Shown here one piece after another: positions 1 to 64,000 of a stretch of 64,000 bases of DNA. The position numbers were made by a program, and so were the translations under genes. This stretch comes from Methylibium sp. (GTDB taxonomy: Bacteria; Pseudomonadota; Gammaproteobacteria; Burkholderiales; Burkholderiaceae_C). The notes under the pieces are model-generated. The model made no database searches. It worked only from the letters and a program-made list of their open reading frames with translations, and was not told the DNA's origin. The stretch covers positions 7,498 through 71,497 of the forward strand of contig NZ_JACDCW010000002.1 in the NCBI RefSeq assembly GCF_013817345.1, given 5' to 3'. Each line of letters begins with the position of its first letter. Position 1 is the first letter of the stretch.

Positions 1-1
1 C

Positions 2-757
2 AAGGTCGCGATCCTGCGCGAGCAGGGCGTCAATTCGCACCTCGAGATCGCCTACGCGATGGACAAGGCGGGCTTCGACTGCCACGACGTGCACATGAGC
101 GACCTGCAGGCGGGCCGCGCGCGGTTGGCCATGTTCCAGGGCCTTGTGGCCTGCGGCGGCTTCAGCTACGGCGATACGCTCGGCGCCGGTGAAGGCTGGG
201 CGCGCTCCATCCTCTTCAACGCCGCGCTGGCCGAACAGTTCGCCGAGTTCTTCAACCGCCGCGACAGCTTCGCGCTCGGCGTGTGCAACGGTTGCCAGAT
301 GATGGCCGCGCTCAGCCCCATCATTCCCGGCACGCAGGCGTGGCCGCGTTTCACCCGCAACGTGAGCGAGCAGTTCGAGGCGCGGCTGTCGATGGTGGAG
401 GTGCTCGAATCGCCGTCGATCTTCTTCACCGGCATGGCCGGCAGCCGGCTGCCCGTGGCGGTGGCGCACGGCGAGGGTCACGCCGACTTCTCGCAGCGCG
501 GCGACGCGAAGGCGGTGCGGCGCGTACTGCGCTTCGTCGATCATGCCGGCCAGCCGACCGAGGCCTATCCCGCCAATCCAGGAGGTAGCGCGCAAGGCCT
601 CACGTCGGTAACCACGGACGACGGCCGCTTCACGGTGCTGATGCCGCATGCGGAGCGGGTGTTCCGCAACGTTCAGATGAGCTGGACGAGCGGCGACGCG
701 AGCGCGGCAAGTCCGTGGATGCGAATGTTCGCGAATGCAAGAAAGTGGGTCGACTGA
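2..757 (+). CDS. purL: Phosphoribosylformylglycinamidine synthase, C-terminal glutaminase domain (5'-truncated by window edge)
   Basis: Frame open from base 2 ([13 protein letters not shown]...). Motifs GGFSYGD, GVCNGCQ (catalytic Cys) and MPHAER are typical of the PurL glutamine amidotransferase domain. Confidence 0.96.
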
Positions 758-940
758 GGCCTCGCCCGCGCTGTCGGACGCGGCAGCCGTTGCGATAGCC
801 AGGCACCCCCACGAGCCGGAACGTGGCCGTGAGTGCCGAGATGAAGACGAGACATCCCGCACGCCCGACCGCGGCGTTCGAGCACTCTCTTCAGGAGCGC
901 GTCGAGGCTTCGCGTACATTGCCTTGGCTACAAGGAGGGA

Positions 941-1186
941 ATGATCGTGGATGTCGACGTCAGCAACCTGCGACAGCAACTGCCGGACTACCTTGCGCGC
1001 GTTCGTCAGGGCGAGCACGTTCGGGTCATATCCCGAGGCCGGGTCGTCGCCGAACTCATGCCGCCTGCGCCGGCACCGGATAAGGCCGCCGCCGTGCGGC
1101 AGCGGCTGAAGGGCAGCGCGCTGCGACATGACGATCCGACCGGGCCGGTGCTTGCCCATCAAGAATGGCAAATGCACCGCGAGTGA
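941..1186 (+). CDS. Phd/YefM-family (prevent-host-death) antitoxin, no adjacent toxin
   Basis: 81 aa; VSNLRQQLPDYLARVRQGEHVRVISRGRVVAELMP matches the Phd/YefM N-terminal DNA-binding pattern; AGGAGG-like RBS upstream. Confidence 0.8.
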   Translation: MIVDVDVSNLRQQLPDYLARVRQGEHVRVISRGRVVAELMPPAPAPDKAAAVRQRLKGSALRHDDPTGPVLAHQEWQMHRE

Positions 1187-1242
1187 TGCGCAGCATCTGC
1201 AGCGCAGCGTGAAGGTGTGATGCCCCCGCAAGCGCGCATCTG

Positions 1243-1974
1243 GTGAGAGCCGCCTTCGACGCTTCACCGGCCTGCCGCTACGACCGCCTCGACGCGCTGC
1301 GCGGCTTCGCCATCGTCTGGATGGCGCTGTTCCACTTCGGCTTCGACCTCGCGCACTTTCGCCTGATCGACGCCGACTTCTACCGCGACCCGTTCTGGAC
1401 CTCGCAGCGCACCGCAATCGTCAGCCTGTTCCTGTTCTGCGCTGGACTCGGCCAGGCGGTTGCCGTCGCGCAGGGTCAGAGCTGGCGCCGCTTCTGGCGA
1501 CGCTGGGCGCAGGTGGCGGCATGCGCTCTCCTCGTCAGTGCCGGCAGCGCGCTGATGTTCCCGAGAACCTGGATCAGCTTCGGCGTGCTGCACGGCATCG
1601 CGCTCATGCTCGTCGTTTGCCGCCTGAGTGCCGGCTGGGGCCGCTGGCTGTGGCCACTCGGCTTGGTTGCGATCCTGCTGCCGCAGTTCGTTCAGCATCC
1701 CTTCTTCGACACACGCCTGACCAATTGGGTCGGCTTGGTGACGAGAAAGCCGTTCACCGAAGACTGGGTGCCGCTCCTGCCCTGGCTGGGCGTGATGTGG
1801 TGGGGCGTGGCGGCCGGGCACTGGCTGCTGGCTCGGCGGCCGGTGTGGCTTGCCGGTGGACTGGCGCCGGGACTGCAACTGCTGGCCCGGCTCGGCCGCT
1901 GGAGCCTCGTCTTCTACATGCTTCACCAGCCGGTGCTGATCGGTGCGTTGCTGGCTTGGCAGGCTCTGGCTTGA
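1243..1974 (+). CDS. DUF1624 / heparan-alpha-glucosaminide N-acetyltransferase-domain membrane protein
   Basis: RYDRLDALRGFAIVWM, FLFCAG, FGVLHGI, DWVPLLPW and LGRWSLVFYMLHQP motifs; multiple hydrophobic segments. Confidence 0.85.
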   Translation: MRAAFDASPACRYDRLDALRGFAIVWMALFHFGFDLAHFRLIDADFYRDPFWTSQRTAIVSLFLFCAGLGQAVAVAQGQSWRRFWRRWAQVAACALLVSAGSALMFPRTWISFGVLHGIALMLVVCRLSAGWGRWLWPLGLVAILLPQFVQHPFFDTRLTNWVGLVTRKPFTEDWVPLLPWLGVMWWGVAAGHWLLARRPVWLAGGLAPGLQLLARLGRWSLVFYMLHQPVLIGALLAWQALA

Positions 1975-1988
1975 GGTGGGTCGCGCCC

Positions 1989-2021
1989 ATGAAAGAAGCG
2001 CCCCGCGGGGCGCTTCTTCAT
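1989..2021. terminator. Bidirectional intrinsic terminator-like hairpin between convergent genes
   Basis: ATGAAAGAAGCGCCCC-GC-GGGGCGCTTCTTCAT near-perfect inverted repeat between the DUF1624 and PPIase stops. Confidence 0.75.
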
Positions 2022-2040
2022 CAGCGGCAAACGGTTTACT

Positions 2041-2898
2041 TCAGCGGGGCTGAGCGTCGGACGGCGCCGCCGCGGGCGCTTCCTCGAACTTGTAGTCGGT
2101 CTTGGCCTTGTTCTTGAGTTCGTCGCGGAAAGCCAGCAACTTTTGCTGCCCCAGACGCTGCTCGATCTGCGGCTTGAGTTCTTCCAGCGGCGGCACCTGC
2201 GCCTCGCGCACGTCCTCGAGCTTGAGGATGTGCCAGCCGAACTGGCTCTTCACCGGCTGCGCGGTCATCTCGCCCTTTTTCAGCTTAACCATGGCCTCGG
2301 AGAACTCGGGCACGTAGTTGTCAGCCGGGGCCCAGTCGAGGTCGCCGCCGTTGGTGGCCGAGCCGGTGTCCTTGCTCGATTTCTTGGCCACGTCCTCGAA
2401 CTTGGCGCCGCCTTTGATGCGCTTGATCAGCGCCTTGGCTTCGGCTTCCTTGTCGACCAGGATGTGGCGGGCACGGTATTCCTTGCCGCTGGCCTGGGCC
2501 TTGAACTTGTCGTACTCGGCCTGGATGTCGGCGTCGCTGACCGGGTTGTTCTTCTGGTAGTCGGTGAAGAGCTCCCGGATCAGCAGGCTCTGGCGCGCGT
2601 TCTCCATCTGCTGCTGGTAGCTCTCGCTGGCGGGTAGGCCGCGCTTCTCGGCTTCCTGCACGAAGATCTCACGCAGCACCACTTCGTCCTTGATCTGGCG
2701 GTCCATGTCGGGCGGGACCTGTTGGCCCTGGCTCATCGCCTGCTGGACCACCTGCGTCATCAGCGCATCAGCGCGCGCCTTGGGCACCGGCTTGCCGTTG
2801 ACGGTGGCGATGTTCTGCGCGGCGGCGAACGTCGGAACCAGTAGAGCGGCGGCCAGGCCGATGGAAGCAAGACGGGCGGCAAGAATGGACGGCTTCAT
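2041..2898 (-). CDS. Periplasmic parvulin (PpiC-type) peptidyl-prolyl isomerase
   Basis: Signal peptide MKPSILAARL...AAA; EYRARHILV, GGDLDW and VKSQFGWHILKLED rotamase motifs. Confidence 0.92.
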   Translation of the reverse strand: MKPSILAARLASIGLAAALLVPTFAAAQNIATVNGKPVPKARADALMTQVVQQAMSQGQQVPPDMDRQIKDEVVLREIFVQEAEKRGLPASESYQQQMENARQSLLIRELFTDYQKNNPVSDADIQAEYDKFKAQASGKEYRARHILVDKEAEAKALIKRIKGGAKFEDVAKKSSKDTGSATNGGDLDWAPADNYVPEFSEAMVKLKKGEMTAQPVKSQFGWHILKLEDVREAQVPPLEELKPQIEQRLGQQKLLAFRDELKNKAKTDYKFEEAPAAAPSDAQPR

Positions 2899-3008
2899 GC
2901 GATGAACTACCTCGGGTGTTGGATGGGGGGGCGGGGCGGGCAGCGACCGAGTGGAAGGCCGATCTCCGGCCAGGCGGGACAGGCCTCGGGCTCGCAAAAC
3001 AGGCTCTT

Positions 3009-3341
3009 TCAGGCGCCGGGGCGGGCCGCTTCTGCGGGCGCAAGCGTGGTCAGCGCCAAGGCGTGAATGCCGCGGGGCATCCACAAGGCGACGGCATCAT
3101 ACACAAGGCGATGTCGCGCCGGCCTTGCGAGGTTTTCGAAGCGCGCACTGACGACATGAACGCGAAAGTGACGGCCTTCGCGGGCACCAGCATGGCCGGC
3201 GTGCAGGTGGCTGTCGTCGTGCACTTCCAGAAGGAGCGGCGAGAGCGCGCCTCGTATCGCGGCCTCGACCTCGGCCGCGCTCGGCGCGAACTCGGGCGGC
3301 GAGGAAGTCGGCGCGCAGGCGCCCAGCGGCGTGTCACTCAT
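3009..3341 (-). CDS. bolA: BolA family protein
   Basis: LEVHDDSHLHAGHAGA, HFRVHVVS and RHRLVYDA...GIHAL motifs. Confidence 0.9.
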   Translation of the reverse strand: MSDTPLGACAPTSSPPEFAPSAAEVEAAIRGALSPLLLEVHDDSHLHAGHAGAREGRHFRVHVVSARFENLARPARHRLVYDAVALWMPRGIHALALTTLAPAEAARPGA

Positions 3342-3957
3342 CTTCGGCCTTCACATGACGGCTCATGTACAGGCCTTGAGCCAGGGTGAACAGGAGCATC
3401 AGGCCGACGCCGCCGAACAGCTTGAAGTTCACCCAGGTGTCGGTCGAGAAGCTGTAGGCCACATACAGATTGAGCAGGCCCATGAAGGCGAAAAAGCCGA
3501 TCCACATGAAGTTCAGATTGCGCCACACCGCGGGCGGCAACTCGAGCTGGCCGCCCATCAGCACTTGCAGCAGGTTTTTGCGCCAAAGTGCCTGGCTCAG
3601 CCAAAAGGCCGTGCCCATCACCCAATAAAGGACGCTCGGCTTCCATTTGATGAAGGTTTCGTTCTGAAACCAGATGGTGGCGCCGCCGAGCACCGTGACC
3701 AGGCCCAGGCTCACCCACAGCATGGTCTCGATCTTCTTGCGCCGTGCCATCAGCCAACCGATCTGCACAAAAGTGGCAACGATCACGACCAGGGTGGCCA
3801 GCAGCACGGGCGCCAGCTTGGCGCTGATCACGCTGCCTGCCACGAGCATGCCGAAATGCTCGGTGGCGAACGCCGCGGCGGCATCCGGTTCGCCTTCTGC
3901 GAGCTTGAAAACCAGGAAGAACAGGACGATGGGGAAGATGTCGAACAGCAGTTTCAT
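3334..3957 (-). CDS. ispZ: Intracellular septation protein A (YciB/IspZ)
   Basis: MKLLFDIFPIVLFF, ETFIKWKP and WVNFKLFG motifs; adjacent to bolA as usual. Confidence 0.93.
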   Translation of the reverse strand: MKLLFDIFPIVLFFLVFKLAEGEPDAAAAFATEHFGMLVAGSVISAKLAPVLLATLVVIVATFVQIGWLMARRKKIETMLWVSLGLVTVLGGATIWFQNETFIKWKPSVLYWVMGTAFWLSQALWRKNLLQVLMGGQLELPPAVWRNLNFMWIGFFAFMGLLNLYVAYSFSTDTWVNFKLFGGVGLMLLFTLAQGLYMSRHVKAEDE

Positions 3958-4030
3958 CGGGCAAGAGGGCTCGCAGGCCGGGCGTCGGTGAAAGGGGGAT
4001 TGTCCTCTGCCGCGACCCAGGCTCGCGCTT

Positions 4031-4459
4031 TCAGCCCTTCGGCTTGAAGTCGAGCGAGGCGGAGTTGATGCAGAAGCGCTCGCCGGTCGGCGCCGGGCCG
4101 TCCTCGAACACATGGCCGAGGTGCGAGCCGCAGTCCTGGCAGCGCACCTCGACGCGGACCATGCCGTGGGCCTTGTCGACCACGCGCTCGATGATCTCGC
4201 CGCGCAGGGGCTGGAAGTAGCTCGGCCAGCCGCAGCCCGCGTCGAACTTGGTGTCCGAGGCGAAGAGGGGGGCGCCGCAGGCCACGCAGTGGTAGACGCC
4301 TTCTTGCCAGTGATCGGCGTACTTGCCGGTGAAGGCGCGCTCGGTGGCGGCGTTGCGCGTCACGTCGAACTGAATGGGGTCGAGCTGGGCGCGCCACTCG
4401 GCGTCGGTCTTCTCGACCTTGCGGGGTTTGTCGTCGCGGTTTCTGTCTGAGGTGCTCAT
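4031..4459 (-). CDS. msrB: Peptide-methionine (R)-S-oxide reductase
   Basis: TERAFTG, GCGWPSY, CxxC zinc pairs, [10 protein letters not shown] and RFCINS motifs. Confidence 0.96.
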
Positions 4460-5979
4460 GATGAACAGGAAACCTCCAGGGTTTGCGCCCAGTCGGGCGG
4501 GAAGTCGGCATCGGCCGCGTGCTCGGGCTGTTCGTCGAAGGGGTGCTGCAGAACTTCCAGCAGCCGCGCCGTCTCGCCAAAGTCACCGCCTTGGGCCGCA
4601 CGAATCGCGTTTTCGCACAGGTGATTGCGCAGCACGAACTTCGGGTTGACGCGGTTCATGCGCTCGGCGCGTTCGGCGTCGATGCTGGCTTCGGCCCTGA
4701 GGCGAATGGCATAGCGCACGGCCCATGCGTCGAAGGCGGCGCGGTCGAGGAAGAGATCACGCACGGGGCTCGGGTCGGCCTCGGTGTAATCGGCGAGCCG
4801 GCGCCAGGCAATGGTGAAGTCGGTGCGCTCGGCAGCGAGCAGCTCGAGCCAGCCGTCGATCAGCGCCGGGTCGCCATCGTCCACCGTGGCGAAGCCGAGC
4901 TTGGCGCGCATGCGCGATTGCAGGGTTTCGGCAAAACCGCTGCGGTAGGGCTCGATGGCTTCGAGTGCCAGCTCTCCGGTGGCTTCGCTGACCTCTTCGC
5001 CGTTCGCGATCAGCGGCAGCAGGGCCTGCGCCAGCGCGTGCAGGTTCCACAAGGCGACGCCCGGCTGGCGCGCATAGGCGTAGCGGCCCTGATGGTCGGA
5101 GTGGTTGCAGACGTGGCCCGGGTCGAAGCCGTCGAGAAAACCGAAGGGCCCGTAGTCGATGGTCAGGCCGAGCAGCGACATGTTGTCGGTGTTCATCACG
5201 CCGTGGCAAAAGCCGACGGCCTGCCAATCGGCGATGAGCGTCGCAGTGCGGCGCGCCACCGCCTCGAGCAGAGCGGCATAGGCGTTGGGCGTATCGACAC
5301 ATTCAGGGTAGTAGCGTTCGATCGCGTAGTCGGCCAGTGTGCGCAAGGAAGCCGGTTGGTCGTGATGAGCGAAATGCTCGAAGTGACCGAAGCGCAGGAA
5401 GCTCGGCGCCACTCGCATCACCACCGCCGCGGTCTCGATCGCTTCTCGCCGCACCGGCAACTTTGATCCGACGACGGCCAGCGCCCGGGTGGTGGGAATG
5501 CCGAGGTGGTGCATCGCCTCCGAACACAGGAACTCGCGAATCGACGAGCGCAGCACGGCCCGGCCATCGCCCATACGGGAGTAGGGCGTCATGCCGCTGC
5601 CCTTGAGCTGCAGCTCCATCGGGCCGCGGGGCGTATCGATCTCGCCGAGCAGCAGCGCACGGCCATCGCCCAGCTGCCCCGCCCACACGCCGAACTGATG
5701 GCCGCTGTAGACGGTGGCCAGCGGCTCGGCGCCTTGCCAGGGCGTTGCTCCGGCCAGCACCTGCAGCGCGCGCCAGTCGGGGCGCTCCGCCCAGTCCGGA
5801 GGCCAACCGAGGCTGGCGGCCAGGTCGTCGCTGCGCGCCACCCAATGCGGCTCGGGCACGGCCTGCGCCGGCAGGAGTGTGTAGAACGCCGGGCCGAGCC
5901 GCGCGTAGCGGTTGAGCCAGCGCAGCGGCGGCGCGGCCACGTCTTCTTGCAGATCGAGCGGGGCGTGCAGTGCTGTCAT
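4456..5979 (-). CDS. selO: Protein adenylyltransferase SelO (YdiU)
   Basis: [40 protein letters not shown] and [10 protein letters not shown] motifs; C-terminal CSS. Confidence 0.95.
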
Positions 5980-6093
5980 GCAAGGCAGTCTATCGATGCG
6001 CCCCGGCCCGTTCGACCGCTAGGGCTAACCCGCAGCCGACTCCTTGGGGGCTCCTATGATCCGCGATCGCTTTCATTGCCGGAGACACGAACC

Positions 6094-7740
6094 ATGGCAC
6101 GCCTGATGGGCCAGATGATGCAGATGCCGCTGCTGATCTCTTCGGTGATCGTGCATGCCGCGTGCCACCACGGCGACACCGAAATCGTCTCCAAGCGGGT
6201 CGAGGGCGACCTGCACCGGACCACCTATGCCGAGTGCGAACTGCGCTCGAGAAAGCTCGCTCAGGCCTTCGCGCGGCTCGGCTGCACCGACAGCGACCGC
6301 ATCGGCACCCTGGCCTGGAACGGCTACCGGCACCTGGAGATCTACTACGCCAGCTCGGGCTCCGGACTCGTGTGCCACACCATCAATCCGCGGCTTTTCC
6401 CGGAGCAGATCGCGTGGATCGCGAACGACGCCGAAGACCGCGTGCTGTGCTTCGATCTCACCTTCTTGCCGCTGGTGGAAAAGCTCGCACCTTCGCTGCC
6501 GCACATCAAGCACTACATCGCGATGACCGGTCGTGCCCACATGCCGGCGCAGACCGGCATTCCGAACCTGCTGTGCTACGAGGAACTGGTCGAAGCCGAG
6601 AACGGCGACTACGCCTGGCCCGAGTTCGACGAGAACACCGCCTCGAGCCTCTGCTACACCTCCGGCACCACCGGCCATCCGAAGGGTGCCGTCTACAGCC
6701 ACCGCTCGAGCATCCTGCACGCCTATGCCGTCTCGCTGCCCGACAGCATGGGCAACTCGGCGACCGACACCATCTTGCCGGTCGTGCCGATGTTTCACGT
6801 CAACGCCTGGGGGCTGCCGTACGCCGCGCCGCTGGTCGGCTGCCGGCTGGTCTTTCCCGGCCCGCACATGGACGGCAAATCGCTGTACGAGTTGTTCGAG
6901 AGCGAGCAGGTCACTTTCAGCGCCGGCGTGCCGACCGTGTGGCTCGGCCTGCTGGCTTACGTGAAACAGAACGGCCTGAAGTTCAGCAGCTTCAAGCGCA
7001 CGGTGATCGGCGGCTCGGCGTGCCCGCCGGCCATGCTGCGCACGCTGGAAGACGACTTCGGCGTCAGCGTGATCCACGCCTGGGGCATGACCGAAATGTC
7101 GCCGGTGGGCACGCTGGCCCGGCTCAAGGCCAAGCATGCCGGGCAGCCGGTGGCCGAGCAGCGCCGCCTGCTGCAAAGCCAGGGCCGCGTGGTTTATGGC
7201 GTGGACATGGCGTTGATCGGCGACGACGGCAGCACCCGGCCCTGGGACGGCAAGACCTCGGGCGACCTCGTCGTGCGGGGGCCGTGGGTGATCGACCGCT
7301 ACTTCAAGCAGGACGCCTCGCCACTCGTGCAGGCCGACGGACAAGCCTGGTTTCCGACCGGCGATGTGGCGGCGATCGACGCAGACGGCTACATGCACAT
7401 CACCGACCGCAGCAAGGACGTCATCAAGTCCGGCGGCGAATGGATCAGCTCGATCGAGTTGGAGAATATTGCGATGGCGCACCCGGCCGTTCACGAGGCT
7501 GCCGTGATCGCCGCGGCACATGCCAAGTGGGACGAGCGGCCGCTGCTGGTGGTGATCAGGAAGCCCGGCGCCGAGGTGACGCGCGAGGAACTGCTCGCCC
7601 ATTACGAAGGCCGCATCGCCAAGTGGCAGATTCCCGACGACGTGGTCTTCGTGACCGAAATTGCACATACGGCTACCGGCAAGATACAGAAGCTCAAGCT
7701 GCGCGAGCAATTCATGGATCATGTTCTGCGAGGGGCCTGA
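6094..7740 (+). CDS. Long-chain acyl-CoA / 3-(methylthio)propionyl-CoA ligase-type AMP-binding enzyme
   Basis: [14 protein letters not shown]-binding motif, [27 protein letters not shown] and TGKIQK; N-terminus [13 protein letters not shown] is typical of the DmdB-like group. Confidence 0.9.
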
Positions 7741-7883
7741 CGGCCTCGCGCGAGAACCGCGAGAACCGTGTCCGGTCGGCGACAGGTGCATGTCGGGATG
7801 TCCCTCAACCGGTGCGTGAACTTGAGACTTACGCTCGTACGGTGGACGAATCAGCACGGCCGACGGCCGCCAAGGAGGCAGCG

Positions 7884-9146
7884 ATGCAATTCAGGAAGCG
7901 CTTGTTCGGTCTGGTGGTCGGCGCGGGCCTCGCCCTGAATGCCGGCGCGGCGTTTGCGCAGAAGGGCGAGACGGTCAAGCTGGCCTTCATCGACCCGCTG
8001 TCGGGCCTGATGGCGTCGGTGGGCCAGAACCAGGTGCGCAGCTTCCAGTTCTTTGCCGACAAGTTCAACAACGACGCCATGCTCAATCCGGCCGGCGTGA
8101 AGTTCGAGGTCATTGCCTTCGACAACAAGCTGAGCCCGACCGAGAGCCTGACGGCGCTGAAGGCCGCCATCGACCAGGGCGTGCGCTACATCACCCAGGG
8201 TGACGGCTCCGCAGTGGCGGCGGCGCTGATCGATGCGGTCGGCAAGCACAACGATCGCAACCCGGGCAAGGAGATCGTCTACCTCAACCACTCGGCGGTC
8301 GACCCCGACTTCACCAACAGCAAGTGCAGCTACTGGCACTTCCGCTTCGACGCCGACACGTCCATGAAGATGGAGGCCATGACCACCTTCATCAAGGACC
8401 TGCCCGACGTCAAGAAGGTCTACCTGCTCAACCAGAACTACTCGCACGGTCACCAGGTTGCCAAGTTCGCCAAGGAGATCCTCGGGCGCAAGCGCCCCGA
8501 CATCCAGATCGTCGGCGAAGACCTGCACCAGCTCGCCCAGGTGCGCGACTTCTCGCCTTACATCGCCAAGATCAGGGCCAGCGGCGCCGACACCATCGTG
8601 ACCGGCAACTGGGGCTCCGACCTCACGCTACTGATGAAAGCGGCCAACGAGGGCGGCTACAACGGCAAGTTCTTCACCTTCTACACGGGCGTCTCCGGCA
8701 CGCCCACGGCGATCGGCAAATCTTTCGAGGGCAAGATATTCCAGGTCTCGTACAACCACTACAACATGGGCGGGCAGATGGGCGAGTGGCAGGCCGAGTA
8801 CAAGAAGAAGTTCAACGACGATTTCTACACCGGCTCGGTGATCCACATCTTCAACGCGCTGTCGCAGTCGATCGCCAAGGCGAAATCCACCGATCCCGTC
8901 AAGGTGGCCGCAGCGCTGGAGGGCCTAAGGTTCAAGAGCTTCAACGGCGACGTCGAGATGCGCCGGGCCGATCACCAACTGCAGCAGACGCTCTACATGA
9001 CAACCTGGCAAAAAGCCTCGGCCGAGTTTCCCTACAGCCCCGAAAACACGGGCATGACGCTCGCACCGGTAAAGACATTCGAGCCGTACGTGTCGAGCAC
9101 GCCGACGAGCTGCCGGATGAAGCGCCCTTCGTCGCGGCCGGCGTGA
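7884..9146 (+). CDS. LivJ/K-like (type I PBP) ABC transporter substrate-binding protein
   Basis: RBS AAGGAGG; signal peptide; IDPLSG, DNKLSP, YWHFRFDA and DTIVTGNWG; heads a liv-type operon. Confidence 0.88.
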   Translation: MQFRKRLFGLVVGAGLALNAGAAFAQKGETVKLAFIDPLSGLMASVGQNQVRSFQFFADKFNNDAMLNPAGVKFEVIAFDNKLSPTESLTALKAAIDQGVRYITQGDGSAVAAALIDAVGKHNDRNPGKEIVYLNHSAVDPDFTNSKCSYWHFRFDADTSMKMEAMTTFIKDLPDVKKVYLLNQNYSHGHQVAKFAKEILGRKRPDIQIVGEDLHQLAQVRDFSPYIAKIRASGADTIVTGNWGSDLTLLMKAANEGGYNGKFFTFYTGVSGTPTAIGKSFEGKIFQVSYNHYNMGGQMGEWQAEYKKKFNDDFYTGSVIHIFNALSQSIAKAKSTDPVKVAAALEGLRFKSFNGDVEMRRADHQLQQTLYMTTWQKASAEFPYSPENTGMTLAPVKTFEPYVSSTPTSCRMKRPSSRPA

Positions 9147-9184
9147 CGCTCGAACAGGCGCATGGCGTCTGCTGCTGAGCCGGT

Positions 9185-9223
9185 GGGGCTCGATCGGTGA
9201 CCCCGCATCGAGCCCCTTCCTTT
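9185..9223 (+). terminator. Intra-operon stem-loop after the SBP gene
   Basis: GGGGCTCGAT-12 nt-ATCGAGCCCC followed by TTCCTTT. May be a partial terminator or an mRNA stabiliser giving excess SBP transcript (inference). Confidence 0.5.
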
Positions 9224-9276
9224 GACGCCGCGGGCTCATAGCCCAACGCCCGCGCACATCCCACCCACCGACCCGA

Positions 9277-10299
9277 ATGGAATTCTTCGCAATCTCCATG
9301 CTCAACGGCCTGAGCTACGGGCTGTTGCTGTTCATGCTGAGTTCGGGCCTCACGCTGATCTTCAGCATGATGGGCGTGCTGAACTTCGCCCACGCCAGCT
9401 TCTACATGCTCGGCGCCTACATCGCCTATACGGTGGCGCAACTGGTCGGCTTCTGGGCGGCGCTCTTCTTCGCACCGCTGCTGGTGTTTGCGCTCGGCTC
9501 GCTGTTCGAGCGGGCCTGCTTGCGCAAGGTGCACAAGTTCGGCCACGTGCCCGAGCTGCTGGTCACGTTCGGAATTTCCTACGTGATCCTGGAACTGGTA
9601 GCGCTGATCTGGGGCCGCGGCGCGGTCGATTTCATGCCGCCGCCCGCCCTGCAGGGGCCGGCCTTCACGCTGGTGAGTGCGCCTACCGAGGGCCTGCAAA
9701 TGGTGTGGGGCGCCGCCGCGCCGGCCTTGTGCAGTGCGGCCGGCGTGATCTGCTCGCCGTTTCCCGCCACGCGCGGCTTCATGATGCTGGTCGCGCTCAT
9801 GATGCTGCTGGCGCTGTGGCTGCTGCTCACGCGCACGCGCATCGGCCTGGTCATCCAGGCGGCGCTCACGCACCCGGAAATGGTCGAGGCGCTCGGCCAC
9901 GACGTGCCGCGCGTGTTCATGCTGGTGTTCGGCGCCGGCGCCGGGCTGGCGGGCTTGGCGGGCGTGATCGGGGGCTCGACCTTCGTCACCGAACCGGCGA
10001 TGGCCTACACCGTCGGCTCGGTGATCTTCGTCGTGGTGGTGGTCGGCGGCATGGGCTCGCTGTCGGGTGCCTTCCTGGCCTCGTTGATCATCGGCGTGGT
10101 GCAGACCTTTGCCGTCGCGCTCGACTACTCGCTGGCGAGCGCTTTCGAGCAGCTCGGCATCGCGCTCAGCCCCACTGTTGCCGGCAACAGCGTGTTCAGC
10201 CTCACCATCTCGCAGGTCGCGCCGATCCTGCCGTACCTGTTCCTGGTGCTGATACTGATCTTCCGGCCCAGGGGCTTGCTCGGCACGCGGGAGGGCTGA
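9277..10299 (+). CDS. Branched-chain amino acid-type ABC permease (LivH-like)
   Basis: NGLSYG, GLTLIFSMMGVLNFAH and GGMGSLSGA; hydrophobic. Confidence 0.9.
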   Translation: MEFFAISMLNGLSYGLLLFMLSSGLTLIFSMMGVLNFAHASFYMLGAYIAYTVAQLVGFWAALFFAPLLVFALGSLFERACLRKVHKFGHVPELLVTFGISYVILELVALIWGRGAVDFMPPPALQGPAFTLVSAPTEGLQMVWGAAAPALCSAAGVICSPFPATRGFMMLVALMMLLALWLLLTRTRIGLVIQAALTHPEMVEALGHDVPRVFMLVFGAGAGLAGLAGVIGGSTFVTEPAMAYTVGSVIFVVVVVGGMGSLSGAFLASLIIGVVQTFAVALDYSLASAFEQLGIALSPTVAGNSVFSLTISQVAPILPYLFLVLILIFRPRGLLGTREG

Positions 10300-10305
10300 G
10301 CCGGC

Positions 10306-11721
10306 ATGAACAGACCGACTGCGACGGCTGACCTTGAGCCTGCGGTGCTCGCCGTACAAGGAGTACCGCTGAGCTTTCCGGCGACGCCAGCCGGGCTTGC
10401 GCGCCACGGTCTCTTCACGCTTTCCCGGAAGCCGGCGGAGGTCTACCACTACAAGCCGCACAACGTGGGCCGTTGGCTCGTTTGGGGGCTGTTCGCGGTG
10501 GTATTGATCGCCGCACCCATGCTGTTCACCAGTGGCCTGTCGCGCTCGATGCTTTCGCAGATGGGCATCGCCATCATTGCCTGCCTGTCCTACAACATGC
10601 TGCTGGGGCAGGGCGGCATGCTGAGCTTCGGCCATGCGGTCTACACCGGCCTGGGCTCCTACCTCGCGATTCACGCGCTCAACAGCGTGGCCGGCGGCCA
10701 GTTGCCGATCCCCGTGAGCCTGATCCCGCTGGTCGGCGGCCTGGCCGGCATGTCCTTCGCGTTGCTGCTCGGCTTCGTGACCACACGCAAGGCCGGCACG
10801 CCCTTCGCCATGATCACGCTCGGCATCGGCGAGCTGGTGTTCGCGGCCTCGCTGATGATCCCGGAGTTCTTCGGCGGCGAGGCCGGCGTGTCGGGCAACC
10901 GGGTGGTCGGCGAGGCGGTGGCGGGCATCACGTTCGGCCCGCAGATCCAGGTCTATTACCTGATCGCGCTCTACACCTTCGTGTGCACCGCCGCCATGTT
11001 CGCCTTCACGCGCACGCCGCTCGGCCGCATGCTCAATGCCGTGCGCGACAACCCCGAGCGCGTGCAGTTCATCGGCTACAACCTGCAGCGCGTGCGCTGG
11101 TTCGCCTTCATCATTGCGGGCTTCTTCGCCGGTGTGTCGGGCGGGCTGTACTCGGTCAACTTCGAGATCGTCACGGCCGAGGTGGTCGGCGCGGCGCGCT
11201 CGGGCGCCTACCTGCTGTTCACCTTTCTCGGCGGCACGACCTTCTTCTTCGGCCCGATCATCGGCGCCGTCCTGATGATCGTGGCTTTCGTGCTGCTCAG
11301 CGAGTTCACGCAGGCCTGGCTGCTCTACCTGGGCCTGATCTTCCTGTTCATGGTGATGTACGCACCGGGCGGCATCGCGAGCCTGATCATGATGAACCTG
11401 CGCGTTGCGGCGTACGGCAAGCTCAGGAAGCTGTTCACGTCCTACCTGGCACTGGGCGGCACGGCGCTGGTCATGCTGGCCGGCGCGGCGGCGATCATCG
11501 AGATGATCTATCACCTGCAGCTCGGCACTTCGCTGGGCAGCACGCTGCGCTTCATGAGCGTGCCGCTCGACGCACACAGCCTGGACAGCTGGTTCGGTGC
11601 CGGCTTCGTGATGCTCACCGGCCTGGCGCTGTTCGAACTGACGCGCCGAGAGTTCGCACGGCAGTGGGGCGTGGTGCAAGAAGAGATCGAGCATGAGATT
11701 CGAAAAAGGGATGCGCTGTGA
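10306..11721 (+). CDS. Branched-chain amino acid-type ABC permease (LivM-like)
   Basis: GQGGMLSFGHA, AMITLG, GRMLNAVRDNPER and FFGPIIGA motifs. Confidence 0.9.
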   Translation: MNRPTATADLEPAVLAVQGVPLSFPATPAGLARHGLFTLSRKPAEVYHYKPHNVGRWLVWGLFAVVLIAAPMLFTSGLSRSMLSQMGIAIIACLSYNMLLGQGGMLSFGHAVYTGLGSYLAIHALNSVAGGQLPIPVSLIPLVGGLAGMSFALLLGFVTTRKAGTPFAMITLGIGELVFAASLMIPEFFGGEAGVSGNRVVGEAVAGITFGPQIQVYYLIALYTFVCTAAMFAFTRTPLGRMLNAVRDNPERVQFIGYNLQRVRWFAFIIAGFFAGVSGGLYSVNFEIVTAEVVGAARSGAYLLFTFLGGTTFFFGPIIGAVLMIVAFVLLSEFTQAWLLYLGLIFLFMVMYAPGGIASLIMMNLRVAAYGKLRKLFTSYLALGGTALVMLAGAAAIIEMIYHLQLGTSLGSTLRFMSVPLDAHSLDSWFGAGFVMLTGLALFELTRREFARQWGVVQEEIEHEIRKRDAL

Positions 11722-12533
11722 GTGCGGTCGTGCCCACCCGCTCATCGGCCTTCGCCGTCGAGCTGAAAAACGTCTGCAAGCGCTTCGGCAAGACCGAGAT
11801 CATTCGCGGCGCCAATCTGGCGGTGAGGCCGGGCGAGCGAGTCGCCGTCATCGGCCCCAACGGCGCGGGCAAGTCGACGCTCTTCAACCTGATCAGCGGG
11901 CGCTTTCCCATCAGCAGCGGCGAGATCGCCCTGCACGGCGAACGCATCGACGGCCTGGAGCCCTACGAGATCAATCGCAAGGGACTGGCCCGCAGTTTTC
12001 AGGTGAGCAATCTGTTCACGCGGTTGTCGGTGTTCGAGAACATCCGCTGCGCGGTGCTGTGGTCACTGGGCTACCGCTATTCGTTCTGGAAGTTCCTCGC
12101 CGATCTGACCGACGCCAACGAGCGCGCGGAGCAGGTCATGGAGATGATCAAGCTCGAGCGCAAGCGCGACGCGCTGGCGATGAACCTGACCTACGCCGAG
12201 CAGCGGGCGCTGGAAATCGGCATCACGATTGCGGGAGGCGCCAGCGTCATCCTGCTCGACGAGCCGACGGCCGGCATGAGCAAGAGCGAGACGCAGCGCT
12301 TCATTCAACTGATCCGGGAAGTGACCGAGGGGAAGACTCTGCTGACCGTTGAGCACGACATGGGCGTGGTGTTCGGCCTGGCCGACCGCATTGCGGTGCT
12401 GGTCTACGGCGAGGTGATCGCCTTCGACGAGCCCGAGGCGGTGCGGGCGAATGCCAAGGTCCAGGAGGCTTACCTCGGCTCGATGCCGGCCGAGCAGCCG
12501 GCGCAGGCGGCAAACACGGCGGCGCCGGCCTGA
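11718..12533 (+). CDS. ABC transporter ATP-binding protein (LivG-like)
   Basis: Walker A GPNGAGKST, LLDEPTAG and VEHDM. Confidence 0.93.
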   Translation: MSAVVPTRSSAFAVELKNVCKRFGKTEIIRGANLAVRPGERVAVIGPNGAGKSTLFNLISGRFPISSGEIALHGERIDGLEPYEINRKGLARSFQVSNLFTRLSVFENIRCAVLWSLGYRYSFWKFLADLTDANERAEQVMEMIKLERKRDALAMNLTYAEQRALEIGITIAGGASVILLDEPTAGMSKSETQRFIQLIREVTEGKTLLTVEHDMGVVFGLADRIAVLVYGEVIAFDEPEAVRANAKVQEAYLGSMPAEQPAQAANTAAPA

Positions 12534-12536
12534 GCC

Positions 12537-13256
12537 ATGCTGCAGTTGTCCGACCTGCACGCGTTCTACGGCAAGAGCCATGTGCTGCACGGCGTGTCGC
12601 TCGAGGTCGAGCCGGGCGAGATCGTCAGCATCCTGGGCCGCAACGGCTCGGGCCGATCGACCACCGTCAAGACCGTCATGGGCCTCGTGAACGGGCGGGG
12701 TTCGGTGAAGTGGAAGGGCGAGGAGATCCTCGGTCACAAGGCTTTCGACATCGCTCACCGCGGCGTCGGCTATGTCCCCGAAAACCGCGACATCTTTCCC
12801 AAGCTCACCGTGCACCAGAACCTGCAGCTCGGTGAGAAAGGGCGGCGCAAGCGCGGGGAGAACGGCAGTCAGAAGGAGCCGCGCTGGTCGTTCGACGACA
12901 TGTACCAGCTGTTCCCGCGCCTGAAGGATCGCCAGCACACCGAGGCCGGCGTCCTTTCGGGGGGCGAGCAGCAGATGCTGACCCTGTGCCGCACGCTGAT
13001 GGGCGACCCCGAGCTGATCATGATCGACGAGCCCACCGAGGGGCTGGCGCCGAAGGTCGTCGAATTGGTCGCGGAGTTCCTGAAGGAGCTCAAGCGGCGC
13101 GGCCTGTCGGTGCTGCTGGTCGAACAGAAGCTGACCATCGCGCTGGAAATCTCCGAGCGCTGCTACGTCATGGGCCACGGCCGCATCGTCTTCGAGGGCA
13201 CGCCGGCCGACTTGCGAGGCAACGCCTATATTCGCAAGGAGTGGCTGGAGGTCTAG
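12537..13256 (+). CDS. ABC transporter ATP-binding protein (LivF-like)
   Basis: GRNGSGRST, LSGGEQQML, DEPTEGLAP and LLVEQ. Confidence 0.93.
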   Translation: MLQLSDLHAFYGKSHVLHGVSLEVEPGEIVSILGRNGSGRSTTVKTVMGLVNGRGSVKWKGEEILGHKAFDIAHRGVGYVPENRDIFPKLTVHQNLQLGEKGRRKRGENGSQKEPRWSFDDMYQLFPRLKDRQHTEAGVLSGGEQQMLTLCRTLMGDPELIMIDEPTEGLAPKVVELVAEFLKELKRRGLSVLLVEQKLTIALEISERCYVMGHGRIVFEGTPADLRGNAYIRKEWLEV

Positions 13257-13410
13257 AGCGCGGAGCGAAGGGCGAGGGGCCCCGGACCACGGGAATCGAC
13301 CAGCGCAGCGATCGGCGAGGGAGCGGCCTCGATGGCCGCGACCGAGTGCCCGCGCTGCGCCGACTGTCTTGTCACTGCAGCGACATCCCCCCCGAGCACT
13401 TTCCATCCAG

Positions 13411-13430
13411 AATCGAACGATCGTGCTATT
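13411..13430. promoter_or_regulatory. Candidate palindromic operator upstream of the beta-oxidation genes
   Basis: AATCGAACGATCGTGCTATT is self-complementary at 16 of 20 positions and lies ~40 bp upstream of the enoyl-CoA hydratase/HAD start. Confidence 0.45.
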
Positions 13431-13467
13431 GCCGCCCGAGGCGGCTTTCAACACCGAAGGGCCGACC

Positions 13468-15561
13468 ATGAGCGCCATCTACGAAGCGCACGGCGACGTC
13501 GCCGTCATCACGCTGAACAACCCGCCCGTCAACGGCCTGGGCTTCGAGACGCGTCGCGGCATCACCGACGCGCTCGCGAGGGCGCAGGCGGACGGCGCCG
13601 TGCGCGCCATTGTCATCACAGGCGCCGGCAAGGCCTTTTCGGGCGGTGCCGATATCAAGGAGTTCGGGTCGCCGAAGGCCTTGGCCGAACCCAACCTGCT
13701 GAGCGTGATCCGGACGGTGGAAAACAGCAGCAAGCCGGTGGTCGCAGCGATCCACACGGTGTGCATGGGCGGTGGGCTCGAGCTGGCGCTGGGCTGCCAT
13801 TACCGCGTGGCCTCGCCCGGCGCGAACATTGCGCTGCCGGAGGTCAAGCTCGGCCTGCTGCCGGGTGCCGGCGGCACGCAGCGGCTGCCGCGTGCGATCG
13901 GCGTGGAGAACGCCCTCAACATGATCGTCAGCGGCGAGCCGGTGAAGAGCGAGCTGCTGGCACAGGCGCCCGGGCAGCAGCTGTTCCAGAAAATCATCGA
14001 GGGCGATCTGCTCGAAGGCGCGGTCGCTTTCGCGCGCTCGATGGCCGACGCGCGCCCGCTGCCGCGCGTGCGCGATCTGAAGGCGATGCATCCGAACGCC
14101 GACGCGTATTTCCAGTTCGCGCGCAACACCGTGCGCGCCATGGCCAAGCACTTCCCGGCGCCGGTTCGCTGTGTCGATTGCATCGAACAAGCGGTCAAGG
14201 CCAGGTTCGAGGACGGCATGCGCTATGAGCGCGAAGCCTTTGCCGCGCTGATGCTGACGCCGGAATCCAAGGCGCTGCGCCATGCGTTCTTCGCCGAGCG
14301 CGCGGCCAGCAAGATTCCCGACGTTCCCGCCAACACGCCACTGCGCCCGGTGAACAAGGTGGCCGTCATCGGCGCGGGCACCATGGGCGGCGGCATCGCC
14401 ATGAATTTCCTGAACGCCGGGATCCCGGTCGTCATGCTGGAGCAAAAATCCGAAGCGCTCGAACGCGGCGTCGCGACCATCCGCAAGAACTACGAGGCGC
14501 AGGTCAAGAAGGGAAAGCTGAAGGCCGACAAGTACGACGAGCGCATGAACCTGCTCTCGACCACGCTCGATTACGCCGACCTGAAAGACGCGGACATGGC
14601 GATCGAGGCGGTGTACGAGGACATGGGCGTGAAGGAGAAGGTCTTCAAGGCGCTCGACGAGGTGATGAAACCCGGCGCCATCCTCGCCAGCAACACCTCC
14701 ACGCTCGATGTCGACAGGATCGCCGCCTTCACCCGACGGCCCGAAGACGTGATCGGCACCCACTTCTTCAGCCCCGCCAACGTGATGAGACTGCTCGAGG
14801 TGGTGCGCGGCGAGAAGACCGCCAAGGACGTGCTTGCCACGGTCATGCAGCTCGGCAAGAAAATCAGGAAGACCTGCGTCGTCTCCGGCGTATGCGACGG
14901 CTTCATCGGCAACCGCATGCTCGAGCAGTACACGCGCCAGGCCGGCTTCCTGCTGGAGGAGGGCGCCACGCCGGAGCAGGTCGACAAGGCCTGCGAGCGG
15001 TTCGGCTTTGCGATGGGCCCTTTCCGCGTGGGCGACCTTGCCGGCAACGACATCGGCTGGGCGATCCGCAAGCGCCGCTACGTCGAGAAGCCCCACATGC
15101 GCTACAGCAAGACCGCCGACCTGCTGTGCGAGAAGGGCCGCTTCGGCCAGAAAACGGGCGCCGGCTGGTACGACTACCAGCCCGGCAAGCGCGATGCGAT
15201 CCCGTCGAAGGACGTGGTGGACATGATCGCGCAGCACCGTGCCGACCTCGGCATCACGCCGCGCAAGATCGGCGACGAGGAGATCGTGCACCGGCTGGTC
15301 TATTCACTGGTCAACGAAGGCGCGAAGATTCTCGACGAAGGCATCGCCTCTCGTGCCTCCGACATCGACATGGTCTACCTCACCGGTTACGGCTTTCCGC
15401 TTCACCGCGGCGGGCCGATGTGCTACGCCGACACGCAGGGTCTCTTCAACGTGGTGCAAGCGATGAAGCGCTTCGCAATGAACCCCAACGACGACGCCGA
15501 GGTCTGGCAACCCGCCCCGCTGCTGGCTCGGTTGGCTGCCGAAGGGAAAACTTTCACCTGA
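13468..15561 (+). CDS. Fused enoyl-CoA hydratase / 3-hydroxyacyl-CoA dehydrogenase
   Basis: N-terminal crotonase motifs ([37 protein letters not shown]); C-terminal [22 protein letters not shown] and GFIGNR. Confidence 0.94.
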
Positions 15562-15641
15562 CAGGAACTTCCGCCTGCGCCGGGCATTGAAGGACGTTGC
15601 TGCAACCCCTCGCTTTCCCTGAACGCAGGAACCCTGAATTG

Positions 15642-15678
15642 CCCCCTCTCCCTCTGGGAGAGGGCTGGGGTGAGGGCC
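15642..15678 (+). repeat. REP-like extragenic palindrome, copy 1
   Basis: CCCCCTCTCCCTCTGGGAGAGGGCTGGGGTGAGGG; a related copy lies at 32907-32945. Confidence 0.7.
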
Positions 15679-15721
15679 CGGCCCGCCACTCGAAAACAAG
15701 CCGAACTCGAAGGATGTCGAA

Positions 15722-16897
<1,176 letters not shown>

Positions 16898-16973
16898 GTG
16901 CGCCGCCACCTGCCGCGTTGATCGCGGACACGGCATGCTCATGCGTCTCAGCAGCGAAACCGGAACAAACGAG

Positions 16974-17192
16974 ATGAAGACCGTACGACTCGAAAAACTG
17001 ACCTGGGTGCTGATCTATGGCGGCATCTTCATTGCGATGCTCGGCCTGTGGGTGATCGACGACAACGCCGCGCTCGGGCACAGCCTGAGCTGGGGCGGCG
17101 GCCTGGCAATACTGGTCGGCGTGCTGATGATCTGGCTGCGTTCCCGGCGCGGCGACGCGGCGGAGCTGCCGGACAAGGAAACGCCGCGGTGA
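16974..17192 (+). CDS. Small two-TM hypothetical membrane protein
   Basis: 72 aa, MKTVRLEKLTWVLIYGG...; two hydrophobic segments; stop overlaps the next start (GTGA). Confidence 0.7.
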   Translation: MKTVRLEKLTWVLIYGGIFIAMLGLWVIDDNAALGHSLSWGGGLAILVGVLMIWLRSRRGDAAELPDKETPR

Positions 17193-17473
17193 TCCACCAC
17201 ATCGTTATCTGGACGCTGCACGACGCGGCCGACGCGCCCCGCTTCAAGGCACTGCTCGATGGCTGCGCGAACCTCGTGCCGGGCATGCCGAGCTTCGCGG
17301 TCGGCATCCGCACGCAGGGCCTGGAGGCCAATGCCGACGTGGTGCTGGTCTCGGCCTTCGCCGATGCCGCTGCGCTCGAGGCCTACCAGAGCCATCCTCA
17401 GCACCAGGCCGTCGCCGCGCAACTCGGACCCCTGCGCCGTGAGCGGCGGGTGGTCGATTTCGAGCGGCCTTGA
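17189..17473 (+). CDS. Dabb (stress-responsive A/B barrel) family protein
   Basis: VIHHIVIW, DVVLVSAF and LEAYQSHPQH pattern. Confidence 0.85.
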   Translation: MIHHIVIWTLHDAADAPRFKALLDGCANLVPGMPSFAVGIRTQGLEANADVVLVSAFADAAALEAYQSHPQHQAVAAQLGPLRRERRVVDFERP

Positions 17474-17479
17474 ACGGCC

Positions 17480-19462
17480 ATGCGCCTGCGTCGACTGGCC
17501 GGTGCTGCAATGTTTTCGATGTGCGCATCCACCGCGGCGGCGAAGGATGCTGCTGCTGCGTTTCAGGTCTTTCCCGTCGCTCGCAGCGTTGCCCAGGTCG
17601 AAGCGCAGTGCGCTGACTTGCTGGGCGATGTGGCGCGGCGTGAGCGCCGCGTCGCGGCCGGTGCCGACAGCAAGGTCGGCGTGCTGGCCGGCATGGACGG
17701 CATCACCCAGGCGGTCGACGAGCAGCTGGCGCCGATCGCCTTTCAGGCGCACGTTCACCCGAACACGGCGGTGCGCGACGCCGCCGAGGCCTGCACCCTT
17801 CGCTTTCAGGACTTCGCCAGCCGGCTCTACCAGAACGCGAAAATACACGCCCGGTTAGAGGCACTGGCGCCGCTCGATCCGATCGACCGCCAGATGCGCG
17901 AAGACCTGCTGGCCGCATTCGAAGATGCCGGCGTCGCGCTGCCTGCGCCGCGCCGTGCCACGGCGCGCCGGCTCAGCAACGAGATGGCCGAGTTGTCGCA
18001 GGCTTTCGAGCGGCAGGTGCGCGAGGACGACACCCTCGTCGCCTTTACCGAGCCCGAGCTGAACGGCGTGCCGGCAGCGGTGTGGCGCGAGGCCCCGCGC
18101 GACCCGCAGGGCCGCGTGCTGCTCGGCCTGGACTATCCCGTCTATGGCCCGGTGATGGAAACGGCGCACGACCCGGCGGCGCGGGAGCGCATGTGGCGTG
18201 CCTTCCATGCCCGCGGCGGCCAGCTCAATCTCGACAGGCTCGCAGCGCTTGCAAGCAAGCGCTGGGCGTATGCGCAACTGTTCGGCCTCGAAAGCTACGC
18301 CGAGTTCCAGGTGCGCCGCCGCATGGCGCGCAACGTTGCGACGGTGCAGGCCTTTCTCGACGAGGTGAAGGCGGTGGTGCAAGCGCGCGAGCGCATCGAC
18401 CTGGCCGACCTGCGCAGCGCCAAAGCGAGCGAGCTGCAACAGCCGCTCGCCGGCACGCCGTTGAAACGCTGGGACATCGGCTACTACATCGAACGCGTCA
18501 AACGCGAGCGTTTCGCGCTGGACCAGGAGCGGTTTCGCCGTCACTTTCCGCCCCAGGCCAGCGTCGACTTCGTGTTCGCGTTGGCCGGCCGCTTGTTCGG
18601 CGTCGGCTTCGAGCCGCTGGAGCAGGCGCTCTGGCATCCCGACGCTCGCGCCTACGGTGTGTTCGAGCAAAGCGGCGGACAACGGCTGGCCACGCTCTAC
18701 CTCGATCTGTATCCGCGCGAGAACAAATACGGCCACGCGGCGGTGTGGTCGCTGCAGGGCTCTTCCACCCGCACGGGCCAGCGGCCGGCGGCTGCGCTGG
18801 TCACCAACTTCGACCGCCGCGGCCTCACCCTGGACGAGCTGGAGACGCTGCTGCACGAATTCGGCCACGCGCTGCACACGGCGCTGTCGACCACGCGCTA
18901 TGCCGGCCAGGCCGGCACCAGCGTCGAGCTCGACTTCGTCGAGGCGCCCTCGCAGATGCTGGAGGAATGGGTTTACGACGCCCGCGTGCTCGCGCTCTTT
19001 CAGGACGTGTGTGCGGCCTGCGAGCCGGTGCCGGCCGATTTGCTGGCGCGCGCGCGGCAATCGCGCAGCTTCGGCAAGGGCCTGCGGTTTGCACGCCAGC
19101 ATCTGTACGCCAGCTACGACCTGGCGCTGCACGCAGCCGACGTCGCCGAGCCGATGGCGCTGTGGGCGCGCATGGAAGCCGCCACACCGCTGTCGCACGA
19201 GGCCGGCACGACGTTCCCGGCCAACTTCTCTCATCTGGCCGGCGGCTACGGCGCGGGCTACTACGCCTACCTGTGGAGCCTGGCCACGGCGCGCGACCTC
19301 TACACCGCGTTCGACGCCGACCCGCTCGACGCCGCCACCGGCCGGCGCTACCGTGACACCGTGCTGGCCCACGGCGGGCAGTTCGAGCCCACCATTCTGG
19401 TCACCCGCTTTCTCGGCCGGGCGCCGAACAACAACGCTTTCTTCGAGTGGCTCGCGCATTGA
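17480..19462 (+). CDS. M3-family (thimet/oligopeptidase A-like) metallopeptidase, exported
   Basis: Signal peptide; LDLYPRENKYGHAA, LLHEFGHALH (HExxH), DFVEAPSQMLEEW and GYYAYLWS. Confidence 0.92.
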   Translation: MRLRRLAGAAMFSMCASTAAAKDAAAAFQVFPVARSVAQVEAQCADLLGDVARRERRVAAGADSKVGVLAGMDGITQAVDEQLAPIAFQAHVHPNTAVRDAAEACTLRFQDFASRLYQNAKIHARLEALAPLDPIDRQMREDLLAAFEDAGVALPAPRRATARRLSNEMAELSQAFERQVREDDTLVAFTEPELNGVPAAVWREAPRDPQGRVLLGLDYPVYGPVMETAHDPAARERMWRAFHARGGQLNLDRLAALASKRWAYAQLFGLESYAEFQVRRRMARNVATVQAFLDEVKAVVQARERIDLADLRSAKASELQQPLAGTPLKRWDIGYYIERVKRERFALDQERFRRHFPPQASVDFVFALAGRLFGVGFEPLEQALWHPDARAYGVFEQSGGQRLATLYLDLYPRENKYGHAAVWSLQGSSTRTGQRPAAALVTNFDRRGLTLDELETLLHEFGHALHTALSTTRYAGQAGTSVELDFVEAPSQMLEEWVYDARVLALFQDVCAACEPVPADLLARARQSRSFGKGLRFARQHLYASYDLALHAADVAEPMALWARMEAATPLSHEAGTTFPANFSHLAGGYGAGYYAYLWSLATARDLYTAFDADPLDAATGRRYRDTVLAHGGQFEPTILVTRFLGRAPNNNAFFEWLAH

Positions 19463-19517
19463 GCGTGCGTGCGCCCGCCACCGTCACGAACATCACGACT
19501 CCCACGGACCTTTTTCA

Positions 19518-20012
19518 ATGCTGCAGTTCCCCGTTCACATTCCCTTCACCGAACAGCTCGGCTTCGAACTCGTGCGCCTGGGCGGCGGCGAGTCCGAGAT
19601 CGTGGTGGCTTTGCGCGAGGAGCACCTCAACTCCTTTCGCGTCGCCCACGGCGGCCTGACGATGACCTTGCTCGACGTGGCGATGTCGCATGCCGCGCGC
19701 AGCGTCAACATGACGGCAGCCGATGCCACCGGCGTGGGGCCGGTCGATCACGGCCCCGGCGTGGTGACCATCGAGATGAAGACGAGCTTCATGCGACCCG
19801 GCCAGGGCCGCCTGCGCGGCACCGGCAAGCTGCTGCACCGAAGCATGACGCTGGCGTTCTGCGAGGGCAGCGTCTTCGGTGAAGACGGGGCCTTGTGCGC
19901 GCATGCGACGGCCACCTTCAAGTACCTGCGCGCGCTGCCCACCGACCGGCGCACGCTCGCGCCGCTGCAAACGCGCGAGCCGCCAGTGTCTGGCGGCAGC
20001 GGCTCCGATTGA
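19518..20012 (+). CDS. PaaI-family hotdog-fold thioesterase
   Basis: HLNSFRVAHGGLTMTLLDVAM and VVTIEMKTSFMRPG. Confidence 0.88.
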   Translation: MLQFPVHIPFTEQLGFELVRLGGGESEIVVALREEHLNSFRVAHGGLTMTLLDVAMSHAARSVNMTAADATGVGPVDHGPGVVTIEMKTSFMRPGQGRLRGTGKLLHRSMTLAFCEGSVFGEDGALCAHATATFKYLRALPTDRRTLAPLQTREPPVSGGSGSD

Positions 20013-20104
20013 ACGACGAGCGAACCCTTGCCCCAGCCGCTGCCTCCAACCGACCCACCGCCCCGGATGCGCATCGACACGACCCTTCCCAAAAGGACCC
20101 CACC

Positions 20105-21124
20105 ATGACCCTGATCAACCAACAGATCGTGCTCGCCTCCCGCCCCGAGGGCGAGCCGAGCGCTGCGAACTTCGAGCTGATGGAGACGAAAGTGCCGGAG
20201 CTGCAGGACGGCCAGGTGCTCGTGCGCAACCACTACCTCTCGCTCGACCCCTACATGCGCGGGCGCATGAGCGAAGGCAAGAGCTACGCGCAGCCGCAGC
20301 CGCTGGGTGAGGTGATGATCGGCGGCACGGTTGGCGAAGTGGTGGCCTCGAAAAACACCGCCTTCGCGGTGGGCGACATGGTCGTCGGCATGGGCGGCTG
20401 GCAGGACTACCAACTCGTGGATGCCGGCCAGCGCGGTGTGCTGCAGAAGGTCGACACCACGCACCTTCCGTTGTCCGCCTACCTGGGCGCTGTCGGCATG
20501 CCGGGCGTGACGGCCTGGTACGGCCTCACCCAGATCATTGCGCCCAAGCCGGGCGAAACGGTGGTCGTGAGCGCGGCCAGCGGCGCGGTGGGCGGCGTGG
20601 TCGGCCAACTCGCGAGAGCGCGCGGTGCGCGGGCCGTGGGCCTGGCCGGAGGCCGCGAGAAGTGCGCCTACGTGACTGAAGAACTGGGCTTCGACGCCTG
20701 CATCGACTACAAGCAGCACCCCGACCTCAAGTCGCTCTCGGGTGCGCTCAAGGCCGCCTGCCCGAAAGGCATCGACGGCTACTTCGAGAACGTCGGCGGC
20801 ATGATCCTCGACGCGGTGATGCTGCGCATGAACGCCTTCGGCCGAATAGCGGTGTGCGGAATGATCGCCGGCTACAACGGCGAGCCGATCCCCATGGCCA
20901 ACCCGTCGTTGATCCTGATGTCGCGGCTGAAGATCGAAGGCTTCATCGTCAGCGAGCACATGGAGGCTTGGCCGCCTGCGCTCAAGGAACTGGGCACGGC
21001 CGTCGCCACCGGCAAGCTCAAGTACCGAGAAACGGTAGCCGAAGGGCTGGCGAGCGCACCGCAGGCCTTCCTCGGTCTGCTCAAGGGACGCAATTTCGGC
21101 AAGCAGCTGGTCAAGCTGGTCTGA
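20105..21124 (+). CDS. NADP-dependent alkenal/one oxidoreductase (PTGR/CurA-like MDR family)
   Basis: YLSLDPYMRGRM, LGAVGMPGVTAWYGL, VSAASGAVG and GRNFGKQLVKL. Confidence 0.92.
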   Translation: MTLINQQIVLASRPEGEPSAANFELMETKVPELQDGQVLVRNHYLSLDPYMRGRMSEGKSYAQPQPLGEVMIGGTVGEVVASKNTAFAVGDMVVGMGGWQDYQLVDAGQRGVLQKVDTTHLPLSAYLGAVGMPGVTAWYGLTQIIAPKPGETVVVSAASGAVGGVVGQLARARGARAVGLAGGREKCAYVTEELGFDACIDYKQHPDLKSLSGALKAACPKGIDGYFENVGGMILDAVMLRMNAFGRIAVCGMIAGYNGEPIPMANPSLILMSRLKIEGFIVSEHMEAWPPALKELGTAVATGKLKYRETVAEGLASAPQAFLGLLKGRNFGKQLVKLV

Positions 21125-21247
21125 GCCGGAACCGGTCGGGGCAGGGCGTTCGAGACGAGAGCGGCCGGCTGGCCGAAACACTGCCCAATCCGGCCGGCCG
21201 TGCGCTGCTGTTGCCGCACCACCTCGATCACCACTTCCCGGAGCCCC

Positions 21248-22201
21248 ATGAGCCACCCCACCGCCAGCGATCTGATCCTCCACCACTACGCCACCTCGCC
21301 CTTCTCGGAGAAGGTGCGCCTCATCCTCGGCTACAAGCGGCTCGCCTGGCGCAGCGTGACCGTGCCCATGGTCCTGCCCAAGCCCGACGTCGTGGCCCTG
21401 ACCGGCGGCTACCGGCGCACCCCTTTCCTGCAGATCGGCGCCGACATCTATTGCGACAGCGCGCTCATCGCGCGGGTGCTGGAGCGGCTCGCGCCCGAGC
21501 CCACGCTCTATCCGCCGGCTTCGGCCGGCAGCGCCGAATTGCTCTCGCACTGGGCCGACAGCGCCCTGTTCTGGACGGCGATTCCGTACACGATGCAGCC
21601 GGCTGGCCTGGCCTCGATCTTCAACAATGCGCCGCCCGAGGCGATCAAGGTCTTCGGCGCTGACCGCGCCGCCATGTCGCCCCATTTCCGCCGCCCGACC
21701 GTGGCCGACGGCAGCGTGCAATTGCAGATCTACCTGGCCTGGCTCGAAGGGCAACTGGCCGACGGGCGGGCCTTCTTCGGCGGCGACGAGGTCAGCATTG
21801 CCGACTTTTCGGTGGCGCACCCGATCTGGTTCATCCGCCGTGCACCGCCGGTGGCCGGCGTGCTCGACGCCTGCCCGCGTCTGGCGGCGTGGTACGAGCG
21901 GGTTCAAGCCCTGGGGCAGGGCCAGCCCGGCGAGAAGGTCGATGCCGCCGAAGCGCTGCGCCTCGCCGCCAGTGCCGGTGCCGGGGCACGCGAGCCGAGT
22001 GCCGTTCAGGCCGGCCTGGGCTTCGAAGCCGGCGAGACGGTCAGCGTGGCTGCCACCGACTACGGCAGCGATCTCGTCCTCGGGCAACTGGTCGGGCTGA
22101 GTGCGGACGAAGTGGCGGTTCGCCGTGAGGATGAACGCGCCGGTGCGGTGGTCGTGCACTTCCCGCGGATCGGCTTTCAGATCAAGAAGTTCACTCCCTA
22201 G
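21248..22201 (+). CDS. Glutathione S-transferase family protein
   Basis: HHYATSPFSEKVRL, GGYRRTPFLQIGADIYCDSALI, SIADF and VHFPRIGF. Confidence 0.9.
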   Translation: MSHPTASDLILHHYATSPFSEKVRLILGYKRLAWRSVTVPMVLPKPDVVALTGGYRRTPFLQIGADIYCDSALIARVLERLAPEPTLYPPASAGSAELLSHWADSALFWTAIPYTMQPAGLASIFNNAPPEAIKVFGADRAAMSPHFRRPTVADGSVQLQIYLAWLEGQLADGRAFFGGDEVSIADFSVAHPIWFIRRAPPVAGVLDACPRLAAWYERVQALGQGQPGEKVDAAEALRLAASAGAGAREPSAVQAGLGFEAGETVSVAATDYGSDLVLGQLVGLSADEVAVRREDERAGAVVVHFPRIGFQIKKFTP

Positions 22202-22207
22202 CTTATA

Positions 22208-22220
22208 AATCAACGACTTA
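22208..22220 (+). promoter_or_regulatory. IHF consensus site in an AT-rich intergenic patch
   Basis: AATCAACGACTTA is an exact match to WATCAANNNNTTR. Confidence 0.55.
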
Positions 22221-22368
22221 AGAATTAATCATGAACAAACAGTTTAGATATTTATCCGGTTTTTAGTCAGACTTTAGCGCCGTGCTCGATCTTTGGAAAA
22301 TAGGTTTCTGACTGCCGTTTGTCCGAATCAGAATCCGTTGTTTGTCAGACGTTTAGACTGGTTTGTTA

Positions 22369-23274
22369 ATGAGGAATCTCAGCAAGAGAACAGCCGTTAT
22401 TACCGGCGCCGGTTCCGGCTTTGGGCTGGAGGCAGCACGCATTGCCGCCCGCGAGGGGATGAACGTCGTGATGGCCGACGTGCAGGCCGATGCGCTCGAG
22501 CAGGCCGCTGCCGAAATCAGCAGTTCGGGCGCGTCCGTGCTGTCGATGCGCGTGGATGTGGCCGAGGCCGCAGAGGTCGAGGCGTTGGGTGCCGCCACCG
22601 AAAAGCGCTTCGGCGCGCCGCACCTGGTCTTCAACAACGCCGGCGTCGGTGCCGGCGGCTTGATCTGGGAGCACACGCTGGCCGATTGGGAATGGGTCGT
22701 CGGCGTCAACCTCATGGGCGTAGCCCACGGCGTGCGCGTCTTCACGCCGATGATGCTGGCCGCCGCCCAGGCCGACCCGGACTACCGGGGCCACATCGTC
22801 AACACCGCTTCGATGGCCGGCTTGGTGAACGCGCCGAACATGGGCGTCTACAACGTCAGCAAGCATGCCGTCGTGGCGCTCAGCGAAACGCTCTACCAGG
22901 ATCTGCGGCTCGTTACCGAACAGGTCGGCGCCTCGGTGCTGTGCCCGTATTTCGTGCCGACCGGCATCAGCCGCAGCCAGCGCAACCGCCCGGGTGCGAT
23001 GGCTGCACAAAAGCCGACCGCGAGCCAACTCGTCGCCCAGGCGATGAGCGACAAGGCGGTCAACTCGGGCAAGGTGAGCGCCGCGCAGGTGGCGCAATCG
23101 GTGTTCGACGCCGTGCGCGAGAAGCGCTTCTACATCTACAGCCACCCGCAGGCGCTGGCCGGCGTGCAGACGCGGCTCGAAGACATCCTCCTGCCGCGCA
23201 ATCCGACCGACCCGTTCGCGGGCAGGCCCGAGATCGGCAAGAAGCTGCGCCGAGCGCTGCGCGTGCAGGCTTGA
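22369..23274 (+). CDS. Short-chain dehydrogenase/reductase (SDR)
   Basis: TGAGSGFG, NNAGVG, HIVNTAS and YNVSK (YxxxK). Confidence 0.93.
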   Translation: MRNLSKRTAVITGAGSGFGLEAARIAAREGMNVVMADVQADALEQAAAEISSSGASVLSMRVDVAEAAEVEALGAATEKRFGAPHLVFNNAGVGAGGLIWEHTLADWEWVVGVNLMGVAHGVRVFTPMMLAAAQADPDYRGHIVNTASMAGLVNAPNMGVYNVSKHAVVALSETLYQDLRLVTEQVGASVLCPYFVPTGISRSQRNRPGAMAAQKPTASQLVAQAMSDKAVNSGKVSAAQVAQSVFDAVREKRFYIYSHPQALAGVQTRLEDILLPRNPTDPFAGRPEIGKKLRRALRVQA

Positions 23275-23495
23275 GCCCTAGCGGGCGGCCTTTCGCGCCG
23301 CTCGTCGATCTGCATTCCAGAGCGGGCCGGGAAAGCCCGACCTCGCAGTGGCGGATCGTTTTGCCGCACCGCTTCCCGCCAACGGAAGCGGGGTCATCGC
23401 GGGCGACCCGCAGGTCCGCAAGAAGCAGTCGCCGTCCCTCCGCGGGCACAAGCTCTGCCCGTAACGAAACGTCAACTTTGTTGGAGGATCCGACC

Positions 23496-24266
23496 ATGCT
23501 CTTCAGCACCAGGCAACTCGAAGGGTTCAAGCTCGACGCCCGCGATGGCGAAATCGGTCGCGTGCGCGAGGTCTATTTCGACGACCGGCACTGGGTGATC
23601 CGGCATCTCGTCGTGGACACCGGCGGCTGGCTGTCCGGCCGCAAGGTGCTCATCTCTCCGCATTCGATAGAGCGGCTCGACCGCGACCAGCAACGGCTCA
23701 CCGTGGCCCTGTCGCGCCAGCAGATCGAAGACGCGCCGGGCATCGACGCCGACAAGCCGGTCTCCCGGCAGCACGAGATTGCCTTCTCCGATCACTACGG
23801 CTATCCCTACTACTGGACCGGCACCGGCTTGTGGGGTGCGGCGGCGTATCCGCTGACGGTCGGTGCGATGGCTGTACCGCAGGCTGAAGACGGCCGGGCG
23901 CGTGAGCTTTCGCAGCGCGCCGCGCAGGCCGAGGACGCCGCCGCCGACCCGAACCTGCGCAGCAGCAAGGAGGTGATCGGCTACCACATCGAGGCCGGCG
24001 ACGGCAGCATCGGCCACATCGAGGATTTCCTGTTCGACGAGCGCTCCTGGCAAATACGCCAAGCCGTCGTCGACACGCGCAACTGGCTGCCGGGGCGGCT
24101 CGTGCTGGTGTCGCCCGAGGCCATCGAAAGCGTCGACTGGAGCGCCCGCCAAGTGCGGGTGAAGCTCACGCGCGAAGCGGTCAAGGCCAGCCCGCCCTAC
24201 GACCGCAATGCGCCGCTGTCGGGCGAGGGCGAGTCGGCGCTTCAAGCCCGTCACGAACGGAGCTGA
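23496..24266 (+). CDS. Tandem PRC-barrel domain protein
   Basis: RBS GGAGG; two copies of the pattern (D/A)xDGxIGx(V/I)xDxxFD(D/E)RxWxIRxxVVDTxxWLxGRxVL(I/V)SP. Confidence 0.88.
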   Translation: MLFSTRQLEGFKLDARDGEIGRVREVYFDDRHWVIRHLVVDTGGWLSGRKVLISPHSIERLDRDQQRLTVALSRQQIEDAPGIDADKPVSRQHEIAFSDHYGYPYYWTGTGLWGAAAYPLTVGAMAVPQAEDGRARELSQRAAQAEDAAADPNLRSSKEVIGYHIEAGDGSIGHIEDFLFDERSWQIRQAVVDTRNWLPGRLVLVSPEAIESVDWSARQVRVKLTREAVKASPPYDRNAPLSGEGESALQARHERS

Positions 24267-24360
24267 ATCACGTTGAGCCGGGCGGCAAGGTCACCGGTGT
24301 CGTTTATTTCCCGGGCGTCTGATCGTCCTGAAACGGACGACTGACTCAACACGGCGGCAC

Positions 24361-24375
24361 AGGCATCTTGCTTGC
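24361..24375 (+). promoter_or_regulatory. Possible sigma54 (-24/-12) promoter
   Basis: AGGCATCTTGCTTGC has GG-N10-GC spacing with TTGC, ~70 bp upstream of the PRC/EF-hand gene. Confidence 0.35.
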
Positions 24376-24443
24376 CGGCTCAAGATGTACCAACGCTTTT
24401 CGGGCTCGCGAAGCAGTCCTCTATTTCGACCAGGAGAAGCACC

Positions 24444-25553
24444 ATGCGCAACACAACCCTCTCGAGCACTACAACCCTTTCCAGACTCGCCCGGTTCGCC
24501 GTCGTGCCGGCCGCCATCGCCATGGGCTTTTCCATGCCGAGCCATGCGCAAACCAGCACCAGCGCCGACAAGGCTCAGGCAAACAGTGCAACCACCGGCA
24601 GCAAGGCTGCCCAGAAAACGCAGTACCGCGGCGTGCGTGCCAGCGAAATGATCGGCATGAGCGTGCGCAACCCCAAGGGCGACAACATTGGGGAGATCGG
24701 CGACATGATCGTCAACATGAATACCGGCGACGTGCGCTACGCGATCCTGAAGTTCGATCCGGGCATCCTGCAGGGCGAGGAGCTGTACGCCGTGCCGACT
24801 ACCGAGCTGCGCATTGCCGCAGATCGCGACGACGTGGTCTACAACATGAGCGAAGCCAAGCTCGAGCGCGGGAAGATCGACCGAGCCGGCTGGGACGACG
24901 GCATCTGGAACGACCCCGACTACCTCGCCAAGCTCGACACGGTACAGGGCATCAAGCAGCCGACACGCGGCGCGCGGGCGCACCGCGCGAGCGACCTGAT
25001 CGGCAAGGACGTGAACAGCAAAAGCGGCGAGAAGATCGGCGAGATCGAAGAGCTGATCATCAACATGGCCACGCAGAAAGTGCACTACGCCGTGCTCGAA
25101 TTCGACCCGAGCTGGGTCTCGCCGGATCAGAACTACGCCTTCCCGCTGACGTCGTTCAAGTTGACCGACGGCAAGGACGAACTCGTGCTCGACATCACGA
25201 AGTCCAAGCTCCAGGCGATGAAGAACTTTCCCGACAGCCGCTACGAAAATCTCAACGACCGTGTGTGGGTCGCCGACATCGACCGCTATTTCGTGACCGC
25301 GCTGCCGGCGTCAGCTGGCGGCGGCATGGCCGCCACGTCTGGCGCCAACGGCGGCAGCATGGCCGGTTCTGACGCCCCGCCTGCGGGGCTGTTCTCGCGC
25401 CTGGACGACGACAAGGACGGCTCGCTCGACAAGGCCGAGGTCAAAGACACGGCGGATGTGGACCGCAACTGGAAGCGCTTCGACAAGAACGGCGACAACC
25501 GTATCAGCAAGGACGAGTTCACCAGCAATTACACGATCGAACCGGGTCGCTGA
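24444..25553 (+). CDS. Secreted protein with two PRC-barrels and a C-terminal EF-hand pair
   Basis: Signal peptide; RASEMIGMSV.N..G..IGEI and RASDLIGKDV...GEKIGEI barrels; 12-residue loops DDDKDGSLDKAE and DKNGDNRISKDE. Confidence 0.82.
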   Translation: MRNTTLSSTTTLSRLARFAVVPAAIAMGFSMPSHAQTSTSADKAQANSATTGSKAAQKTQYRGVRASEMIGMSVRNPKGDNIGEIGDMIVNMNTGDVRYAILKFDPGILQGEELYAVPTTELRIAADRDDVVYNMSEAKLERGKIDRAGWDDGIWNDPDYLAKLDTVQGIKQPTRGARAHRASDLIGKDVNSKSGEKIGEIEELIINMATQKVHYAVLEFDPSWVSPDQNYAFPLTSFKLTDGKDELVLDITKSKLQAMKNFPDSRYENLNDRVWVADIDRYFVTALPASAGGGMAATSGANGGSMAGSDAPPAGLFSRLDDDKDGSLDKAEVKDTADVDRNWKRFDKNGDNRISKDEFTSNYTIEPGR

Positions 25554-25562
25554 CCGTGAGGC

Positions 25563-25604
25563 GGCCTGCGATCGCTCAACCCCTGCGGGTGAGCGGCGCA
25601 GGCC
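25563..25604. terminator. Stem-loop between convergent genes
   Basis: GGCCTGCG.TCGCTCA...TGAGCG.CGCAGGCC inverted repeat; no clear U-tract. Confidence 0.4.
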
Positions 25605-25643
25605 CGCCGAACCGGCTGCCGTTGATACGCCTGTAGCGAAGGC

Positions 25644-26135
25644 TCATCGGTCGCGTGCGATCAGACGGTCCTCGAACTCGATCGTCATCGGCTCGCCGCC
25701 GCCGACCGGCCGTGCAGTGATCGTGAAGCTGAAATTTCGCAGGGGGGCAAGGCCGAAAGTGCCGAGATAGGACACACGCCCGTTTTGCTCGATTTCGCGC
25801 ATTTCGATCGCCTCGGTTTGCCCGAGCAGATTGCGCTGGGTGGCGCTGACCTCGGCCCGCACCGGCATCTGCCGTCCGTCCTTGCGCTCGAGAACCACGA
25901 GGTTCAGCACGGCGCGGTCGGCCGCGCGCTCGATGCCGTGGTTTTCTGCCGTGCCAGGCGCCAGGGACTCGCTGTTGACCGCGTTGGCCCGCAGCGTGTA
26001 GCGGCCGAATTCGGATACTTGAACGGCAGGACCGCCGCGGCCCGCAGCGTCGTTGCGGTCGACGGCGCCGCCCTGGGCGCTTGCAACGGTGGCCGTTGCG
26101 GCAAGGAACAGCGTGGGAATCAGGTGTTTCAGCAT
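25644..26135 (-). CDS. DUF4426-like exported protein
   Basis: Signal peptide; EFGRYTLRANAVNS..L...A..HGIER...RAVLNLVV, NLLGQ and YLGTF pattern. Confidence 0.75.
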   Translation of the reverse strand: MLKHLIPTLFLAATATVASAQGGAVDRNDAAGRGGPAVQVSEFGRYTLRANAVNSESLAPGTAENHGIERAADRAVLNLVVLERKDGRQMPVRAEVSATQRNLLGQTEAIEMREIEQNGRVSYLGTFGLAPLRNFSFTITARPVGGGEPMTIEFEDRLIARDR

Positions 26136-26211
26136 GCCGATTTGCAGCAACCGACATGCCCAGGGGTCGCAAGCGCTGCGAGGCCACGCCCGACCTGATA
26201 TGTTCCGCGCG

Positions 26212-27876
26212 ATGAGTACCGATCCCGCCGCGAACTCGTCCTCGTTTGCAAGCGCGGCCGCTGCGTTGCGGCGGTGGGCGGATCGCAACGTCCTCGGGCT
26301 CGGCCGCGAAATGCGGTGGTCGTACCTGCCGCCGCTGATGGTGTATGTCGCCGCAGGCATCTCGGGGCTCACCGCCATCGTCGGCACCTTCTACGTGAAG
26401 GAGCGTCTGGGGCTGTCGGCCGAGTTCCTCGCCGCACTCGGCTTCTGGGCCACGCTGCCATGGTCGCTCAAGATGCCGCTCGGGCACCTCGTCGATCTGC
26501 TGTGGCGCTGGAAGGCCGGCCTCGTGTTCATCGGCGCCGGCCTGATCGCCGCAAGCCTCTTCATCATGATCGGGCTGCTCGGGCACACCGAAGCCATGCA
26601 GGCGGTGGCCACGGTGGAAGCCTGGTTCGTGCTGTCCGCGCTGCTGGCACCCATCGGTTATGTCGTACAGGACACGGTGGCCGACGCCATGACGGTTGAG
26701 GCCGTTCCGCGTTTCGACAGCGAAGGCCGGCCCATCGCGCCGGCCATGCTGCGCTCCATGCACACGACCATGCAGACGCTCGGCCGCGTGGCGATCATCG
26801 GCGGCTCGGTGCTGATCTCGGTGGCCAACGTGGTGCTGCTGCGGGACGCCGGCGCCCTGCCTCCCGACGAGCTGGCCCGGCTCTACCTGCGCATCTACGA
26901 ACTCGCGCTGATCATTCCGGTGGTGTCGGTGCTCGGCGTGGCGCTCGGCCTGTGGTTGCGCTGGCGCCAGGCGGCCGGGCTCGCCGGGAAGGGGTTCTCG
27001 GACGAGCAACTGCGCACGATGATGAACCCGCACGGCGAGCCCCCGCCGATCAACTGGTGGATCCTCGGCGGCGGGCTCTCCTTCGCGGCCGTCGCCGTGG
27101 CGGTCGGCTTGGGCGACGTGGCGGCGGGGCAGGAGATCATTTTCGTGGCCTCGATGGCGATCGTGCTGTTCCTCATCCGGCAGCTCACGCGCGAGCTGCC
27201 GGCCGAGGCGCGCAACGTGCTGGTCGGCACGGCCGTGGTCATCTTCGTGTTCCGGGCCATGCCCGGCCCGGGCGCGGGCTCGACCTGGTGGATGATCGAC
27301 GAGCTCGATTTCGACCAGCAGTTCATCGCCATGCTGTCGCTGCTGGGCAGCGTGCTGACGCTGGCGGGCCTGTTCATCTTCCGCCGCTTCATGGCGGAGC
27401 GTTCGATCGCCTACATCGTCGGCCTGCTCACCGTCGCCAGCACGCTGCTCAGCCTGCCGATCGTCGGCATGTACTACGGGCTGCACGAATGGACAGCGGC
27501 GCTCACGGGCGGCGTGATCGACGCCCGAGCGATTGCGCTCATCGACACGGCGCTCGAGTCGCCGCTCGGCCAGATCGCCATGGTGCCGATGCTGGCGTGG
27601 ATCGCCAATTCGGCGCCGGACCGTCTGAAAGCGACCTTCTTCGCCGTCATGGCCTCGTTCACGAACCTCGCGCTGTCGGCCTCGCAGCTCGGCACGAAGT
27701 ACCTCAACGAGGTGTTCCTCGTCACGCGGGAGGTGAAAGCCCCCGGCGGGGCGGTGCAGGTGCCGGCCGATTACGGCGAACTCGGGTGGCTGTTCATCAC
27801 CGCGACCGCGATCGGTCTGGTGCTGCCGCTGCTGGCGATCGTGTTCGTGAAGGCGACCCGGTTTCGCAGCGCATAG
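26212..27876 (+). CDS. BT1-family (folate/biopterin transporter-like) MFS protein
   Basis: LPWSLKMPLGHLVD, DTVADAMTVE, A.SAP..LKATFFAVMAS.TNLA; about 12 hydrophobic segments. Confidence 0.75.
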   Translation: MSTDPAANSSSFASAAAALRRWADRNVLGLGREMRWSYLPPLMVYVAAGISGLTAIVGTFYVKERLGLSAEFLAALGFWATLPWSLKMPLGHLVDLLWRWKAGLVFIGAGLIAASLFIMIGLLGHTEAMQAVATVEAWFVLSALLAPIGYVVQDTVADAMTVEAVPRFDSEGRPIAPAMLRSMHTTMQTLGRVAIIGGSVLISVANVVLLRDAGALPPDELARLYLRIYELALIIPVVSVLGVALGLWLRWRQAAGLAGKGFSDEQLRTMMNPHGEPPPINWWILGGGLSFAAVAVAVGLGDVAAGQEIIFVASMAIVLFLIRQLTRELPAEARNVLVGTAVVIFVFRAMPGPGAGSTWWMIDELDFDQQFIAMLSLLGSVLTLAGLFIFRRFMAERSIAYIVGLLTVASTLLSLPIVGMYYGLHEWTAALTGGVIDARAIALIDTALESPLGQIAMVPMLAWIANSAPDRLKATFFAVMASFTNLALSASQLGTKYLNEVFLVTREVKAPGGAVQVPADYGELGWLFITATAIGLVLPLLAIVFVKATRFRSA

Positions 27877-27923
27877 CCTGCCGCTCGCGGCCGGGGTCGC
27901 ATGTCAAACTGCCTGAATGAACC

Positions 27924-28000
27924 ACCCCCGAAGCGCCTGCGGCGCCTCCCCCTCGAGGGGGCGACGCCAGCAGACCGGCGAAGCCGGATCTGCGGCGTCT
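27924..28000. repeat. Burkholderiales-type composite extragenic palindrome
   Basis: CCCCC-TCGA-GGGGG hairpin followed by nested GACGCC-AG-CAGA-CCGG-CGAAG-CCGG-A-TCTG-C-GGCGTC; resembles dispersed intergenic repeats of this group (recalled, not searched). Confidence 0.6.
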
Positions 28001-28152
28001 GCCTGGCTGCGACGGTTCATGCGTCGTGGGTTGCGCGAAGCACGTGGAGCAACTGAGATGACACCGATCCGCGTTCGCACTTTCGCTGTACCCCGGCGAC
28101 CCCCCATGCCGGTGTTGCGACATGCGCAACGCCCTGCGGCAAAGGCGCTTCG

Positions 28153-28674
28153 ATGAGCGCGTCGCCCCAACCCGGCCGCGCCGAGGACATCGAGCCCTTC
28201 TGGCTCGACTACCAGCGCCAGTGCGGTATTAAGGTCGAAGGCTTCGCGGCCAGCGCCCTCGGCCACACACGGCCGCTCGCCGACGAACTGGCCGATCTGG
28301 TGGCCCGCGGCATCAAGCGCGCCCATGCCACGCTGCACCGCGACTTCCAGAAGGACCTCGAGCCCCTGCCGCAACCGGGCGACCACCTCGTGGTGCTCGA
28401 CGGCGCCGGCCGGCCGCGCGCCATCGTGCGCAACACCCACGTCGAGCTGCGCCACTTCCACGACATCGACGACCGTTTCGCCTTCGAGGCCGGCGAGGGC
28501 GACCTGAGCCTGCGCTGGTGGCTCACCGCCCACCGGCAGGACTTCGCCGAACGCGGCGAGCGCGAAGGCTTCGAGGCGAGCGAGAGCTTGGAGCTGGTGC
28601 TCGAGCATTTCGAGATCGTGTGGCCCCAGCCGGTGACAGCCGCGCCTGCGCAAGAACTGCGCGACGCAGGGTGA
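28153..28674 (+). CDS. ASCH domain protein
   Basis: ADELADLVARGIKRA (GxK), PQPGDHLVVLDG.GRPRAIV, FAFEAGEGDLSL.WW..H. Confidence 0.88.
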   Translation: MSASPQPGRAEDIEPFWLDYQRQCGIKVEGFAASALGHTRPLADELADLVARGIKRAHATLHRDFQKDLEPLPQPGDHLVVLDGAGRPRAIVRNTHVELRHFHDIDDRFAFEAGEGDLSLRWWLTAHRQDFAERGEREGFEASESLELVLEHFEIVWPQPVTAAPAQELRDAG

Positions 28675-28676
28675 GC

Positions 28677-30047
28677 ATGGCAGCGCCTGCCGGCGACGCT
28701 GGGGGCGCGTCGGCGTCGGCGTCATCCGCAACTGTGAGCGGCGCATCGGCGCCGACCGAATGCCACCGGATCGACGGCGACACCCCGGCCGCGGCCAAGG
28801 TGGCTGTCATTGGCGGCGGGCCGGCCGGGCTGATGGCGGCAGAGGTGCTGGCCGCCGGCGGGGCGCGCGTCGATCTGTACGACGCCATGCCCTCGGTCGG
28901 CCGCAAGTTTTTGCTGGCCGGCAAGGGCGGCCTGAACCTCACGCACGGCGAGCCGCTGAAAGACTTTTGCGCGAGATACGGCCCGCGCACTGAGGAGGTC
29001 GGCGCTTGGCTCGAGGTGCTGCCGCCGGCCGCGGTGCGCGACTGGGCCGAAGGGCTTGGCGTCAGCACCTTTGTCGGCAGCTCGGGCCGCGTGTTTCCGA
29101 CCGACCTCAAGGCCGCGCCGCTGTTGCGCGCCTGGCTGCACCGCCTGCGTACGGCCGGCGTCGGTTTTCACAGTCGGCATCGCTGGCAGGGGTGGGCGGA
29201 AGACGGCGCACTGCGTTTCGCGACGCCGCAGGGCGAGCGCGCCGCGAAGGCCGACGCGGTGGTGCTGGCGCTGGGCGGCGCGAGCTGGCCGCAGCTCGGT
29301 TCGGACGGCGCCTGGACCGCGCCGCTGGCGGCCCGCGGCGTGGAGACGGCGCCGCTGCTGCCCTCGAACTGCGGTTTCGACGTGGGCCATGCCGGCCAGC
29401 CGATCGGCTGGAGCGAGCATTTCCGCGAGCGCTTCGCCGGTGCGCCGATCAAGCCGGTGGTGCTGGCCTTCACCGACCGCCACGGCGCGCAATTCCGGCG
29501 CCAGGGCGAGTTCGTCGTCACGGCCACCGGCATCGAAGGCAGCCTGGTCTACGCGGCGTCGAGCGCACTGCGCGATGAAATCGCGGCAGAAGGCGCCGCG
29601 ACGATCCACCTCGACCTCCTTCCCGACCGCAGCGCCGAGTTCGTCGCCGCGGAAGTCGGGCGTCCGCGCGGGCCGCGCACGCTGGCCACGCAACTGAGGA
29701 GCCGGCTCGGCATCACCGGCGTCAAGGCAGCGCTGCTGTATGAAGTGCTCGGCAAGGAAGCGATGCACGACCCGGTGCAGCTTGCGGCGGCATGCAAGGC
29801 CCTGCCGCTGCGGCTGGTGTCGCCCCGGCCCATCGCCGAAGCGATCAGCACTGTCGGCGGCGTGCGCCTGCAATCGCTGGATGAACGGCTGATGCTGCGC
29901 GCCGTGCCGAGCGTGTTCTGCGCCGGCGAAATGCTCGACTGGGAAGCGCCCACGGGCGGCTACCTCCTCACGGCCAGCATGGCCAGCGGGCGGGTGGCGG
30001 GGCAGGGCGCGCTCGACTGGCTGGCCGGCAGGGCAACCGTTCCCTGA
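28677..30047 (+). CDS. HI0933/BaiN-like flavoprotein (TIGR03862-type)
   Basis: GGGPAGLMAA, GRKFLLAGKGGLNLTH, GSSGRVFP, EAISTVGGV and GEMLDWEAPTGGYLL. Confidence 0.9.
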   Translation: MAAPAGDAGGASASASSATVSGASAPTECHRIDGDTPAAAKVAVIGGGPAGLMAAEVLAAGGARVDLYDAMPSVGRKFLLAGKGGLNLTHGEPLKDFCARYGPRTEEVGAWLEVLPPAAVRDWAEGLGVSTFVGSSGRVFPTDLKAAPLLRAWLHRLRTAGVGFHSRHRWQGWAEDGALRFATPQGERAAKADAVVLALGGASWPQLGSDGAWTAPLAARGVETAPLLPSNCGFDVGHAGQPIGWSEHFRERFAGAPIKPVVLAFTDRHGAQFRRQGEFVVTATGIEGSLVYAASSALRDEIAAEGAATIHLDLLPDRSAEFVAAEVGRPRGPRTLATQLRSRLGITGVKAALLYEVLGKEAMHDPVQLAAACKALPLRLVSPRPIAEAISTVGGVRLQSLDERLMLRAVPSVFCAGEMLDWEAPTGGYLLTASMASGRVAGQGALDWLAGRATVP

Positions 30048-30110
30048 TCTTGCCGGCACCCTGTGTTAGAACCCCCGGCATCTGCAGAAACTCCCCTTGC
30101 ACAGCCTCTC

Positions 30111-31106
30111 ATGAATGCCGCCGTACAGCCTGTTCACGTGGTCCGCTCCGAGGCGCGCCACCTCCACCCCGCGTGCGAACGTTGGAGCGTCGAAGCCACG
30201 CTGGCCTTGTTCGACCTGCCCTTCAACGACCTGATGTTCCGTGCCCAGCAAGTGCACCGCGAGCACTTCGACGCCAACGCAGTGCAGCGCTCGACCCTGC
30301 TGTCCATCAAGACCGGCGGCTGCCCGGAGGATTGCGCCTACTGCCCGCAGTCGGTGCATTACGACACCGGCGTCGAAGCCGACAAGCTGATGGAGCCGAG
30401 CGCCGTGCGCGCCGCCGCCGAAGCCGCGGTGGCGGCCGGCGCTACGCGCTTTTGCATGGGCGCGGCCTGGCGCGAACCGAAAGACCGCGACATCGAGAAA
30501 GTGGCCGCACTGGTGCGCGAGGTCAAGTCGCTGGGTCTCGAGGCCTGCTGCACGCTCGGCATGCTGAGCCGGCCCCAGGCCGCGGCGCTCAAGGAAGCCG
30601 GCGTCGATTACTACAACCACAACCTCGACACCTCGCCCGAGGCCTACGGCCGCATCATCGGCACGCGCGTGTACGAGGAGCGGCTGCAGACCCTGGCCCA
30701 TGTGCGCGAGGCCGGCATGAACGTGTGCTGCGGCGGCATCGTCGGCATGGGCGAGAGCCGGCGCGAGCGGGCCGGCCTGGTGGCGCAGCTTGCCAACCTC
30801 GATCCGCACCCGGAGTCGGTGCCGATCAACGAGCTCGTGCAGGTGGAGGGCACGCCGCTGGCCGGCACCGACAAGCTCGATCCCTTCGAGTTCGTGCGCA
30901 CGATCGCGGTGGCGCGCATCACCATGCCGACGGCCTACGTGCGGCTGTCCGCAGGCCGCCAGCAAATGGGCGACGCCATCCAGGCGCTGTGCTTTCTGGC
31001 CGGCGCCAACTCCATCTTCTACGGCGAGAAGCTGCTCACGACCGGCAACCCGGACGTGGCACGCGACGAAGCGCTGTTCGAGACGCTGGGTCTGCACGCC
31101 GTCTGA
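30111..31106 (+). CDS. bioB: Biotin synthase (radical SAM)
   Basis: [10 protein letters not shown] (CxxxCxxC), [28 protein letters not shown] and [12 protein letters not shown]. An alternative GTG start exists at 30063. Confidence 0.97.
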
Positions 31107-31155
31107 CCGCCCCTGCGCGTCGGCAGGGCGCGGCCGTTTACAGAATTCTGGCTGC

Positions 31156-31164
31156 TGTCCTACA
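31156..31164 (+). promoter_or_regulatory. TGTCCTACA motif upstream of opgD
   Basis: The same 9-mer occurs upstream of opgH in the equivalent orientation (38255-38263). Confidence 0.35.
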
Positions 31165-31315
31165 GACCGGGCGCCGGCGGGCCGCTACGCTGCGTCGTTG
31201 CTCGCTGCATCGCTGTCGTTGCATCGCGTCAGCGCCGGGCGGTGACCCGGTCAGCGGACGCTTCGCCTCTGCGGCCCGTGCGGCAAGCTGGTTTCCACGA
31301 CAACACGACCGCTCC

Positions 31316-32890
31316 ATGCAAAGAAGACACTTCGTCGGCGGCCTGGCCGCCTCGGCAGCCCTACAAACCCTGTTCGGCCATGCGGCCGGCGCGGCCACGC
31401 TGGAGACCCTCGGCAAGCCGCAGCCTTTCGACTATGCGGGGCTCAAGGGCCGGGCGCGCGAGCTGGCGGCCCGGGCTTACCAAGCGCCGCCCACCACACT
31501 GCCTCCGGCCATCGACTCGCTCGACTGGGACCAGCACCAGGCGATCCGCTTTCGCCCCGAGCATGCGTTGTGGCGCGACGACCGGCTGCGCCTGCAAGCA
31601 CAGTTCTTCCACCTGGGGCTCTTTTTCAAATCCCCGGTCCGCATTCACGAGCTCGTCGACGGCCAGGCCCGCGAGCTCGCCTACGACCCGTCGATGTTCG
31701 ATTACGGCAAGAGCGGCGTGCAGGGCAGCCAGTTGCCGAAGGACCTGGGTTTCGCCGGCTTCCGGCTGAACTTCCACACCGATCCGGAACGCGACATCTG
31801 TGCCTTCCTCGGCGCGAGCTACTTCCGCGCGGTGGGCGGCCAATGGCAGTACGGCCTGTCAGCACGCGGCCTGGCGATCGATTCCGGCCTGCCGCGGCCC
31901 GAGGAGTTTCCGAACTTCGTTTCGTTCTGGCTCGAAAAGCCCGCGCAGGGTGCCAGCAGCATCACCGTCTACGCGCTGCTCGATTCGCCGAGCATTGCCG
32001 GCGCTTACCGCTTCCTCATCACGCCCGGCGACACCCAGGTGATGGACATCGACGCGGCCCTGTACCCGCGCAAGACGATCGAACGGCTAGGCATCGCGCC
32101 GCTCACCAGCATGTTCCAGACCGGCGAAAACGACCGCCGCATGGCCAACGACTGGCGCCCGGAAATCCACGACAGCGACGGCCTGCAGATGTTCACCGGC
32201 GAAGGCGAGTGGATCTGGCGCCCGCTGAACAACCCCCGCACGCTGCGCTTCAACGCGTACAAGGATCTCAACCCGCGCGGCTTCGGCCTGATGCAGCGCG
32301 ACCGCGACTTCGACAACTACCAGGACGACGGCGTCTTCTACGAGAAGCGCCCGAGCCTGTGGGTGGAGCCGAAAGCCGGCTGGGAAGCCGGCTCGGTGCA
32401 GCTCATCGAGATTCCGACGGTGGACGAAACCTTCGACAACATCGTCGTGCTGTGGAACCCCGATCGCGCACCCCAGCCCGGCGAAGAATTGCTGTTCTCG
32501 TATCGCCTGCACTGGGGCGCCCAGCCGGCCGTGCCGCCGATGGCGCGCTGCCTGGCCACGCGTACGGGGTTGGGCGGCATCGTCGGCCAGGCCCGCAAGC
32601 ACTTCTCGTGGCGCTTCGCGGTCGACTTCGCCGGGGGCGACCTGGGCCTGCTCGGCCCGAAAGCCAAGGTCGAGGCGGTCGTCACCGCCTCGCGCGGCAA
32701 GATCGAGATCACCTCCGCGCGGCCCTTGCTCGCGATCAACGGCTGGCGCGCGATGTTCGACGTGGTGCCGCCCCCCGACGAGGAGCCCATCGATCTGCGC
32801 CTGTTCCTCAGCAGTGCCGGGCAGCCCATGAGCGAAACCTGGCTGTACCAGTACAACCCGCCGCCGCTGGCCGAACGCAATCTGGCCTAG
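31316..32890 (+). CDS. opgD: Periplasmic glucan biosynthesis protein D (OpgD/MdoD, Tat-exported)
   Basis: Twin-arginine leader MQRRHFVGGL; FLGASYFRA, YGLSARGLAID, LGIAPLTSMF, RPEIHDSDGL and ETWLYQ. Confidence 0.88.
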   Translation: MQRRHFVGGLAASAALQTLFGHAAGAATLETLGKPQPFDYAGLKGRARELAARAYQAPPTTLPPAIDSLDWDQHQAIRFRPEHALWRDDRLRLQAQFFHLGLFFKSPVRIHELVDGQARELAYDPSMFDYGKSGVQGSQLPKDLGFAGFRLNFHTDPERDICAFLGASYFRAVGGQWQYGLSARGLAIDSGLPRPEEFPNFVSFWLEKPAQGASSITVYALLDSPSIAGAYRFLITPGDTQVMDIDAALYPRKTIERLGIAPLTSMFQTGENDRRMANDWRPEIHDSDGLQMFTGEGEWIWRPLNNPRTLRFNAYKDLNPRGFGLMQRDRDFDNYQDDGVFYEKRPSLWVEPKAGWEAGSVQLIEIPTVDETFDNIVVLWNPDRAPQPGEELLFSYRLHWGAQPAVPPMARCLATRTGLGGIVGQARKHFSWRFAVDFAGGDLGLLGPKAKVEAVVTASRGKIEITSARPLLAINGWRAMFDVVPPPDEEPIDLRLFLSSAGQPMSETWLYQYNPPPLAERNLA

Positions 32891-32906
32891 CGTCCAAGCC
32901 GGATTA

Positions 32907-32945
32907 CTCCCTCTCCCCGCTTGCGGGAGAGGGTGGGGGTGAGGG
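32907..32945 (+). repeat. REP-like extragenic palindrome, copy 2
   Basis: CTCCCTCTCCCCGCTTGCGGGAGAGGGTGGGGGTGAGGG, same family as 15642-15678. Confidence 0.7.
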
Positions 32946-33016
32946 TTCGACCCGGTGGCCAGTGGCACACTGCGCGCCTTCGCGGCGCACCGCCGCTTTT
33001 CGCATCGCTTTCCCCA

Positions 33017-35410
33017 TTGAATACTGCCGACAAGATCCTGCTGCAGCTCGCCACCGAACTGAAGGTCCGAGCGGCCCAGGTGAAAGCGGCCGTCGAACTG
33101 CTCGACGGCGGCGCCACCGTCCCCTTCATCGCGCGCTACCGCAAGGAAGCGACGGACAACCTCGACGACACCCAGCTGCGTGACCTCGAAGCGCGCCTTT
33201 CTTATCTTCGCGAGCTGGAAGAGCGCCGCGCCGCAGTGATCAGGAGCATCGACGAACAGGGCAAGCTCAGCGCCGAGCTGCGCATCGCCATCGATGCCGC
33301 GCCGACCAAGCAAGAACTCGAAGACCTCTACCTGCCCTACAAGCTCAGGCGCCGCAGCAAGGCGACGATCGCACGCGAGGCGGGTCTGGAGCCGCTGGCC
33401 GACCGGCTGTTCGGTGACCCGACGTTGGTGCCGCTGGACGAGGCGGCGTCCTTCGCAGCGGCTCATGAGGGTGGCGCGGCAGCCCTCGCCGAGGCGGGCT
33501 TTGCCGACGCGCTGGCCTTGCTCGACGGCGTTCGCGACATCCTCGCCGAGCGCTGGGCGGAGGACGCGGGGCTGGTGCAGTCGCTGCGCGGCTGGCTGTG
33601 GGAGACGGGTCTTTTCCGCGCCAAGTTGATGGAAGGCAAGGATCCGCTGCAGCCCGACGTGGCAAAGCTGCGCGACTATCTGGACTACATCGAGCCGATC
33701 GCCAGGGTGCCTTCGCACCGTGCGCTGGCGGTGTTTCGCGGCCGCACGCAGCAGATCCTTGATGCCAAGCTGGTGCTGGCCGAGGAGCCGGTGCCCGGCA
33801 AGGTTTCAGTGGCCGAGGCGCGCATCGCTTTGCATCTCGGCTGGAGCCATCGGGCCCGGGCCGGCGACGACCTGATCCGCAAGTGCATCGCCTGGGCCTG
33901 GAAGGTCAAGCTCAGCCTGAGCCTGGAACGCGACCTGTTCGCGCGCCTGCGCGAGGATGCCGAAAAGGTCGCCATCAAGGTGTTCGCCGAGAACCTGCGC
34001 GATCTGCTGCTCGCCGCACCCGCAGGCAAGCGCGTGGTGATGGGGTTGGACCCTGGCATCCGCACGGGCGTGAAGGTCGCGGTGGTCAGCGACACCGGCA
34101 AGGTGCTGGACACCGCGACGGTCTATCCGCACGAGCCGCGCAAGGACTGGGACGGCTCTCTGCACGCGCTCGGCCGGCTCGCCGCCACCCACGGCGTGAA
34201 CCTCATTGCCATCGGCAACGGCACGGCCAGCCGCGAAACCGACAGGCTGGCGGCCGACCTGATCAAGCGAATGACCGACGGCTCGGCGCCCGCCGCGTCG
34301 CAACCCGCGCCGGCAACGCCCATCGAAAAGATGGTCGTCAGCGAATCGGGCGCCTCGATCTACTCCGCCTCGGAGTTCGCGAGCAAGGAGCTGCCCGAGC
34401 TCGACGTCAGCCTGCGCGGCGCGGTCTCGATCGCGCGGCGGCTGCAGGACCCGCTGGCCGAACTGGTGAAGATCGATCCCAAATCGATCGGCGTGGGCCA
34501 GTACCAGCACGACGTGAACCAGAGCGAACTCGCGCGCATGCTCGATGCAGTGGTCGAGGATTGCGTCAATTCGGTCGGCGTCGATCTGAACACCGCCTCG
34601 GCGCCGCTGCTGGCGCGCGTGTCGGGTCTGAGCGCGGCCGTGGCGGCGAACATCGTGCGCTGGCGCGACGCGCACGGCGCCTTCGGCAACCGCCGCCAGT
34701 TGCGCGAGGTGGGCGGGCTGGGCGAGAAGACCTTCGAGCAGGCGGCGGGTTTCCTGCGCATCCGCGGTGGCAACAACCCGCTCGACGGCTCCGGCGTGCA
34801 CCCGGAAACTTATCCGCTCGTCGAGAGAATCGTCGCCACGCTGGGCCGCCCGGCCGGTGAGGTGATGGGCAAGAGCGACGTGATCCGTGCCTTGAAGCCG
34901 GAAGCCTTCGCGGACGAGCGCCACGGCGCGATCACCGTCAAGGACGTACTTGCAGAGCTGGAAAAACCCGGCCGCGATCCGCGCCCCGGCTTCAAGGCGG
35001 CCCGCTTCAACGACGGCATCGAAGACCTGAGGGATCTGCAGCCCGGCATGCTGCTCGAGGGCACGGTCAGCAACGTGGCGGCCTTCGGCGCCTTCGTCGA
35101 TCTGGGGGTGCACCAGGACGGCCTCGTGCATGTGAGCCAGCTGGCCAACAAGTTCGTCAGCGATGCGCGTGAGGTCGTGAAGACCGGCGACGTCGTCAAG
35201 GTGCGGGTGCTCGAGGTCGATCTCGCGCGCGGACGGGTTTCACTGACGATGAAGCTCGACGGCAAACCCGCGCCGCGAACGGGCGCAGGCAACGCCTACC
35301 AAGCGCCGGCTCGCGGTGAACGTATCGGCACACCGCGCTCGGCCGCGCCAGCTGACAAGTCGGGCAGTGCGATGGCCGCTGCTTTCGCAAAATTGCGAAC
35401 CGGGCGCTGA
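33017..35410 (+). CDS. tex: Tex/YhgF RNA-binding transcriptional accessory protein
   Basis: TVPFIARYRKE, GLDPGIRTGVK, VSESGASIYSAS, IGVGQYQHDV, HhH motifs and a C-terminal S1 domain (GLVHVSQL). TTG start chosen. Confidence 0.95.
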   Translation: MNTADKILLQLATELKVRAAQVKAAVELLDGGATVPFIARYRKEATDNLDDTQLRDLEARLSYLRELEERRAAVIRSIDEQGKLSAELRIAIDAAPTKQELEDLYLPYKLRRRSKATIAREAGLEPLADRLFGDPTLVPLDEAASFAAAHEGGAAALAEAGFADALALLDGVRDILAERWAEDAGLVQSLRGWLWETGLFRAKLMEGKDPLQPDVAKLRDYLDYIEPIARVPSHRALAVFRGRTQQILDAKLVLAEEPVPGKVSVAEARIALHLGWSHRARAGDDLIRKCIAWAWKVKLSLSLERDLFARLREDAEKVAIKVFAENLRDLLLAAPAGKRVVMGLDPGIRTGVKVAVVSDTGKVLDTATVYPHEPRKDWDGSLHALGRLAATHGVNLIAIGNGTASRETDRLAADLIKRMTDGSAPAASQPAPATPIEKMVVSESGASIYSASEFASKELPELDVSLRGAVSIARRLQDPLAELVKIDPKSIGVGQYQHDVNQSELARMLDAVVEDCVNSVGVDLNTASAPLLARVSGLSAAVAANIVRWRDAHGAFGNRRQLREVGGLGEKTFEQAAGFLRIRGGNNPLDGSGVHPETYPLVERIVATLGRPAGEVMGKSDVIRALKPEAFADERHGAITVKDVLAELEKPGRDPRPGFKAARFNDGIEDLRDLQPGMLLEGTVSNVAAFGAFVDLGVHQDGLVHVSQLANKFVSDAREVVKTGDVVKVRVLEVDLARGRVSLTMKLDGKPAPRTGAGNAYQAPARGERIGTPRSAAPADKSGSAMAAAFAKLRTGR

Positions 35411-35435
35411 AACCGCTGCGGTGAACTGCGAGATT

Positions 35436-35464
35436 CGGACGAGCCGGCGATACCGGCTCGTCCG
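35436..35464. terminator. 12-bp perfect hairpin between convergent tex and opgH
   Basis: CGGACGAGCCGG-CGATA-CCGGCTCGTCCG. Confidence 0.6.
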
Positions 35465-35470
35465 TCCCCG

Positions 35471-37786
35471 TCAGATGCTGGTCGGGCGGCTCTTCACACG
35501 ACGAACCGCATCGCCGGTGGCTTTGACCGCGACCCGGCGCACACCACGCTGTGGCGTCGCGCGCCGTTGTTCTTCGAGCACGCGCGGTGCGGCTTCGGGG
35601 CTGGACGCCATCATCACGATGCGCATCGCCGCCAGGTCACTGGCAGACAGCCCCCCGGTGGCCACGGTGTTGGGCACCATCATGGCGACCACGCTGGCCA
35701 TTGCAAAGCTGGCGAAGGCAACGCTGCGGGCGCCCGGCCAAGCCAGGCTGCCTGCGCTGCCGCGTTCGCCGCGACCGGAAACCGGATGACGAGCCGGCCA
35801 TGCTGGCTGCACAGCTACAGGCGTCGGCAGGGCGGGCACTTCGGCCTGCGGAGGAAGCTCGATGGTTTCGGCTCCGGCATGGCGCCACGCCGCCTGCATC
35901 ACTGCTGGGGGACGCGTTTCTTCCGGAATCAGCAGCCAACCGCGCCGACGCCACGCCCGTCCCACACCTGTGCGACTCGTCACCACCGCCAGGGGCACGG
36001 CCAGCATGAGCGGCAGTGCCAGGGGCAGCACACGCCACGCGTCGGCCGGCTGACCGGCCATCCACCAGGCCAGCGCGGCGGCGACAAGTGCGCCAACCAC
36101 GCCGAAGCGACCGGCGGCTTCCCGCCAGCCCACTGCAGTGGCTTCGCGCGAGGGTGATTTCCAGGCCAGCTTCAAGCCGGTGAGGGCGCCCACCACGAAG
36201 ATGGAATGCGCCACCATGCGCACCGGCGCCTGCAGGGCCGAAAGCAGCGCCTCCAGCACGGCACTCACCGCCAGCTTGCCCGTCCCGCCGTAGGCAGCGG
36301 CTTCGCCGCGCTGCACGATGAGACGCACGGCCAGCACCCGGGGCAGGAACAGCAGCGCCAGCGTTGCAGCCCACAGGCCGACGGCTGCCATCGGCAAACC
36401 GCCGTCGGGAACCCCCGCACCGGTGCCGCTCACGAGCCACGGGAGCACTCCCAGCAAGGCAAAAGCCAACCACAGCGGCGAAGCAACGTACGACATGGCG
36501 CCGGTCACGAACATCGCGCGGTGCACGCCGGCGATGCCAGGCTCGGCGACCAGCCGGGCGTTCTGCAGGTTGCCCTGACACCAGCGGCGGTCGCGCGTGA
36601 GCTCGTCGATCAGGTGCGGCGGCGGCTGCTCGAAGCTGCCCTCGATGTCAGGGACCAGCCAGACTTCGTAGCCGGCACGGCGCATCAGCGCGGCCTCCAC
36701 GAAATCGTGCGAGAGGATCGGTCCTGACAGGCCACCGCGTCCGGCCAGCGGGGCCAGGGCGCAATGCTTCATGAAAGGCTCGACGCGCAGGATCGCGTTG
36801 TGGCCCCAGTAGTGCGATTCGCCGAGCTGCCAGTAGCGCAGGCCCGCGCTGAACAGCGCGCCGCTGACCCGGCCGGCGAACTGCTGCACGCGGGCATGCA
36901 GCGAATCGTGACCGCAAGAGCGCGGCGCCGTCTGCACGATGCCGGCACGCGGGTGCGCTTCCATCAGGCGCACCATTGTGAGCAGCGCCTCGCCGCTCAT
37001 CACGCTGTCGGCGTCGAGGACGATCATGTAGCGGTACTGGCGCCCCCAGCGGCGGCAGAAGTCGGCCACGTTGCCGGCCTTCTTCTTGGTGCGGCGCTGG
37101 CGCCAGCGGTAGTAGACCGGCAGGTCGCCGAGCGCGGCGCGCAGCGCCTGGAGGGCGAGCAATTCGGCCTCGCGCAGTTTCGGATCGGCGGTGTCGGAGA
37201 GCAGGTAGACATCGAACACCGGCGGCGCACCGGCCTGCTGCTGTGCCGCGATCAAGGACTCGCAAGTGGCGCGCAGACCTGCGGCCACCGTGGCGATGTC
37301 TTCGTTGCAGATCGGCATGATGATCGCGGTGCGTGCAGACGGATCGATGGCGTGGTTGGCCACACCCGCGGCGGTCAGCGCATGGCGGTCGCCACGCAGC
37401 AGCGTCAGGTAGCCCATCACCGCGGTCACGCAGCCGGCCGAAACCCAGGCGAAGAGCAGCGCGAACAAGCCAGTCTGGACACCGGCCCAGGGACCGCCGT
37501 CACCGACCGGCGCGACGCTTTCGAGCACCAAGGTGGCGAACGTGGCGCTGCCCACGACCAGCGCCAGCAACAGCCGGCGGCGATCGGCCGCGATGCCTGC
37601 CCAGCTCGCCTGTGCAGCAACCGGCAGCGCAGTCGACTTGTCACCGAGCGCCGCGCCAAGGCCTGCACGCAGGCTGCCGCCAAGGCCGGCCCAGGGCCGT
37701 GGCGTCATGCTGCCGCGCATGAGCTGCGGTGCCGTCGCGACGTCTGCAAGCGGCGATACGTCGGAAATCGTTTCGGTGAGTTTCAT
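35471..37786 (-). CDS. opgH: Glucans biosynthesis glucosyltransferase H (GT2)
   Basis: MPICNED, KKAGNVADFCRRWG, LDADS, YWGHNAI, LSHDFVEA and RDRRWCQGNLQ. Confidence 0.93.
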   Translation of the reverse strand: MKLTETISDVSPLADVATAPQLMRGSMTPRPWAGLGGSLRAGLGAALGDKSTALPVAAQASWAGIAADRRRLLLALVVGSATFATLVLESVAPVGDGGPWAGVQTGLFALLFAWVSAGCVTAVMGYLTLLRGDRHALTAAGVANHAIDPSARTAIIMPICNEDIATVAAGLRATCESLIAAQQQAGAPPVFDVYLLSDTADPKLREAELLALQALRAALGDLPVYYRWRQRRTKKKAGNVADFCRRWGRQYRYMIVLDADSVMSGEALLTMVRLMEAHPRAGIVQTAPRSCGHDSLHARVQQFAGRVSGALFSAGLRYWQLGESHYWGHNAILRVEPFMKHCALAPLAGRGGLSGPILSHDFVEAALMRRAGYEVWLVPDIEGSFEQPPPHLIDELTRDRRWCQGNLQNARLVAEPGIAGVHRAMFVTGAMSYVASPLWLAFALLGVLPWLVSGTGAGVPDGGLPMAAVGLWAATLALLFLPRVLAVRLIVQRGEAAAYGGTGKLAVSAVLEALLSALQAPVRMVAHSIFVVGALTGLKLAWKSPSREATAVGWREAAGRFGVVGALVAAALAWWMAGQPADAWRVLPLALPLMLAVPLAVVTSRTGVGRAWRRRGWLLIPEETRPPAVMQAAWRHAGAETIELPPQAEVPALPTPVAVQPAWPARHPVSGRGERGSAGSLAWPGARSVAFASFAMASVVAMMVPNTVATGGLSASDLAAMRIVMMASSPEAAPRVLEEQRRATPQRGVRRVAVKATGDAVRRVKSRPTSI

Positions 37787-38254
37787 TGCGCGGGCAGGGC
37801 TAGGGGCGGGTTTCGGTAAGTGCGTCGGACTCGTACGGCAAGAAGGCACGAGCCTGCGGGGGCTGAAGGGAATCGGTTCGTTGAACCTTCGAGTTCAACC
37901 TCCAGCCATTGATGAAGGGAAGACGGTGGGCGTTCGCCGACGGGACCGGAGCTTTGTCACTGGTCGTGACAGCCGCCGTGAACCGTGCTGCCCGGCAGTA
38001 GAGCAACGGTTGTGCCCGCGAAACCGACGCCGAATTCGGCGCCCGCGCAAAACTCGAGCGCCATCCGCTTACAGGCAAGACAGCCGGAAAGGTCGTGAGC
38101 ACGCAAGGAAGATGAGGAGTCAGCATGAGAGGAGGTCGGCGACTGCGTTCAACAAGTCGAGAAGCGAGAGGCGCTTACGGCCTTTCGAAGCACTGCCCTA
38201 ACGATTCTCACAGAAGCAAGGGTTTGCCCGCTGTAGTCTGGCTTGCAAGCCGCT

Positions 38255-38263
38255 TGTAGGACA
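38255..38263 (-). promoter_or_regulatory. TGTCCTACA motif upstream of opgH
   Basis: Plus strand TGTAGGACA; a degenerate TGTAGTC and the perfect palindrome GGCTTGCAAGCC lie just 5' on the plus strand. Confidence 0.35.
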
Positions 38264-38327
38264 AGGTGCAAGGACGGCGCTCTTCTCTGCGCCGAGCCGC
38301 TCCGCGCGCACGGCTAGCATCCAAGCG

Positions 38328-39058
38328 ATGTCCTTTTTCCCACGCGCGCTCCGTATCCTGGCCGGCCGAACTGCCCGGGCACACTTGGAGCGGCATGGCC
38401 TTCGGCCCGGGGATGTGCGCGTCGTCGCGGCCGCCGCGGGCGGGCCCAAGGGCTTGGTGCTGGGGGCGCTCGACCGATATGTGTTTGGCGAGTGGTTGCC
38501 CCGAGCTGCGCAGCCGGTACACCTGGTCGGAGCCTCGATCGGCGCCTGGCGCATAGCCACCGCAGCGCTCGCCGATCCGGTGGCGGGCTTTCGGCGCCTG
38601 GAGCACGATTACATCCACCAAACCTACGAGGTCGATCCCGGCCGGACGGCGGCATCACCGACTATCACCTGCACTGGAACTACCCGACGATCAACACGGC
38701 GCGCGAGGCGAGCGTGGCCGGCCTGGCAGAGGCGGTTGCCGAGGCGGAGCACGGCCTCGTGCTCTATCTGCACTTTCAGCAGGCGGTAGTGCCGGGGTGG
38801 CTGGACAAGGCGTGGACGCGCCGCCATCGCTGCACGCCATTTCTGGACAACGTGGTCGTGCTGGCGCCCGATCCGGAATGGATCAAAACGCTCCCCGGCG
38901 CCAAACTGCCCGACCGCAGCGACTTCAGGCGCTATGCCCACCGGCTCGAAGATCGCGTGCGCGACTGGAGCCGGGCCGCCGCCGAGAGCGAGCGGCTGGC
39001 CGACGAGCTGGCCGAGGCGCTGGGCCGAGGGCCGGCGATGCGCGTCGAGCCGCTGTAG
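38328..39058 (+). pseudogene. Patatin-like phospholipase with internal deletion and frameshift
   Basis: The 5' frame has AAAGGPKG and GASIG (GxSxG). At ~38644 the reading jumps into another frame beginning DGGITDYHLHW...VVPGWLDK, with the usual middle region absent. Confidence 0.78.
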
Positions 39059-39085
39059 CGCCGGTTCAGACGGAGCCGGACGAAG

Positions 39086-40222
39086 CTACATCGCCGCCTC
39101 GAGCATTGAGCGGTAGTCCTCGGCGCTGGCCAGGCGCGGATTGGTCTGGTGGCAATGGTCTGCCAGCGCGCCTTCGATCACCTTGTCGAAGCAGTCGCGC
39201 TCCACGCCCAGCGCGGCCAGGCCGGGCGCGAGGCCCAGGCGGGCGTTCATCGCCGTGATGGCGTCGGGGATGTCGCCCGCCGCCGCCAACCCCATCGCAT
39301 GCGCCATGCGTTCCAGGCGGCGCTCGGCCTTGACGCTTTCGGCCTCGGCGTTGAAGCGCACTACGGCCGGCAGGAACATCGCGTTGAGCGTGCCGTGGTG
39401 CAGCCGCGGGTTCACGCCGCCCAGCGCATGGCTGAGCGAGTGCACGCAGCCCAGCCCTTTCTGGAAAGCCATCGCGCCCTGCATCGAAGCGCTCATCATT
39501 TGCTTGCGCGCCTCGCGGTCGCTGCCCTCGTTGGTGGCGCGCTCGATGTGCGCCCAGGCACGCTCGAGGCCGTCGAGCGCGATGCCGTCGGCAGGCGGGT
39601 TGAAGGCCGCCGACAGGAAGGTCTCCATGCAGTGCGCGATGGCGTCCATGCCGGTGGCCGCCGTCAGGCCAGCCGGCAGCCCGAGCGTGAGCTCGGGGTC
39701 GCAGATCGCCACCTTCGGCACGAGGTGCCAGGAGTGAAAGCCGAGCTTGCGGTGGTCGTCGACGATGACGATGGCGCCGCGTGCCACCTCGCTGCCCGTG
39801 CCGGCCGTGGTCGGCACCGCGATCAGCGGCGCCACCGCGGCAGTGATCTTCGGCGAGCCGCCTTCGATGGTGGCGTAGGTCTTCAGCTCGCCCGGGTGCG
39901 TCGCGAGGATGGCCAGCCCCTTGGCCAGGTCGATGCTCGAGCCGCCGCCCACCGCGATCAGCCCGTCGGCGCCGTGCGCTTTCCAGACTTCGCGTGCGGC
40001 GCGCACCGCGGCTTCGGTCGGGTTGGAAGGCGTGCCGTCGAACACGGCGACCGGCAGATCCTTCAGCGCGTCCAGCGCTTTTTGCAGCACGCCGGCCGCG
40101 CGCACGCCGGCATCGGTGATGACGAGCGGGCGGGTGATGCCCACACGGGCGCACTCCGCGCCGAGCTGGCGCACGGCGCCGAAATCGAACTGGACTTGCG
40201 TGATGTAGAAGATGCTGGCCAT
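39086..40222 (-). CDS. Iron-containing alcohol dehydrogenase
   Basis: GGGSSIDLAK, PTTAGTGSEV, GMDAIAHC.E, GLGCVHSLSH and HHGTLN. Confidence 0.93.
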   Translation of the reverse strand: MASIFYITQVQFDFGAVRQLGAECARVGITRPLVITDAGVRAAGVLQKALDALKDLPVAVFDGTPSNPTEAAVRAAREVWKAHGADGLIAVGGGSSIDLAKGLAILATHPGELKTYATIEGGSPKITAAVAPLIAVPTTAGTGSEVARGAIVIVDDHRKLGFHSWHLVPKVAICDPELTLGLPAGLTAATGMDAIAHCMETFLSAAFNPPADGIALDGLERAWAHIERATNEGSDREARKQMMSASMQGAMAFQKGLGCVHSLSHALGGVNPRLHHGTLNAMFLPAVVRFNAEAESVKAERRLERMAHAMGLAAAGDIPDAITAMNARLGLAPGLAALGVERDCFDKVIEGALADHCHQTNPRLASAEDYRSMLEAAM

Positions 40223-40358
40223 GGTGGGACGGGATGAAAAGAGGGGGCCGAAACGGGCTCGCCTTGAGGACCCGCGCAAGGGCCGGGCTGCGACCGAGCC
40301 AGTATGCTCGTGGCCCGCAAGCCCAGCGCGCCGCGCGGGCCGACTCTGCACCGCCTTC

Positions 40359-41300
40359 ATGAACCCCGATGCACTGACTCCCGCCACGCGCAGCGTGCTG
40401 CAGCGCATCCACCGTGCCGGCCGCTCGCCGCTGCACACGCTGGCCGTCGAAGAGGCACGCATGGCCTACGAGATCGGCGCCGAGATCATGGACCTGCCGC
40501 GCGCCCCGCTGGCGCGGATCGAAGACCTTCAAGTGCCGACCCGCGACGGCGCCTTGCTCCGAGGGCGGCTGTACGCGAACTCGTCGGAGCCCCTGCCGGT
40601 GCTCATCTACCTGCACGGTGGCGGCTTCACGATCGGCAACCTGGAAACGCACGACAGCCTGTGCCGCCAGCTCGCCTTGCACAGCGGCGCGGCGGTGCTG
40701 GCGCTCGACTATCGCCGCGCGCCCGACCATCGCTTTCCCGCCGCGGTCAACGACGCCTGGGATGCCTTGCAGTGGCTGGCCGGCGAGGGCGCTGCGGCAC
40801 TCGGGCTCGACGCCGGGCGCCTTGCCATCGGGGGCGACAGCGCCGGCGGCACCCTGGCCGCGGTGTGTGCGCTGCTCGCCCGTGACGCCGGCTTGCCGCT
40901 GGCGCTGCAGCTGCTGTTCTATCCCGGCACCGCCGCGCAGACGAACAGCGACTCCCACCGGCGCTACGCCAGCGGAGTGCTGCTCGACCATCCGCTGATC
41001 GAGTGGTTCTTCGCGCACTACATCGATGCGGCCCAGCGCGACGACTGGCGCTTCGCGCCGCTGCTGGCCACCGATCACCACGGCGCGGCGCCGGCCTGGA
41101 TCGGCCTGGCCGAATGCGACCCGCTGGTCGACGAGGGCCTGGCCTACGGCGACGTGCTGCGCGCCGCCGGCTTGCCGGTGCAACTCGAGCTCTGGCGCGG
41201 TGTGGTCCACGACTTCATCAAGATGGGCCGCTCCGTGCCCGAGGCCCGGCTCGCGCATGCCGCCGCGGGCCGCGCACTTCAGGAAGCGTTCGCGACATGA
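40359..41300 (+). CDS. HSL-family alpha/beta hydrolase (esterase/lipase)
   Basis: HGGGF, GDSAGG, catalytic D (ECDPL) and H (VVHDF). Confidence 0.92.
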   Translation: MNPDALTPATRSVLQRIHRAGRSPLHTLAVEEARMAYEIGAEIMDLPRAPLARIEDLQVPTRDGALLRGRLYANSSEPLPVLIYLHGGGFTIGNLETHDSLCRQLALHSGAAVLALDYRRAPDHRFPAAVNDAWDALQWLAGEGAAALGLDAGRLAIGGDSAGGTLAAVCALLARDAGLPLALQLLFYPGTAAQTNSDSHRRYASGVLLDHPLIEWFFAHYIDAAQRDDWRFAPLLATDHHGAAPAWIGLAECDPLVDEGLAYGDVLRAAGLPVQLELWRGVVHDFIKMGRSVPEARLAHAAAGRALQEAFAT

Positions 41301-42193
41301 ACCAAGATGCCACCCCAGCAACGGCTGAGACGCGCCCCGAGCGCAGCGCCTTCCGCAACCTGCACCGCCTGCGTGTGCGGTGGGCCGAGGTCGACATGCA
41401 GGGCATCGTCTTCAACGGGCACTACCTGATGTACTTCGACACCGCCGTGGCCGACTACTGGCGAGCGCTGGCGCTGCCCTACACCGAGTCGATGCAGGCC
41501 TTCGGCGGTGATCTCTACGTGCGCAAGGCCACGCTCGACTACCACGCCTCGGCCCGTTACGACGACGTCCTCGACATCGGCATCCGCTGCGCGCGCGCCG
41601 GCACCACCTCGCTGCTGCTGGCGGGCGCCGTGTTCCGTCAGGATGAATTGCTCGCCGCCGGCGAGCTGGTCTATGTGTTCGCCGACCCGGCTACACAGAA
41701 AAGCAAGCCGCTGCCTCAGCCGCTGCGCGAGGTGCTGCAAGCCTTCGATGACGGCGAGCCGATGCTCTCGGTCCGCACGGGCACCTGGGACGAGCTCGGC
41801 GCCGACGCGCGAGCGATTCGCACCGAGGTCTTCGTGCAGGAGCAGCACATCCCCGCCGAACTCGAATGGGACGAGGCCGACAGCGCCTGCGTGCACGCCG
41901 TGGCCTACAACCGCATCGGCGCGGCGCTGGCCACCGGCCGGCTGCTCGAGCACGTACCCGGGGTGGGCAAGATTGGACGCATGGCAGTGCGCCAGCCGCT
42001 GCGCGGCGCAGGCGCCGGTCGGCTCGTGCTCGGGGCACTGATGCAGGCCGCGCGAGAACGCGGTGAAACCGAGGTGCTGCTGCATGCGCAAACCTCGGCG
42101 GTTGCCTTCTACGCGCGTTGCGGTTTCGTTGCGCGTGGGCCGGAGTTCCTCGATGCCGGCATCGCCCATGTGGAGATGATGCGTGGGCTGTGA
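41297..42193 (+). CDS. YbgC/FadM-type acyl-CoA thioesterase fused to a GNAT acetyltransferase
   Basis: N-terminal RVRWAEVDMQGIVFNGHYLMYFD; C-terminal IRTEVFVQEQ, IGRMAV....RG.G.G and FLDAGIAHVEM (ElaA/YjcF-like). Confidence 0.88.
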   Translation: MNQDATPATAETRPERSAFRNLHRLRVRWAEVDMQGIVFNGHYLMYFDTAVADYWRALALPYTESMQAFGGDLYVRKATLDYHASARYDDVLDIGIRCARAGTTSLLLAGAVFRQDELLAAGELVYVFADPATQKSKPLPQPLREVLQAFDDGEPMLSVRTGTWDELGADARAIRTEVFVQEQHIPAELEWDEADSACVHAVAYNRIGAALATGRLLEHVPGVGKIGRMAVRQPLRGAGAGRLVLGALMQAARERGETEVLLHAQTSAVAFYARCGFVARGPEFLDAGIAHVEMMRGL

Positions 42194-42316
42194 GCGGTGC
42201 CGCAGAGCGCGCCCGCCGGGAGCGATGGCCGATGTGCGCGATGTTCAACGCGGCCGGGCCGGCGCGGCAATCCACGGGTTCGGGATCGCAACAGACAAGT
42301 AATCGGAGGCCTCGCC

Positions 42317-42680
42317 ATGCTGACTTCATTGCCTTGGCGCCATGGACGCGCGGTGTTCGCTGGCGTCTGTGTCTGGCTGGGCGCTACCAGCCAGCGCGCC
42401 GGCGGCGCATGCCGCGACAGCCGAAGCGTGGGCGGCCCACGAGCGGGAAGTGACGGCTGCGTGCGTCGCGGCCAGCGCGCTGCAAGGCGCCCGCGCGGCA
42501 GGCCAGCCGATCGAGTTCGACGATGGCACGGGCATCACCGCGCTGCTGATCACCGGCCGCCATGCCGCCGGGCACATGGACGCAAGGCGTGCCCGCGAAC
42601 TGTGCCTGTTCGACAAGCGAAGCCGCACGGCGGCCGTGTCGCCGGCCGATTCGCTCTTCACGCCGCTGAGCCGACCCTGA
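42317..42680 (+). pseudogene. Conserved-looking secreted hypothetical protein with a probable +1 frameshift in the signal peptide
   Basis: GGAGG RBS and ATG at 42317 give MLTSLPWRHGRAVFAGVCVWL. Removing one G at 42379-42381 joins this to ALPASAPAAHA-ATAEAWAAHEREVTAACVAAS...ELCLFDKRSR. An intact shorter ORF from 42342 is the alternative. Confidence 0.5.
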
Positions 42681-42778
42681 TCCCCGTGGAGGCTGGCCGG
42701 TGCAGTCGTTTCGGGCTGGCCGCGAGATCAGAGGCCAGCACCGAAGCCGCGGGCCGTCGCTGCGCGCGATGTGCTCCG

Positions 42779-43231
42779 TCAGCGCGCCGCCGGCCTCACG
42801 CCCTTGAACTCGATCTCGGCGCGCCGGTTCTCGGCCCGGCCGGTGGCGTTGTCGTTGGCCGCCACCGGCACGGCGGCGGCCTTGCCGTCGGTGGCGATGA
42901 TGGTCGGGTCGACTCCCTTGCCGACCAGAAAGTCCTTGATGGCCTGCGCGCGGCGGACCGACAGACCCTCGTTGTATTCCTCGGGGCCGATGCTGTCGGT
43001 GTGGCCCGTGGCGGTCACGCTTTGCCAGGTGACGTCCTCTAGCTTGTGGACCTCTGTGAGGATGTCTTCGCCGTCGTTCGAGCGCACGCTGGCCTGGTCG
43101 AAACCGAAATTGGCCACCGTGCGCACGGTGACCGGCTCCACCGCCACGCCTGCGGCGGGCTGGGCGGCGGCGGGTGCGCACAGGGCGGCGCTCAGCGCGA
43201 GCGTCAACGGGGTGGCGATGCGGATCTTCAT
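42779..43231 (-). CDS. Secreted OmpA-like peptidoglycan-binding domain protein
   Basis: Signal peptide; NFGFDQASV, GHTDSIG.EEYNEGLSVRRA, GKAAAVPVAANDNATGRAENRRAEI; start overlaps the upstream stop (ATGA). Confidence 0.92.
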   Translation of the reverse strand: MKIRIATPLTLALSAALCAPAAAQPAAGVAVEPVTVRTVANFGFDQASVRSNDGEDILTEVHKLEDVTWQSVTATGHTDSIGPEEYNEGLSVRRAQAIKDFLVGKGVDPTIIATDGKAAAVPVAANDNATGRAENRRAEIEFKGVRPAAR

Positions 43232-45912
43232 GTCGGGCTCCTTTCGGGAGGTGGTGAGGAATGGCCTGTTCGGGCCGGGGGGTTGGGCCGCTGATCGCGG
43301 TCCGGGTTCGTGCATTCGCTGAATCCTTCGGCCGCCGCGGCTGAATACGGCCAGCCGGTTTCGAGCCGCAGGCCGGGCTGCACGGTGCGCCATTGCGGAT
43401 CGCCTTCGCGCTGCAGCGTGGGCAGGGCGCCGCACAGCCCGCGGGCGAAGTCGCGGAGCCGTTCGGCTCGAGCTTCGCTGGCCGGCGGAGCGGAGACCAG
43501 GAAAGACATGACGCCCAGCGTCGGCGTTTGCGCCGCTGCGCCGCCTTGCAGGCTTGTAGTGATCGGCAAGAACGCCTGCAGCGCCCGGCGGCTTGCCGGG
43601 TGTTCGCGGTCCAGGGCCAGCAGCTTCAGATCCGCTGTGGCGGGTACCGGCCGCGACGGTGGAAAGATGTCGCCGACGACGACCATCACGTCGATGCTGC
43701 GCTCGACGACAAGCTGCCGCAGCGCCGCGTCCGGTGCCAGTTCGCTCGTCTGGTCCGGCGCGAGCGGCTGGCCGAACAGGCGCCGGTAGACGGTGGCGGC
43801 GGTCAGGCTGCCGGCGCTTTCGGCCGGGCCGATGTTGATCCTGCGGTCCACGATCTCATGGATGAAGCGCAGCGGCGAGTCGGCCGGCACGAGGAAGTGG
43901 AGGGCGTCGGTGTGCAGCGGCGTAATGATTTCCAGCGGGATCGGCGCCGGCACCTGCCGCGCGGCCTGCAGCGCGTCGTAGCGCACGATCGCCAGCCGTG
44001 CCCCGCCATCCAGCCCTGCCAGCGAGGCGGCCCAGTCCACCGACGACAGCCCGCCGACGTCGATGCCGGCTGCGGGGGGCATGGCGCGAGCCAGCTGGCC
44101 GACCAGACGCCGATCGGCGGCGGCGTCGAGGTCGGTGGCGATCTCGAGCCGGGGGCGGGCGGGCGGGGCGGGCGGCCTGACTTCAGCGTCAGCGGGCGGT
44201 GCCGAGGGGACGGTCGCCTCGGTGAGGGCTTCGAGCGGTGGCCCGGGCGCGGACGGGTCCGCCTGCGGCACCGTGTCGGGAGCGCTGGTCACGGGTCCGG
44301 CGCCCGGCTTGCCGGTCAGCGGGCCGGGGCGGCCGGCGGGCTCGGCCAAGATCTCGTCAGGCGGCTCGGGCGCTTCGGGGACAGGTGAGACGACGGGCGG
44401 AAGGGTTACTTCGGGTACCGAAGGAATGCTGCCCGGCGGGTTGGCGGGCTCGATCAGGAAAAGCACAGCGCTCAGGGCCACGGGCAAGGCAAGCCACGGC
44501 ACCCAGCGCCGCAGCATCGGGCTTCGCCGTGAAACGGTGCCGGCCGCGCTGCCCGGCGGTGCCGGCGCCGACTCTGGCGTTGGGGGTGTGGGCGTCGACA
44601 GGGGTGTAGTGCCGGCGTCCAGCCAGGGCTCGCGGGCGCCGCTCACGCCGGGCGCGGCGGCGGCGAAGGCCGCTTCGTCGGCGGAGTCGATGGGCTGGGT
44701 GCCGCCACTGAACCCCGACGGCAATTCGGCGCGGCTCTCAGGGGCTGGCGCCGCGTCGGCCGGTACTGCGGCGGCGAGGGGCGCGAGGGATTGGGCGGAC
44801 ACCGCCGGCCGTTCGCGCACAGCTGCCTGCGCTGTGAAGGCAAAGGTGGCGCGGGCAGATGCAGATGCAGATGCAGATGCAGATGCAGATGCAGGTGCAG
44901 GTGCAGGTGCAGGTGCAGGTGCAGGTGCAGGTGCAGGTGCAGGTGCAGGTGCAGGTGCAGGTGCAGGAACGGTCGGGACGACAACCTCGGCTTTGCCGCT
45001 AGGCGGCGCCCACTCGTCATCGCCGGGCCGGGCGGTGCGAGCGAGCACCGCCTCGATGGCCGCATAAACCTGATCGGTCTTCGCCGCCCTTGGCACAGCG
45101 GAAGTTTCGCCGGCCCTCGACGCGCCGAGTCTCCTGAAGGTCGGCCGGGCCGGTGCCGCTTCTGAAGCCTCTGCCAGCCGCGCACCATTGGCCGGAAGCT
45201 GCGCGCGCCGCAGGTCGGACGCCGGCGCGAGCTCAAGGCGGTTCGGGTCGAAGCCGGGAATGCGCCGGCACAGGCGCGCCATCAGCGGCTCGGCCTCGTC
45301 GCGCAGGGCGACCAGGAAGTTCACGCGCAGGTCGGGCCGGTTCACCGCCTGCACCAGCTCGTCGGTGAAGGCGCGCAGGTCGGGGCGCCGCGCCGCGCCG
45401 GCCAGACACTCCTCGAAGCGATCGAGCACGATCATCAGGCGCACGCCGGCCTGTTCGCACCAGGCGGCCAGCGTCTGCGCCATGCCGAAGCGTGATGGCG
45501 TCGTGGCTGGCGGCATGGCCAGCGCGTCTCGTACGTTGGCTTGTAGGCCGACCCAGGGCGGCGCCTCCCAGGCGTCGAAGAAGATCGCCACCTCCCGTTC
45601 GCCGCTGTCCGCCGCCACGTCGCCGGGACGACGCCCTTGCGCGCCGGCAAAGCGCAGAACCGGCCCGGATACAGGCCCGACCGCCGGTAACGGCTCGACG
45701 CGCGTGCGCGCGAGCAGCGGCAGCACGCCGGCGGTCAGCAGCGCCGTTTTGCCGGCCCCGGCGCTTCCATACAGCACGGTGAGCCGCGACGAACGCATGC
45801 GGCCGACCAGCAGGAGCGCCTGATCGGTATCGGCATCGCGTCGGGAATTGGAAGCGGCGGGCCAGCGTGCGCTGATGGTCACGGGAAGGGGACGGGTTCG
45901 GTAGAGCCTCAC
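43228..45912 (-). CDS. STAND-like (nSTAND1-type) NTPase - linker - TM - TAXI-type solute-binding domain fusion
   Basis: Walker A LYGSAGAGKT (~45745-45775), Walker B LMIVLDRFEE (~45412-45440), sensor-like FLVALRD; one TM RRWVPWLALPVALSAVLFLI (~44450-44515); C-terminal PBP2/TAXI-like LAIVRYDAL, PLHTDALHFLVPADS, RINIGPAESAGSLTA and DVMVVVG. Confidence 0.75.
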   Translation of the reverse strand: MRLYRTRPLPVTISARWPAASNSRRDADTDQALLLVGRMRSSRLTVLYGSAGAGKTALLTAGVLPLLARTRVEPLPAVGPVSGPVLRFAGAQGRRPGDVAADSGEREVAIFFDAWEAPPWVGLQANVRDALAMPPATTPSRFGMAQTLAAWCEQAGVRLMIVLDRFEECLAGAARRPDLRAFTDELVQAVNRPDLRVNFLVALRDEAEPLMARLCRRIPGFDPNRLELAPASDLRRAQLPANGARLAEASEAAPARPTFRRLGASRAGETSAVPRAAKTDQVYAAIEAVLARTARPGDDEWAPPSGKAEVVVPTVPAPAPAPAPAPAPAPAPAPAPAPAPASASASASASASARATFAFTAQAAVRERPAVSAQSLAPLAAAVPADAAPAPESRAELPSGFSGGTQPIDSADEAAFAAAAPGVSGAREPWLDAGTTPLSTPTPPTPESAPAPPGSAAGTVSRRSPMLRRWVPWLALPVALSAVLFLIEPANPPGSIPSVPEVTLPPVVSPVPEAPEPPDEILAEPAGRPGPLTGKPGAGPVTSAPDTVPQADPSAPGPPLEALTEATVPSAPPADAEVRPPAPPARPRLEIATDLDAAADRRLVGQLARAMPPAAGIDVGGLSSVDWAASLAGLDGGARLAIVRYDALQAARQVPAPIPLEIITPLHTDALHFLVPADSPLRFIHEIVDRRINIGPAESAGSLTAATVYRRLFGQPLAPDQTSELAPDAALRQLVVERSIDVMVVVGDIFPPSRPVPATADLKLLALDREHPASRRALQAFLPITTSLQGGAAAQTPTLGVMSFLVSAPPASEARAERLRDFARGLCGALPTLQREGDPQWRTVQPGLRLETGWPYSAAAAEGFSECTNPDRDQRPNPPARTGHSSPPPERSPT
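44855..44968. repeat. Perfect hexanucleotide microsatellite (GCAGAT)6(GCAGGT)12
   Basis: Counted directly; on the minus strand it encodes a (PA)n(SA)n linker in the STAND-TAXI protein. Confidence 0.97.
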
Positions 45913-45954
45913 CCTTCACTACGGAGCGGCGCTGCCTGCAGATGCAGCGTTTCC

Positions 45955-45969
45955 GCATTTCATGGGCCA
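45955..45969 (-). promoter_or_regulatory. Possible sigma54 promoter for the STAND-TAXI/OmpA operon
   Basis: Minus strand TGGCCCATGAAATGC (GG-N10-GC), ~43 bp upstream of the GTG; imperfect -12 element. Confidence 0.3.
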
Positions 45970-46054
45970 TGTCCGGGCCCCGCTCGGCTCCGCCTCGAAT
46001 TGCCGAAGTCTGGGGCCAGCGGCCGACCCCCAGCCGCCGAGGCGCCGAGGCGCT

Positions 46055-48067
<2,013 letters not shown>

Positions 48068-48265
48068 GAGGGCGCGCAGCATACGCGATCGATGTCGCGC
48101 ACCGGCTCGCGCGGACATCGCCGCGCCGAAATTGCCGGTAGTGAAGAGATGATGACGTGAACTGCCGCGAGTCGATTGCCGGCGAGGTGGGCTACGGGGA
48201 TGCCGGCTTCTTCGGCCGGCTGTTTCGCCACGTCGGCATGACGCCAGCGCGGTACTGCAAGCGCT

Positions 48266-50343
<2,078 letters not shown>

Positions 50344-51522
50344 TCAAAGCGTGCCGAAGTTGGTCCGCCGATCGTCGGGCCGGACCTCGAGCGTGATCTC
50401 GGTGAAGGATGGGCCTTCGTCCTTCTCTTCCTTCTTCGCGATCAGCTTGGACTGCGCCGTGGTGTCGTTCTGAAGCCGCCACATGAGGTTGGTCGGCGAG
50501 TCGGCGTACGAGAGGCCTTCGTCACGCGTGATGGAGCCATCGCGGACCATGCGCGCCAGTTCGAACTCGAAGGTTTGCGATCCTTCCGCGAGCGACTGCT
50601 CCATGGCTTCCTTGACTGCCGAGAAGTCGCCCTGCGCAATGAGGTCTGCAATGAGCTTTGTGTTCAGCAGCACTTCGACCGCCGGCCGTCGGCCGCCGGC
50701 TGTCATGCGCACCAGGCGTTGAGAAACCACCGCCTTGAGCGCCGAGGCCAGATCGTTGAGCAAGGCCGGCCGGGCCTCGGGCGTATAAAAGCTCAGGATG
50801 CGGCCGAGCGCGTGGTAGCTGTTGTTGGCGTGCAGGGTCGAGACCACCAGGTGGCCCGACAGGGCATACGAGATCGCCGCGGTCATCGTCTCGCGGTCGC
50901 GGATCTCGCCGATCTGGATGCAGTCGGGTGCCTGGCGCAGCGCGTTCTTCAGGCCGATCTGCAGCGACTGCGTGTCGCGGCCGACCTCGCGCTGGTTGAC
51001 GATGGACTTCTTGTTGCTGAACAGGAACTCGATCGGGTCCTCGATGGTGAGGATGTGCCCGGGCAGGTTCTTGTTGCGGTGCTCGAGCATCGAGGCCAGC
51101 GTGGTGCTCTTGCCGGTGCCGGTCGCGCCAGCCAGCAGGATCAGCCCCCGCTTCGCGAGAATGAGCGACTCGAGGATGGGCGGCAGGCCGAGCGAATCGA
51201 GCGCGGGAATATCGACCGGGATGCAACGGAACACCGCGGCGATGCAGCCGCGCTGGCGAAATGCGCTGAGCCGAAAGCTGCCGACCTGCGAAATGCCGAC
51301 GCCGATGTTCAGCTCGCCAGTGTCTTCCAGCTCTTCCAACTGGGTCGGCGTGAGCAGCTCGGCCAGCAACTGGCGCGGTTGCTGGGGCGTGAGCGGCTGG
51401 TCGGACAGCGGCAGAAGCTGGCCGTTGATCTTGATCTGGATCGGCGCGTTGGCCGACAGGTAAACGTCCGAAGCCTTCTTCTCGGCCATCAGCCGCAGCA
51501 CGCGCTCCATGTTCCCGCTCAT
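50344..51522 (-). CDS. PilT/PilU-family type IV pilus ATPase (PilU-like)
   Basis: GATGTGKST, TIEDPIE, QREVG.DT, ALRQAPD, GEIRD and GHLVVSTLHANN. Confidence 0.92.
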   Translation of the reverse strand: MSGNMERVLRLMAEKKASDVYLSANAPIQIKINGQLLPLSDQPLTPQQPRQLLAELLTPTQLEELEDTGELNIGVGISQVGSFRLSAFRQRGCIAAVFRCIPVDIPALDSLGLPPILESLILAKRGLILLAGATGTGKSTTLASMLEHRNKNLPGHILTIEDPIEFLFSNKKSIVNQREVGRDTQSLQIGLKNALRQAPDCIQIGEIRDRETMTAAISYALSGHLVVSTLHANNSYHALGRILSFYTPEARPALLNDLASALKAVVSQRLVRMTAGGRRPAVEVLLNTKLIADLIAQGDFSAVKEAMEQSLAEGSQTFEFELARMVRDGSITRDEGLSYADSPTNLMWRLQNDTTAQSKLIAKKEEKDEGPSFTEITLEVRPDDRRTNFGTL

Positions 51523-51575
51523 CGCAGCCCTTTTCGCTGTTGTTCAGGCTCGCCGACCTGACCGCGCCGCGCACT

Positions 51576-52400
<825 letters not shown>

Positions 52401-52406
52401 GAAGGC

Positions 52407-53621
52407 TCAGACAGACTGTTCTTGGAGAAAGGAGACGATGCGCCGTGCCGCTTCGACGCACTCGTCGGCACCGGCCACCAGCGCCATGCGGATGCGCCCG
52501 CTGCCGGGGTTCACGCCGTGCGCTTCGCGCGCCAGATAGCTGCCCGGCAGGACCGCGACATTGTATTGAGCGAGCAGTTCGCGAGCGAAGGCGGTGTCGT
52601 CCCGGAGGCCGCCGTTCGCCGTCGAGCGCAACTTCGCCCAGAGATAGAAGCCGGCATCTGGCATGGCCACGTCCATCACCTCGGCGAGCATCGGCGTGAC
52701 GGCCTCGAACTTGTGCCGGTAGAGCGTGCGGTTCGCCTCGACATGCGCCTCGTCGTTCCACGCGGAGATGCTGGCGCGCTGCACCGCCGGCCCCATCGCC
52801 GCGCCGTGATAGGTGCGGTAGAGCAGGAAGCGTTCGAGGATGTGCGCGTCGCCGGCCACGAAACCGGACCGCAGCCCCGGCACGTTGGAGCGCTTGGACA
52901 AGCTGGTGAAGGCGATGAGCCGCTGGAAGCCGCTGCGCCCGAGCGCGACTGCGGCCTGCAGGCTGCCGAGCGGCGGCTCGCCGCGGATGTAGATCTCGGA
53001 ATAGCACTCGTCGGAAGCGATCACGAAGCCGTGGCGGTCGGACAGCTCAAACAATCGCTGCCATTGCGCCAAGTCCATCACTGCGCCCGTCGGGTTGCCC
53101 GGCGAGCAGACGTAGAGCAGTTGCGTGCGCGACCAGGTGGACTCGTCGATCGCCGCCCAGTCGATGGCGAAATTGCGCTCGGGGTCGCTGTTCGCGAAGC
53201 GCGTTTCGGCGCCGGCAAGCAGCGCGGCACCCTCGTAGATCTGGTAGAACGGATTCGGGCAGACGACGGTGGCGCCGGGGCGCGACGCGTCGATCACCGT
53301 TTGCGCCAGCGCGAACAAGGCCTCGCGCGAACCGTTGACCGGCAGCACCTGAGTGGCCGCATTCAGTGCCACGCCGTAGCGTCGCTGCACCCAGGCCGCG
53401 TAGGCTTCGCGCAGCGCCGGCTCACCGGCCGTGGCCGGGTAGCTCGCCAAACCGTCCAGCGCATCGGCAAGGGCCTGCTTGATGAAGCCAGGTGTCGGGT
53501 GTTTCGGCTCGCCGATGCCCAGGCTGATGGGCGAGAAATCGGGGTTGGGCCGGACGCCTCGCGTAAGGGTGCGCAGGCGCTCGAATGGGTAGGGCTGGAG
53601 CCGGTCGAGGAGGGGATTCAC
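52407..53621 (-). CDS. dapC: N-succinyldiaminopimelate aminotransferase
   Basis: LQPYPFE, GEPKH, GSREALF, NPFYQIYEGAA, DECYSE and SLSKRSNVPGLRSG. Confidence 0.95.
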   Translation of the reverse strand: MNPLLDRLQPYPFERLRTLTRGVRPNPDFSPISLGIGEPKHPTPGFIKQALADALDGLASYPATAGEPALREAYAAWVQRRYGVALNAATQVLPVNGSREALFALAQTVIDASRPGATVVCPNPFYQIYEGAALLAGAETRFANSDPERNFAIDWAAIDESTWSRTQLLYVCSPGNPTGAVMDLAQWQRLFELSDRHGFVIASDECYSEIYIRGEPPLGSLQAAVALGRSGFQRLIAFTSLSKRSNVPGLRSGFVAGDAHILERFLLYRTYHGAAMGPAVQRASISAWNDEAHVEANRTLYRHKFEAVTPMLAEVMDVAMPDAGFYLWAKLRSTANGGLRDDTAFARELLAQYNVAVLPGSYLAREAHGVNPGSGRIRMALVAGADECVEAARRIVSFLQEQSV

Positions 53622-53707
53622 GTGGGAATGATAGGAGAGGGCGCCAGCGTGAGCATGCGCTCTCTCTTGCACCCAGAGGCAGGAGCAGCTCGCGGTGCTC
53701 TCCCTTC

Positions 53708-54358
53708 TCACAGCCACAGCCAGCCGAGCACGAACAGCAGCGCCGCAGCAAAGGCATTGGCCAGTGTGACCGGCTTGTCGGCCATGCTCGCGTCCCAGCC
53801 ATCGACTGCGATCGGCTCCGCTTCACGCAGGCTCACCAGTTCGAGCTTCCAGCCGCGATGCAGCCGAGCCTGGAAGCGCGCGCTGGAGCGCAGCGCCAGA
53901 CGCGACGGCGCCGCGCAGACCAGGAACACGAAGTACTGCAGCGGCACGATCAGCAGCAGCCAGGCCAGCGCCGCAAGCACCAGCGCCACGGCCAGGACCA
54001 TGCTGCACAGCAGATCACCGAGCGGATGGCCGCCGGGCTGGTGCTCCGAGCGGAAGTGGCTGCCGAGCACATAGATCGGCAGACCGATCAACTGCAGGCA
54101 GGCGCCCAGATACTCCAGCGGCTGGGCCGACACCAGCCCGGTCTGCCGGTCGAGCCGGCCCCAGGCCGCGCCGAAGGCGGCGGTCGCCAGCGCGATCAGC
54201 GGGCCGGCCTGCACGTACCAGCGCAGATAGTCGGCGTCCCACAGCCACGCGAACAGCCAGGCGTTCAGGCCGGCGAGTCCGAGCAATGCGGCCAGGACCA
54301 GCAGCGTCGTCGGCCAGTACCGCTCCTCGATGTTCAGTGCGCTTCGGGTGGCGGGCAT
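53708..54358 (-). CDS. Hypothetical multi-pass membrane protein
   Basis: 216 aa with about 5 hydrophobic segments; AAGGAG RBS-like sequence upstream; no family recognised. Confidence 0.65.
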   Translation of the reverse strand: MPATRSALNIEERYWPTTLLVLAALLGLAGLNAWLFAWLWDADYLRWYVQAGPLIALATAAFGAAWGRLDRQTGLVSAQPLEYLGACLQLIGLPIYVLGSHFRSEHQPGGHPLGDLLCSMVLAVALVLAALAWLLLIVPLQYFVFLVCAAPSRLALRSSARFQARLHRGWKLELVSLREAEPIAVDGWDASMADKPVTLANAFAAALLFVLGWLWL

Positions 54359-54509
54359 CGCGGACTCCTTCGGCGCATTGAACGAAGTGCCACGTTAATG
54401 AGGCCGGCAAGCCGGGTCAATCCCGCGCGCCGCGGCTTGCCGGCGCCGCGTACCGTCTTAGCTCTTCGGCGGCATCCGCAACGTACAGGCTTGCCTCCGC
54501 GTGATTGCC

Positions 54510-54534
54510 TTGCGCACAATACTTTGCACACAAT
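54510..54534. promoter_or_regulatory. Candidate OhrR operator (tandem TTGCGCACAAT / TTGCACACAAT)
   Basis: Two 11-bp direct repeats differing at one base, 23 bp upstream of the ohrR-like ATG; they resemble proteobacterial ohr/ohrR operator sequences (recalled). Confidence 0.55.
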
Positions 54535-54556
54535 GCATTGCCCGCAGGGAGATTCG

Positions 54557-55030
54557 ATGAGCACCTACCGCAAGAGCGCAGCGCCACCTCCCGAAGCCGA
54601 CCTGCTGCTGAGCAAACAGCTTTGCTTCGCGGTGTATTCGGTTTCGCTGGCAATGAGCAAGGTCTATCGCCCGCTGCTCGCGCCACTGGGGCTGACCTAT
54701 CCGCAGTACCTGGTGATGCTGGCGCTGTGGGAATGCGAAGGCCTGAGCATCGCCGAGCTGGGCGCGCGGGTCGCGCTCGATTCCGGCACGCTCACGCCGC
54801 TGCTCAAGCGATTGCAGGCGCTCGGCTGCATCGAACGCACGCGCAGTGCCGCCGACGAACGGCAGGTGCTGATCACGCTGACGCGGCGTGGTGCCGAACT
54901 GCAGTCGCGCGCACAGGCTGTGCAGGAGCAGGCGGCCAGCGCGACGGCGTACTCGGCACGCGAGCGCCAGGCGCTTACCGCGAAGCTGCACGCGCTGCGC
55001 TCGTCGCTGCTGGCGCACAGCGAGCGCTGA
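54557..55030 (+). CDS. ohrR: MarR-family organic hydroperoxide sensor (OhrR-like)
   Basis: QLCFAVY with the N-terminal sensing Cys, LGLTYPQYLVMLALWE, LDSGTLTPLLKRL and R...DERQV. Confidence 0.85.
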   Translation: MSTYRKSAAPPPEADLLLSKQLCFAVYSVSLAMSKVYRPLLAPLGLTYPQYLVMLALWECEGLSIAELGARVALDSGTLTPLLKRLQALGCIERTRSAADERQVLITLTRRGAELQSRAQAVQEQAASATAYSARERQALTAKLHALRSSLLAHSER

Positions 55031-55075
55031 GCGCCGAGCCGGGCCGCTCAACGGCCACGGGCTCCGGATGCATCC

Positions 55076-55552
55076 TCAGTCGGGAAGCCCGGCGGCCTTG
55101 GGCAGATCGATCGGCGCGGCCGGCTTCCAGCCCTTCTTGCGGTGCTCGGCCACCACCGTGGTGTAGATGCCGCCCCGCACGTACCACTTGGCCGTGATGC
55201 GCGCGAAGCGCGGGGCGGTGGCCGCCACGAGCGTGCTCAGGATGTCGTTGGTGACCTTTTCATGGAAGGCCCCCTCGTCCCGAAAGCTCCACATGAACAT
55301 CTTCAGGCTCTTGAGCTCGACGCAGTGTTCGTCCGCCACCATGTCGATGCTGAAGTGGGCGAAGTCGGGCTGGCCGGTCAACGGGCACAGGCAGGTGAAT
55401 TCGGGAATCCGGAACTGGATCAGGTAGTCGCGCTCGGCGGCCGGGTTGGGGAACACATGCAGTTCCTTGCTCGGCGCGGTGGGCGGGTTCACCGGCATCG
55501 GCCGTTCACGCAGTGCGGGCGCGGCGGGGGGTTTCCTGGAGGTCTTGACCAT
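55076..55552 (-). CDS. queF: NADPH-dependent preQ0 reductase, single-domain (type I)
   Basis: [26 protein letters not shown] and RGG motifs. Confidence 0.93.
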
Positions 55553-55670
55553 GGAAGAAAGCGTGTCGCCGACTCGGGGCCGAGGGACGTTTGCTTGCAG
55601 TTCTTAGAGGGGGCCGATGCTATCATCCGCGCCACTCTCGAACCGGCAGCGATGCCGGTTTTCCATTACA

Positions 55671-55683
55671 AATCAACGAGTTA
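55671..55683 (+). promoter_or_regulatory. IHF consensus site in the queF/smc divergent promoter region
   Basis: AATCAACGAGTTA is an exact match to WATCAANNNNTTR. Confidence 0.5.
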
Positions 55684-55738
55684 GCAGCGCCAAGCCGCGC
55701 ACCCGCGGTGCTTGCGACTGCTTGCCGGACCTGCCGCG

Positions 55739-58700
55739 ATGCGCCTCAACTCGATCAAGCTTTCCGGCTTCAAATCCTTCGCCGACCCGACCAACTTCCA
55801 GCTGCCGGGCCAGCTCGTCGGCGTGGTCGGGCCCAACGGCTGCGGCAAGTCGAACATCATGGACGCGGTGCGCTGGGTGCTCGGCGAGAGCAAGGCGTCG
55901 GAGCTGCGCGGCGAGTCGATGCAGGACGTCATCTTCAACGGCTCGGGCAACCGCAAGCCGGCCAGCCGGTCCTCGGTGGAGCTGGTGTTCGACAACGCCG
56001 ATGCGCGCGCCGGCGGCGCCTGGAACCAGTTCGCCGAGATCGCCGTCAAGCGCGTGCTCACGCGCGACGGCACCTCCAGCTACTACATCAACAACCAGCC
56101 GGTGCGCCGGCGCGACGTGCAGGACGTGTTCCTCGGCACCGGCTTGGGTCCACGCGCCTACGCGATCATCGGCCAGGGGACCATCTCTCGCATCATCGAA
56201 AGCAAGCCCGAGGAGCTGCGGCTCTTTCTCGAAGAAGCCGCGGGCGTCTCCAAGTACAAGGAGCGCCGCCGCGAGACCGAGAACCGCATCAAGGACACGC
56301 GCGAGAACCTGACGCGCGTCGACGACATCCTGCGCGAGCTGAACAACAACCTCGACAAGCTCGAGAAACAGGCCGAGGTGGCCTCGCAGTACCGGGGGCT
56401 GCAGGAGCAGGGCACGCTCAAGCTGCAGCAACTGTGGTTCCTCAAGCACCGCGACGCAGCGGCCGAGGAAGAGCGCGTGAGCAAGGCGTCCCTGGCGGCC
56501 ACCAATGCGCTCGAATCGCGGTTGGCCGAACTGCGCCATGTCGAGGCGGAACTGGAGACAGTGCGGCAGGCCCACTACGCGGCGGGCGATGATTTGCATG
56601 CTGCGCAAGGTGTGCTGGCCGAGGCGGCGCTTGAGGTGAGCCGGCTCGAGGAACGCATCCGCTACGTGGTCGAAGGCCGCCAGCGCGTCGAACAGCGGAT
56701 CGCGGAGTTGAGCGGTCAGAACGCGGGCTGGGACGAACGGCGCGGGCAGGCGGTGAGCGAGCTCGAGGAGATCGCTGCGCAGATCGCCGTCGCCGACGAG
56801 CAGGCCGAGGTGCTGGCGGCCCAGGCCGAGGAGCAGTCGGCCGGCTTGCCCGCCGTGGAAGACGCGCTGCGTGCGGCGCAGACCGCCAGCCACGAGCAGC
56901 GCGGCAAGGCGCAGGAAGTCCAGCAGCAGATCCAGTTGCTCGCCGGCGAATCGCGCAACGTGGAAGAACAGAGCCGCGCGCTGTCGCAGCGCCACGAGCG
57001 GCTGGCGAGCGAACGGAAGAATCTGGCCGCACCCGACGATGCGCGGCTCCTCACGCTCGAGGAGCAACTCGGCAGCGCCGACGAAGCGCAGGCGATTGCC
57101 GATGCGCGCGCCGAGGAGCTGACGGCGGCGGTGCCGGCCCTCGACGAAGACCGCCGCACGCGGCAGCAGCAGGTCAATACCGAAGCCGGCCGGCAGGCCG
57201 ATTTCAGCGCCCGGCTCGAGGCCCTGCGCGCGCTGCAGGAAAAGGTGCAGACGGAGGGCAAGCTCGGCCCCTGGCTGGCCAAGCATGGCCTCGACAGTGT
57301 CAAGGGCCTGTGGACCCGGCTGCACATCGAGACCGGCTGGGAGACTGCGCTGGAGGCCGCGCTTCGCGAGCGCATCAACGCGCTCGAGGTCGGCCGCATG
57401 GAGACCGTGCGCGCCTTCGAGACCGACGCGCCACCCGCCAAGCTGGCCTTCTACACCCCGCCGGCCGGCGCCATCGCCAACACGCACACGACGCTGCCGC
57501 GCCTGTCGGACCTGCTGCGCCTGAACGATGCGGGCCTGACCGCGCTGCTCAACGACTGGCTCGAAGGTGTCTACACCGCTGCCTCGCTCGACGAGGCGCT
57601 GGCCGGGCGCGGCAAGCTCACCCACGGCGAAATCATCATGACGCCCGCGGGCCACGCGGTCAGCCCCTTCGCGGTGAGTTTCTACGCGCCCGACAGCGAA
57701 CAGGCCGGCATGCTGGCCCGCGCGCAGGAAATCGAGAACCTGGAGAAGCAGACCCGCGCGCAGAGCCTCATCGTCGATGAGGCCCGGGCCGGCCTGGTGC
57801 GCGCAGAAGCGGCCTACACCGACGCCTCGTCAAGGCTCGTCGGCGTGCGCCGCGAAGCCGCCGAGGGCCAGACGCGCAAGCACGAGTTGCAGGTCGAAGT
57901 GCTGCGGTTGAAGCAACTCAGCGAGCAGACCAGCGCCCGGCGCGGCCAGATCGAAGCCGAGCTGGCCGAGATCGACGCCGGCCTCGAAGAACTGGCCGAG
58001 CGCCGCGCGACCGGCGAGGCGCGTTTCGAAGAACTCGACTTGCAGCTCGCTGGCGAGCAGGAGCGCCACGCCGAACTCGGCGATGCCGTGATCCTGGCCG
58101 AGCGGCGGCTTGCCGATGCACGCGAGCAGCAGCGCTCGCTCGAGCGCGAGGCGCAGGAGGCGCAGTTCGCGTCGCGTGCCTTGGCCGCACGTCGCGGCGA
58201 GCTGCAGCGCGTCATCGAGACGGCGGCGCAGCAGCTCGCGGCCAACGAGCAGAGCGCGGCCCAGTTGCAGGAAGAGCTGGATCGGCTCACCGACGCCACC
58301 GCCCAGGCCGGCCTGCAGACGGCGCTGGCGCTTCGCCTGGAGCGCGAAACCGCGCTGGCCGCGCAGCGCAGCCACTACGACGACCTGTCCGCCCGCCTGC
58401 GCGTGGCTGACGAGCAGCGCCTGGGCTTCGAGCGCAGCCTCGAGCCGCTGCGCGAGCGCATCGGCAAGCTGCAGCTCGAAGCGCAGGCGGCGCAGTTGGG
58501 CGGCGCGCAGTACCTGGACCAGTTGACCGCTGCCGAGGTGGACATGGAAGCGTTGGCCCAGGGCATCGAAGCCGGCAGCGTCAAGCTCTCCGGCCTGCAG
58601 ACCGAGATCGACCGCATCAGCCGCGAGGTGGCCGCACTCGGTGCCGTCAATCTGGCAGCCCTTGACGAACTGAGCGCCGCACGCGAACGCAAGGGCTTTC

Positions 58701-59254
58701 TCGATGCGCAATCGGCCGATCTGGTGGAGGCAATGACCACGCTCGAAGACGCGATCAGGAAGATCGATCTTGAAACGCGCGAACTGCTCGGCAGCACCTT
58801 CGACACCGTCAACGAACACTTCGGCCGCATGTTCCCCCTGCTTTTCGGCGGCGGCCAAGCCCGGCTGATCATGACCGGCGGCGAGATCCTCGATGCCGGC
58901 GTGCAGGTGATGGCGCAGCCGCCCGGCAAGAAGAACGCGAGCATCCACCTGCTGTCGGGCGGCGAAAAGGCGCTGACCGCCATCGCCCTCGTGTTCGCCA
59001 TCTTCCAGCTCAACCCGGCGCCGTTCTGCCTGCTCGACGAAGTGGACGCGCCGCTCGACGACGCCAACACCGAGCGCTACACCAAGCTGGTCAAGACGAT
59101 GTCGGAGAACACGCAGTTCCTCTTCATCTCACACAACAAGATCGCCATGGAAATGGCCGAGCAGCTGATCGGGGTGACGATGCAGGAGCAGGGCGTTTCA
59201 CGGATCGTTGCGGTCGATATGGAGGCTGCCGTGACGATGGCGGTCGCAGCGTAA
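55739..59254 (+). CDS. smc: Chromosome segregation protein SMC
   Basis: GFKSF, GPNGCGKSN, long coiled coils with hinge, LSGGEKAL and LLDEVDAPLD. Confidence 0.97.
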   Translation: MRLNSIKLSGFKSFADPTNFQLPGQLVGVVGPNGCGKSNIMDAVRWVLGESKASELRGESMQDVIFNGSGNRKPASRSSVELVFDNADARAGGAWNQFAEIAVKRVLTRDGTSSYYINNQPVRRRDVQDVFLGTGLGPRAYAIIGQGTISRIIESKPEELRLFLEEAAGVSKYKERRRETENRIKDTRENLTRVDDILRELNNNLDKLEKQAEVASQYRGLQEQGTLKLQQLWFLKHRDAAAEEERVSKASLAATNALESRLAELRHVEAELETVRQAHYAAGDDLHAAQGVLAEAALEVSRLEERIRYVVEGRQRVEQRIAELSGQNAGWDERRGQAVSELEEIAAQIAVADEQAEVLAAQAEEQSAGLPAVEDALRAAQTASHEQRGKAQEVQQQIQLLAGESRNVEEQSRALSQRHERLASERKNLAAPDDARLLTLEEQLGSADEAQAIADARAEELTAAVPALDEDRRTRQQQVNTEAGRQADFSARLEALRALQEKVQTEGKLGPWLAKHGLDSVKGLWTRLHIETGWETALEAALRERINALEVGRMETVRAFETDAPPAKLAFYTPPAGAIANTHTTLPRLSDLLRLNDAGLTALLNDWLEGVYTAASLDEALAGRGKLTHGEIIMTPAGHAVSPFAVSFYAPDSEQAGMLARAQEIENLEKQTRAQSLIVDEARAGLVRAEAAYTDASSRLVGVRREAAEGQTRKHELQVEVLRLKQLSEQTSARRGQIEAELAEIDAGLEELAERRATGEARFEELDLQLAGEQERHAELGDAVILAERRLADAREQQRSLEREAQEAQFASRALAARRGELQRVIETAAQQLAANEQSAAQLQEELDRLTDATAQAGLQTALALRLERETALAAQRSHYDDLSARLRVADEQRLGFERSLEPLRERIGKLQLEAQAAQLGGAQYLDQLTAAEVDMEALAQGIEAGSVKLSGLQTEIDRISREVAALGAVNLAALDELSAARERKGFLDAQSADLVEAMTTLEDAIRKIDLETRELLGSTFDTVNEHFGRMFPLLFGGGQARLIMTGGEILDAGVQVMAQPPGKKNASIHLLSGGEKALTAIALVFAIFQLNPAPFCLLDEVDAPLDDANTERYTKLVKTMSENTQFLFISHNKIAMEMAEQLIGVTMQEQGVSRIVAVDMEAAVTMAVAA

Positions 59255-59282
59255 TGCGCGCAGCAAGAAAGAGCCGGCAGCC

Positions 59283-60320
59283 ATGAGCACCCTGCAGGTC
59301 TGGCTCCTCGTGCTCGGAGCGCTGGTGGTGGCCGGCGTGGTTGCGCACGGCGTGTGGAGCGCGCGGCGCAGCGCAGTGCGGCAGGTTGCGGCTGAGCCCG
59401 GCGAGGCGGCCGCCTCGCGCGAACCCTCGCTCGACCGGCCGGCAGAGCCGGCGGACCTGGCCGCGACTCGCATCGAGCCCACGCTGGCCCGCCGCGGCGG
59501 CCCCAGGCTCGATGCGCTGATCGATGCGATCGCCGCGATCACCGTTGAGAACCCAGTCGCCGGCGAAACCGCGGCCGTGCACCTGCCGCCGGCACGCCGG
59601 GCCGGCACCAAGCCGCTGCTCGTCGAAGGCCTCAACGCGGAGAGCGGCGAATGGGAGCTGCCGATGCCGGGCCAGCGCTACGGCGAGTTCCAGGCCGGCG
59701 TGCAATTGGCCAACCGCAGCGGCGCGCTCAACGAGATCGAGTATTCCGAGTTCGTGCAGAAGGTGCAGTCCTTCGCCGAGCCGCTGGCCGCCTTGCCCGA
59801 CTTCCCGGACATGCTCGACGTCGTGGCGCGGGCACGCGAGCTCGACGCCTTTGCCGGCCAGCACGACGCGCAGTTGGCCTTGCGCCTGGTTTCCCGCGGT
59901 CCGGCCTGGTCGCCCGGTTATGTGCAGCAGCACGCCGCCCGCCATGGTTTCGTGACCGGCGCTCTGCCGGGCCGGCTGGTGCTGCCCGGACTCGACGAAG
60001 GTGCGCCGCCCGTACTGACACTCAACTTCGACGCCCAGGCCGCACTGGCCGACGATCCGAGCCAGGCCGCACTGCGCGAGCTGACTCTGGCTTTCGACGT
60101 GCCGCAGACCGGCAGCGCGGCCGCACCGTTTGCCGCCTGGTGCGCGGCCGGCGAGGCCTTGTCCACCGAGCTCGATGCCGCCCTGTACGACGACGGCGGC
60201 CAGCCTTTGCATCCGACTTCCTTCGCCGCCATCGGCCAGGAGCTCGAGCGTCTGTATGCGCGCCTGGCCGAGCGCGACCTGGCAGCAGGATCGGCAGCGG
60301 CAAGACGGCTGTTCAGTTAG
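59283..60320 (+). CDS. zipA: Cell division protein ZipA-like (FtsZ-binding C-terminal domain)
   Basis: N-terminal TM; LANRSGALNEIEYSEFVQKV and L.L.FDVPQT; directly after smc as in related bacteria. Confidence 0.88.
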   Translation: MSTLQVWLLVLGALVVAGVVAHGVWSARRSAVRQVAAEPGEAAASREPSLDRPAEPADLAATRIEPTLARRGGPRLDALIDAIAAITVENPVAGETAAVHLPPARRAGTKPLLVEGLNAESGEWELPMPGQRYGEFQAGVQLANRSGALNEIEYSEFVQKVQSFAEPLAALPDFPDMLDVVARARELDAFAGQHDAQLALRLVSRGPAWSPGYVQQHAARHGFVTGALPGRLVLPGLDEGAPPVLTLNFDAQAALADDPSQAALRELTLAFDVPQTGSAAAPFAAWCAAGEALSTELDAALYDDGGQPLHPTSFAAIGQELERLYARLAERDLAAGSAAARRLFS

Positions 60321-60532
60321 CCGTCGAGCCCCTCACGACGCCATCTCCACAAGCCGCGTCGCGAGACGTCGGGCGGTGACTTCGGGCTCGCCTGCAAATG
60401 AATGCAAGACGAACCGGTCGCAACGGAAGGGATTTCCGGTCGAGCGACCGTTGCCGCTATTTTTGCCAAGCTTGTGTCGATGTGTTTCCACGCGGCATCG
60501 GCCGTTCACAGGGAATTTGCTCCAGTGCCTGC

Positions 60533-60547
60533 CGGCATAGCGATTGC
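60533..60547 (+). promoter_or_regulatory. Sigma54 (-24/-12) promoter candidate for the PQQ dehydrogenase operon
   Basis: CGGCATAGCGATTGC (GG-N10-GC with TTGC), 57 bp upstream of the ATG. The inverted repeat GCAACGG...CCGTTGC ~80-110 bp further upstream could be an enhancer. Confidence 0.6.
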
Positions 60548-60603
60548 CCGACCGAATCCGCAGTTGATCTTCCAGCGCACCTCGCGCGAAAAGGAGATTC
60601 GAC

Positions 60604-62382
60604 ATGGACATTTCGGCTTCGCTTCGGGCGGTGTCGCTCGCGCTTCTGTTCGGCAGCGCCCTTCACCCGCCGGCCGCGGCACAAGCCGCGGGCGCGGAAT
60701 GGACCACACCGGCCGGCACGCTCGAAGGCACGCGCTTCAGTTCCTTGGCGCAGATTCACAGCGGCAATGTCGGGCAACTCGAAGAGGAGTTCCGCTTTCG
60801 CACCGGCGTTATCGCCGGGCATGAGGGCACGCCGCTCGTGGTCGGCTCGACGATGTACGTCGTCAGCCCGTTCCCGAACAAGCTGTTCGCGCTCGACCTG
60901 GCCGACCGCGGCCGGCTGCGCTGGGTCTTCGACCCGCGCGCCGATCCGTTCGCGCAAGACAAGGCGTGTTGCGACATCGTCAATCGCGGCGCGGTGCATG
61001 CGAACGGCAAGATCATCTACAACGTGCTCGACAACACCACAGTCGCGGTCGATGCAAGGACCGGCCGCGAGGTCTGGCGCACCAAGCTCGGCGACCCGGC
61101 CACCGGCCAGACGATGACGATGGCCCCGCTGGTCGTGGGCGACAAGGTGTTGGTCGGCAACAGCGGCGGCGAGCTCGGCATCCGTGGCTTCATCGCCGCT
61201 CTCAACCTCAACACCGGCATCGAGGTCTGGCGCGCTTTCAGCACCGGCCCTGATGTCGATGTGCTCATCGGTGCGGGCTTCAATCCGTTCTACGCCAAGG
61301 ACCGTGGCGCCGATCTCGGCGCGGCCACCTGGCCATCGGAATTCATGTGGCAGCACGGCGGCAGCACGGTCTGGGGCTTTGTCAGTTACGACCCGCAACT
61401 CAACCTGATCTACTACGGCACCGCCAACCCCGGTGTCTGGAACCCCGACTTGCGGCCCGGCGACAACAAGTGGTCGACCACGCTGTTCGCGCGCAATCCC
61501 GACACCGGCCAGGCGGCCTGGGCCTACCAGATCACGCCGCACGACGCTTGGGACTTCGACGGCGTCAACGAGAACATCGTCGTGAACCTGCCGTTCGGCG
61601 ACACGACGCGCCAACTGCTGGTGCGCTTCGACCGCAACGGCTTTGCCTACACGATGGACCGCAAGACCGGCGAGGTGCTGGTGGCCGAAAAGTTTGTGTT
61701 CGTCAACTGGGCCGAACGCATCGACCTCGGCACCGGCGCGCCCGTCGAGAACCCGGCCAAGCGCCCCCGCGAGGGCGTCAACGTGCGCGACATCTGCCCG
61801 GCCGGGGTGGGCGGCAAGGATCAGCAGCCGGCCGCGTTCTCGCCGCGCACCAACCTGTTCTACGTGCCGACCAACAACCTGTGCATGGACTACGAGGCGC
61901 TGAAGGTCAACTTCATCGAAGGCACGCCGTTCGTGGGCGCCAGCGTCAGGATGAAAGCCGGCCCGGACGGCCTCGGCCATCGCGGTGAGTTCATGGCTTG
62001 GGACGCGACCAGCGGGCGCAAGGTGTGGGGCATCGCCGAGCGCTTTCCGGTCTGGAGCGGCGTGCTCGCGACGGCCGGCGACGTGGTCTTCTACGGCACG
62101 CTCGACCGCCGGTTCAAGGCGGTCCACGCGGTCACCGGGCAGGTGCTGCTCGACCGCCGACTCGAGTCCGGCATCGTCGGCCATCCGATGACCTTCCTCG
62201 GCCCCGACGGCAAGCAGCGCGTCGCGATCTACTCCGGCCCGGGCGGCGTGGCCGGCGCGATCGTGCCGGCCGAGCTGTCGCCCGACGATCCGTTCGCCGG
62301 GCTCGGCATCGTCGGCGCGATGGCCGATCTGCCGCGCTTCACGCCAGCCGGCGGCGCGGTGCATGTGTTCAAGCTGCCATGA
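60604..62382 (+). CDS. PQQ-dependent methanol/ethanol-family dehydrogenase, lanthanide-type (XoxF-like)
   Basis: Signal peptide; vicinal CC (ACCDIVNRG), GGELG, GTANPGVWN, RPGDNKW, HDAWDFDGVNE and Trp-docking repeats. Confidence 0.9.
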   Translation: MDISASLRAVSLALLFGSALHPPAAAQAAGAEWTTPAGTLEGTRFSSLAQIHSGNVGQLEEEFRFRTGVIAGHEGTPLVVGSTMYVVSPFPNKLFALDLADRGRLRWVFDPRADPFAQDKACCDIVNRGAVHANGKIIYNVLDNTTVAVDARTGREVWRTKLGDPATGQTMTMAPLVVGDKVLVGNSGGELGIRGFIAALNLNTGIEVWRAFSTGPDVDVLIGAGFNPFYAKDRGADLGAATWPSEFMWQHGGSTVWGFVSYDPQLNLIYYGTANPGVWNPDLRPGDNKWSTTLFARNPDTGQAAWAYQITPHDAWDFDGVNENIVVNLPFGDTTRQLLVRFDRNGFAYTMDRKTGEVLVAEKFVFVNWAERIDLGTGAPVENPAKRPREGVNVRDICPAGVGGKDQQPAAFSPRTNLFYVPTNNLCMDYEALKVNFIEGTPFVGASVRMKAGPDGLGHRGEFMAWDATSGRKVWGIAERFPVWSGVLATAGDVVFYGTLDRRFKAVHAVTGQVLLDRRLESGIVGHPMTFLGPDGKQRVAIYSGPGGVAGAIVPAELSPDDPFAGLGIVGAMADLPRFTPAGGAVHVFKLP

Positions 62383-63233
62383 ACCGCGCGAGCGTCAACG
62401 AGGCCCGATGGCGGGTTGCGGCGGCGTTCGCGCTGCTCGCAGCGGTCGCTGCCGCGGTCGCCGCTGCCGAGCCGGCGCGCGAATTGCGCGTCTGCGCGCA
62501 GCCCAACAACCTGCCGTTCTCGAACCAGCGGCTCGAGGGTTTCGAGAACAAGCTGGCCCAGTTGGTGGCTGACGAGTTGAGCGCGACGCTGCGCTACACC
62601 TGGCGGCCGCAGCGCCGTGGCTTCGTGCGCCGCACGCTGAACGCCGGCGCCTGCGACCTCGTGATGGGCGTGCCGAGCGGCTTCGAGCCGGTGTTGGCGA
62701 GCGTGCCGTACTACCGTTCGACCTACGCCTTCGTTTACGCGAAGGATCGTCAGCCGGGTTTGAGTTCGTTCGACGACCCGGCGTTGCGCGGCCTGCGCAT
62801 CGGCCTGCATGCGGTCGGCGACGACGGCTTCAGCACGCCGCCGGCGCACGCACTGGCACGGCGTGGCCTCCTCAACAACATCGTCGGCTTCGCGATGTGG
62901 GACACCGACACGGTCGACAGCCCGGCCGGCCGCATCGTCGATGCGGTCGCTTCCGGCGATATCGACCTGGCGATCGTCTGGGGTCCGTTCGCCGCCTACT
63001 TCGCCGGCCGGCACCCGCAACGACTCGAGGTGCGGCCGGTGTCGCCACCGCCGGACATGAGCGCGTGGCCGTTCGCCTACGACATCGCGATCGGCGTGCG
63101 ACAGGGCGACGCTGCGCTGAAGCGCGAACTCGACGGCGTGCTCGAGCGGCGTCGCGACCAGGTCCGAGAAATCCTCGAGCAATATGGCGTGCCGCTGATC
63201 GGGCCGACCGCCGAGACCCGCGAAGGAGACTGA
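62379..63233 (+). CDS. MxaJ/XoxJ-like periplasmic binding protein
   Basis: LRVCAQPNNLPFSN...GFEN, QRRGFVR.TL..G.CDL, YYRSTYAFV and D.A.VWGP; ATGA overlap with the dehydrogenase stop. Confidence 0.88.
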   Translation: MNRASVNEARWRVAAAFALLAAVAAAVAAAEPARELRVCAQPNNLPFSNQRLEGFENKLAQLVADELSATLRYTWRPQRRGFVRRTLNAGACDLVMGVPSGFEPVLASVPYYRSTYAFVYAKDRQPGLSSFDDPALRGLRIGLHAVGDDGFSTPPAHALARRGLLNNIVGFAMWDTDTVDSPAGRIVDAVASGDIDLAIVWGPFAAYFAGRHPQRLEVRPVSPPPDMSAWPFAYDIAIGVRQGDAALKRELDGVLERRRDQVREILEQYGVPLIGPTAETREGD

Positions 63234-63234
63234 A

Positions 63235-63681
63235 ATGCAAGCCAACCCGACGAGAAGGATCGCCTGCGCATTCGTGTTGTCGCTGTGCGGCTTGGCCACG
63301 ATGCTGGCCGACGCGGGCGGCCCGGGGTCGTCGTCGGGGCCGAGCGTCGGCGCGGTGTCGAGGCACGGCGGCGGCGTGCCGGATATTGACGAAGACGACG
63401 GCGACCGCATCAACGGTCGCCGGCTGTTCCTCAGCAACAACTGCTACATCTGCCACGGCGGGCGTGGCGGCGGCGGCATGTGCCCGAGCCTGCGCGAGGA
63501 TCGCCCGCACGGCGACGATGCCGTGCGCGCGATCCTCAACGGCACGCGCAACGGCATGCCGCCGTTCCGCGACCGCCTGAGCGCGCAGGACATTGCCGAC
63601 CTGCTGGCCTACATCGATTCCTTGCGCCGCGACGAAGAACCGACCTTCACGCATTGGTGGGAGCCGGTGCCGACGCGCTGA
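63235..63681 (+). CDS. Periplasmic monoheme cytochrome c (XoxG/MxaG-like partner)
   Basis: Signal peptide; CYICH heme motif; distal Met in NGMPPF. Confidence 0.88.
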   Translation: MQANPTRRIACAFVLSLCGLATMLADAGGPGSSSGPSVGAVSRHGGGVPDIDEDDGDRINGRRLFLSNNCYICHGGRGGGGMCPSLREDRPHGDDAVRAILNGTRNGMPPFRDRLSAQDIADLLAYIDSLRRDEEPTFTHWWEPVPTR

Positions 63682-64000
63682 CGCTGCGACGCGGTGCTTG
63701 GCCAATACGCTTCGCAGCGACTTGCCGGGCCGATGGCGTAACTCATGACCGGCGCCTTGCCGGGCCGGCTGGGGCTGCCCAGCGGCGAGGAGGGCGCACC
63801 GCCCTGCTGACGCTGGCTTTCGCCGTGCTGGAGCGCCGGCCGCTGTGCTTCCTCGGGGATCGGCTGCGTCGGCTTTGCGCAACCTGCGACCCCATCGGCC
63901 GATCACGGCTGCTCGCGCCTCGCGGTGCCTGCTGCCCTCGTGATGGTGGAAACGCACGGCAATCAACCTCACGATAGCCGGCGCGGCTCACGGGCGACGG

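Follow-up and report, generated by a model that had tools for sequence, protein, structure and literature searches.

The big-protein gene and its OmpA_C partner

The window, the whole stretch of 64,000 nucleotides that was analysed, carries two overlapping genes on its minus strand. The first of these (43228..45912, minus strand; TGA at 43228-43230) encodes a large protein, hereafter the big protein, which is 894 aa long when read from the GTG at 45912. The end coordinate of 45969 given in a sequence-only reading of this DNA was therefore too far out. Since homologues start with MTISARW, a second GTG at 45882 is the more probable true start, from which a protein of 884 aa would be made. The Walker A and B motifs, the FLVALRD strand, the one membrane helix, the Pro-rich stalk and the Cys pair that the sequence-only reading had listed, as well as the open reading frame itself, were all found again in the 894-aa translation. 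An N-terminal P-loop core (45223..45810, minus strand; residues 35-230) is followed by an Ala/Pro/Ser-rich low-complexity cytoplasmic linker (44506..45222, minus strand; residues 231-469), which measured about 236 aa rather than the roughly 280 aa proposed earlier. Within this linker, residues 280-295 form a short helix motif, DQVYAAIEAVLARTAR, and a hexanucleotide microsatellite, (CCTGCA)13(TCTGCA)6 (44855..44967, minus strand), encodes (PA)13(SA)6. Beyond it lie a single hydrophobic transmembrane (TM) helix (44449..44505, minus strand; residues 470-488) with the positively charged segment RRSPMLRRW just before it, a Pro/Ala-rich periplasmic stalk (44116..44448, minus strand; residues 489-599), and a domain that was recognised as a TAXI fold with AF2 and Foldseek (43303..44115, minus strand; residues 600-870). 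By this topology signal, one hydrophobic helix and a positive-inside charge, the big protein is a type-II bitopic inner-membrane protein with the N-terminus inside and the C-terminus outside.

The second gene (42779..43231, minus strand) encodes a protein of 150 aa with a signal peptide. Its ATG overlaps the upstream TGA (ATGA), and an AGGAG ribosome-binding site (43238..43242, minus strand) is located 7 nt upstream, inside the 3′ end of the big-protein gene. Both features had been pointed out before and could be read directly in the sequence; the stop/start overlap indicates translational coupling of the two genes. Pfam assigned the product to PF00691 (E 8.6e-15; 55.3 bits versus a cut-off of 27.2), and the peptidoglycan-binding motifs of the TD...RRA and NRR type are present as GHTDSIG...LSVRRA and NRRAEIEF. 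An OmpA_C domain with such motifs is shared with YfiB/Pal-type anchors. In contrast to these, the partner has neither a canonical lipobox nor a barrel, the Cys is not conserved among partner proteins, and the protein scored below the cut-off in all 25 matches listed to NCBIfam equivalogs (Pal, YfiB, YiaD and OmpA type). Since lipobox and barrel are missing, it is predicted to be a soluble periplasmic OmpA_C protein.

Recurrence and distribution of the two-gene module

A profile search for the family yielded 391 representatives at E<=1e-30, and 163 proteins were examined further. Both domains were present in 96 of these 163, and the fused architecture is represented by at least 96 clusters at 50% identity. 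One TM helix separates the two domains in 88-91 of the 96 fused clusters, and in 79 of 91 fused members the flanking net charge followed the positive-inside pattern, at +2.7 before the helix and -0.16 after it. Across the fused family, the linkers on either side of the helix are long and hypervariable, with predicted disorder, and the stalks measure 18 to 192 residues. In a tree of the C-terminal domain the fused proteins clustered together, apart from a clade of 19 secreted stand-alone proteins.

The sequence-only reading had itself named a sequencing artefact at the microsatellite as a possible source of the fusion. In its wider form, this explanation holds that two genes were misjoined at the repeat during assembly, or that the gene is a decaying relic. 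It can draw on the low GC3 over residues 251-350 (0.48), on three MAG assemblies that break within the linker (G013, G015 and G438), and on one copy that is frameshifted (L043/L055). However, the low GC3 is accounted for by the CCT and GCA repeat codons, and the microsatellite has a period of 6, so that copy-number errors cannot alter the frame. The N-TM-C order, moreover, recurred in 96 clusters, most of them free of the microsatellite, and clear purifying selection acts on each of the two domains. We therefore regard the artefact and pseudogene explanations as refuted for practical purposes, and the fusion as genuine.

The carriers were mostly Burkholderiales MAGs (Methylibium, Rhizobacter, Rubrivivax and Rhodoferax), and among the genome carriers found, all of which were MAGs, there was no cultured organism. 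In congeners the site is empty: an ABC-F gene is followed by about 640 bp and then by thioesterase-GNAT genes, with no remnant of the module. The neighbouring pilT, dapE, prmC and ABC-F genes represent conserved synteny that is also kept at the empty site. Judged by this comparison, the module appears to be accessory and sporadically distributed. At the same time, an OmpA gene is a conserved and co-inherited neighbour of the big gene, a point that the sequence-only reading had proposed to check: of the 16 loci that could be read, 11 have a dedicated ortholog downstream and the other 5 lack it. Among 61 relatives, orthologues of the partner at >=60% identity were confined to G000, G013 and G015, which are also the only ones with the full gene. 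The partner proteins also remain similar to one another when identity between the corresponding big proteins is down to about 30%. The partner is a dedicated paralogue of the housekeeping small OmpA-like protein, and the partner proteins make up a separate orthologous group that goes with the fused gene. The two-gene cell-envelope module is thus real and recurrent.

The cytoplasmic core and the periplasmic domain

STAND NTPases are described as soluble tripartite switches, in which helical and winged-helix domains confer ADP/ATP switching, and those of the nSTAND1 type (PF20703) are known from the conflict systems of Kaur, Burroughs, Iyer and Aravind. Assignment of the N-terminal core to this type, already proposed from the motifs, was borne out by a PF20703 match at residues 35-206 (E 2.4e-11; 44.3 bits versus a cut-off of 27.1) and by hhalign, which aligned the core with a 1139-aa nSTAND1-WD40 protein at 99% probability and 29% identity. 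Foldseek matches of the AF2 model comprised ORC/Cdc6, TnsC, RdrA and NLR cores. The STAND-type motifs are an Arg before strand 1 (R40), Walker A (GSAGAGKT; 45745..45768, minus strand; residues 49-56), which is intact in the window copy, a Walker B of the form hhhhDxF[ED] (IVLDRFEE, or MIVLDRFE; 45412..45435, minus strand; residues about 160-167), and FLVALR, which belongs to the FLVALRD strand at residues 199-205 (sensor-1-type FLVxxR). A match to AAA_22, which we take to be the Pfam family that includes the ExeA ATPase, reached 17.2 bits versus a cut-off of 27.

The suspicion that the NTPase stops after its α/β core was confirmed by three approaches. The PF20703 match spans only model positions 26-162 of 379, the hhalign alignment covers template residues 31-204 and ends exactly at β5, and the AF2 model consists of five strands and helices only, with nothing folded past β5 (around residue 228). 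Helical (HD1/ARC1) and winged-helix (WHD/ARC2) domains were absent after the nucleotide-binding domain (NBD) by Pfam, AF2 and hhalign, the alignments turning low-complexity there. A C-terminal repeat sensor and an N-terminal effector or EAD are absent as well, there being about 30 residues before the NBD and the TM helix and TAXI domain after it. The NBD is thus homologous to nSTAND1 through β5 but stripped to the α/β core, and a disordered linker, a TM helix and an extracytoplasmic solute-binding protein (SBP) fold take the place of the HD/WHD, repeat-sensor and effector domains.

Across the family, 55 of 96 clusters have kept the GK[ST] of Walker A intact and 41 (43%) have a degenerate form that has lost the lysine, while D164, F166 and E/D167 of Walker B were nearly invariant even where Walker A was degenerate. 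This pattern argues that the NBD is not an obligate enzyme. The loss of the lysine, together with the long and disordered linkers, also makes it doubtful that the protein signals through its NTPase, as the sequence-only reading had supposed, and these linkers render conformational coupling across the membrane implausible. Since N-only and N-TM variants exist, the NBD may even have a function that does not involve the periplasmic domain.

Given the nSTAND1 descent of the NBD, the module could be a transmembrane NLR-like conflict or defence sensor, in which TAXI and OmpA detect invasion-linked perturbation of the wall, the nSTAND1 core oligomerises, and the effector is encoded elsewhere. The sporadic accessory distribution and the empty site in congeners fit such a role. 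It would have a cousin in the PCTM receptors (ParA with a C-terminal TM), which were predicted computationally and proposed to sense periplasmic or peptidoglycan perturbation (bioRxiv 10.64898/2026.10.19.760177). These are likewise receptor-like type-II proteins that couple a cytoplasmic P-loop NTPase and a TM to a periplasmic domain, some of them with a TAXI-family extracellular protein. However, their NTPase is of the ParA/SIMIBI class and that of the window protein of the AAA+/STAND class, and they have an upstream effector gene and a separate TAXI gene, whereas TAXI is fused in the window module. No effector domain or conserved effector gene was found in any of 16 family loci. When the models of PADLOC-DB 2.0 were searched, the big protein gave only a 16.5-bit stretch to PDC-S68 and the OmpA domain only the generic MotB-like ZorB. 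The switch domains are missing, Walker A is frequently lost, and the putative sensor is not hypervariable, the identity of the C-terminal domain being equal to or higher than that of the N-terminal domain across the family. We therefore consider a defence role distinctly unlikely.

The TAXI-like nature of the C-terminal domain, as recognised in the sequence-only reading, was upheld at the level of the fold. Its AF2 model had a pLDDT of 85.6, and the top 7 Foldseek matches in the PDB were all TAXI SBPs (TM 0.69-0.72; E 2.7e-14 to 1e-10). A PDB profile search retrieved 4DDD, 9IBO, 8S4J and 1US4 at about E 1e-11. Family models were less clear-cut: NMT1_3 (PF16868) matched residues 660-808 with 25.6 bits versus a cut-off of 27 on the protein and with 27.6 bits in a six-frame genome search, while relatives scored clearly above the cut-off (P0007, 66.7 bits). 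TIGR02122, the TAXI model, gave a weak match below its cut-off (15.8 versus 84.35 bits). With TAXI SBPs such as VcGluP, TtGluBP (1US4) and 4DDD the domain, which is of the venus-flytrap type, shares the two-lobed fold and the motifs IVxxD, PL.TE, RADSP and RINIG. Unlike them, it is not free or lipid-anchored but tethered by a TM helix and stalk and fused to a cytoplasmic domain, and no QM permease is linked to it. It also carries a conserved C-terminal extension (G[HD]PxWR...GWP) with a Cys pair, C827/C867, and this extension is probably disulphide-bonded. The ligand-contact residue Q93 of VcGluP corresponds to R644; this position is Arg in 68 of about 97 fused members versus Gln in 15 of 20 sister stand-alone proteins, and the Y45 loop of glutamate TAXIs is replaced and does not align. 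The TAXI pocket is thus remodelled in the fused clade, and its conserved residues could be structural rather than ligand-binding.

Such a fold would also suit a membrane-tethered SBP that serves a secondary transporter encoded elsewhere (TAXI-TRAP QM, GltS-type or other), with an incidental or regulatory cytoplasmic domain. Precedents exist for TAXI SBPs that are anchored in the membrane and for TAXI proteins that work with non-TRAP carriers (PMC12344293), and a DctM-family permease lies near one stand-alone protein of the sister clade. However, no transporter gene adjoined the big gene in the 16 family loci. In agreement with the earlier remark on the window, there was no TRAP permease on its contig, and each of the three TAXI-TRAP permeases encoded elsewhere in the genome has an SBP of its own next to it, leaving no orphan in that genome. 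The glutamate-contact residues Y45 and Q93 are lost, the TIGR02122 score is far below its cut-off, and the stalk and the peptidoglycan-binding partner would keep the domain off the membrane. Service to a transporter is, in our judgement, very unlikely, and the big protein resembles neither a component of a transporter nor a classical STAND switch.

Possible roles of the module at the cell wall

The overall layout is the same as that of ExeA, a cytoplasmic AAA-type ATPase with one TM helix, a peptidoglycan-binding periplasmic domain and a small partner, which multimerises on peptidoglycan (PMC4098917). Like ExeA/GspA in the ExeA/GspA-ExeB/GspB complex, which assembles secretins in Aeromonas and Vibrio, the big protein is bitopic, with an N-terminal cytoplasmic P-loop domain, a single TM helix, a large periplasmic part and a small partner gene. 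Conceivably, then, the big protein forms multimers on peptidoglycan together with the OmpA partner and serves as a scaffold or tether across the envelope, for instance in helping a secretin, a pilus or another machine to cross the wall. The TAXI domain would in that case offer a surface for binding proteins or glycans and would not sense small molecules. The stalk, long and rich in Pro, could reach across the periplasm, the partner has kept its peptidoglycan-binding motifs, and the AAA_22 match, although below cut-off, points in the same direction. Nevertheless, secretin, T2SS and T4P assembly genes were not conserved neighbours, with no conserved T2SS genes or GspB linkage near the family loci, and the synteny that does exist occurs at the empty site too. 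A match to the NCBIfam GspA model was absent, and the 43% loss of Walker A speaks against an energy-using assembly role. Furthermore, ExeA has its own PG_binding_1 domain in cis, whereas Pfam found none in the big protein and peptidoglycan would be bound in trans via OmpA_C; the periplasmic domain has a TAXI fold, and ATPase motifs are often lost in the family. Taken together, an ExeA/GspA-like assembly factor is unlikely. The likeness does bear on novelty: the locus had been put forward as a candidate new system, and indeed no described system of nSTAND1-core/TM/TAXI architecture was found in the literature, but the term overstates the distance from bitopic NTPase receptors of the ExeA/GspA and PCTM types.

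The reading that we favour, tentatively, is that of a periplasmic binding module that is tethered to the membrane and anchored to peptidoglycan, with a cytoplasmic core that is a self-association or adaptor domain. Its nearest counterparts would be ExeA/GspA and the predicted PCTM receptors. The OmpA partner would dock onto the TAXI domain and so hold this domain, at the tip of its stalk, to the peptidoglycan layer. The TAXI domain may bind a small ligand that is probably anionic and either periplasmic or derived from the cell wall. As the output could hardly be conformational, it would run via proximity-driven self-association of the NBD core, which might then act as an adaptor or scaffold for a putative partner. 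Nucleotide binding could modulate this self-association in copies with intact Walker A and B, such as the window copy, and would be dispensable in many lineages. A bolder and unlikely variant is a transmembrane "minimal" NLR-type receptor, in which a TAXI sensor pinned by OmpA would respond to a cell-wall-derived or invader-linked ligand, with output purely by induced proximity of a STAND core without the autoinhibitory HD/WHD. If true, Toll/NLR receptor clustering would have a parallel in bacteria, and STAND modules would have an output logic of a new kind.

Whichever role applies, the family departs from two norms in one polypeptide, the stand-alone TAXI protein and the soluble tripartite STAND, and adds a dedicated cell-wall anchor. 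In the TAXI literature, SBPs are said to have two domains only, BP0403 being the exception (PMC12344293). Should the TAXI domain sense a ligand, the proteins of the family would be one-component envelope receptors of a new class; otherwise they would show that an SBP fold and a STAND core can be put to new use as structural modules. That Walker A is so often lost, with other surface residues kept, offers a natural test case for the conversion of NTPase cores into pseudo-enzymes. The current annotation, "TAXI family TRAP transporter solute-binding subunit", misleads the metabolic reconstruction of these Burkholderiales.

Gene structure and recurrence of the fusion

The large gene, an open reading frame of 894 codons, lies on the minus strand (43228–45912) of the window, where the G+C content is approximately 70%. 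Since the N-termini of homologues read MTISARW, matching V11-TISARW of the window protein, the GTG at 45882 is the likelier start rather than the upstream end of the frame. In Pfam, residues 35–206 match nSTAND1 (E 2.4e-11; 44.3 bits versus a cut-off of 27.1) over only positions 26–162 of the 379 in the model, and residues 660–808 match NMT1_3 (25.6 bits versus a cut-off of 27). The protein also has a weak NCBIfam match to TIGR02122 (TAXI), and a single hydrophobic helix occupies residues 470–488. Save for small coordinate details, the description given by the sequence-only reading (frame, domains, transmembrane helix, ATGA-type overlap with the next gene and AGGAG) holds.

A word-indexed search returned approximately 10 proteins with both Pfam domains, from metagenomes and one Methylibium MAG. 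When 1.84 billion cluster representatives were searched exhaustively with a profile, 391 proteins matched at E ≤ 1e-30, and the best 150 of these, together with the word-indexed matches, were classified by domain HMMs (n = 163). Both domains were present in the same order in 96 of the 163 proteins (546–1014 aa), with a single hydrophobic helix between them in 88–91 of the 96. The 15 residues preceding the helix carry a net charge of +2.7, as against −0.16 following it (79 of 91 cases), which indicates an N-in, C-out topology. The cytoplasmic linker (36–371 aa, median 120) and the periplasmic stalk (18–192 aa, median 64) are both Ala/Pro-rich and unalignable across the fused family. A homology search seeded with the 96-sequence alignment was dominated by low-complexity words and gave 7 proteins only, and a consensus N-domain DNA query of genome contigs produced 600 pattern matches and zero true relatives. 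With an IUPAC DNA pattern built by hand over R40–D73, 9 of 9 genome-contig matches and 3 of 4 metagenome-contig matches were true family loci.

The cytoplasmic linker of the window protein contains a perfect hexanucleotide microsatellite, (CCTGCA)13(TCTGCA)6, at 44855–44967, encoding (PA)13(SA)6. A frameshift or artefact was suspected from the low GC3 at residues 251–350, and this was rejected because the repeat codons, CCT and GCA, account for the dip. Furthermore, the 6-nt period of the repeat cannot shift the frame, and the fusion recurs in 96 proteins. An artefactual fusion, which the sequence-only reading had named as a danger at this microsatellite, is therefore hardly credible. In-frame length variation of the repeat is likely. 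Similar ASASAS/APAPAP runs occur in two distant alphaproteobacterial homologues with the N-domain only (P0166, P0167), and contigs end inside the linker in three MAG assemblies (G013, G015, G438). The low-complexity linker also includes a short predicted helix, DQVYAAIEAVLARTAR (45025–45072; residues 280–295), which recurs as [DE][VW]YAxIEAxLAxTA in about 10–18 of the 96 fused clusters and in an Acetobacteraceae variant. Given this limited occurrence, the motif DVYAxIEAxLAxTA was rejected as a family hallmark; it could be either a linear interaction motif or what is left of a lost helical domain.

In a tree of the C-domain the fused proteins cluster together, and 19 secreted stand-alone proteins form a separate clade; proteins within the fused group that carry the C-domain alone look like 5′-truncated fragments. 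Kinase, GGDEF and HTH output domains were sought on the longer C-domain-only relatives, and none was found. Shorter variants were also observed: soluble proteins of approximately 425 aa with the N-domain and linker and neither helix nor TAXI domain, one N-domain–linker–helix protein ending about 25 residues past the helix, and one 260-aa protein consisting of the N-domain alone. Their sources are an Acetobacteraceae MAG (L053), locus L061 (4963–6240), Methylibium G006 (L011/L020), and P0166/P0167. The existence of such variants suggests that the nucleotide-binding core may act independently of the periplasmic domain.

The nucleotide-binding core and the TAXI fold

The AlphaFold2 model of the N-domain, computed from a 10-sequence alignment (mean pLDDT 74, core >90), comprises an N-terminal helix and a five-strand α/β P-loop core with a disordered insert at residues 71–103, and nothing is folded beyond β5 at approximately residue 228. 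Foldseek matched it to the cores of ORC/Cdc6, TnsC, Vps4, RdrA and plant NLR proteins (TM ~0.5). An hhalign comparison of the family with residues 31–204 of a 1139-aa nSTAND1-WD40 protein gave 99% probability at 29% identity, and the alignment stops at the same strand as the model. Both the proposed nSTAND1 assignment and the suspicion that the NTPase ends after its α/β core were thus borne out. Helical and winged-helix domains are the defining parts of STAND switches. As judged by the modelled core, the Foldseek matches and the end point of the hhalign alignment, the N-domain is an nSTAND1 nucleotide-binding domain severed from these parts; the large protein differs from STAND proteins also in lacking sensor repeats and an effector.

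The window copy has intact Walker A and Walker B motifs. Of the 96 fused clusters, 55 keep an intact GK[ST] in Walker A, whereas the motif has degenerated in the other 41; one degenerate copy belongs to a congeneric Methylibium (G015) in which the OmpA partner is still present. This indicates that ATP hydrolysis is not a universal requirement of the family. Retained are D164 (93/96), F166 (91/96), E/D167 (96/96) and R40 (89/96), and several further charged residues persist as well.

The C-domain was modelled with a mean pLDDT of 85.6, and its top seven PDB matches in Foldseek are all TAXI binding proteins (TM 0.69–0.72), in agreement with the proposed TAXI assignment. The matched proteins (VcGluP, TtGluBP 1US4/8U79, 4DDD and VCA0144) were also found by sequence profile (~E 1e-11). 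Published ligand contacts of VcGluP (PMC11574862) were mapped onto the family alignment. The position of Gln93 corresponds to R644 of the window protein; Arg occupies it in 68 of approximately 97 fused members, whereas 15 of the 20 stand-alone proteins of the sister clade have Gln. No Tyr45 loop is kept, and the Glu125 position is retained as Glu or Asp. The fused family and the sister clade have in common a C-terminal extension, G[HD]PxWR...GWP, with a near-invariant Cys pair (C827 and C867). According to reviews, TAXI binding proteins consist of two lobes only, BP0403 being an exceptional three-domain case (PMC12344293).

The OmpA partner and a possible mode of action

The OmpA partner (42779–43231; 150 aa) combines a signal peptide with an OmpA_C domain; its ATG, preceded 7 nt upstream by AGGAG, overlaps the stop codon of the large gene. 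In a gene-context sample of 16 loci with a readable downstream region, an orthologous gene directly follows the large gene in 11: the window, metagenome contigs L002, L003 and L062, Methylibium G013 and G015, three Rhizobacter MAGs, a Rhodoferax MAG and a Rubrivivax MAG. The partners are strikingly similar even between loci whose large proteins share approximately 30% identity. Among 61 related genomes, a partner at ≥60% identity occurs only in the window's own genome, G013 and G015, exactly those with a complete large gene; the remaining relatives have a housekeeping OmpA paralogue only (~40% identity). That ompA is a conserved neighbour, a point which the sequence-only reading had put up for testing, is thereby supported. 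The OmpA_C gene is missing from the other 5 of 16 loci, two of which have a DUF3303 gene downstream. Both loci seen of the OmpA-less clade P0006–P0010 (L001 10114–10395 and that of P0006) carry this ~95-aa gene, and an ECF sigma/RskA anti-sigma pair lies upstream in this clade; DUF3303 may be an alternative partner or merely reflect clade synteny.

Since it carries a signal peptide and keeps its peptidoglycan-contact motifs intact but lacks a canonical lipobox, the OmpA partner is a soluble periplasmic cell-wall binder, and as such would need a protein partner for its positioning. The sequence-only reading had proposed signalling through the NTPase. The long, hypervariable and predicted disordered linkers make a mechanical relay of ligand-induced conformational change across the membrane implausible, and any coupling between inside and outside would therefore have to proceed via localisation or clustering. 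Starting from the parts, topology and co-inheritance of the module as demonstrated here, we infer a mechanism that we favour tentatively. By docking onto the TAXI domain, the OmpA partner would keep this domain, borne on the tip of the Pro-rich stalk, attached to the peptidoglycan layer. The remodelled cleft, which bears the Arg, would bind a small anionic ligand of periplasmic or wall-derived origin. The cytoplasmic core would serve as a self-association or adaptor module, modulated by nucleotide in copies like that of the window and independent of it wherever Walker A is degenerate.

Among experimentally studied systems, the closest analogue is ExeA/GspA, which has a cytoplasmic AAA ATPase, one transmembrane helix and a periplasmic peptidoglycan-binding domain that multimerises on peptidoglycan together with a small partner (PMC4098917). 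A purely structural scaffold of this kind is an unlikely alternative; unlike ExeA, the module has no AAA_22 or PG_binding_1 match and no T2SS link. The best conceptual analogue of the module is the predicted PCTM class of ParA–TM–periplasmic-domain receptors, some with an associated TAXI gene (bioRxiv 10.64898/2026.10.19.760177), and the general logic is that of bitopic P-loop receptors. Our literature search found no published description of an nSTAND1–TM–TAXI architecture, in line with the view that it is undescribed; automatic database labels read 'TAXI family TRAP transporter solute-binding subunit' or 'nSTAND1 domain-containing protein'.

Genomic context, distribution and other TAXI-like proteins

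Upstream of the module, the window encodes ABC-F, a PrmC-like methyltransferase, DapE and PilT, and a convergent thioesterase-GNAT gene lies downstream. Exactly this synteny is found in three congeners, where the module is replaced by a ~640-bp gap in which no module remnants were detected. The 585-bp gap between the OmpA and thioesterase-GNAT genes contains a plus-strand ORF of 112 aa (42342–42680; GC3 0.81) with a signal-peptide-like start (MDARCSLASVSGWALPASAPAAHA), no Pfam match and, by blastn, no counterpart in the congeners' empty-site gap. Genus-wide, 4 of 16 species match at all (the window's own genome, G006, G013 and G015), G006 with the N-domain only, and among 401 evenly sampled Burkholderiales the full-length fusion was confined to the window's own genome. 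Scanning the GTDB species genomes with the DNA pattern gave family members exclusively, from Methylibium (2), Rhizobacter (3), Rubrivivax, Rhodoferax, one unclassified betaproteobacterium and one Acetobacteraceae. All of these are MAGs, and all carriers found are uncultured.

The nSTAND1-type core would suit a conflict or defence sensor with an effector in trans. This is improbable, as a PADLOC search of the module gave nothing meaningful and no conserved effector gene was present at any of the 16 loci. Nor did any of these loci show a conserved transporter, secretin or regulator gene. The TAXI fold could likewise belong to a tethered binding protein for a distant transporter, which we consider more doubtful still: each of the three TAXI-type TRAP permeases in the genome has its own adjacent binding protein, and the large protein differs from TRAP-TAXI binding proteins in having no linked permease, in not being free and in its altered pocket.

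Further TAXI-like genes were noted. At L027 (469–1233; G259), a stand-alone gene of the sister clade precedes a gene of the OmpA family (PF00691, E 2e-19) whose product has a coiled-coil N-terminal region, so TAXI–OmpA pairing may pre-date the fused family or recur outside it. Contig C41 of the window's own genome carries two ORFs (L018 48–1001 and 925–2154), whose ends resemble each other in a C-x(7-8)-GLC motif (CEPNRAALGLCER and CTQQERILGLCRTP). One is a sister-clade paralogue, a secreted stand-alone TAXI-like domain of 373 aa (NMT1_3 E 3e-26) that retains the canonical IVQSD Gln; the preceding ORF, with a transmembrane helix and a Pro/Ala/Thr-rich composition, extends past the contig start. 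Finally, an orphan TAXI-like domain on the minus strand of contig C197 (37888–38592; NMT1_3 53.5 bits; stop-to-stop frame of 515 codons) has a transmembrane helix on its N- and C-terminal sides, followed by a coiled-coil-like cytoplasmic tail, and represents the genome's second non-canonical, membrane-embedded TAXI architecture.

Follow-up and report, generated by a model that had tools for sequence, protein, structure and literature searches.

A putative XoxF3-like methanol dehydrogenase operon apparently inserted between the zipA-like and ligA genes of a Methylibium genome

The operon and its insertion site

The DNA analyzed here (the window) is a stretch of 64,000 nt from Methylibium sp. 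(contig NZ_JACDCW010000002.1, positions 7,498 to 71,497). Three co-oriented, translationally coupled open reading frames are located on its forward strand at 60604–63681. The first, a xoxF-like gene (60604–62382), encodes a methanol dehydrogenase-type PQQ dehydrogenase of the periplasm, 592 aa in length, with an N-terminal signal peptide and a lanthanide signature. Its stop codon overlaps the start codon of a xoxJ-like gene (62379–63233) in the sequence ATGA. The latter gene encodes a periplasmic accessory protein of 284 aa with a solute-binding fold. The third gene (63235–63681) starts one base past the xoxJ stop and encodes a mono-haem class I cytochrome c of 148 aa. A ribosome-binding site, GGAG, is found ahead of the xoxF-like ATG at 60593–60596, and no terminator-like structure beyond chance was detected after the cytochrome gene. 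A preliminary description of the locus had proposed three tightly coupled genes in the order F-J-G, and all three reading frames, the ATGA overlap and the one-base gap are indeed present.

Together with their own upstream region, the three genes occupy positions 60321–63742 (the end being approximate) on the forward strand, between a zipA-like gene and ligA. Homology to two relatives (L104 and L103) ends at the stop codon of the zipA-like gene (60320) and restarts only at 63743, 63821 or 64011. At this position L104 and another relative, L105, have the order smc-zipA-ligA with a 138-nt spacer, and L103 has a different insert. On the same strand, positions 63743–63833 contain a degenerate partial duplicate of internal segments of the zipA-like gene, which we interpret as an insertion scar. 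The duplicate forms direct repeats with the gene itself (59950–60011 with 63743–63804, 81%; 60080–60107 with 63806–63833, 86%). Just past the scar, positions 63835–63927 match the post-zipA spacer of L103. A search of 40 relatives found this type of xoxF in none of them; at most, they have XoxF5. Judged from these sequence comparisons, the three-gene cassette is a lateral insertion.

Such an insertion might be a recent, silent or decaying passenger, little expressed or metal-independent and without a role in the energy metabolism of the host. This would fit the scar left by the insertion, the occurrence of the cassette in just one of 41 related genomes and the trace-level expression of XoxF3 in Methylocella silvestris (PMC9291206). 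However, the three frames are intact and translationally coupled, with good ribosome-binding sites and all catalytic residues, the GC content of the cassette is that of the host, and the same cassette is found intact in many lineages. We consider a passenger very unlikely.

The dehydrogenase and its partner proteins

The dehydrogenase is clearly a methanol dehydrogenase of the XoxF/MxaF type with an eight-bladed propeller fold. In a profile search it scored 601.7 bits with TIGR03075 (cut-off 480), and its best match in the PDB was 4MAE, the XoxF2 of Methylacidiphilum fumariolicum SolV (655 bits, 53% identity, E 9e-196). The top PDB matches were all methanol dehydrogenases (490–655 bits), with the ethanol dehydrogenases at about half of this (~300 bits). 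The same is seen at the level of structure, where an AF2 model (pLDDT 83.6) aligned to 4MAE and 6FKW with a TM of 0.90–0.93 and an rmsd of 2.1, compared with a TM of ~0.8 for the ethanol-type enzymes.

The residues C122-C123, E190, N275, D317, R344 and W257 align to Cys104/105, Glu172, Asn256, Asp299, Arg326 and Trp238 of 4MAE, respectively. The vicinal cysteines are encoded at 60967–60972, Glu190 at 61171–61173 and Asn275 at 61426–61428; the CC, Glu and Asn ligands named in the preliminary description are thus all in place and aligned to the SolV enzyme. The segment D317-F318-D319, encoded at 61552–61560 on the forward strand, includes the catalytic Asp and, two residues on, the lanthanide-specific one; their counterparts in SolV XoxF are Asp299 and Asp301. 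All 22 members of the clade described below have D-x-D, and the second position is Ala in both MxaF rows of the alignment. The earlier reading of a lanthanide-signature PQQ dehydrogenase, followed by a J protein and a cytochrome c, is therefore in agreement with D319 and with the profile and PDB matches. The active-site motif PHDAWDFDGVNE was found. The segment HDAWDFDGVNE had been assigned to 61549–61569, a range that covers WDFDGVN only; the motif is correct, but in full it is encoded at 61540–61572. The GGSTVWGFVSYDP motif was also found in the sequence. The enzyme had been said to depart from canonical XoxF motifs, but the WGF variant occurs in only two of the 22 clade members and is best regarded as a quirk of the lineage.

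The xoxJ-like protein scored 289.9 bits with TIGR03871 (cut-off 212), and its best PDB match was XoxJ (6ONP, 156.6 bits), followed by MxaJ. The cytochrome carries the haem motif C70-Y-I-C73-H74 (CYICH, 63442–63456), a probable axial ligand, Met108, in NGMPPF, and the C-terminal tail EPTFTHWWEP; it matches PF13442 with 48.8 bits. Its gene had been labeled “G”, but the protein is not a cytochrome cL. It scored 20.6 bits with the cL-family profile MoxG (TIGR03872), far below the cut-off of 147.8, and there were no cL structures among its PDB matches, the best of which were cbb3 subunit P and c6-type cytochromes. It is of the class I type seen in XoxF3 operons, with 32–40% identity to the cytochrome that follows xoxJ there and 51–69% within its own clade. 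The extra Cys reported for this protein is present as Cys83 in GGGGMCPSL. It does not set the protein apart, however, being a lineage quirk at a position that is Gly in other clade members, and on the same grounds we rejected it as the mark of a second haem or of a thioether variant.

Placement within the XoxF family

The dehydrogenase had been described as divergent. This is an overstatement, given its identity to the SolV methanol dehydrogenase (above) and the hundreds of soil-metagenome proteins that are 60–90% identical to it. In a careful outgroup-rooted tree, with locus L009 left out, it falls inside a clade of 22 rows with a support of 100/99. This subclade, which includes Indioceanicola, Ferrovum and MAGs of Acidobacteriota, Gemmatimonadota and Burkholderiales, is set apart from XoxF1/2, from XoxF5/MxaF and from the cox-linked alphaproteobacterial XoxF3. 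The AU test, in which the groups were named only after the tree had been seen, rejected joining the clade to XoxF1/2, including the solved XoxF2 (4MAE) and XoxF1 (7O6Z), with p 0.0018, and joining it to XoxF5/MxaF with p 8e-6. The test did not reject a single clade uniting it with the XoxF3 group of cox-linked sequences from Alphaproteobacteria and Acidobacteriota (p 0.2), and the XoxF3-like sequences look paraphyletic once the outgroup is included. There were no Methylophilaceae among the best 80 species-representative loci (50–72% identity), which argues against membership of XoxF4. On sequence grounds, the dehydrogenase appears to belong to the XoxF3-like radiation, a label given by organism names, gene order and exclusion, since the references lacked author-assigned XoxF3 and XoxF4 labels.

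The XoxF3 clade is said to go back to Keltjens and co-workers in 2014. In many XoxF3 clusters the oxidase genes cox and ctaG are reported to be linked to xoxF. We found no cox or ctaG near the cassette in the window, where ligA and def come next, and no cox genes near four other clade members (L006, L007, L086 and L099). Using tblastn, J and the same cytochrome family were found directly downstream of xoxF in six XoxF3 loci (L087, L088, L090, L092, L023 and L029) and in clade members, and were absent at XoxF5 loci. The F-J-cytochrome order with this cytochrome family is seen in the XoxF3 operons of Methylocella tundrae, Sinorhizobium medicae, Mesorhizobium and Methylocystis; XoxF3 gene clusters have been treated by Voutsinos et al. 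(2024; PMC10875860).

The cassette resembles XoxF3 systems in that its lanthanide-signature XoxF is followed by xoxJ and then by a class I cytochrome c from the family found there, and in its spread over Acidobacteriota, Gemmatimonadota and Proteobacteria. Unlike these systems, it and other subclade members are without attached cox/ctaG, NRAMP or other accessory genes, the subclade is separate and strongly supported, with ~54–56% identity to alphaproteobacterial plasmid copies, and its cytochrome is shorter and ends in the tail described above. With the SolV XoxF2 (4MAE, 6FKW) the dehydrogenase shares identical metal and PQQ ligands and its closest match in sequence and fold, whereas exclusive membership of one clade was rejected by the AU test; the partner genes in the window are separate xoxJ and cytochrome genes. 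The XoxF5 enzymes (M. extorquens AM1 XoxF1, 6OC5; M. buryatense XoxF, 6DAM) belong to the same enzyme family and have the same lanthanide Asp, but their identity is only 47–50%, clade joining was rejected, and their loci have the order F-G-J, where G is a cL-type or 4-Cys cytochrome.

A bolder reading of these differences would make the subclade a sixth XoxF lineage apart from XoxF3, with its own co-evolved short EPTFTHWWEP-tailed cytochrome, spreading from phylum to phylum as a self-contained unit of three genes, under sigma-54 control in the lineage of the window, and with a metal or substrate preference unlike the characterized XoxF1, XoxF2, XoxF4 and XoxF5. As a whole, this strikes us as quite improbable.

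Regulation, host context and likely function

A candidate sigma-54 −24/−12 element (CGGCAT-AGCGA-TTGCC) is located at 60533–60548 on the forward strand, 71 nt before the xoxF-like ATG. Its GG and GC are spaced as in sigma-54 sites, and it agrees with the consensus at 8 of 11 positions. Its core occurs eight times in the window (4.25 expected). The preliminary description had taken the genes for a sigma-54-type operon under bEBP control, and transcription from this element under a resident enhancer-binding protein is a possibility to which we give somewhat less than even weight. At its genome-wide frequency, the exact core GGCA-N6-TTGC is expected just 0.009 times in the 283-nt spacer. The core is kept in an 87% orthologue (L098) though four of the five spacer bases differ, and GG-N10-GC is kept in orthologues of 90% and 77% identity (L097 and L099). 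In addition, rpoN is present in the genome, as are at least seven activators, of which three are GAF/AcoR-like, and no sigma-70-like site was found ahead of the operon. However, sites as loose as 8/11 are expected 0.26 times in such a spacer, and 110 sites scoring 10 or 11 are found in the host genome. The window and L098 agree over the entire proximal region, so that conservation of the motif is not specific; it is partial and confined to the four nearest orthologues, and the motif is absent ahead of L006, L007, L008 and L086, which are clade members at a greater distance. There is no activator gene adjoining the cassette, either here or on related contigs. The xoxF5, fae and pqqA genes of the same genome have no convincing motif upstream that would point to a sigma-54 methylotrophy regulon. 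A literature search for a connection between xoxF and sigma-54 returned nothing on xoxF regulation. Thus, the spacing of the motif stands, but with a weak 8/11 match, partial conservation and no adjoining activator gene, the proposed control is a weak lead and is unproven.

The preliminary description had noted that the window holds no pqq genes and had suggested a search of the genome. Neither the window nor the rest of its contig carries any, and pqqABCDE was found on two other contigs (C105 and C48) of the same genome. A canonical XoxF5 operon is located on contig C68, and fae and rpoN elsewhere. No MxaF-type matches were found in the host genome, nor a RuBisCO large subunit or a glutathione-dependent formaldehyde dehydrogenase above cut-off. 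A strict EF-hand motif search of the genome, possibly too strict, yielded no lanmodulin-type protein. Both the XoxF5 operon and the lateral insertion had been missed in the preliminary description.

We think it probable that the laterally acquired operon is a periplasmic alcohol-oxidizing module, consisting of a XoxF3-like lanthanide PQQ dehydrogenase, XoxJ and a class I cytochrome c, which supplements the resident XoxF5. The most likely substrate of the dehydrogenase would be methanol, probably along with formaldehyde and further small primary alcohols. Its cofactors would be PQQ and a light lanthanide, with the extra Asp (D319) coordinating the lanthanide ion. XoxJ probably helps in maturation or activation of the enzyme, and the electrons probably go to the small class I cytochrome c, which would pass them on to the respiratory chain. 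The compact, cox-less subclade probably moves between phyla as an F-J-cytochrome cassette and, in the Methylibium-like genome, adds to the XoxF5 system already there.

The clade had been called under-characterized, and this is in accordance with the literature, in which XoxF3 carries the lanthanide Asp and no XoxF3 biochemistry is reported (PMC10875860; bioRxiv 10.64898/2026.07.10.737718). In M. trichosporium OB3b, XoxF3 is up-regulated by cerium (PMC12482762). Two observations count against our interpretation: the trace-level XoxF3 of M. silvestris showed no response to lanthanum, and a XoxF1 of Ca. Methylomirabilis oxyfera, which bears D-x-D, appeared to hold calcium (both PMC9291206).

A substrate other than methanol had also been suggested. 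The enzyme could be a lanthanide PQQ dehydrogenase whose physiological substrate is ethanol or a different primary alcohol, or else an aldehyde or formaldehyde, serving a non-methylotrophic auxiliary oxidation route. As a canonical XoxF5 operon is already available to the host for methanol, a second enzyme may serve another role. The subclade also has preferences of its own near the PQQ-stacking Trp, namely V256 and I/V/L in place of Tyr at position 260, and its members have not been assayed in the literature (PMC10875860; bioRxiv 10.64898/2026.07.10.737718). Nevertheless, the sequence offers no argument against methanol. In bits as well as in TM the enzyme is far nearer to methanol dehydrogenases, which are its best matches in both sequence and fold, it is accompanied by a J protein of the XoxJ/MxaJ type, and several XoxF copies per methylotroph genome are common (PMC12482762). 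We regard a non-methanol substrate as unlikely and favor the methanol-oxidizing module.

Taken together, the cassette appears to be a real and fairly ordinary member of the known XoxF3-like group, a gene of the expected kind in an organism of the expected kind, a Methylibium-like bacterium of the soil. Among the methanol dehydrogenase genes of soils and weathered rock, those of this group are reportedly the most abundant. Being compact and oxidase-free, and residing in a proteobacterial host related to cultivated methylotrophs, the F-J-cytochrome cassette would lend itself well to a first biochemical study of the XoxF3-like group with respect to metal, substrate and electron acceptor. Its clean insertion site may serve as a concrete example of lanthanide-dependent methanol oxidation spreading by gene transfer.

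The xoxF-xoxJ-cytochrome c operon and its products

Three tightly coupled, co-oriented genes were found at 60604-63681 of the window, in agreement with the preliminary description. The xoxF-like gene (60604-62382, + strand, 592 aa) is preceded by GGAG at 60593-60596. The ATG of the xoxJ-like gene (62379-63233, + strand, 284 aa) overlaps the preceding stop as ATGA, and the cytochrome c gene (63235-63681, + strand, 148 aa), with GGAG ahead of it, starts 1 base past the preceding stop. All motifs quoted in that description are present, HDAWDFDGVNE included, but the coordinates assigned to the latter (61549-61569) cover WDFDGVN only, the full motif spanning 61540-61572.

The dehydrogenase scored 601.7 bits against TIGR03075, the methanol/ethanol PQQ dehydrogenase family (cut-off 480). 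It matched the SolV lanthanide methanol dehydrogenase 4MAE (XoxF2 type) with 655 bits, M. extorquens XoxF 6OC5 with 589 bits, M. buryatense XoxF 6DAM with 554 bits and the Nd-containing XoxF1-type enzyme 7O6Z with 540 bits; Ca-dependent MxaF enzymes gave 455-509 bits and ethanol-type enzymes, including PedH, about 276-313 bits. Alignment identities were 53% to SolV XoxF2, 48% to XoxF1, 48-50% to XoxF5 and 43-44% to MxaF. An AlphaFold2 model (mean pLDDT 83.6, 34 homologues as input) superposed on 4MAE/6FKW with a TM of 0.90-0.93 and an rmsd of 2.1 Å (ethanol-type enzymes ∼0.8). The family score and the structure matches thus bear out a XoxF-type PQQ dehydrogenase.

Residue mapping was checked with the 4MAE index, which gave the published Glu172, Asn256, Asp299 and Asp301. 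By this alignment all ligands are present (C122-C123, E190, N275, catalytic D317, R344 and stacking W257), and the lanthanide-specific Asp is D319. The claimed lanthanide signature is indeed there as D317-x-D319. D-x-D occurs in 22/22 members of the enzyme's own clade, and Ala is seen at the second Asp position only in two MxaF rows. We conclude that the observation of a lanthanide-type dehydrogenase operon is confirmed. The earlier doubt over methanol as substrate is not backed by anything in the sequence. WGF (vs. WGW) is carried by only 2/22 clade members, which makes it a lineage quirk.

The second gene encodes a binding protein of the XoxJ/MxaJ type (TIGR03871, 289.9 bits, cut-off 212), with XoxJ 6ONP as its top structure match (156.6 bits). 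The third protein had been labelled G/cL-type. This was a mislabelling: cytochrome cL was rejected at 20.6 bits against MoxG (cut-off 147.8), and the protein is instead a mono-haem class I cytochrome c with PF13442 matches, the haem site C70-Y-I-C73-H74 and a probable axial ligand, Met108, in NGMPPF. By sequence, cbb3 subunit P and c6-type cytochromes come out as its structural relatives. It is homologous to the cytochrome following xoxJ in cox-linked XoxF3-type operons (32-40% identity) and is 51-69% identical to the cytochromes of its own clade, whose members share the C-terminal tail EPTFTHWWE(P/A/G). The extra Cys reported earlier exists as Cys83 but is not conserved; four clade members have Cys at this position and the rest Gly.

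Insertion between a zipA-like gene and ligA

The window (G000:C95:7498-71497) belongs to a genome of 4.14 Mb in 207 contigs with 67% GC. The cassette is flanked by smc and a zipA-like gene upstream and by ligA and def downstream. The adjacent LigA shares 89% identity with that of a named Methylibium sp., against about 76% for Piscinibacter, Rhizobacter and Caldimonas, which places the host in the Burkholderiales as a Methylibium-like bacterium. The zipA-like gene (59283-60320) lies between smc and the cassette, a location usual for zipA; ZipA models gave ∼20 bits each for its N- and C-terminal parts, under their cut-offs.

In two of the nearest relatives (loci L104 and L105) smc, zipA and ligA adjoin, with a spacer of 138 nt. 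In a third (L103) this position carries another insert. Within the genus the content of the zipA-ligA gap varies: two relatives have it empty (e.g., L104 3116-3253), whereas in L103 (5532-8000) it contains a META-domain gene, a small ORF and a choloylglycine-hydrolase-family gene.

Nucleotide homology to these relatives extends to precisely 60320, the zipA-like stop, and restarts at 63743/63821/64011. Directly after the cassette, at 63743-63833, is a degenerate duplicate of internal zipA-like segments (81% identical to 59950-60011, 86% to 60080-60107), followed up to 63927 by the ancestral post-zipA spacer, as found directly after zipA in a relative. The stretch 63743-63927 looks like a recombination scar of cassette insertion. 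The window xoxF type was absent from 40/40 related genomes searched, and in 11/15 same-genus genomes the sole xoxF is a 47-51% identical copy equivalent to the host XoxF5. The closest orthologues (90, 87 and 77% identity) lie in unrelated genomic contexts. From the homology break, the empty site in relatives, the scar, the absence in 40 relatives and the orthologue contexts, we infer that 60321-∼63742 is a laterally acquired cassette.

Upstream region and host methylotrophy genes

The element CGGCAT-AGCGA-TTGCC at 60533-60548, 71 nt ahead of the ATG, has GG/GC at sigma-54 spacing, as described earlier. Control of the cassette by sigma-54 and a bEBP from this candidate site is a lead that we consider possible, if somewhat doubtful. 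By chance, 0.009 copies of the exact core GGCA-N6-TTGC would be expected in the 283-nt spacer, but the window as a whole has 8 (4.25 expected), and the element matches only 8/11 consensus positions, with 0.26 such weak sites expected per spacer; 110 sites scoring 10-11 exist genome-wide. The 87% orthologue retains the core with 4/5 spacer bases changed, and the 90% and 77% orthologues retain GG-N10-GC. However, conservation with the nearest orthologue extends over the entire proximal region and is thus not specific to the motif, which is missing upstream of more distant clade members. The host has rpoN and at least 7 activators, and no sigma-70-like site was found in the cassette upstream region; yet no activator gene adjoins the cassette, here or on related contigs examined, and no convincing sigma-54 motif precedes host xoxF5, fae or pqqA.

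Contig C68 of the host encodes a canonical XoxF5 (943 bits to 6DAM), then a 4-Cys/cL-like cytochrome and xoxJ. An MxaF-type gene was not found in the genome. The search for pqqABCDE suggested earlier was successful, with pqqA, B, C, D and E on contig C105 and a further pqqE on C48. At C105:25321-34119 the pqqABCDE operon has as neighbours an aldehyde:ferredoxin-oxidoreductase-like gene and a GAF-PAS sigma-54 activator (28002-30140); pqqA lies at about 31263-31343, and the contig end cuts pqqE. The presence of fae indicates tetrahydromethanopterin-linked formaldehyde oxidation. At C69:5788-9146 fae, the gene of the formaldehyde-activating enzyme, adjoins an AcoR-like sigma-54 activator (7044-9146). 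Searches of the genome gave no hit above cut-off for RuBisCO or glutathione-dependent formaldehyde dehydrogenase, and a strict motif search gave none for lanmodulin.

Distribution and placement of the dehydrogenase

A search of 5.8 billion proteins listed at least 120 matches, with identities of 59-90% among those listed; soil and sediment metagenomes supplied nearly all of these. Only a few have names, namely MAGs of Vicinamibacterales, Gemmatimonadaceae and Burkholderiales, and Indioceanicola profundi. With such relatives, and 53% identity to SolV XoxF2, the divergence first ascribed to the enzyme was overstated. In species-representative genomes 575 relatives were confirmed; Acidobacteriota, Gemmatimonadota, Ferrovum, Binatia and a few Proteobacteria account for the best 80. 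Plasmid-record anchors were Indioceanicola (73% identity) and, at 53-57%, Methylocella tundrae p1, Sinorhizobium medicae WSM419 pSMED03, Mesorhizobium, Azospirillum and Methylocystis. The annotated records of the 53-57% set show xoxF followed by binding protein, c-type cytochrome and cytochrome oxidase genes. This is the layout of published XoxF3 clusters, whose named carriers include Azospirillum, Mesorhizobium and Methylosinus (PMC10875860; PMC7065363). No oxidase genes were found near other members of the window clade, whose neighbours varied. A Longimicrobium contig (L010 6001-9197) has two tandem xoxF copies whose products share 60% and 57% identity with the window protein, and a 66% identical clade member (P0085) is fused to an extra PF19190 domain in a 967 aa product.

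A 54-row maximum-likelihood tree was built with three ethanol-type enzymes as the outgroup and with five PDB anchors, the host's second xoxF copy, an annotated XoxF5 and an MxaF among its rows. In it, the dehydrogenase fell in a 22-row clade (support 100/99) apart from the cox-linked XoxF3 group, XoxF1+XoxF2 and XoxF5+MxaF. XoxF3-like sequences appear paraphyletic in this rooted tree. With groups named post hoc from the tree already seen, AU tests rejected joining the window clade to XoxF1/2 (p-AU 0.0018) or XoxF5/MxaF (p-AU 8e-6), but not to the cox-linked XoxF3 group (p-AU 0.2). Membership of XoxF4 is unlikely, because Methylophilaceae are absent from the best 80 of the 575 genome loci. From the tree placement, the AU tests and the improbability of XoxF4, we infer that the dehydrogenase is XoxF3-like, in a distinct cox-less subclade, a name based on organism names, gene order and exclusion rather than on author-labelled XoxF3/XoxF4 sequences.

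XoxF3 carries the lanthanide Asp but has no published biochemistry, and XoxF1, 2, 4 and 5 are confirmed (PMC10875860; bioRxiv 10.64898/2026.07.10.737718); the clade is under-characterised, as first proposed. Published expression data conflict: cerium is a strong inducer of canonical XoxF3 in M. trichosporium OB3b (PMC12482762), but in Methylocella silvestris the enzyme is hardly expressed and unresponsive (PMC9291206).

Taken together, a XoxF3-like system is of a kind already known. What is particular here is the clean lateral insertion and the subclade itself, which is compact and oxidase-free in contrast to the cox-linked XoxF3 operons.
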